From positions 1 to 24,518 of the forward strand of contig JAFDWI010000355.1 in the NCBI GenBank assembly GCA_018268545.1: 24,518 nt of DNA, in the 5' to 3' direction. The notes beneath the pieces were generated by a model. It worked only from the letters and a program-made list of their open reading frames with translations. It did not search any database and was not told where the DNA came from. The stretch comes from Actinomycetota bacterium (GTDB lineage Bacteria; Actinomycetota; Acidimicrobiia; Acidimicrobiales; Iamiaceae). Both the position numbers and the translations under genes were made by a program. Position 1 is the first letter of the stretch. Every line of letters starts with the position of its first letter. This document shows, piece after piece, positions 1-24,518 of the stretch.

Positions 1-1028
1 ATGATCTCGTCCGCACCGGACGACTTCGCCAGCCAGAACGCCTTCTCCCGTGCTTCGACCAGCTTGGACCCCGCCGCCGGAGGGAGCACGAACACGTCCA
101 TCGCTCCCAGTTCGGAGACGAGCTCGGCACAGCGGCCGATGTCCTCCCCCAAACGGTCCTCGCGCGGCGATTCCAACACGACCAGCAGGTAGGCGAGGGC
201 GTTGGCCTTGATCTCGTCGGGGAGGCCGAGTTCGAGCCCCACATAGGCCGTCGCGCCCGCCATCGTGAGGATGTCGATGTACTCGAGCATCATCGGATCG
301 AGCCCGGCGGCGACGATCCTGGGGACCGCGTGGGTCACCTCGTCGAGCGTCGCGAAGGGAGCGAGCACGGTTGCGACGTGCTCGAGGCGCGGGCGCAGCT
401 TGAGGGTCGCCTCGGTGACGAGCGCGAGCGTGCCCTCGGATCCGATCACGAGTTGCGTGAGGTCATAGCCGCTCGAGGACTTCACGTACTTGCCGCCCGA
501 ACGGATCACCTCGCCACTCGGGAGCACCGCTTCGATCCCGAGGACGTTGTGCCGGGTCACGCCGTATTTCACGGCCCGCATCCCGCCGGCGTTCGTCGCG
601 ACGTTCCCGCCGAGACTCGCCGAGTTCTCGCCCGGGAACACCTCGTACACCAGGCCGGCCCGGGCGGTCGCCTCGTCGAGCTCGGCGAGGGTCACGCCGG
701 GCTGCACCGTGGCGGTGTGGTTGTTCGTGTCGATCTCGAGGACCGCGTTCATCCGGTCGAACGCGACGACGATCCCGTCTTCACGGGGACGACACGCACC
801 CGACATCCCGGTGCCGCTCCCGCGGGCGGTGACCGGCACCCCCGCGTCGTCCGCGATCTGCAGGATCCGGGCCGTTTCGTCGGTCGAAGCCGGCCGGACG
901 ACCGCGAGCGGTGTCACGGTGTCCATGCCGAGGGCTTCGTCGTGGGTGTCGTCGACGTTGATCGCAGCACCCACGGCCAGGTTCGCCGCGCCGACGACGT
1001 CGGCGATTCGGGACAACAAGTCGGTCAT
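1..1028 (-). CDS. FAD-binding oxidoreductase, GlcD/D-lactate dehydrogenase-like (FAD-linked oxidase family); 3' end runs off the window
   Basis: Translated by hand from ATG at 1028 (GGAG upstream): MTDLLSRIADVVG...VTARGSGTGMSG...VQPGVTL...SASLGGNVATNAGGMRAVKYGVTRHNVLG...SGYDLTQLVIGSEGTLALVTEATLKL. These are PCMH-type FAD-binding motifs. Absent from the ORF track because it has no stop in the window. Confidence 0.88.
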   Translation of the reverse strand, partial: MTDLLSRIADVVGAANLAVGAAINVDDTHDEALGMDTVTPLAVVRPASTDETARILQIADDAGVPVTARGSGTGMSGACRPREDGIVVAFDRMNAVLEIDTNNHTATVQPGVTLAELDEATARAGLVYEVFPGENSASLGGNVATNAGGMRAVKYGVTRHNVLGIEAVLPSGEVIRSGGKYVKSSSGYDLTQLVIGSEGTLALVTEATLKLRPRLEHVATVLAPFATLDEVTHAVPRIVAAGLDPMMLEYIDILTMAGATAYVGLELGLPDEIKANALAYLLVVLESPREDRLGEDIGRCAELVSELGAMDVFVLPPAAGSKLVEAREKAFWLAKSSGADEI

Positions 1029-1062
1029 CGGACGTTCTCCGGTGGTCGGCGACGGATCGGTT

Positions 1063-1977
1063 TCAATACGCCCACGGGTACGGCTCCCAGTCCGGTGGAC
1101 GTTTCTCGAGGAACGCGTCGCGCCCCTCCGCGGCTTCGTCGGTACCGTACGCGAGCCGGGTCGCCTCGCCGGCGAAGACCTGCTGGCCGACGAGGCCGTC
1201 GTCGATCAGGTTGAACGCGAACTTCAGCATCCGCTGGGCGGTCGGGCTCTTCGCGTTGATCTCGGCCGCCCAGTCGAGGGCGACCGATTCGAGCTCGTCG
1301 TGGGGGACCACGGCGTTCACCATGCCCATCGCGTGGGCTTCGGCGGCCGTGTAGGGACGCCCGAGAAAGAAGATCTCGCGGGCGAACTTCTGGCCGACCT
1401 GGCGGGCCAGGTACGCGGAGCCGAACCCGCCGTCGAAGCTCGCGACGTCCGCGTCGGTCTGTTTGAATCGGGCGTGTTCGGCGCTCGCGAGGGTCAGGTC
1501 GCACACCACGTGCAGGCTGTGACCGCCTCCCGCGGCCCATCCCGGGACCACGGCGATCACCACCTTGCCCATGAATCGGATCAGGCGTTGGACCTCGAGG
1601 ATGTGGAGCCGGCCTGCTCGTGACGGGTCGATCGTGGCGGCCTCGTCGCCCTCGGCGTAGCGGTAGCCGTCCCTTCCCCGGATCCGCTGGTCACCACCCG
1701 AGCAGAACGCCCACCCGCCGTCGCGTGGCGACGGCCCGTTTCCCGTCAACACGACACAGCCGACATCGGCGGTCATCCGCGCATGGTCGAGTGCCCGGTA
1801 GAGCTCGTCGACCGTTGCCGGGCGGAACGCGTTGCGTACCTCGGGGCGGTCGAACGCGATCCGCACGGTGCCCTGGTCGGTGCACCGGTGATACGTGATG
1901 TCCCGGAAGTCGAACCCGGGAACCCGCTCCCAGCGATCCGGGTCGAACAGTTCCGAGACGCCGTCGGTCGAACTCAT
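1063..1977 (-). CDS. menB: 1,4-dihydroxy-2-naphthoyl-CoA synthase
   Basis: True start MSSTDGVSELF (ATG 1977, overlapping the SDR stop). Motifs RPEVRNAFRP, FCSGGDQ, GRLHILEVQRLIR, AAGGGHSLHVVCDL, QTDADVASFDGGFG and EGRDAFLEKR match the mycobacterial-type MenB. Confidence 0.96.
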   Translation of the reverse strand: MSSTDGVSELFDPDRWERVPGFDFRDITYHRCTDQGTVRIAFDRPEVRNAFRPATVDELYRALDHARMTADVGCVVLTGNGPSPRDGGWAFCSGGDQRIRGRDGYRYAEGDEAATIDPSRAGRLHILEVQRLIRFMGKVVIAVVPGWAAGGGHSLHVVCDLTLASAEHARFKQTDADVASFDGGFGSAYLARQVGQKFAREIFFLGRPYTAAEAHAMGMVNAVVPHDELESVALDWAAEINAKSPTAQRMLKFAFNLIDDGLVGQQVFAGEATRLAYGTDEAAEGRDAFLEKRPPDWEPYPWAY

Positions 1978-2741
1978 CTGGTGGTGGCGATCCCACCGTC
2001 GACAGCCAGGATCACCCCCGTCACATAGGACGCCGCCCGGGAGGCCAGGTAGATGGCGGTGCCGGCCATGTCGTCGGGGCGGCCGATGCGCTTGAGTGGT
2101 GCCGACGCGGCGATCATGTCGCCTGCCGCCGCGAGCGTCGCGGCCATCATCTTCGATTCGAAGGGTCCCGGTGCGATCGCGTTGACCGTGATCTCCGGGG
2201 CGAGCTTCGCGGCGAGATGACGGGTGAGCTGGTGGACGGCGGCCTTGCTCGCAGAGTACGAGTAGGTCTCCATGACCGGCACGTGGATGCCGTCGATCGA
2301 CCCGATGTTGATCACCCTGGAGGGGTCGTCCGCGGTTCCGGCTCGGCGCAGGGCGTCGACGAGGAACTTCGTGGTATGGAACACCCCCTTGACGTTCAGG
2401 TCGAGCGTGCGATTCCACGCGGCGTCGTCGAAATCGGTGAGCGGCGCACCCCAGGTGGCCCCCGCGTTGTTGACGAGGATGTCGAGCGAGTCCGAGTGAT
2501 CCAGGTACGCCTCGGCGAGCGCCCGACAGCCTGCTTCGGTCGACAGATCCGCGGGGATGGAGCGGCACGTCCCGATTTCGGCGAGTTCGGCCGCCACGGC
2601 ATCGCAGACGTCGGCCTTGCGTGACGAGATCGTCACGTCGGCCCCGGCGCGGACGAAGCCTTCGGCGATCATGAGTCCGATACCGCGCGAACCCCCGGTG
2701 ACGAGCGCGGACTTTCCTTCGATCGAGAACAGTTCCGACAT
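1974..2741 (-). CDS. Classical short-chain dehydrogenase/reductase (RhlG-like subgroup)
   Basis: 255 aa from MSELFSIEGK. TGGSRGIG cofactor motif, NNAG, catalytic YSASK, NAIAPG. Confidence 0.92.
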   Translation of the reverse strand: MSELFSIEGKSALVTGGSRGIGLMIAEGFVRAGADVTISSRKADVCDAVAAELAEIGTCRSIPADLSTEAGCRALAEAYLDHSDSLDILVNNAGATWGAPLTDFDDAAWNRTLDLNVKGVFHTTKFLVDALRRAGTADDPSRVINIGSIDGIHVPVMETYSYSASKAAVHQLTRHLAAKLAPEITVNAIAPGPFESKMMAATLAAAGDMIAASAPLKRIGRPDDMAGTAIYLASRAASYVTGVILAVDGGIATTR

Positions 2742-2776
2742 CGGCGCCACACTATCCGAGCGATCACGGGGCGTGA

Positions 2777-3598
2777 TCAGCGTTGCTGACACCTGCGACA
2801 CCACGTCGTTCCGCGCCCGTCGAGCACCCGATGTGTCAGCGGCGTACCGCATCGTCGACAGTCCTGCCCGGCCCGGCCGTAGCAGTCGAGCTGCCACTGA
2901 TGCCGTCCCGTGTCGCCTTCGATGGTGCGGTAGTCGCGGAGCCGGGTCCCGCCGTTGGTGATCGCCTCGGTGAGCACGGTGACGATGGCTTCGTGCAGGC
3001 GGGCCGCCCGGGTAGGCCCGATCCGGCGGGCCGCGGGATCGATGCGTGCCCGCCACAGCGCCTCGTCCGCATAGATGTTGCCGATCCCGGCGACGACCCG
3101 TTGGGACAACAGCGCCGTCTTGACGTGCCGACGCTGCTGTGCGAGCGCTCGGTGCAGGTCGGGGGCCCCGAAGGACGGATCGAGCGGTTCGGGCCGTAGC
3201 GTCGCCAGGGTGGGCAGGCGCTCGTAGTGACCGGCGGTGACGACCGCGATCCGCCCGAATCGTCGCTGGTCGGTGAACGCCAGGGTTCGTCCGTCGTCGA
3301 GCGCCCACCAGGCGCGGCGCCACGGTTGCGTCCCGTCCTGATCGAGGGTTGTCGGTCGATCCGGCGTGAAGGCCAGCTGTCCGGTCATGCCGAGGTGGAT
3401 GATCAGCTCCCGGTGCCCTTCGAGCGAGATCTTCAGGTACTTGCCGCGACGGGTGATCTCGTCGATGCGGGACCCGACGCTGTCTGCGGCTTCGGCGAAC
3501 TTCACGGACGGGTGGCTCCCGGCCGCGACCACCTTCGAGCCGGGGAGTTCCCGGGCGAGCTGAGCCCGGATCGTCTCGACCTCGGGTAGTTCGGGCAC
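2777..3598 (-). CDS. mutM: Formamidopyrimidine-DNA glycosylase (Fpg)
   Basis: N-terminal (M)PELPEVE, RRGKYL, HLGMTG, H2TH GIGNIYADE, C-terminal zinc finger CRRC...WCRRCQ. Confidence 0.96.
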   Translation of the reverse strand: MPELPEVETIRAQLARELPGSKVVAAGSHPSVKFAEAADSVGSRIDEITRRGKYLKISLEGHRELIIHLGMTGQLAFTPDRPTTLDQDGTQPWRRAWWALDDGRTLAFTDQRRFGRIAVVTAGHYERLPTLATLRPEPLDPSFGAPDLHRALAQQRRHVKTALLSQRVVAGIGNIYADEALWRARIDPAARRIGPTRAARLHEAIVTVLTEAITNGGTRLRDYRTIEGDTGRHQWQLDCYGRAGQDCRRCGTPLTHRVLDGRGTTWCRRCQQR

Positions 3599-3735
3599 CC
3601 GACGAACCTACCGGTGATCGCTTGCTCGGCCCACGAGGATCCTCGGTGAGCGCATGGCGCTCCCGTACGCTGGATCCGAAAGGCGTCGCGCCATCCGGAC
3701 CGCCGCGGCCGGGACCCGACGGGGAAGATCACGCA

Positions 3736-4692
3736 ATGAAGGTCGTCATCGTGTTGTGCATCGTCGTCGTGGTCGCGGCGGCCGTGGCGTTCGCGATCCG
3801 TGCGGTCCGGTCGCGTTCGGCGCGCACCGACTGGTTGGGAGAACTCGACGAGATCCGCCGCGCGTCGCTCGGCGACGACGAGGAGGTGACCGGCGCCCTG
3901 GAAGCGGTCATCGTCGACGATGCCGACAGCGACGATTGGCCCGACTCGGAGCCGTCGGTCGAGGATCCCGAGCCCGTGGAGGACGAGGATGATGCCGACG
4001 CCGATGGGGACGCCGATGCGCACACCGACGGTACTGACGAAGACGGCGATGCCGATCCCGATGGTGCCGCTGCCGCGTCTGATGATGGCGTCATCGAGGC
4101 CACACGCGATGCCGCATCCACCGATGTCGAAACGGACGTGCCGCGTCCGACGCCGAAGCCCGTCGTCGTCACCGGGACACCCACCCGCACGGTCACCGAC
4201 GCCGGGAGCCTGTTCAACGAATACCAGTGGTCGGGGTCGGGCCTCGTCCGGGTCGAGACGACGAACCCGACCGGCCTGCGGGTCGTGGCGACCGAAGTCG
4301 TCGGTGACGGCGACGACGGGGCGGCACGAACCGACTTCGCCGTCGATCTTCCTCGCGGCACACTCTGGCTCCGGTCCGGACCGGGCAACCCGACGTGCGC
4401 GGTGCGCACGTCGGGCGCCTGGATCAGCGCGTCCGGGGTGTTCCTCGTCGTCGCATCCGAGGACGAATGGACCTACGTGATGTGTCTCGAAGGCGAGGGC
4501 ACGATCCAGCCGCATGGAAATGGCCGACGGGAGACGCTGCACGCCGGACAGCTCGGGCGCGTCCGACCCGACTCCGACGGCTGCGACGTGATCGAGACCG
4601 GGATCGACGCGCTCGAATCCGAAGGGGCGGTCCGTCGCCAACGTCGCCTCGACGGCGGCGTCGGTCCTGCCACCGACGTCACGCAGCCATGA
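3736..4692 (+). CDS. Single-pass membrane protein with acidic linker and C-terminal FecR-like beta domain
   Basis: Start MKVVIVLCIVVVVAAAVAFAI (hydrophobic helix), then an Asp/Glu-rich linker. The C-terminal DLPRGTLWL...VRTSGAWISASGVFLV...TYVMCLEGEGTI...TLHAGQ follows the FecR strand pattern. Confidence 0.65.
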   Translation: MKVVIVLCIVVVVAAAVAFAIRAVRSRSARTDWLGELDEIRRASLGDDEEVTGALEAVIVDDADSDDWPDSEPSVEDPEPVEDEDDADADGDADAHTDGTDEDGDADPDGAAAASDDGVIEATRDAASTDVETDVPRPTPKPVVVTGTPTRTVTDAGSLFNEYQWSGSGLVRVETTNPTGLRVVATEVVGDGDDGAARTDFAVDLPRGTLWLRSGPGNPTCAVRTSGAWISASGVFLVVASEDEWTYVMCLEGEGTIQPHGNGRRETLHAGQLGRVRPDSDGCDVIETGIDALESEGAVRRQRRLDGGVGPATDVTQP

Positions 4693-4699
4693 TGGAGAC

Positions 4700-5503
4700 A
4701 TGAACGACGTGCACGACGACCGGTACGACCCCTACGAGCACATCCGCTTCGAGCGGCGGGCGAACGGGGTGCTCCACCTGCGACTCGATCGACCCGACGT
4801 GCTCAACGCGACCGACGAGGTCCTGCACCGGGAACTGTCGGTGGTCTGGCGCGACATCGATGCCGACCCGGCGGTACGGGTCGCCGTCATCGACGGCGCG
4901 GGCCGGGGATTCTCCGCCGGCGGCGACCTCGACATGATCGAACGGATGACGACCGACCCGGTCCTACGGACGCGGGTCATGGCCGAAGCGCTCGATCTGG
5001 TCCGCAACCTGATCGACTGCTCGAAGCCGGTCGTGTCCGCCGTGCACGGTCCGGCGGTCGGCGCGGGACTGGTCGCCGCACTCCTCGCGGATGTGTCGGT
5101 CGTCGCCGAAGATGCGACCCTCATCGACGGCCACACGCGACTCGGGGTCGCGGCCGGGGATCACGCCGTGTTGTTGTGGCCGTTGCTGTGCGGGATGGCC
5201 AAAGCCAAGTACCACCTGTTGTTGTGCGAACCGATGAGCGGTGCGCGTGCCGAACAGCTCGGGATGGTGTCGCTCTCGGTGCCCCGCGACGACGTCCTGC
5301 CCACGGCATTCGACATCGCGGACCGTCTCGCGACCGGCGCGCAGGAAGCGATCCGGCTCACCAAGCGGGCGCTGAACGGATGGCTCACCCAGGCGTGGCC
5401 GTTGTTCGAGGCGTCCTGGAACTACGAATCGTCCGGTTTCGCCGGTGAAGACGTGCGCGAAGGGGTGGCGTCGCATCGCGAGAAGCGGCCGCCGGTGTTC
5501 TGA
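4700..5503 (+). CDS. Crotonase/enoyl-CoA hydratase superfamily protein (His/Asp-type active site)
   Basis: LDRPDVLNA, FSAGGDL, KPVVSAVHGPAVGAG, C-terminal EGVASHREKRPPVF. GGAGA ribosome-binding site upstream. Confidence 0.92.
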   Translation: MNDVHDDRYDPYEHIRFERRANGVLHLRLDRPDVLNATDEVLHRELSVVWRDIDADPAVRVAVIDGAGRGFSAGGDLDMIERMTTDPVLRTRVMAEALDLVRNLIDCSKPVVSAVHGPAVGAGLVAALLADVSVVAEDATLIDGHTRLGVAAGDHAVLLWPLLCGMAKAKYHLLLCEPMSGARAEQLGMVSLSVPRDDVLPTAFDIADRLATGAQEAIRLTKRALNGWLTQAWPLFEASWNYESSGFAGEDVREGVASHREKRPPVF

Positions 5504-5534
5504 GCCCCACGGAACTCCACGGACCCGACGCGCC

Positions 5535-5987
5535 TCAGGCGGTGTCTGGTGGGAGGTCCGCTCGTCGGTCGTAGCGGGCCACCGTGAACGCGATCAGGAT
5601 CGGCACGTGGACGGCGTACACCACGATCGACAGCGTCAGCACGATCAGTGGGCTGCCGGACAGTCCGTCCCGGAGGAACGCGTACTCGATCATCCCCGCC
5701 GTCACCACGTACGCGAGGAGACCCCAGCGAAACACCTGGAAGAACCGGGAGAAATTGAAGCCGCGTGTCCGTGCCAACAGGATCATGTTGGCCACGAGCA
5801 GCGCTGCCGACAGCGCGAGGAGAAGAATCGCCGGGGCGAGCGGAACCGCATGGGGGAGATGCGCCGCGAGGTAGATGCCGCCGATGATGATCAGCGCGAG
5901 TGAGGTCATGCCGATCTCGGTCACCGGCGGGATCTTCACACCCGGAGCAGCGCCGTGGGTGACCGGTGGAAGCTGGTGGACGCTCAC
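5535..5987 (-). CDS. Hypothetical integral membrane protein (~4 TM)
   Basis: GTG 5987 overlaps the upstream stop (GTGA). 150 aa with four hydrophobic segments, ending FTVARYDRRADLPPDTA. Confidence 0.75.
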   Translation of the reverse strand: MSVHQLPPVTHGAAPGVKIPPVTEIGMTSLALIIIGGIYLAAHLPHAVPLAPAILLLALSAALLVANMILLARTRGFNFSRFFQVFRWGLLAYVVTAGMIEYAFLRDGLSGSPLIVLTLSIVVYAVHVPILIAFTVARYDRRADLPPDTA

Positions 5988-6613
5988 ATGAACCCCGCGA
6001 TGCGGGTCATGATGATGATTGTCAGCACCTGCATCGTCCCGGTGATCGCCGACGTGTAGATGAAACGCTTCATCAGCTTCTCGATGACGGCGGGGTTCGG
6101 GTCGGGTTTGCGCAGTTCGAACAGCACCGCGATGTTCGCCGGCTCGAGGAGCCCCAGCGCGATCACGGCCATGATGCCGACGATGACGAAGCTCGCGACG
6201 ATCCAGCCGTGACCGGGGAACGCAGAGTCGACGGTCCCCAGGTACGAGCCGAGTTGCCAACCGCCCGCGAGGGTGAGCGTGACCACGGTCGGCATGATCA
6301 ACACCATCTTCGGCATGAGCTTCTTGGTCAGCTCGATACGCGACGCGATCGTCATCGTGCCGAGGATCGGGCCGATCACAAGCCCCATGAACAGGTCGAT
6401 CGTCGTCCAGGCGGCGCCACCCCCGACGTGCGCGAGTTCGAGCGGCCACCGTCGGTTCGTCGCGATCGCCACGACCAGGAGCACCATCGCGATCGCGACG
6501 ACCACGAGGCCCTTGCGTGGCACGATCTCGAAATCGAGTGCCGGCCCGGCGTGACCCGGACCGGGGTGCGTCGTCGGTCCCCCGGCGTCGATGTCGACCA
6601 CGCTCTCGGCCAT
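5984..6613 (-). CDS. Hypothetical integral membrane protein (~5 TM)
   Basis: ATG 6613 preceded by a TACGAT -10-like hexamer. 209 aa with multiple TM helices; segment LAHVGGGAAWTTIDLFMGLVIGPIL. Confidence 0.8.
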   Translation of the reverse strand: MAESVVDIDAGGPTTHPGPGHAGPALDFEIVPRKGLVVVAIAMVLLVVAIATNRRWPLELAHVGGGAAWTTIDLFMGLVIGPILGTMTIASRIELTKKLMPKMVLIMPTVVTLTLAGGWQLGSYLGTVDSAFPGHGWIVASFVIVGIMAVIALGLLEPANIAVLFELRKPDPNPAVIEKLMKRFIYTSAITGTMQVLTIIIMTRIAGFM

Positions 6614-6696
6614 CGCGCTGATCGTAGACCCGTTCACGGGACGCGTGTCGGGAAACGAGCGACCACGACCGCTCACGAGGGCCGCGCCGCGGCCGT

Positions 6697-7083
6697 TCAG
6701 CTCGTCGAGTGGAAGTCCAGCGAGGCCGAATTCATGCAGAAACGTTGGCCGGTGGGTGCCGGGCCGTCGTCGAACCGATGGCCGAGGTGCGCGTCGCAAC
6801 TCGCGCACCGGACCTCGGTCCGGACCATGCCGTGGGACCCGTCGGTCACGAGCCGGACCCGGCTCGGGTCGATCGCCTCGAAAAAGCTCGGCCACCCCGA
6901 ACCCGATTCGAACTTGGTCGCCGAATCGAACAGGACCTCGCCACACACGATGCAGCGGTAGTTCCCCTCCGCGTGGTTGTCCCAGTAGATGCCGGTGAAC
7001 GCGGTTTCGGTGCCACCGTTCTGGGTGACCTCGTATTGCAGGGGTGTGAGCCGAGCCCTGAGCTCGTCGTCGGTTTCGCGCAT
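6697..7083 (-). CDS. msrB: Peptide-methionine (R)-S-oxide reductase
   Basis: LTPLQYEVTQ, GTETAF, Zn ligands CIVC and CASC, GWPSF, HLGHRFDDGP, catalytic RFCMNS. Start taken at ATG 7083 (GGAG just upstream); ATG 7113 is an alternative. Confidence 0.96.
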   Translation of the reverse strand: MRETDDELRARLTPLQYEVTQNGGTETAFTGIYWDNHAEGNYRCIVCGEVLFDSATKFESGSGWPSFFEAIDPSRVRLVTDGSHGMVRTEVRCASCDAHLGHRFDDGPAPTGQRFCMNSASLDFHSTS

Positions 7084-7187
7084 CGGTATCTCCGTTTCGT
7101 CGTGCAGCTCCATTGTGCCCTGCGCGTGAGCCGACTCCTCGGGGGTCGCCGTGGGGCCGACCGGGACGTTCCCCTACGATCGTGCCC

Positions 7188-8984
7188 ATGACCGACTACG
7201 TACCGCCGCTGGCCGACATCGAATTCGCCCTGCACCACGTCGCCGATCTCGACGAACTCGCCGGCTTCGAGCCGTTCGCCCATGCCGACTCCGACAGTGT
7301 CGCGTCGATCCTCGGTGAATTCGGCCGGTTCGTGTCCACCGAGGTCGCGCCGACGAACCACGTCGGCGACGTCGAGGAATCGCGCTTCGCCGACGGTCGC
7401 GTCACCACCCCCGAGGTCTTCAAGCGCGCCTATCGCGGTTTCGTCGACGCCGGTTGGGGAGCGGTCGCGTTCGAGGAGGACTTCGGCGGCGGTGGCTTCC
7501 CGTGGTTGGTCGGGATCGCGATGCAGGAGATGCTGAACAGCGCGAACATGGCGTTCGCGATGGCCCCGCTGCTCACGCAGGGCTCGATCGAGGCCATCCG
7601 GGTCCACGGCGACGAAATGCTGCAGTCGGTGTACCTGCCGCGCCTGGTGAGCGGCGAGTGGACCGGTTCGATGAACCTGACCGAACCCGACGCGGGGTCC
7701 GATGTGGGCAACGTGCGGACGCGAGCGGTCCGTGCCCAAGACGGCACGTACCGGATCACCGGCACCAAGATCTTCATCACCTTCGGCGAACACGATCTGA
7801 CCGAGAACATCGTGCACCTCGTCCTCGCCCGGCTTCCCGAAGCGCCCCCGGGGACCAAGGGGATCTCGTGCTTCATCGTCCCGAAGTTCCTCGTGAACGA
7901 CGACGGCTCGCTCGGTGCGCGCAACGACGTCGAGTGCCTGAGCATCGAACACAAGATGGGGATCAAGGCGTCGCCGACGTGCGTGCTGGACTACGGCACG
8001 TCATCCGATGGTGCGATCGGATGGCTCCTCGGTGACGAGAACTCGGGCATGCGCACGATGTTCACGATGATGAACAACGCCCGGCTCGGCGTCGGCATGG
8101 AAGGTCTCGGCCTCGCCGAACGCGCGTTCCAGCAAGCCGTCACCTACGCGCGCGAACGGCTCCAGGGGCGCGCCGTGGGGGCGGAACCCGGCACCCGGTC
8201 GCCCATCATCGAGCACCCCGACGTCCGGCGCATGCTGCTGTCGATGAAGTGCCAGATCGAGGCGATCCGGGCGCTGTGCTACTTCGACGCCTACCACATC
8301 GACCGATCCCGCTGGCATCCCGATCCCGACGAACGGGCTGCATCCGACGAACTCGTGGCCCTGTTGACGCCGCTGTGCAAGGCGGGGGGGACCGACCTGG
8401 CCGCCGAGGTGACCTCGACGGGCGTCCAGGTCCACGGCGGCATGGGTTTCATCGAGGAAACCGGTGCCGCGCAGCACTACCGCGACGCGAAGATCACCCA
8501 GATCTACGAGGGCACGAACGGGATCCAGGCGATCGATCTCGTCCTGCGGAAGCTCCCCGTCCGGGGAGGCGCCGTCTTCGAGCGGCTGGTCACCGCGGTC
8601 CGTTCCACCGTCGATGCGCTGTCGGCCTCGGGTGACGACGGCGCGGCCATCGCCGCGCGACTGGCCGAGGCCACCGACGCCGTCGAGGCCGACGCCCGGT
8701 GGCTGGCCGAGCAGGCGAGCCGGGACGTGAACGGCGCACTCACCGGCGCCTCACCGTTTCTCGTGATGTGCGTGCGACTCGTGAGCGGGTGGCTCCTCGC
8801 CGTCGAGGCACTCGCCGCGCAGCGCCTGATCGACGCCGGCGAGGGCGACGAGGCGTTCAACACCGCGAAGGTCGCGACGGCGGTGTTCCACGCCGAGAAC
8901 GTGGTCGCGACCGTCCCCGGCCTGTCTCCGGCGGTGCGCACCGGTTCGCAACGGCTCTTCGCCGTAGCGGCCGACGCCTACTGA
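7188..8984 (+). CDS. Acyl-CoA dehydrogenase, ~600-aa DmdC/FadE5-like subfamily
   Basis: Start MTDYVPPL. MNLTEPDAGSDVG, ITGTKIFITFGEHDL, EHKMGIKASPTC, MFTMMNNARL, QVHGGMGFIEE, IYEGTNGIQAIDL. Confidence 0.93.
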   Translation: MTDYVPPLADIEFALHHVADLDELAGFEPFAHADSDSVASILGEFGRFVSTEVAPTNHVGDVEESRFADGRVTTPEVFKRAYRGFVDAGWGAVAFEEDFGGGGFPWLVGIAMQEMLNSANMAFAMAPLLTQGSIEAIRVHGDEMLQSVYLPRLVSGEWTGSMNLTEPDAGSDVGNVRTRAVRAQDGTYRITGTKIFITFGEHDLTENIVHLVLARLPEAPPGTKGISCFIVPKFLVNDDGSLGARNDVECLSIEHKMGIKASPTCVLDYGTSSDGAIGWLLGDENSGMRTMFTMMNNARLGVGMEGLGLAERAFQQAVTYARERLQGRAVGAEPGTRSPIIEHPDVRRMLLSMKCQIEAIRALCYFDAYHIDRSRWHPDPDERAASDELVALLTPLCKAGGTDLAAEVTSTGVQVHGGMGFIEETGAAQHYRDAKITQIYEGTNGIQAIDLVLRKLPVRGGAVFERLVTAVRSTVDALSASGDDGAAIAARLAEATDAVEADARWLAEQASRDVNGALTGASPFLVMCVRLVSGWLLAVEALAAQRLIDAGEGDEAFNTAKVATAVFHAENVVATVPGLSPAVRTGSQRLFAVAADAY

Positions 8985-9979
8985 ACGGCGCTCACGCCCG
9001 GGGCATCACCGCTGAGCACATCCAGGTACCCCGTGCCTTCGACGGCCCTGCGGAGCCGGTGATAGGGGTGCTCGGGCGCCATCCGCCGGGGTTCGGCCGG
9101 GAGCGGAAAAGCGAGAAGCTCGGCCACGTCCCACGCGAACCCGTAGAGACGGACACGTTCGAACACGTACGGCGCTCCGAACAGATCCGGGTACGCGTCC
9201 GACAACCACCACGGGATCTGCTCGTAGTCGACGGGGCGGGTGCGATCTTCGTAATCGGGTGCGACGTGGAGCTGTGGGTACGCGCAACACCGGAGGAGGA
9301 TGTCGAGGTCGAGATCGGGTGGTCCGGGCCGCGCCCATTCGAAGTCGAGCAGTGCGGTGATCCGTTCGCCGTCCCAGAGGATGTTCTCGAAGGTCAGGTC
9401 ACCGTGGATCAGCGTGTCGGCGTCGAACGGCGTCAGTGCCGGCGCCGTCGCCTCGATGATCGCCCGGACCTGATCGACGAGCCGGTGTTCGACGTGGGGC
9501 ATCCCGGCCAATTCGTCCACGGCGGCCAACAGCGGCCGGACCGCGTCGCGACCGTCGTGGGCCGACGTGAGGAGTTGGGGTGTGTGCAGCAGCGGCGGCA
9601 GTCCGAACGCGGAGGTCGAATGGACCGCCTCGAGTTTCCGCGCCAACTGGGTGATCGCATCCCGGCGTTGATCGACCGTCATCCCCGGCCACCATCGGCC
9701 CAACGGATGACCGGGCACCCGCTGGAGGATCAGATAGTCGGCGCCGACCTCGCCGCCGTACGCGATGATCGGCGGGTAGCCGACCTCGGGGGGCAGCAGA
9801 CGTGCGAGCGCGGCCTCGCGACGCAGGCGATCGTTCGGCTTCGCGTTGATCCGGACGACGACGTCATGGCCGATCCACACTTCGTTGGTGACGCTGTTCG
9901 CCAGCTCGAGCGGCATCGACGCGTCCAACCCCGAAGCGTCCAGCGCGTGACGGGCCCGTGCCTGGGCGAGGAGGCTCAT
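8978..9979 (-). CDS. APH/choline-kinase-family phosphotransferase, substrate unknown
   Basis: Start MSLLAQARAR after GGAGG. Brenner motif IHGDLTFENIL and Mg-binding LLDFE. Convergent with the acyl-CoA dehydrogenase, with a 7-nt overlap. Confidence 0.85.
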   Translation of the reverse strand: MSLLAQARARHALDASGLDASMPLELANSVTNEVWIGHDVVVRINAKPNDRLRREAALARLLPPEVGYPPIIAYGGEVGADYLILQRVPGHPLGRWWPGMTVDQRRDAITQLARKLEAVHSTSAFGLPPLLHTPQLLTSAHDGRDAVRPLLAAVDELAGMPHVEHRLVDQVRAIIEATAPALTPFDADTLIHGDLTFENILWDGERITALLDFEWARPGPPDLDLDILLRCCAYPQLHVAPDYEDRTRPVDYEQIPWWLSDAYPDLFGAPYVFERVRLYGFAWDVAELLAFPLPAEPRRMAPEHPYHRLRRAVEGTGYLDVLSGDAPGVSAVQ

Positions 9980-10220
9980 CGCGAACCTCCGACGCCGCCG
10001 GATTCTCCCGGAACGACCTCCATGTCGAAACATGTCGGACCGTGACAACCCGTCCTTGACCGCGCGGGCCCGGTTCGGGACAGATTGAACCGAACGGCCC
10101 GGTTCATACGGCCCATCCATGTCGGAACGGGCGCCGATCCCGGTACGATCCGGTGACATCCGCCACGTCGACGGACGTGGCAGGCCGCGAATCGGCCACG
10201 TCGACCACGAGGAGTTCCCG

Positions 10221-10709
10221 ATGCCCATCTACGACCACCCGGTAACCGCGCTCGACGGTTCCGATGCCGATCTGCACGACTACGAGGGTCGCGCACTCCT
10301 GGTCGTCAACGTCGCCTCGAAATGCGGGCTGACCCCGCAGTACACCGCCCTCGAGCAGCTTCAGCGTGATTACGGCAAACGGGGGTTCACCGTGTTGGGA
10401 TTCCCGTGCAACCAGTTCATGGGCCAGGAGCCCGGCACGTCGGCGGAGATCGCCGAATTCTGCTCGGCGACCTACGGCGTGACGTTTCCCATGTTCGAGA
10501 AGATCGAGGTGAACGGCGAGGGGCGTGACCCGCTGTACGCGGATCTGACCACGCACCCCGACGCGGACGGCTACACCGGCGACATCCGATGGAACTTCGA
10601 GAAGTTCCTGATCGGCGCAGACGGCGAGGTGGTCGGCCGGTTCGCGCCGCAGGTCGAGCCGGACGCTCCCGAACTCGTCGCGGCCATCGAAGCGCTCATC
10701 TCCGGCTGA
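10221..10709 (+). CDS. gpx: Glutathione peroxidase family, Cys-type (probably thioredoxin-dependent)
   Basis: GAGGAG RBS, then MPIYDHPV. NVASKCGLTPQY (Cys codon TGC, not Sec), LGFPCNQF, EFC at the resolving-Cys position, WNFEKFL. Confidence 0.95.
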   Translation: MPIYDHPVTALDGSDADLHDYEGRALLVVNVASKCGLTPQYTALEQLQRDYGKRGFTVLGFPCNQFMGQEPGTSAEIAEFCSATYGVTFPMFEKIEVNGEGRDPLYADLTTHPDADGYTGDIRWNFEKFLIGADGEVVGRFAPQVEPDAPELVAAIEALISG

Positions 10710-10912
10710 GCCTGCCGCGCGTCCACCGAGCGTCGGTGCGGTGCGTCGACAACGGACCGCGGCCCGGATCACGCAGCGAAGTAACGTAGGGGAGCGGGTC
10801 CTCACAACGGCCCCACCGCCTCGACGGGGTCACGTCTGCGAGGCGGCCGGCGCACACCGCGCCGGTTGCGGCACCGGATTCCGCCGGCCGCCGACCTGAT
10901 CCGAGGAGCGAT

Positions 10913-12094
10913 ATGACCGACTCGACGAACACCGGCGGCGAAACCGTCAAGTCGTTCGCCGACCTCGGCGTTTCACCGCCGTTGTGCGACGCGCTGGCCG
11001 CTGCCGGGATCGACGCGCCGTTCGCCATCCAGGAGTTGACGATCTCGGACGCGATCGACGGTCGCGACATCTGCGGTAAGGCCAAGACCGGTTCGGGCAA
11101 GACCCTGGCCTTCGGCGTGCCAGCGCTCCAACGGCTCGGCGTGCACCGGAAGGGAAACCCGCGGGGACTCATCCTCGTCCCGACCCGAGAACTCGCCCAG
11201 CAGGTCGACGATCAGCTGTCACCGCTGGCCGCGTCGATCGGCGTGCAGACCGCTCCGGTGTACGGCGGCACCGATCTGGACCGCCAGGCCAAGCACCTCG
11301 CCCGGGGTGTCGACCTGGTCATCGCGACACCCGGTCGGCTCATCGACCTCGTCGAACGGAACCTCACCTCGCTGCGCGAGATCGAGATCGTCATCGTCGA
11401 CGAAGCCGATCGCATGGCCGACATGGGCTTTCTGCCACAGGTCGAATGGTTGTTGCGCCACGTCGAGGGGACCACCCAGACGTTGTTGTTCTCGGCCACG
11501 CTCGACGGCGGGGTGTCGACACTGATCGACCGGTACCAGCACGACCCGGTGTACCACGAGGTCGCGTCCGACACGGTGACCGTGGATCGGATGGTCCACC
11601 ACTTCTTCGGTGTGCACCAGATGGACAAGGTCAAGGTCGCCGCCGCGCTCGCCCGCGGGGTCGAACGGACCCTGATCTTCGTGCACACCAAGCGAGGTGC
11701 CGAGCGCCTCGTCACGGAACTGAAGGCCGAAGGCATCGATGTCGGCTCCATCCACGGCAACCTGCGGCAGAACGAGCGGTCCCGATCCTTGACGAGGTTC
11801 GCCGAGGGCGACCAACCCGTGCTCGTGGCCACCAACGTCGCGGCCCGGGGAATCCACATCGACGACATCGACCTCGTCGTGCACTACGACCCACCGGAGA
11901 ACCACAAGTCGTATCTCCACCGATCGGGTCGTACCGCGAGGGCCGGTGAGGCCGGCCTCGTCGTGACCCTCGTGTTGTGGAACGAGGAACTCGAGGTTCG
12001 GCGTCTGCAGAAGCGGATCGGGGTCGACCTTCCGATCGTCGAGGTTTTCTCGAACGACCCTCGCCTCGCCGATCTGGCCGCCTGGACCGATTGA
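10913..12094 (+). CDS. DEAD-box ATP-dependent RNA helicase (core only, no long C-terminal extension)
   Basis: Q motif FAIQ, AKTGSGKT, PTRELAQQV, TPGRL, DEAD, SAT, ATNVAARGI, HRSGRTAR. Confidence 0.95.
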   Translation: MTDSTNTGGETVKSFADLGVSPPLCDALAAAGIDAPFAIQELTISDAIDGRDICGKAKTGSGKTLAFGVPALQRLGVHRKGNPRGLILVPTRELAQQVDDQLSPLAASIGVQTAPVYGGTDLDRQAKHLARGVDLVIATPGRLIDLVERNLTSLREIEIVIVDEADRMADMGFLPQVEWLLRHVEGTTQTLLFSATLDGGVSTLIDRYQHDPVYHEVASDTVTVDRMVHHFFGVHQMDKVKVAAALARGVERTLIFVHTKRGAERLVTELKAEGIDVGSIHGNLRQNERSRSLTRFAEGDQPVLVATNVAARGIHIDDIDLVVHYDPPENHKSYLHRSGRTARAGEAGLVVTLVLWNEELEVRRLQKRIGVDLPIVEVFSNDPRLADLAAWTD

Positions 12095-13932
12095 GCGAGC
12101 ACCTTCGGGCGGTGGGCGCGTCGACATCGGCCTCGGGGCCGTCAGCCGAGCTCTTGGGAATTGCTGCCGCTCGTTTCGCATCGTTGGGGTTGCTCGACGA
12201 CGCGCAGGCGTTGTTGGAGGGCTTCGGGTGGGACGGGTCCGTTGCGCCCCGGGATCCCTCCGTCGAGATCGCACGTGTGCATGAGCGCAGCCTCGGAGCT
12301 TCCCATCGGCGTGCAACGGGGGTCCACTACACCCCGGAGCGGGTTGCCTCGACGCTCGCGGGGATCGTCCTGGACGCACCTCTCGGCGCGCCGCGCATCG
12401 GCGACCCTGCGTGTGGAGGCGGCGCCTTCCTGCTCGCGGTCGCCGATCGCCTCCTCGCCGGCGGGTGCCCCGTCGAGGAGATCCTGGCAGACCGGCTCTT
12501 CGGAGCCGACATCGACCCGGTCGCCGTCGCGGTCGCCGACCTGGAGATCGCGTTGTGGGCCGCGGCACGAACCGGCCGGATCCACCGGGTCACATCCGGG
12601 CACCTGGTGGCCGCCGATGCGTTGGCGAGCGGGCCGACCGCCACGTGGTTGGATCGGCCGGGTCGGCTCGACGTCGTGCTCGGCAACCCACCGTTCGGAT
12701 CACAGCTCCGCGGTGGTGCGATCCGGAGCGCGGCGCAACGACGCGCGCTGGCCGAACGGTTCGGGCTCGGCCCGCTCGGCTATGTCGACACCGCGGCGCT
12801 CTTTCTCGTCCGGTCCGTCGAGCTCGTAGGCGTGGGCGGGCGGATCGCGTTGATCGTCCCCGACTCGCTCGCGGCGGCCCGCAGCGCAGCTCCGCTACGG
12901 CGAACGCTCGCCGAACGTGCCGACCTCGTCGATGCGTGGATCGGGGGCGGCGACGTCGGGTTCGAAGCAGCGGTTTCGGTCTGGGCCCCGATCTTCGAAC
13001 GCGTGGCCGAAGGTGGGGCCCGCCCGCGCACGGTCCGGCGGTTCGATGCGGATGGACACGTCACGGACGAGGCCCACCGGCGACCGTCCGATCCGGACTG
13101 GGCGCCGCTCGTGGGTGACGCGCCGGAGTTCTCGGACTTCGCCGAGTTCGCTTCGCCCGGCGCAGACACCCCGACGGTTCACACGGTCGCGACGGTCACC
13201 GCCGGTTTTCGCCGACAGTTCTACGGGCTCGCGCCGTTCGTGACCGATGCGGGTGACGGACCATCCGACGGGTTCGAGCTCGTCACCACCGGGGCGATCG
13301 ACCCGCTGCACCACCGCCGCGACGCGCCGACCAGGTTCGCCGGAAAAACGTTCGTGCGCGCCGTGGTCGACCTCGAGGCGCTCGAAGCCCGAGACGTCGT
13401 GCTGGCCCGATGGGTGCGCGCACTCACCGTCCCCAAGGTGCTCGTCGCGTCACAGGGTCGGGTCATCGAAGCGATCGTGGACGAGGCGGGGTTCCTGGTT
13501 CCGTCGACACCGGTGGTCGCGATCGTCCCCGCGGCAGACACCGATGTCGACATCTGGATGATCGCTGCGATGCTGACGTGTCCGTTCACCTCTTGGCTGC
13601 TCCGCCGCCGTGCTGCAGGAACCGGCCTTTCGCCATCGGGCTGTCGGGTCAGCGCGGACTTCTGTGGCTCGATCCCCCTGCCGTCGGATCGAAGGGCGTG
13701 GCGTGGGGCTGCGGTCGTGGCGCAGCGGGCGGCCCGTGCTGCGGAGACCGGTGACGGGCCGGGTTGGCAAGCGGCTCTCGACGAGGTCGGTGCCCGCATG
13801 ATCGAGGCGTACGGTGGTCCCGGCTCGGCGACTGCATCGGCCGTTCCGATCGCGGGCCGGGAATCCGCTGCGTCGACGTGGTGGCGAGAGCAGCGTCCGC
13901 CGTGGCGCGGTGCGCGACTATTGAGCCCATGA
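12091..13932 (+). CDS. N6-adenine DNA methyltransferase, gamma-class (TaqI/Eco57I-like MTase with C-terminal target-recognition region); no adjacent endonuclease
   Basis: Motif order X (GVHYTP), I (DPACGGGAFL), II (GADIDP), IV (VLGNPPF), V/VI (LFL...GRIALIVP), then a C-terminal PKVLVA...AIVDEAG region. Start uncertain; TTG 12091 overlaps the helicase stop (TTGA). Confidence 0.85.
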   Translation: MSEHLRAVGASTSASGPSAELLGIAAARFASLGLLDDAQALLEGFGWDGSVAPRDPSVEIARVHERSLGASHRRATGVHYTPERVASTLAGIVLDAPLGAPRIGDPACGGGAFLLAVADRLLAGGCPVEEILADRLFGADIDPVAVAVADLEIALWAAARTGRIHRVTSGHLVAADALASGPTATWLDRPGRLDVVLGNPPFGSQLRGGAIRSAAQRRALAERFGLGPLGYVDTAALFLVRSVELVGVGGRIALIVPDSLAAARSAAPLRRTLAERADLVDAWIGGGDVGFEAAVSVWAPIFERVAEGGARPRTVRRFDADGHVTDEAHRRPSDPDWAPLVGDAPEFSDFAEFASPGADTPTVHTVATVTAGFRRQFYGLAPFVTDAGDGPSDGFELVTTGAIDPLHHRRDAPTRFAGKTFVRAVVDLEALEARDVVLARWVRALTVPKVLVASQGRVIEAIVDEAGFLVPSTPVVAIVPAADTDVDIWMIAAMLTCPFTSWLLRRRAAGTGLSPSGCRVSADFCGSIPLPSDRRAWRGAAVVAQRAARAAETGDGPGWQAALDEVGARMIEAYGGPGSATASAVPIAGRESAASTWWREQRPPWRGARLLSP

Positions 13933-14825
13933 ACGAGCGTCGACGCTTCCGTCGAAGTTCACCCGACGCGCCTCAGGGGATCATCCCGGTGTTGACGGTC
14001 GTCGCCGGGCTCGTTGCGGTGGTCGTCGCCACCGGGTTGAGCCTCTCGGGGACGAACGGTCGAACCGCGGTTGCCCGCCACGGTGCGGCGGCGTCGGGGA
14101 AGGGCGCCGCGGTGGCCGGCGGCTCGACAACCGCGGTGCCGACCACGGCACTGATCCGCGGAGCGGGCGTCACGACCTTGTTCGTCACGACGACCACGCC
14201 GATCACGACCACCAGTTCGACGACATCGACGACGATCGCCGGTCCGGAGATCGCGTCGAGCACGCCGTCGATCGTGTTCGCATCGGGCCAGACCACGGCG
14301 ACGTTCACGGTCACCGGAGCGAACCCAGACGGCGTCGACTTCTCGGTGACCGGTGTCCCACCGGGCATGCAGGCGTCGCCCACGCAGGGAACGGTGTCCC
14401 AGTCCCAGTCGGTGACGATCACCGTCCGTATCACCGATCCGACCGTCGCGGCCTCGGGGACGATCGTGCTGGTCGGAAGCGATGGGAGCCGTGTGTCGAT
14501 CCCGGTGATCGTGGGGTCGTCATCGTTCTCGGTCACCTCGGTGACCCTCAACCCGAACCCACCGGTGTGCGGCACACCCGGTCGCCTGACCGCGGTGGTG
14601 ACCGGATCCAACGTCAAGTCGGTCGTTGCATCGGTCGTCACCTCCGCAGGCACCTCGCAGCTCTCGATGAGCCAGACCAGCGGCGGTGCGTGGCGGGTCG
14701 CCCTGCCCGATGCTGCTGCGGGGTCGTTGCTCTCGGGCACGGTGACGGCGACCGACGCGTCCGGAGGCGTGGCCATGGGCAACTTCTCGGCGACGGTCGT
14801 CAGCGGCCCGAACTGTTCGGGATGA
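13929..14825 (+). CDS. Single-pass membrane protein with Thr-rich stalk and two predicted Ig-like (BACON-like) domains
   Basis: ATG 13929 in an ATGA overlap. Basic N-terminus, TM IIPVLTVVAGLVAVVVATGL, Thr run, beta-rich segments (SPTQGTVSQSQSVTITV; TVTATDASG) and a Cys pair. Confidence 0.7.
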   Translation: MNERRRFRRSSPDAPQGIIPVLTVVAGLVAVVVATGLSLSGTNGRTAVARHGAAASGKGAAVAGGSTTAVPTTALIRGAGVTTLFVTTTTPITTTSSTTSTTIAGPEIASSTPSIVFASGQTTATFTVTGANPDGVDFSVTGVPPGMQASPTQGTVSQSQSVTITVRITDPTVAASGTIVLVGSDGSRVSIPVIVGSSSFSVTSVTLNPNPPVCGTPGRLTAVVTGSNVKSVVASVVTSAGTSQLSMSQTSGGAWRVALPDAAAGSLLSGTVTATDASGGVAMGNFSATVVSGPNCSG

Positions 14826-16054
14826 CCGGCGTGGGCGATTCGTGGCGAACCGATCCGTCGCACGGGCCGTCGAGATGGCGTTCGGCCCGCCCCGATACGT
14901 TCCCGGCATCGGGGGCATGGCGGCCCGGCGACCCGTTGGGCGAACGTCGGTTCCTGCGCACCGCCGCGGACCGTCCCTTCGTGCTCGAGGGTGGCGGGCA
15001 ACTGCGTGACATCGACCTCGCGTTCGAGACGTGGGGCGAGCTCAACGCTGCGGGAACCAACGCGATCCTGTTGTGCCATGCGCTGACCGGCGACAGCCAC
15101 GCGTGTGGCCCGGCGGGAAAAGGTCATCCGACACCGGGCTGGTGGGATGCGATCATCGGCCCGGGTCGACCCATCGACACCGACCGCTACTTCGTGGTCT
15201 GCGCGAACGTGCTGGGTGGCTGCCAGGGATCGACCGGTCCGTCGTCCACACGACCCGACGGTATGGGTCGCTACGGTTCGTCGTTCCCGGTCGTGTCGAT
15301 CCGCGACCAGGCGCGTCTGTTTGCGAAACTCGGGGCGAGCCTCGGGGTGCACGAGTGGCAGTCGGTCATCGGCGGGTCGATGGGCGGCATGATCGTGCTG
15401 GAACTCGCGGTCATGTTTCCCGATCGGATCCGTTCGATCATCCCGATCGCGACCTGCGGTGCCGCGACGGCACAACAGATCGCGTGGTGGAGTACCGGTC
15501 GGCGCGTCATCGCGCTCGACCCGGGTTGGAGGGGTGGCGACTATTACGACGCGCCGAACGGGCACGGTCCGCACGCGGGGCTGGCGTTGGCCCGATCCGT
15601 CTCCCAGATCACCTTCCGGACCGATGACGTCTTCACCGACCGGTTCGGCCGTGACCTCGTCGAACCCATCGACGGGGCCTTCGAGATGTGGCAGCGCTTC
15701 GAGGTCGAGCGGTACCTGGAGTACCACGGCAACAAGCTCGTCCGCCGGTTCGACGCGAACTCCTACCTGCTGCTCACCAAGGCGATGGATCTCCACGATC
15801 TGGGCCGCGGGCGCGGCGGACTCGCGCAGGCGCTTCGCCGGATCACGTCGGCTGCGTTGGTCCTGGGCGTCAACAGCGACATCCTGTATCCCGAGTATCA
15901 ACAACGCGAACTCGTCGAGGGGATGTGCAATGCCCGTGCGTCGTACGGTTTGATCGACTCGCCGCACGGCCATGATGCGTTCTTGATCGAGATGACCCAG
16001 ATGGGCACGATGATCACCGATTTCCTGTCAGACCTCGGAGACCCCCTGTCATGA
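14822..16054 (+). CDS. metX: Homoserine O-acetyltransferase (MetX family)
   Basis: CHALTGDSH, GWWDAIIGPG, NVLGGCQGSTGP, nucleophile GGSMGG, RFDANSY, GHDAFL. Start ATG 14822 overlaps the upstream stop. Acetyl versus succinyl donor is not provable from sequence. Confidence 0.93.
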   Translation: MTGVGDSWRTDPSHGPSRWRSARPDTFPASGAWRPGDPLGERRFLRTAADRPFVLEGGGQLRDIDLAFETWGELNAAGTNAILLCHALTGDSHACGPAGKGHPTPGWWDAIIGPGRPIDTDRYFVVCANVLGGCQGSTGPSSTRPDGMGRYGSSFPVVSIRDQARLFAKLGASLGVHEWQSVIGGSMGGMIVLELAVMFPDRIRSIIPIATCGAATAQQIAWWSTGRRVIALDPGWRGGDYYDAPNGHGPHAGLALARSVSQITFRTDDVFTDRFGRDLVEPIDGAFEMWQRFEVERYLEYHGNKLVRRFDANSYLLLTKAMDLHDLGRGRGGLAQALRRITSAALVLGVNSDILYPEYQQRELVEGMCNARASYGLIDSPHGHDAFLIEMTQMGTMITDFLSDLGDPLS

Positions 16055-17217
16055 ACGAAGACCTCGATCCGGCCACGGTCGCGATCCTCGCCGGGCGCGA
16101 CCCGTCCGAATCGTCGTTGGCACCGGTGATCTACCCGACGACCGCCTTCGAGGCCCCCACGGTGGCCGAAGCGCGCCGACTGGCCCTCGACCCGTCGTCG
16201 AGCCGCTTCTACTCCCGTTACGGAAATCCGACCGTCGCCGGATTCGAAGACGCGATCGCACGACTGGAAGGCGCCGAATCGGCCCGAGCCTACGGATCGG
16301 GCATGGGCGCGGTGACCGGCATCGTGCTCGGGCTCTGCTCGAGCGGCGACCACATCGTCGCCCAGAAGCAGATCTACGGCGCCACCCAACTCGTGTTCCA
16401 GGCGGTCTGCCCGAGGTTCGGTATCGACGTCACCTTCGTCGACGCGACCGTTCCCGGAGCGTTCGAAGCGGCGATCGAACCGGGACGAACCATGCTGGTG
16501 TGGGCCGAGACCCCGGCGAACCCGCGACTCGACCTCGTCGACCTCGCCGCGCTCGGTGCGATCGCCGGGCCCGTGACCGTTGTCGACAGCACGTTCGCGA
16601 CACCGCTCGGGGTGCAGCCGCTGTCCTTCGGCGTCGATCTCGTCGTGCACTCGGCAACGAAGGGGATCGCAGGCCACAACGACGCGACGATCGGTGTCGT
16701 CGCCGGATCAGCCGAATTGATCGGATGGCTCCGAGGGTTCGCGTTGCTCCAGGGAGCGGTCGCGTCGCCCTATGACGCTGCGAACGCGTTGCGGGGGATC
16801 CGGACCCTCTCGGCGCGTCTGGACGTGCAGTGTGCGAACGCATCCGCGGTCGCAGAAGCGCTCGAATTGCATGTCGCCGTGTCCGACGTGCGCTACCCGG
16901 GTCTGGCCTCGCACCCCCAACACGAGCTCGCCGTTGCACAGATGACCCGGATGGGCGCCATGATCTCGTTCGATCTGGTCGGTGGCCTCGAGGCGGGGAG
17001 CCGGTTCGTCGAGGCGCTCGACGTGGCTCGCATCGCCACCTCGCTCGGTGGCCCCGAGACGTTGGTGACCCATCCGGCATCGACGACCCATGTCAGCCTC
17101 ACCGAGGACGAACTCACTGCCGCGGGGATCGGCCCCGGCACGATCCGGGTGTCGGTCGGGCTCGAATCGGAGCGTGACCTCGTCGGTGACTTCGTCGGTG
17201 CGCTCGACGCCCTGTGA
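16051..17217 (+). CDS. Cys/Met-metabolism PLP-dependent enzyme (cystathionine gamma-synthase / O-acylhomoserine sulfhydrylase-like)
   Basis: YSRYGNPT, SGMGA, ETPANP, VDSTFATP, PLP lysine in HSATK, SLGGPETL, IRVSVGLE. MetB, MetZ and lyase cannot be separated by eye. Confidence 0.9.
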   Translation: MNEDLDPATVAILAGRDPSESSLAPVIYPTTAFEAPTVAEARRLALDPSSSRFYSRYGNPTVAGFEDAIARLEGAESARAYGSGMGAVTGIVLGLCSSGDHIVAQKQIYGATQLVFQAVCPRFGIDVTFVDATVPGAFEAAIEPGRTMLVWAETPANPRLDLVDLAALGAIAGPVTVVDSTFATPLGVQPLSFGVDLVVHSATKGIAGHNDATIGVVAGSAELIGWLRGFALLQGAVASPYDAANALRGIRTLSARLDVQCANASAVAEALELHVAVSDVRYPGLASHPQHELAVAQMTRMGAMISFDLVGGLEAGSRFVEALDVARIATSLGGPETLVTHPASTTHVSLTEDELTAAGIGPGTIRVSVGLESERDLVGDFVGALDAL

Positions 17218-17273
17218 TCGGGTTCCGATCGACCCGCACCCGACGGTGCCCGGGGAAGTATCGTCGTGGTGGC

Positions 17274-18017
17274 ATGCGAGCGTTCTCCGACTCCGATTCC
17301 GGCCCGCGGAAGCGCCGTGCCGTCGTCTCCCTGCTTCTCGGGGCCGTCGTGGTGTGCGTCGGCTTCGCGCTCTCGATGACCGCTGGATTCACAGCGGGCG
17401 CCGCGGGGTCGGCTCGTTCGGAGCCGGACCCGTCGGTCACCTCGCCGACCGCCCCGGCGTCGACCTCAGGATCGGTGCCCCAGACGTCCGCGAGTGTTCC
17501 GGCGAGCGTTCCGCCGAGCGTGTCGACGCCACAATCAACGACCAACGGTTCGCATTCCTCGGGTGGGTACCAGGGCGGATCGACGGGACAGTCGTCGAAT
17601 TCGGGCCATTCGACGTGGCAGTCGTCGTCGACGGTGGATTACCAGGGTTCGACCGGCGCGTCGTCCGAAGCGACCGTCCCCCCGATGACGACGACACAGG
17701 ATCTCCTCATCGGACCTTCGACGACCGCGGCCCCGACGACCACACTCGCGCCCCGGCACGTGACCGACTCGAGCGTCACCCGAACGTCGGGGTCCAGTGA
17801 TCCGAAGGTCTGGGCGGTGTCGGGCGGACTGGTCGCGGTTGCAATCGCGCTGGCGATCGCAACGGTCATGTTCTGGCGTCGGACCCGTCCCGGTGAAGGT
17901 GATGGATCGGGGCCCGGTGATGGACCGGGCGGTGACTCCGAGGGCCCGTCCCGACGGCGCGCGACGCGTGGGCGCTCGCGCTACGCGGACCTGGTGGTCA
18001 CCTCGCCCGAACCGTGA
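17274..18017 (+). CDS. Hypothetical exported Ser/Thr-rich protein with C-terminal TM anchor
   Basis: Signal-like RKRRAVVSLLLGAVVVCVGFAL, ~140 aa S/T/P/G low-complexity region, TM VWAVSGGLVAVAIALAIATVMFW followed by RR. Alternative start GTG 17214 overlaps the upstream stop. Confidence 0.7.
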   Translation: MRAFSDSDSGPRKRRAVVSLLLGAVVVCVGFALSMTAGFTAGAAGSARSEPDPSVTSPTAPASTSGSVPQTSASVPASVPPSVSTPQSTTNGSHSSGGYQGGSTGQSSNSGHSTWQSSSTVDYQGSTGASSEATVPPMTTTQDLLIGPSTTAAPTTTLAPRHVTDSSVTRTSGSSDPKVWAVSGGLVAVAIALAIATVMFWRRTRPGEGDGSGPGDGPGGDSEGPSRRRATRGRSRYADLVVTSPEP

Positions 18018-18180
18018 TACCGCGCCGTCTACCCCGGCGCGATCGGTCGCCCGTGGGGCCCGAGTCGTACGTCCCGGGGTCGCATTGCGACCCACGTCTC
18101 GAGCTGCTCGGCCGGCCGATTCCGGCCCGCGGGCCCGCCCGATAGGGTTTTGGCCGACTGGAACACCACGAAGGATGCCG

Positions 18181-19368
18181 ATGCACTGCCCGAACTGTTC
18201 GACCGAGAACGCCGACGATTCGCTGTTCTGCATGCAATGTGGAAGCCGGCTCGTGACCGGATCGGATTCCGGATCGCCAGCCGGTGCGGTCGCGGCCGCA
18301 CCGACGACGGACGCGCCGGCACCACCGCCGCCGGTCGATCCCGGAACGGTTGTGCTCCCTCCACCGCCGGTGGCCTCCGGTGTCGCCGATCCATCGACGT
18401 TGCTCCCTCCACCTCCCGGGGATCCGGTGACGACCCTCTTGCCGCCTCCACCGGTGATTTCCGAGGTTCCCGGCCCGTCGCCCGTGGCTCCGCCAACGGT
18501 CCCGGAGGCAGCGCAGACGCCGGTGCCACCACCGGTCGATGCCGTTGTCGTGGAACCGCCGTTTGTCGCTGCGGTCACTGCCGATCAGGTCGACCCGATC
18601 GGATCGGCGAGTTCGGAACCTCTCGACCCCGAGGCGGCCGTGGCCGAGGCGGCACAGGAACCGGAGACCGCCAATCCGTGGCTTCCCCGGGAGTCGATCC
18701 CCGGCGACACGACCGCCACGGACGAAGCCGAGCCGGTGGTCGCTGACGAGCCGCCGGTGCCCGAAGGAGCCTCTGTTCCCGGGGCGCCCGACCCGGCCGT
18801 CGTGCCGGCGACGGAACACTTCGATCCGGGCACGGCGATCGACCCCGTCGCGGTGCAACCGGTCGTCGAGGCACCGGCGATGGACTCGGACGCGGTCGTC
18901 GAGGCACCGGTAATCGACTCGGGCGCCGTCGTCGAGGCACCACCGGAACCGTGGGAGCCGGACCCGGGCCCCGCCGACCCACACGATTTCGCGGCCCACC
19001 TGGCGCGGATGAGCGATGCGACCCGTCCGCACGCCGAGGCGCCTCTGCTCGTCGCGTCCTCGCTCGTCGAACCCGACGAGACGGTCCTGGTCGTCGTGCC
19101 GGGTCTGATCGGCGACATCGTCGGTGTCGCGATGGTGACGGATCGGCGCGTGCTGCTGGTGAACGGACGCCGGTGGAATCCGGTCGTCGAGGCGTTCCCG
19201 ATCGACGTGAGCCTCAGCGTCGAAGGTTGGCAGGACGAGCAGACGGCGATGCTCACGTTCATCGCGGATCGCCTCGTTCGAATCACCGCGATCGTCGACA
19301 AACCCCTCGCGTTCGAGGTTGCACGCGTCGTACGCGAGCGGGTTGCGGCGTCGACCGGAACTGCCTGA
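18181..19368 (+). CDS. Zinc-ribbon protein with Pro-rich linker and C-terminal bacterial PH-like domain
   Basis: GAAGGA RBS. CPNC...FCMQCG zinc ribbon, Pro/acidic linker, C-terminal LVEPDETVLVVVPG...AMVTDRRVLLV pattern typical of bacterial PH domains. Confidence 0.75.
   Translation: MHCPNCSTENADDSLFCMQCGSRLVTGSDSGSPAGAVAAAPTTDAPAPPPPVDPGTVVLPPPPVASGVADPSTLLPPPPGDPVTTLLPPPPVISEVPGPSPVAPPTVPEAAQTPVPPPVDAVVVEPPFVAAVTADQVDPIGSASSEPLDPEAAVAEAAQEPETANPWLPRESIPGDTTATDEAEPVVADEPPVPEGASVPGAPDPAVVPATEHFDPGTAIDPVAVQPVVEAPAMDSDAVVEAPVIDSGAVVEAPPEPWEPDPGPADPHDFAAHLARMSDATRPHAEAPLLVASSLVEPDETVLVVVPGLIGDIVGVAMVTDRRVLLVNGRRWNPVVEAFPIDVSLSVEGWQDEQTAMLTFIADRLVRITAIVDKPLAFEVARVVRERVAASTGTA
18862..18941 (+). 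repeat. Intragenic 33-bp tandem repeat (~2.4 copies) encoding VVEAP(A/V)(M/I)DS(D/G)A
   Basis: GTCGTCGAGGCACC starts at 18862, 18895 and 18928. Confidence 0.85.
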
Positions 19369-19381
19369 ACGTCGTCGCTCC

Positions 19382-19390
19382 TGCTAACCT
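19382..19390 (+). promoter_or_regulatory. Putative extended -10 promoter for tRNA-Gly
   Basis: TGC-TAACCT (TGnTAnnnT) ending 10 nt before the mature tRNA 5' end. Confidence 0.55.
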
Positions 19391-19400
19391 GAGCGCATAC

Positions 19401-19476
19401 GCGGACGTGGCTCAGTTGGTAGAGCATCACCTTGCCAAGGTGAGGGTCGCGGGTTCGAATCCCGTCGTCCGCTCCA
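19401..19476 (+). tRNA. tRNA-Gly (GCC), CCA encoded
   Basis: Acceptor GCGGACG/CGTCCGC, D arm GCTCAGTTGGTAGAGC, anticodon arm TCACC-TTGCCAA-GGTGA, T loop GTTCGAATC, U discriminator plus CCA; 76 nt. Confidence 0.98.
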
Positions 19477-19489
19477 CAATGCGGTGAAA

Positions 19490-19515
19490 CGAAGGCCCTC
19501 TCCCGAGGGCCTTCG
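19490..19515. terminator. Hairpin between convergent tRNA-Gly and pyk (likely bidirectional terminator)
   Basis: Perfect 11-bp stem CGAAGGCCCTC-TCCC-GAGGGCCTTCG, with a short TTT a few nt downstream on + and AAA just upstream (TTT on -). Confidence 0.8.
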
Positions 19516-19538
19516 CCGCGTTTGTCGCGACGGTCTGG

Positions 19539-20987
19539 TCAATCGACGCGGAGCATCCGGACCGTGTCGCTCACCGGTTCGATCGCCTCGGGCGCCCCGA
19601 CCATGACCGCGACGAGATCGCCCTGGTGGATGTGGCCGTTTCGCAGCGCTTCGGTGACCGCTGCTGACACGGTGCCGTCGGTCGATGACCTGGGTTCGAC
19701 GAGCATCGGCGTGATACCCCACGCGACGGAGAGTTCCCGGGCGACCCGATCGGTGTAGGTCGCCGCCAGGATCGGGGCCGTCGGTCGGAATCTCGAGATC
19801 GCCTTGGGTGTGGCGCCCGACGCGGTGCAGGCGATGATGGCCGAGACCGGCGTGTCGAGCGTTGCCCGCCACGTGGCCGCCGAGATCGCTCCGGTGATCC
19901 GTCGTGTGATCGGCGTGTCCTGGCCCGCGACGGTCTGCTCGTGACCGATCGACAGTCCCCACTGGTACGAGTCGAACTCGGCATCAGCTCGGCGTGTGAT
20001 GCGGTCCATCGTCTTGATCACGTTCACGGGGTCGTGTCCCACCGCTGTCTCACCCGACAGCATGACCGCGCTCGTGCCGTCGAACACCGCGGTCGTCACA
20101 TCCGCGACCTCGGCTCGGGTCGGAACGGGCGCACGCACCATCGACTCGAGCATCTGCGTCGCGGTGATCACCGGCCGGCCGTACGCCACGCCGGTCCGGA
20201 TGACACGCTTCTGGAAATGCGGCACATCCTCGAATGCGCAACTGATGCCGAGGTCGCCGCGCGCGATCATCACGCCATCCGCGGTCGCGACGATCTCGTC
20301 GACGTTCGCGACCGCGTCCGCGGTCTCCAACTTCGCGATCAGCCGAGGCCCGCGACGTCCGGTCACCGCGCGTGCGCGTTCGATGTCGGCCGCGCTGCGG
20401 ACGAACGAGATCGCGACCATCTCGACGGGGGCATCACACAGCGCCCGCAGCGCGACCAGGTCGGAATCGGTCGGCGAAGCGAGGTCCAGGTGCTCGGTCG
20501 GGATTGTCACCCCCGGTCGGCCGCGCGTGAAGCCGCCGTTGAGGACCTTCGCCGTCACCGGACCGCCGTCGTTGCCCAAGACGGTCAGTTCGATCGCGCC
20601 GTCGCCGAGCACCACCCGGTCGCCTGCTCGGAGAACCTCGGCGGCATTCGGGAAGTCGATGATGATCCGCTGCGCCGTGCTCGACTCGTCCGCGGCTGTT
20701 GCCGACACGAGCTCGACGATGGCGCCGTCGTCGAGGCGCGTCTCACCATCGGCGAAGGTCGCTGCCCGGATCTTCGGTCCGGGCAGGTCGGCGAGGATGC
20801 CGATGTGTCGGCCCGACTCGGATGCGAGGTGGGCGATCCGACCGATCAGCTCGAGCGCATCGTCGAGGCTCGAGTGCGAAAGCGACACCCGTGCAGTGTC
20901 CATCCCCGCTTCGATCATGCCGGTCAGTGTCTCCGGATCCCAGGAAGCTGGTCCGATGGTGGCGACGATCTTGGTGCGACGGGTCAT
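19539..20987 (-). CDS. pyk: Pyruvate kinase
   Basis: RRTKIVATIGPAS, LADLPGPKIR, AISFVRS, IAKLET, MIARGDLG, TATQMLESM, PTRAEVADV, AVMLSGETAVG. Confidence 0.97.
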   Translation of the reverse strand: MTRRTKIVATIGPASWDPETLTGMIEAGMDTARVSLSHSSLDDALELIGRIAHLASESGRHIGILADLPGPKIRAATFADGETRLDDGAIVELVSATAADESSTAQRIIIDFPNAAEVLRAGDRVVLGDGAIELTVLGNDGGPVTAKVLNGGFTRGRPGVTIPTEHLDLASPTDSDLVALRALCDAPVEMVAISFVRSAADIERARAVTGRRGPRLIAKLETADAVANVDEIVATADGVMIARGDLGISCAFEDVPHFQKRVIRTGVAYGRPVITATQMLESMVRAPVPTRAEVADVTTAVFDGTSAVMLSGETAVGHDPVNVIKTMDRITRRADAEFDSYQWGLSIGHEQTVAGQDTPITRRITGAISAATWRATLDTPVSAIIACTASGATPKAISRFRPTAPILAATYTDRVARELSVAWGITPMLVEPRSSTDGTVSAAVTEALRNGHIHQGDLVAVMVGAPEAIEPVSDTVRMLRVD

Positions 20988-21095
20988 CCTGGCACCGTAG
21001 CGGCGACCGGGGTCCGAACCATCGGCGACTCCGCCGGGCGCCGATGCCCGATGCCCCTCGCCCTGACAGATGGCACATGTTGCCTGTCACGGCAC

Positions 21096-21101
21096 TAGGG
21101 T
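21096..21101 (+). promoter_or_regulatory. Putative -10 element for the riboswitch transcript
   Basis: TAGGGT (TAnnnT) ending about 6 nt before the predicted riboswitch 5' end. Confidence 0.5.
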
Positions 21102-21107
21102 GAGGCG

Positions 21108-21223
21108 CGACAACCAATGGTCCGTCGTGGAGACGGGGGAAGTCCGGTGTGAATCCGGCGCTGACCCGCAACCGTGGTCGAAGGTGTGAACCTTCGCGAG
21201 CCGGGATACCCGTTCCGACGTCG
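21108..21223 (+). ncRNA. Cobalamin (B12) riboswitch, compact form
   Basis: Conserved core GGT..P2 hairpin (CCGTC/GACGG)..GGGAA-GTCCGGTGTGAATCCGGC-GCTGACCCGCAACCGTG, then one hairpin (CGAAGG/CCTTCG), then the B12 box GAGCCGGGATACC. AATGG (21116-20) can pair with CCGTT (21210-14). Boundaries are approximate. Confidence 0.92.
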
Positions 21224-21313
21224 TACCTTCCGACCCGTCGAGGAACGCGGAGCGGAGGGGCCCGATCGGGTCGCTTTGCTCGGCGGTCGTCGACTCGATC
21301 CCAGGAGATCAAG

Positions 21314-22456
21314 ATGCGACGCATCATTGCAACCGTCGTCGTGTTGGCGACGCTCTACGCCGGTGCGGGAGTCACCGCGGCAGCGCCGACCACCGATTCG
21401 ACATCGATCCGAACTGCGGCGATCGCGTGGCTCGCGCCGCAGGTCACCGCCGAGGGAGCGTTGATCAGCCCGTACACCTCGGCGCCCGACCCGAGCCTCA
21501 CCGCACAGGCCCTGCTCGGGCTCGCAGCTTCCGGATCCGAGCCCGCGACGGTGACCAGGATGGTGGCCTGGCTCGAAACGCAGGTCCAGGCGTTCGTGGC
21601 ACCTGGTCACGCCGCGGACTCACCGGGTGCGTTGGCGTGGTTGATCCTCGATGCGGAGGCGACCGGTGTCGATCCGACCGACTTCGGCGGCGTGGACCTC
21701 GTGACGCGCCTCGAGGCCACGCAACGATCGAACGGACTGTTCGGTGCAGCGGATCCGACCTATGACGGTTCGTTCCGCCAGGGTCTTTCGTTGATCGCGT
21801 TGTCGTCGGTGGGGCATCACGACACCGCGGGTCTCGCGTGGTTGGAATCCCAGCAGTGCACCGGCGGCGCGTATGTCGCGTATCGTGCCGACCTCTCGAT
21901 TCCCTGCCCGGCGGTCGACGTGTCGACCTTCACCGGGCCGGATACGAACTCGACCGCGATGGCGGCGATGGCGTTGTCGCTCGGGGGAGCGGCTTCACCG
22001 GCCGCCGCCGCGATGACGTGGCTGCAGTCGGTTCGCACCCCCGCCGGTGGATTCCCGTACCTCGGCGACCCGACGATCGCCGAGGACGCCAACTCGACTG
22101 GCCTCGTCGCACTCGCGTTCCGCACCGTCGACGGCAGCACCGATGCCGGTTCGGTCGCGGCGCTCGCCTCGTTGCAGGTTCCGGCAACCGGGCCTGTCGC
22201 CGACCGTGGCGGGATCGCCTTCCAACCCCAGGGTGGCAGCCTCGTCCCGGACCTGTCCGCGACCGCGCAGGCGCTGATGGGCCTCGCCGGGCAGGCCTTC
22301 CCGTTCCGTCCGGCCGCGCCGCCGACGACCTCGACGACGTCCACGACGATGCCGGGTTCGACGACGTCCACGACAACGCCGTCGACCACGCCGTCGACTA
22401 CGCCACCGCCGCCGGTCGCGACGCCGGTGCGTGCCGTTCCGACGTTCACCGGCTGA
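21314..22456 (+). CDS. Secreted prenyltransferase/squalene-oxidase-repeat (alpha/alpha-toroid) protein; candidate B12-binding alpha-domain
   Basis: AGGAG RBS, signal peptide MRRIIATVVVLATLYAGAGVTAAA. Repeats of WL..Q...GG and D.N/S.T..A..AL type, a Thr/Pro tail, and C-terminus PVRAVPTFTG. First gene under the riboswitch. Confidence 0.8.
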   Translation: MRRIIATVVVLATLYAGAGVTAAAPTTDSTSIRTAAIAWLAPQVTAEGALISPYTSAPDPSLTAQALLGLAASGSEPATVTRMVAWLETQVQAFVAPGHAADSPGALAWLILDAEATGVDPTDFGGVDLVTRLEATQRSNGLFGAADPTYDGSFRQGLSLIALSSVGHHDTAGLAWLESQQCTGGAYVAYRADLSIPCPAVDVSTFTGPDTNSTAMAAMALSLGGAASPAAAAMTWLQSVRTPAGGFPYLGDPTIAEDANSTGLVALAFRTVDGSTDAGSVAALASLQVPATGPVADRGGIAFQPQGGSLVPDLSATAQALMGLAGQAFPFRPAAPPTTSTTSTTMPGSTTSTTTPSTTPSTTPPPPVATPVRAVPTFTG

Positions 22457-22473
22457 CGGGTTCGTCTCGAACG

Positions 22474-23439
22474 ATGCGATGGCATCGACGCATCGCGATC
22501 CTCGGGGTCGGTGCGCTGGCCGTGGTCGGCGCGCGGGCCCCGGCGGTCGCCGGCGCGAGCACGCGGGCTGCCTGCGCGGCGGGTGACGCCCACGTCGCGG
22601 TCGTGGTCGACTTCGGGTCGGCGCCGGGTGCACCGAACGGCGTCCTGGGGTCCTGCGTGGACGTGCCCGGATCCGCAAACGGCATGACTGCGCTCCGCGC
22701 AGCGGATCAGGTCGGGGTCGACTCGAGCGGCAAGGTCTGCCAGATCGCCGGCTTTCCGGCCACGTACGACCCCACGAACTGTTCGGCACCCCAGAACGGC
22801 CAACTCTCCTACTGGGCCTATTTCCACGGCATGCCCGACGGGTGGACCTACAGTTCGATCGGAGCCGGTGGCTGGCGCGTGCAGCCGTCGGTGGTCGAAG
22901 GATGGCACTTCGTGACGGTGGCGGTCACCCAACAGTCGTCGGCCCCGCCGCCACGGAACTTCGACAACGGCGCGTCGTATCTGTGGCAGTCGACCTGTGC
23001 AGATTCGAACGGCCAACCACCCTCCACCGCGTCGCCGACCCCGCCCCCGGCGTTCTCGGGCACATCACCAGGATCGCAGCCCGGCGCCGGTGCCGGCGCA
23101 TCGAGTACCGGCGGGTCGCCCTCGGCGTCGACTTCGATGCCGGCCGCCGGATCATCGGCGTCGCCGACGTCCCAGGTCGGCCCCGCTTCGTCGGAGGTGG
23201 TGACTGGTCGAGCAGACGGGTCGGAGACGACCGGATTGCGTTCGGGTCGATCGGCGGCGAGGTTGTCGCGTGCCCAGGTGGCCGCAGCGGCGAAGGTGGC
23301 ATCCGGGCGAACCAGGGGAGTGCCGATCAGCCGGATGCTCGGTGCCGGCCTGGCGATCGCTTCGATCGCGGCGATCCTCGTGTACCTCACCCGCCGATCA
23401 CGGCATCGTGCCGCGACGGGCTCGATCGATCAGGATTGA
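22474..23439 (+). CDS. Membrane-anchored exported protein with DUF4430/transcobalamin-C-terminal-like (SCO2322-like) domain
   Basis: Signal-like N-terminus; VAVVVDFG...C...G.TAL...VCQIAGFP...C...YWAYFH...WTYSSIGA...PSVVEGWHF; Ser/Pro/Ala stalk; C-terminal TM (LGAGLAIASIAAILVYLT) plus RRSRHR. Confidence 0.75.
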   Translation: MRWHRRIAILGVGALAVVGARAPAVAGASTRAACAAGDAHVAVVVDFGSAPGAPNGVLGSCVDVPGSANGMTALRAADQVGVDSSGKVCQIAGFPATYDPTNCSAPQNGQLSYWAYFHGMPDGWTYSSIGAGGWRVQPSVVEGWHFVTVAVTQQSSAPPPRNFDNGASYLWQSTCADSNGQPPSTASPTPPPAFSGTSPGSQPGAGAGASSTGGSPSASTSMPAAGSSASPTSQVGPASSEVVTGRADGSETTGLRSGRSAARLSRAQVAAAAKVASGRTRGVPISRMLGAGLAIASIAAILVYLTRRSRHRAATGSIDQD

Positions 23440-24518
23440 TCGTCTCCGGAAGCTTCGGTGTCGGCCGACTGTGCCCACGGACTCTTGTCCGGAGTGTCGG
23501 CCGGTTCCGGGTTCGACAAGCGCCGATGGACGCCGAGGAGCGACTCGAGGTCCGATCCCTGCGGCGAGGCCGCTGCGGTTGTCGGGGACGCCACGGCCGG
23601 TGCGGCCACCGTTGACGGCGAACTCTCCGCGGCCGCTGCGGGAGCGGAAGCCGTCCGAGCGGAACGACTGCGAGCGAGCAGCCGCTCTCCAATGGTCACC
23701 GTTGCGGTCGTGCCGTCGGCGTCCGACCGGAGTTCGACGCTGATCCCGAGCCCGGTAGCCAGGTGCCCTGCCACGAAGTGACCCATGTAGCGCGAAGGTG
23801 CGACCGTGAAGGACTCCTGACCCGACAGGCGACGGTTCGCGGTTTCGACCTGCTCGGGTGTCATCCCGATCCCGTGGTCGACGATGGTGATCTCGTACCC
23901 GTCGGTGAGCCGTCGCCCCGACACGTCGACCGTCGTGGTCGGCGGCGAGAAGTTCAGACCGTTCTCGATCAGCTCGGCGAGGATGTGCGCGAGGTCGGCC
24001 GCGACGCTCGTCGGGAGTCGCGCCTCGTCGACGTTGCCGATCGTGACCCGGGTGTACTCGTCGACCTCGCTGAGCGCGGACCGCAGCGCGTCGATGACGG
24101 GGGCAGGTTGACCTGCACGGCGCTGACGGGTCACCCCGGCGAGCACGATCAGCGATTCGGCGTTACGGCGGATCCGGGTGGCGAGGTGGTCGAGCTTGAA
24201 GAGGTTCTCGAGCACCTGCTCGTCTTCCTCGGTGCGCTCCAGGTCGGTGATGAAGTCGAGTTGGCGGGCCACGAGGCCTTGGACCCGTCGGCCGAGGTTG
24301 AGGAACGAGTCGGCGAAGTTGCGGCGTTGCATCGCCTGCTCGACGGCGAGTTGAAGTGCGCGTTGTTGGACATCGTTGATCGACCGCGCGACGTCGCGCA
24401 CCTCGTCGCGGCTGGACACGACGATCGGTTCGAGTTTCGGTTCGACGATGTCCTCACCGATGGGCGTCGCGAGCACGCTGCCGACGGCCTCGGGGAGTCC
24501 CTTGGTCGCCATCGAGTG
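23430..24518 (-). CDS. Actinobacterial CvnA/conservon-type sensor histidine kinase, C-terminal part (5' end outside window)
   Basis: Frame stays open to the window edge. HAMP-like RDEVRDVARSIN; RRVQGLVARQL..I..LE; LFKLDHLATRIRRNAESLIVLAG; N box LAELIENGLNFSPP; G1 IVDHGIGM; G2 region MGHFVAGHLA. Confidence 0.88.
   Translation of the reverse strand, partial: HSMATKGLPEAVGSVLATPIGEDIVEPKLEPIVVSSRDEVRDVARSINDVQQRALQLAVEQAMQRRNFADSFLNLGRRVQGLVARQLDFITDLERTEEDEQVLENLFKLDHLATRIRRNAESLIVLAGVTRQRRAGQPAPVIDALRSALSEVDEYTRVTIGNVDEARLPTSVAADLAHILAELIENGLNFSPPTTTVDVSGRRLTDGYEITIVDHGIGMTPEQVETANRRLSGQESFTVAPSRYMGHFVAGHLATGLGISVELRSDADGTTATVTIGERLLARSRSARTASAPAAAAESSPSTVAAPAVASPTTAAASPQGSDLESLLGVHRRLSNPEPADTPDKSPWAQSADTEASGDDQS

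What the first reader, a model, noticed from the sequence alone, without database searches (positions are those of the whole stretch)
21108..23439. B12-riboswitch operon encoding an apparent 'split transcobalamin' surface cobalamin clamp
Seen: a clear cobalamin riboswitch followed by two exported proteins 17 nt apart. The first has alpha/alpha-toroid (prenyltransferase-like) repeats. The second has a small Trp/Tyr-rich domain (YWAYF...WTYSSIGA...VEGWHF) on a TM-anchored stalk. Established: animal transcobalamin, intrinsic factor and haptocorrin consist of an alpha6/alpha6 barrel plus a small beta domain that sandwich cobalamin, and DUF4430 is the beta-domain-like bacterial family. Inference: the two genes are the two halves as separate polypeptides that assemble on B12 at the cell surface, i.e. 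a ligand-induced heterodimeric corrinoid scavenger. From memory, similar gene pairs occur in B12-regulated Streptomyces loci, but I know of no demonstrated mechanism.
Basis: partly seen in the sequence, partly recalled or inferred. Interest (0 to 1): 0.88.

Follow-up and report, generated by a model that had tools for sequence, protein, structure and literature searches.

The report
B12-switched split transcobalamin-like surface pair
A vitamin-B12-sensing RNA switch controls two exported proteins whose predicted folds match the two halves of the human B12 carrier transcobalamin; they most likely catch B12 outside the cell for an ECF importer that this genome encodes elsewhere under a second B12 switch, a layout already predicted in 2007 and described in Lactobacillus but never tested biochemically.

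Summary
Rfam finds a cobalamin riboswitch at 21086-21231. It is followed by gene A (21314-22456) and gene B (22474-23439), 17 nt apart.

A folds as a 12-helix alpha/alpha toroid. Its nearest structures are squalene-hopene-cyclase-like proteins (Z 26). The transcobalamin alpha domain also matches (Z 20.6). The cyclase catalytic motif is lost.

B's globular domain folds like the beta domain of transcobalamin, intrinsic factor and haptocorrin (Z 10.2-11.1; next unrelated fold 5.7). It is a remote relative of DUF4430 (hhalign 87%).

Supporting context:
- Natural A-B fusions exist in the alpha-then-beta order.
- B lies next to A in 61 of 80 related loci, and 59 of 80 carry the riboswitch.
- Most relatives continue into ECF transporter genes.
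- Here and in five close relatives the ECF genes sit elsewhere, behind the genome's other cobalamin riboswitch.
- None of the six genomes shows CobD or CobS. The window's own genome also has at least four B12-binding-domain proteins.

So the "split transcobalamin" reading passes every computational test I could run. B12 binding and ligand-induced pairing remain untested.

The concept is not new (Burroughs 2007; L. sakei Lsa1839/1840), and this scan has met the system in at least 21 other genomes. Particular to this clade are the split regulon and an anchor-less A.

The parts
21086..21231 (+). Cobalamin riboswitch aptamer (RF00174)
   Evidence: cmscan gives 44.8 bits against a gathering score of 31.5, E 1.9e-8, full model 1-189. 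It is one of only two such elements in the 2.63 Mb assembly.
21232..21313 (+). Expression platform and leader, with Shine-Dalgarno AGGAG 8 nt before the start codon
   Evidence: Read directly from the sequence. No intrinsic terminator was found. The MFE fold places the SD in a small hairpin. Translational control is inferred and not resolved.
21314..22456 (+). Gene A: secreted alpha6/alpha6-toroid protein (380 aa). It is a SCO2321-like, catalytically degenerate squalene-cyclase-like domain (about residues 26-335), followed by a Thr/Pro linker. It ends ...PTFTG-stop with no hydrophobic anchor.
   Evidence: NCBIfam SCO2321_fam 184 bits, below the cut-off of 300. AF2 pLDDT 89.2. VIA Z 26 to terpene cyclases and 20.6 to rat transcobalamin. 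The position of the SHC DxDDTA motif reads PDLSATAQA. C-termini compared.
22474..23439 (+). Gene B: type I membrane-anchored protein (321 aa). It has a signal peptide, a transcobalamin-beta/DUF4430-like SLBB domain (about residues 26-175), a low-complexity stalk, and a C-terminal TM helix with a basic tail. It belongs to the SCO2322 family.
   Evidence: NCBIfam SCO2322_fam 48.6 bits, below the cut-off of 85. Precomputed Pfam PF28005. AF2 pLDDT 92.9. Foldseek's top 15 hits are all TC/HC/IF. VIA Z 10.2-11.1. hhalign against DUF4430 gives 86.9%.

Best explanation
This is the extracellular capture half of a B12-riboswitch regulon for corrinoid uptake.

When intracellular cobalamin is low, the riboswitch allows expression of two proteins. 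A is a secreted 12-helix alpha/alpha toroid. B is a transcobalamin-beta/DUF4430-type beta-grasp domain held on a flexible stalk of about 100 residues by a C-terminal membrane helix.

By analogy with transcobalamin, intrinsic factor and haptocorrin, A and B are inferred to clamp one corrinoid between the open face of the toroid and the beta domain. They would then pass it to the S component of an ECF importer. That importer (T - fused ATPases - S) is encoded on another contig of the same genome, behind the genome's only other cobalamin riboswitch.

What is shown: the riboswitch, the two folds, the conserved A-B pairing, natural A-B fusions, linkage to an ECF module in cis or in trans, and no CobD or CobS match in this clade.

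What is inferred: corrinoid binding, A-B heterodimerisation, hand-over to the S component, and the mode of riboswitch control.
For: - Riboswitch at gathering level.
- B-domain model has pLDDT 92.9. Its 15 best PDB matches are all transcobalamin, haptocorrin or intrinsic factor beta domains. Z is 10.2-11.1 with rmsd about 1.9 A over 94-100 residues; DUF4430 protein 3u7z gives Z 9.9; the next unrelated fold gives Z 5.7.
[quoted passage not shown] That is the signature of the transcobalamin-like SLBB clade (PMC1796856).
- Profile-profile match of the B family to DUF4430: 86.9%, E 4e-6, 95 columns.
- AFDB neighbours include DUF4430 proteins, 'Transcobalamin-like C-terminal domain' proteins, and 658- and 810-aa squalene-cyclase-domain fusions.
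- A model has pLDDT 89.2 and 12 helices. The transcobalamin alpha domain aligns at Z 20.6 over 248 residues.
- Fusions P0242, P0272 and P0273 carry SCO2321-like then SCO2322-like parts. P0242 occurs in two assemblies, directly before CbiQ - ATPase - ECF S.
- B lies next to A in 61 of 80 loci, and two loci have tandem A-B-A-B.
- A cobalamin-clan riboswitch lies upstream of A in 59 of 80 loci.
- 36 of 80 loci continue into CbiQ-like T and ATPase genes.
- The window's own genome has a second riboswitch in front of T - fused ATPases - S. The same split occurs in five close relatives.
- The genome has at least four B12-binding-domain proteins. No CobD/CbiB or CobS match was found in it or in the five relatives.
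Against: - No binding, interaction or transport data exist for this family.
- A is closer to terpene cyclases (Z 26) than to transcobalamin (Z 20.6), so a toroid fold alone does not imply corrinoid binding.
- No A-B complex model could be made.
- The S component shows no sequence or profile link to the known B12 S component CbrT.
- The one homologous system with genetics, in L. sakei, was assigned to heme and not B12 (bioRxiv 10.1101/864751).
- The genome is a 77.5%-complete MAG, so the absence of CobD and CobS is provisional.
Confidence: 0.68

Rival explanations
1. Only B, the DUF4430/transcobalamin-beta-like domain, binds the corrinoid. A does another job at the surface, for example as a wall-associated scaffold or by stripping B12 from foreign carriers. 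No B12-bridged A-B sandwich forms.
For: The isolated human transcobalamin beta domain binds cobalamin on its own (PDB 5np4 title). Burroughs et al. describe many bacterial stand-alone SLBB proteins without a toroid. In 12 untruncated loci A occurs without B nearby. A is structurally closer to cyclases than to transcobalamin.
Against: A and B are adjacent in 61 of 80 loci. They are duplicated together as A-B-A-B. They are fused in the alpha-then-beta order in nature. The B-less A loci mostly lack the riboswitch (4 of 12, against 50 of 61 for loci with B). That pattern suggests those copies are paralogues with another role.
Confidence: 0.15
2. The pair captures a different ligand for the ECF importer, such as heme or another tetrapyrrole, or cobalt. 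The B12 riboswitch would only couple its uptake to B12 status.
For: The L. sakei Lsa1836-1840 system, with separate alpha-like and beta-like proteins, was proposed to import heme. Cobalamin riboswitches also control cobalt transporters in B12 producers (general knowledge, Rodionov et al. 2003). The S component is not CbrT-like.
Against: No CobD/CbiB or CobS match was found in this genome or in five relatives, so cobalt for B12 synthesis would be pointless. The S component is of the ECF_trnsprt type and not CbiM. The only two cobalamin riboswitches in the genome control exactly these two units. Both folds match corrinoid-binding domains.
Confidence: 0.1
3. A is an active extracellular enzyme of the alpha/alpha-toroid class (terpene cyclase, prenyltransferase or glycoside hydrolase), and the riboswitch link is incidental.
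For: The best structural and sequence matches are squalene-hopene cyclases and drimenyl diphosphate synthase. GH76-type and other glycosidase toroids score Z 20-22.
Against: The SHC DxDDTA acid motif aligns to PDLSATAQA, so the catalytic aspartates after the first are lost. The protein is secreted, and in relatives sortase-anchored, away from isoprenoid diphosphates. The riboswitch, B and ECF linkage is conserved across tens of genomes.
Confidence: 0.04

Closest known systems
Latilactobacillus sakei lsa1836-1840 ECF-like system (Verplaetse et al., bioRxiv 10.1101/864751)
   Same: It has separately encoded extracellular proteins resembling the transcobalamin beta (Lsa1839) and alpha (Lsa1840) domains. 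They were modelled as a heterodimer and are encoded together with an ECF T, ATPases and S component.
   Different: It is from a Firmicute, and its authors proposed heme as the ligand. I have no evidence about a B12 riboswitch there. Here the proteins belong to the actinobacterial SCO2321/SCO2322 families. They are riboswitch-controlled, and the ECF genes lie at a separate locus under their own riboswitch.
Transcobalamin-like clade of the SLBB beta-grasp superfamily / Pfam DUF4430 (Burroughs, Balaji, Iyer, Aravind 2007, PMC1796856)
   Same: These are secreted or anchored beta-grasp domains with a hairpin insert after the helix. They are often fused to an alpha/alpha toroid, sit in CbiO/CbiQ operons, occur in B12 non-producers, and were predicted to scavenge B12. 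B matches on fold and at profile level.
   Different: B gives no hit to the Pfam DUF4430 model. It belongs to a separate family, PF28005/NF040672. In a sample of 301 Actinomycetota genomes, DUF4430 proper was not found in the window's order or class. That paper described the clade mainly in low-GC Gram-positives.
Animal transcobalamin / intrinsic factor / haptocorrin (e.g. PDB 2bb5, 3kq4, 4kki, 8ixu)
   Same: They have an alpha6/alpha6 barrel plus a small beta domain. B superposes on the beta domains at Z 10-11 and A on the alpha domain at Z 20.6. Natural bacterial fusions keep the alpha-then-beta order.
   Different: Here there are two polypeptides. Sequence identity is only 12-18%. There is no Pfam Cobalamin_bind hit, and A is nearer to terpene cyclases. 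Delivery would be to an ECF importer and not to an endocytic receptor. Binding is unproven.
Streptomyces coelicolor SCO2321-SCO2322-type operon (NCBIfam NF053823, NF040672)
   Same: Same two families in the same gene order. In many relatives they are followed by CbiQ - ATPase - S.
   Different: The window's proteins score below both curated cut-offs (184 against 300; 48.6 against 85). A lacks the LPXTG membrane anchor of typical members. The transporter genes are unlinked. I found no paper on the function of SCO2321 or SCO2322.
ECF-CbrT vitamin B12 importer of Lactobacillus delbrueckii (Santos et al. 2018, PMC5997447)
   Same: It is an ECF-type importer for cobalamin.
   Different: That paper's text mentions no extracellular transcobalamin-like accessory proteins. 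The S component here shows no detectable sequence relation to CbrT.

Membership tests
Cobalamin riboswitch (Rfam RF00174) | Covariance-model score at or above the curated gathering score | tested here: met
   44.8 bits against 31.5, full-length match.
Transcobalamin / IF / haptocorrin family | C-terminal beta domain: beta-grasp with a hairpin insert after the helix | tested here: met
   VIA Z 10.2-11.1, rmsd about 1.9 A over 94-100 residues, next unrelated fold Z 5.7. Hairpin E55-57 / E63-66 follows helix 45-52.
Transcobalamin / IF / haptocorrin family | N-terminal alpha6/alpha6 barrel | tested here: met
   12 helices in the model. Rat transcobalamin gives Z 20.6 over 248 residues, but terpene cyclases score higher (Z 26).
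Transcobalamin / IF / haptocorrin family | Sequence-level membership (Pfam Cobalamin_bind, or a hit to TC/IF/HC sequences) | tested here: not met
   No Pfam hit at E <= 1. No TC/IF/HC hit by phmmer or by profile against PDB sequences.
Transcobalamin / IF / haptocorrin family | Both domains on one polypeptide | tested here: not met
   Two genes 17 nt apart. Fused relatives do exist.
Transcobalamin / IF / haptocorrin family | Binds one corrinoid between the two domains | not testable with these tools
   No ligand docking or complex prediction was available.
DUF4430 (PF14478) / transcobalamin-like SLBB clade | Match to the Pfam model | tested here: not met
   No hit at E <= 1. No PF14478 match anywhere in the window's own genome.
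DUF4430 (PF14478) / transcobalamin-like SLBB clade | Remote homology by profile-profile comparison | tested here: inconclusive
   hhalign gives probability 86.9%, E 4.2e-6, 95 aligned columns across the whole domain. This is suggestive but below the usual 95% level. The fold match to DUF4430 protein 3u7z is Z 9.9.
DUF4430 (PF14478) / transcobalamin-like SLBB clade | Secreted or surface protein encoded with CbiQ/CbiO-type transporter genes | tested here: met
   Signal peptide and TM anchor. CbiQ and ATPase follow in 36 of 80 related loci. In this genome they are in trans under a second riboswitch.
NCBIfam SCO2321_fam (NF053823) and SCO2322_fam (NF040672) | Score above the curated cut-off | tested here: not met
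   184.2 against 300 bits, and 48.6 against 85 bits. These are the best and only family hits. The precomputed Pfam PF28005 'SCO2322' assignment holds for B. Both proteins are therefore divergent members.
Class II terpene cyclase (squalene-hopene cyclase type) | Catalytic DxDD(TA) acid motif | tested here: not met
   The SHC segment PDV(D/C)DTAVV aligns to PDLSATAQA in A. Only the first Asp is kept.
Class II terpene cyclase (squalene-hopene cyclase type) | Alpha/alpha toroid fold with QW-like repeats | tested here: met
   Profile E 3.3e-7 to 2sqc. Z 26.
Sortase (LPXTG) substrate | LPXTG motif followed by a hydrophobic segment and a basic tail | tested here: not met
   A ends ...VPTFTG-stop. Twenty close homologues (P0002-P0021) end P-x-[YF]-[TA]-G-stop. 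Most of the more distant homologues listed have LPRTG plus TM plus RRRR. Sortase genes are present in the genome.
ECF transporter (group I, dedicated module) | T component, two ATPase domains and S component encoded together | tested here: met
   Contig C407 carries CbiQ (26 bits), fused ABC_tran x2, and ECF_trnsprt (28.9 bits, just under the Pfam cut-off of 30.7). The S homologues are annotated as ECF S components.

The most novel reading that the evidence does not exclude
In this Iamiaceae-like clade the toroid protein A has lost its sortase anchor. It keeps a conserved P-x-[YF]-[TA]-G C-terminus and is released as a soluble extracellular corrinoid carrier. It would scavenge B12 at a distance, then dock on the membrane-tethered beta-domain protein B to close a transcobalamin-like sandwich and hand the vitamin to an unlinked, co-regulated ECF importer. 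This would be a bacterial two-component 'cobalaminophore' shuttle, and the bacterial ancestor-type of the animal B12 carriers working in split form.
Probability: 0.2. Interest if true: 0.7.

Novelty: new variant of a known kind. Interest (0 to 1): 0.45.

Why it matters
Most bacteria that need B12 cannot make it, and how Gram-positive and actinobacterial cells catch it at picomolar levels is poorly understood. Surface transcobalamin-like binders feeding ECF importers were predicted in 2007 and modelled once in Lactobacillus, with heme proposed as the ligand. No member has been shown to bind a corrinoid.

This locus adds three things.
- The actinobacterial SCO2322 family, which Pfam does not link to DUF4430, has the transcobalamin beta-domain fold.
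- A '2-gene operon without a transporter' is explained by a second riboswitch-controlled ECF unit elsewhere in the genome.
- A clade in which the toroid half has lost its wall anchor suits a direct test of whether B12 drives assembly of the two halves.

It also bears on the proposed bacterial origin of animal B12 carriers.

Tried and rejected
- **Fused A~B alignment for a complex model.** I built it twice, with full-length homologues and with domain slices (A2, A4). MAFFT laid the B homologues over the A region. I dropped the complex prediction and spent the two structure jobs on A and B separately.
- **Sequence-only links to transcobalamin.** phmmer and hmmsearch of A, B and their profiles against PDB sequences gave none. 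Only fold comparison and hhalign show the relation.
- **Link of the S component to CbrT.** Single sequence, NCBIfam and a 32-sequence profile all found nothing.
- **Intrinsic terminator in the leader.** None was found. Folding of the platform was not decisive.
- **Literature on SCO2321/SCO2322.** Only an unrelated peptide paper turned up. The RegPrecise riboswitch paper and the ECF-CbrT paper do not mention these proteins.
- **Loss of sortase as the reason for the anchor-less A.** Rejected, because sortases are present in this genome and in five relatives.
- **A as an enzyme.** Rejected on the lost DxDD motif and its secretion.
- **Fusion P0272.** It may be an assembly artefact, since its contig has a split CobU. 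I rely mainly on P0242, which is seen in two assemblies.
Full report
**Observation**

The window is contig C283 of a 2.63 Mb metagenome-assembled genome with 408 contigs, 77.5% complete. GC content is about 68%. Its closest relatives are labelled Iamiaceae / Acidimicrobiales.

Rfam places a full-length cobalamin riboswitch at 21086-21231 on the + strand (44.8 bits, gathering score 31.5, E 1.9e-8). Gene A starts at ATG 21314, with AGGAG 8 nt upstream, and ends at 22456 (380 aa). Gene B runs from 22474 to 23439 (321 aa). The gap between them is 17 nt.

Both proteins begin with signal peptides. The flanking genes converge or diverge and are unrelated: pyruvate kinase at 19539-20987 (-) and an HATPase_c protein at 23430-24512 (-). 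The transcription unit therefore holds just these two genes.

**What the proteins are**

Local Pfam gives nothing for either protein. NCBIfam gives sub-threshold hits: SCO2321_fam for A (184 bits, cut-off 300) and SCO2322_fam for B (48.6 bits, cut-off 85). The precomputed Pfam family for B and its homologues is PF28005 'SCO2322'.

*Protein B.* I collected relatives of the B domain by an exhaustive phmmer search (672 hits at E <= 1e-3) and aligned 90 domain slices (A3).
- AlphaFold2 gave a model with mean pLDDT 92.9.
- Foldseek against the PDB returned transcobalamin, haptocorrin and intrinsic factor as all of the top 15 hits. TM normalised to the isolated human beta domain (5no0) is 0.61.
- VIA-align gave Z 10.2-11.1 with rmsd about 1.9 A over 94-100 residues. 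The DUF4430 protein 3u7z gave Z 9.9. The next unrelated fold gave Z 5.7.
- The model has a two-strand hairpin directly after the single core helix. Burroughs et al. give this as the signature of the transcobalamin-like SLBB clade (PMC1796856).
- A profile of actinobacterial DUF4430 domains (A5, built from loci) aligns to the B profile across the whole domain at 86.9% probability, E 4e-6.
- AFDB cluster neighbours include DUF4430 proteins, a 'Transcobalamin-like C-terminal domain' protein, and two long 'squalene cyclase C-terminal domain' proteins that carry this domain.

*Protein A.* A 60-sequence profile hits squalene-hopene cyclase at E 3e-7.
- The AF2 model (pLDDT 89.2) has 12 helices after the signal peptide, which makes an alpha6/alpha6 toroid.
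- Its nearest structures are class II terpene cyclase domains (Z 26). Transcobalamin aligns at Z 20.6 over 248 residues.
- The cyclase DxDDTA acid motif aligns to PDLSATAQA, so the catalytic aspartates are gone.
- A is therefore a secreted, catalytically degenerate toroid. It shares the fold class of the transcobalamin alpha domain but is not demonstrably a member of that family.

**Do A and B belong together, and with B12?**

- Three proteins from the exhaustive search are natural fusions with a SCO2321-like N-terminal part and a SCO2322-like C-terminal part, the same order as in transcobalamin. One of them (P0242, 676 aa) occurs in two assemblies. There it takes the place of the A+B pair directly in front of CbiQ - fused ATPases - ECF S.
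- Among 80 genome loci holding an A homologue, an HMM of the B domain finds B beside A in 61. Seven of the 19 negatives are truncated contigs. Two loci carry tandem A-B-A-B.
- Rfam finds a cobalamin-clan riboswitch on the coding strand just upstream of A in 59 of 80 loci: 20, 15, 12 and 12 per batch of 20. The riboswitch is present in 50 of the 61 loci that have B, but in only 4 of the 12 untruncated loci that lack B.
- In 36 of 80 loci the operon continues into a CbiQ-like T component, and in 34 of those an ECF ATPase is also detected within the 3 kb of downstream flank. A fully annotated example is A(LPXTG) - B - CbiQ - ATPases - 274-aa protein.

**Where is the transporter here?**

The genome has exactly two cobalamin riboswitches. 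The second, at C407:8614-8756 (-), directly precedes a CbiQ-like T component, a fused double ABC ATPase and an ECF_trnsprt S component.
- These are 37-58% (T) and 47-72% (ATPase) identical to the genes that follow A-B in other genomes.
- The seven nearest loci (L006-L012) also lack ECF genes after A or A-B (in L010 the contig ends within A).
- In the five genomes of that group that I searched, the other riboswitch again sits directly in front of the T and ATPase genes.

The ancestral five-gene operon has therefore been split into two co-regulated units in this clade.

**Physiology**

The genome encodes at least four proteins with B12-binding domains. Neither CobD/CbiB nor CobS was found in it or in the five relatives. 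Six of six negatives argue against an assembly gap, although completeness figures are not available for the five relatives. The clade appears to depend on imported, complete corrinoids.

**Mechanism proposed**

1. Low B12 relieves the riboswitch. Control is probably translational: no terminator was found, and this step is inferred.
2. A is secreted, and B is displayed on a long stalk.
3. The toroid face of A and the hairpin face of B clamp a corrinoid, as in transcobalamin (inferred from the folds, the fusions and the co-occurrence).
4. The ligand passes to the ECF S component (inferred from operon linkage and the shared regulon).

**A clade-specific twist**

Twenty close homologues of A (P0002-P0021) end in P-x-[YF]-[TA]-G followed by the stop codon, and the window's own protein ends ...PTFTG. 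Most of the more distant homologues listed carry a canonical LPRTG motif, a hydrophobic segment and an RRRR tail. Sortases are present. A therefore looks truly anchor-less here. It could be retained only through B, or it could act as a released carrier.

**Comparison with what is known**

- Burroughs et al. 2007 already predicted that secreted transcobalamin-like SLBB domains in Gram-positives scavenge B12. They noted that these domains are often fused to alpha/alpha toroids and encoded with CbiO/CbiQ.
- Verplaetse et al. described separately encoded alpha-like and beta-like proteins in the L. sakei lsa1836-1840 ECF operon. They modelled them as a heterodimer but argued for heme as the ligand.
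- This scan has reported the same system at least 22 times in at least 21 other genomes. One earlier follow-up judged that only the toroid resembles transcobalamin; my fold and profile results for B contradict that. Another found a two-gene version with the 'transporter missing'; the split regulon found here offers an explanation to test there.
- I found no paper on SCO2321/SCO2322 function and no biochemical proof for any member.

**Verdict**

The feature is real and coherent, and its function is well constrained by inference. It is a new variant of a predicted but untested kind, not a new kind. Interest is moderate. It lies mainly in testability, because the split, anchor-less form allows a clean test of ligand-induced assembly, and in linking the actinobacterial SCO2322 family to the transcobalamin beta domain.

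Noticed in passing
window 22412-22456 (C-terminus of gene A): A ends ...PVRAVPTFTG-stop. Twenty close homologues (P0002-P0021) end P-x-[YF]-[TA]-G-stop without a hydrophobic tail. Most of the more distant homologues listed have LPRTG plus TM plus RRRR. The spacing is P-x-x-T-G, not LPxTG. Sortase genes are present. Its role is unknown: it could be a remnant, a docking tail or a new sorting signal.
   Followed up: partly
own genome, contig C407:4725-8756 (locus L005): A second cobalamin riboswitch heads an ECF T - fused double ATPase - S component unit. This is the detached transporter half of the same regulon. The arrangement is conserved in five related genomes.
   Followed up: yes
L086 / L096 (related genome G004, contig C126:2196-2522): Two divergently oriented cobalamin riboswitches (85 and 38.9 bits) each precede a toroid paralogue only about 30% identical to A. 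This looks like a further B12-regulated toroid pair. Any partner genes were not examined.
   Followed up: partly
L043 and L053: Tandem duplication of the whole pair (A-B-A-B) in two Actinomycetota genomes.
   Followed up: no
phylum-wide sample: Pfam DUF4430 proper occurs in 53 of 301 sampled Actinomycetota genomes. It was found in none of the sampled genomes of the window's own order or class, where the SCO2322-type domain is found instead. This may be a complementary distribution.
   Followed up: no
window 19401-19473: A tRNA gene (73.4 bits) lies just downstream of the 3' end of the pyruvate kinase gene. The tRNA - pyruvate kinase - riboswitch - A - B - HATPase synteny is kept in a relative (L003).
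   Followed up: no
L098 (contig carrying fusion P0272): Downstream genes look fragmented: CobU is split into 171 and 62 aa, and there is a 126-aa ABC fragment. This A-B 'fusion' could therefore be a frameshift artefact of that assembly. CobU and CobT (DBI_PRT) lie nearby.
   Followed up: no
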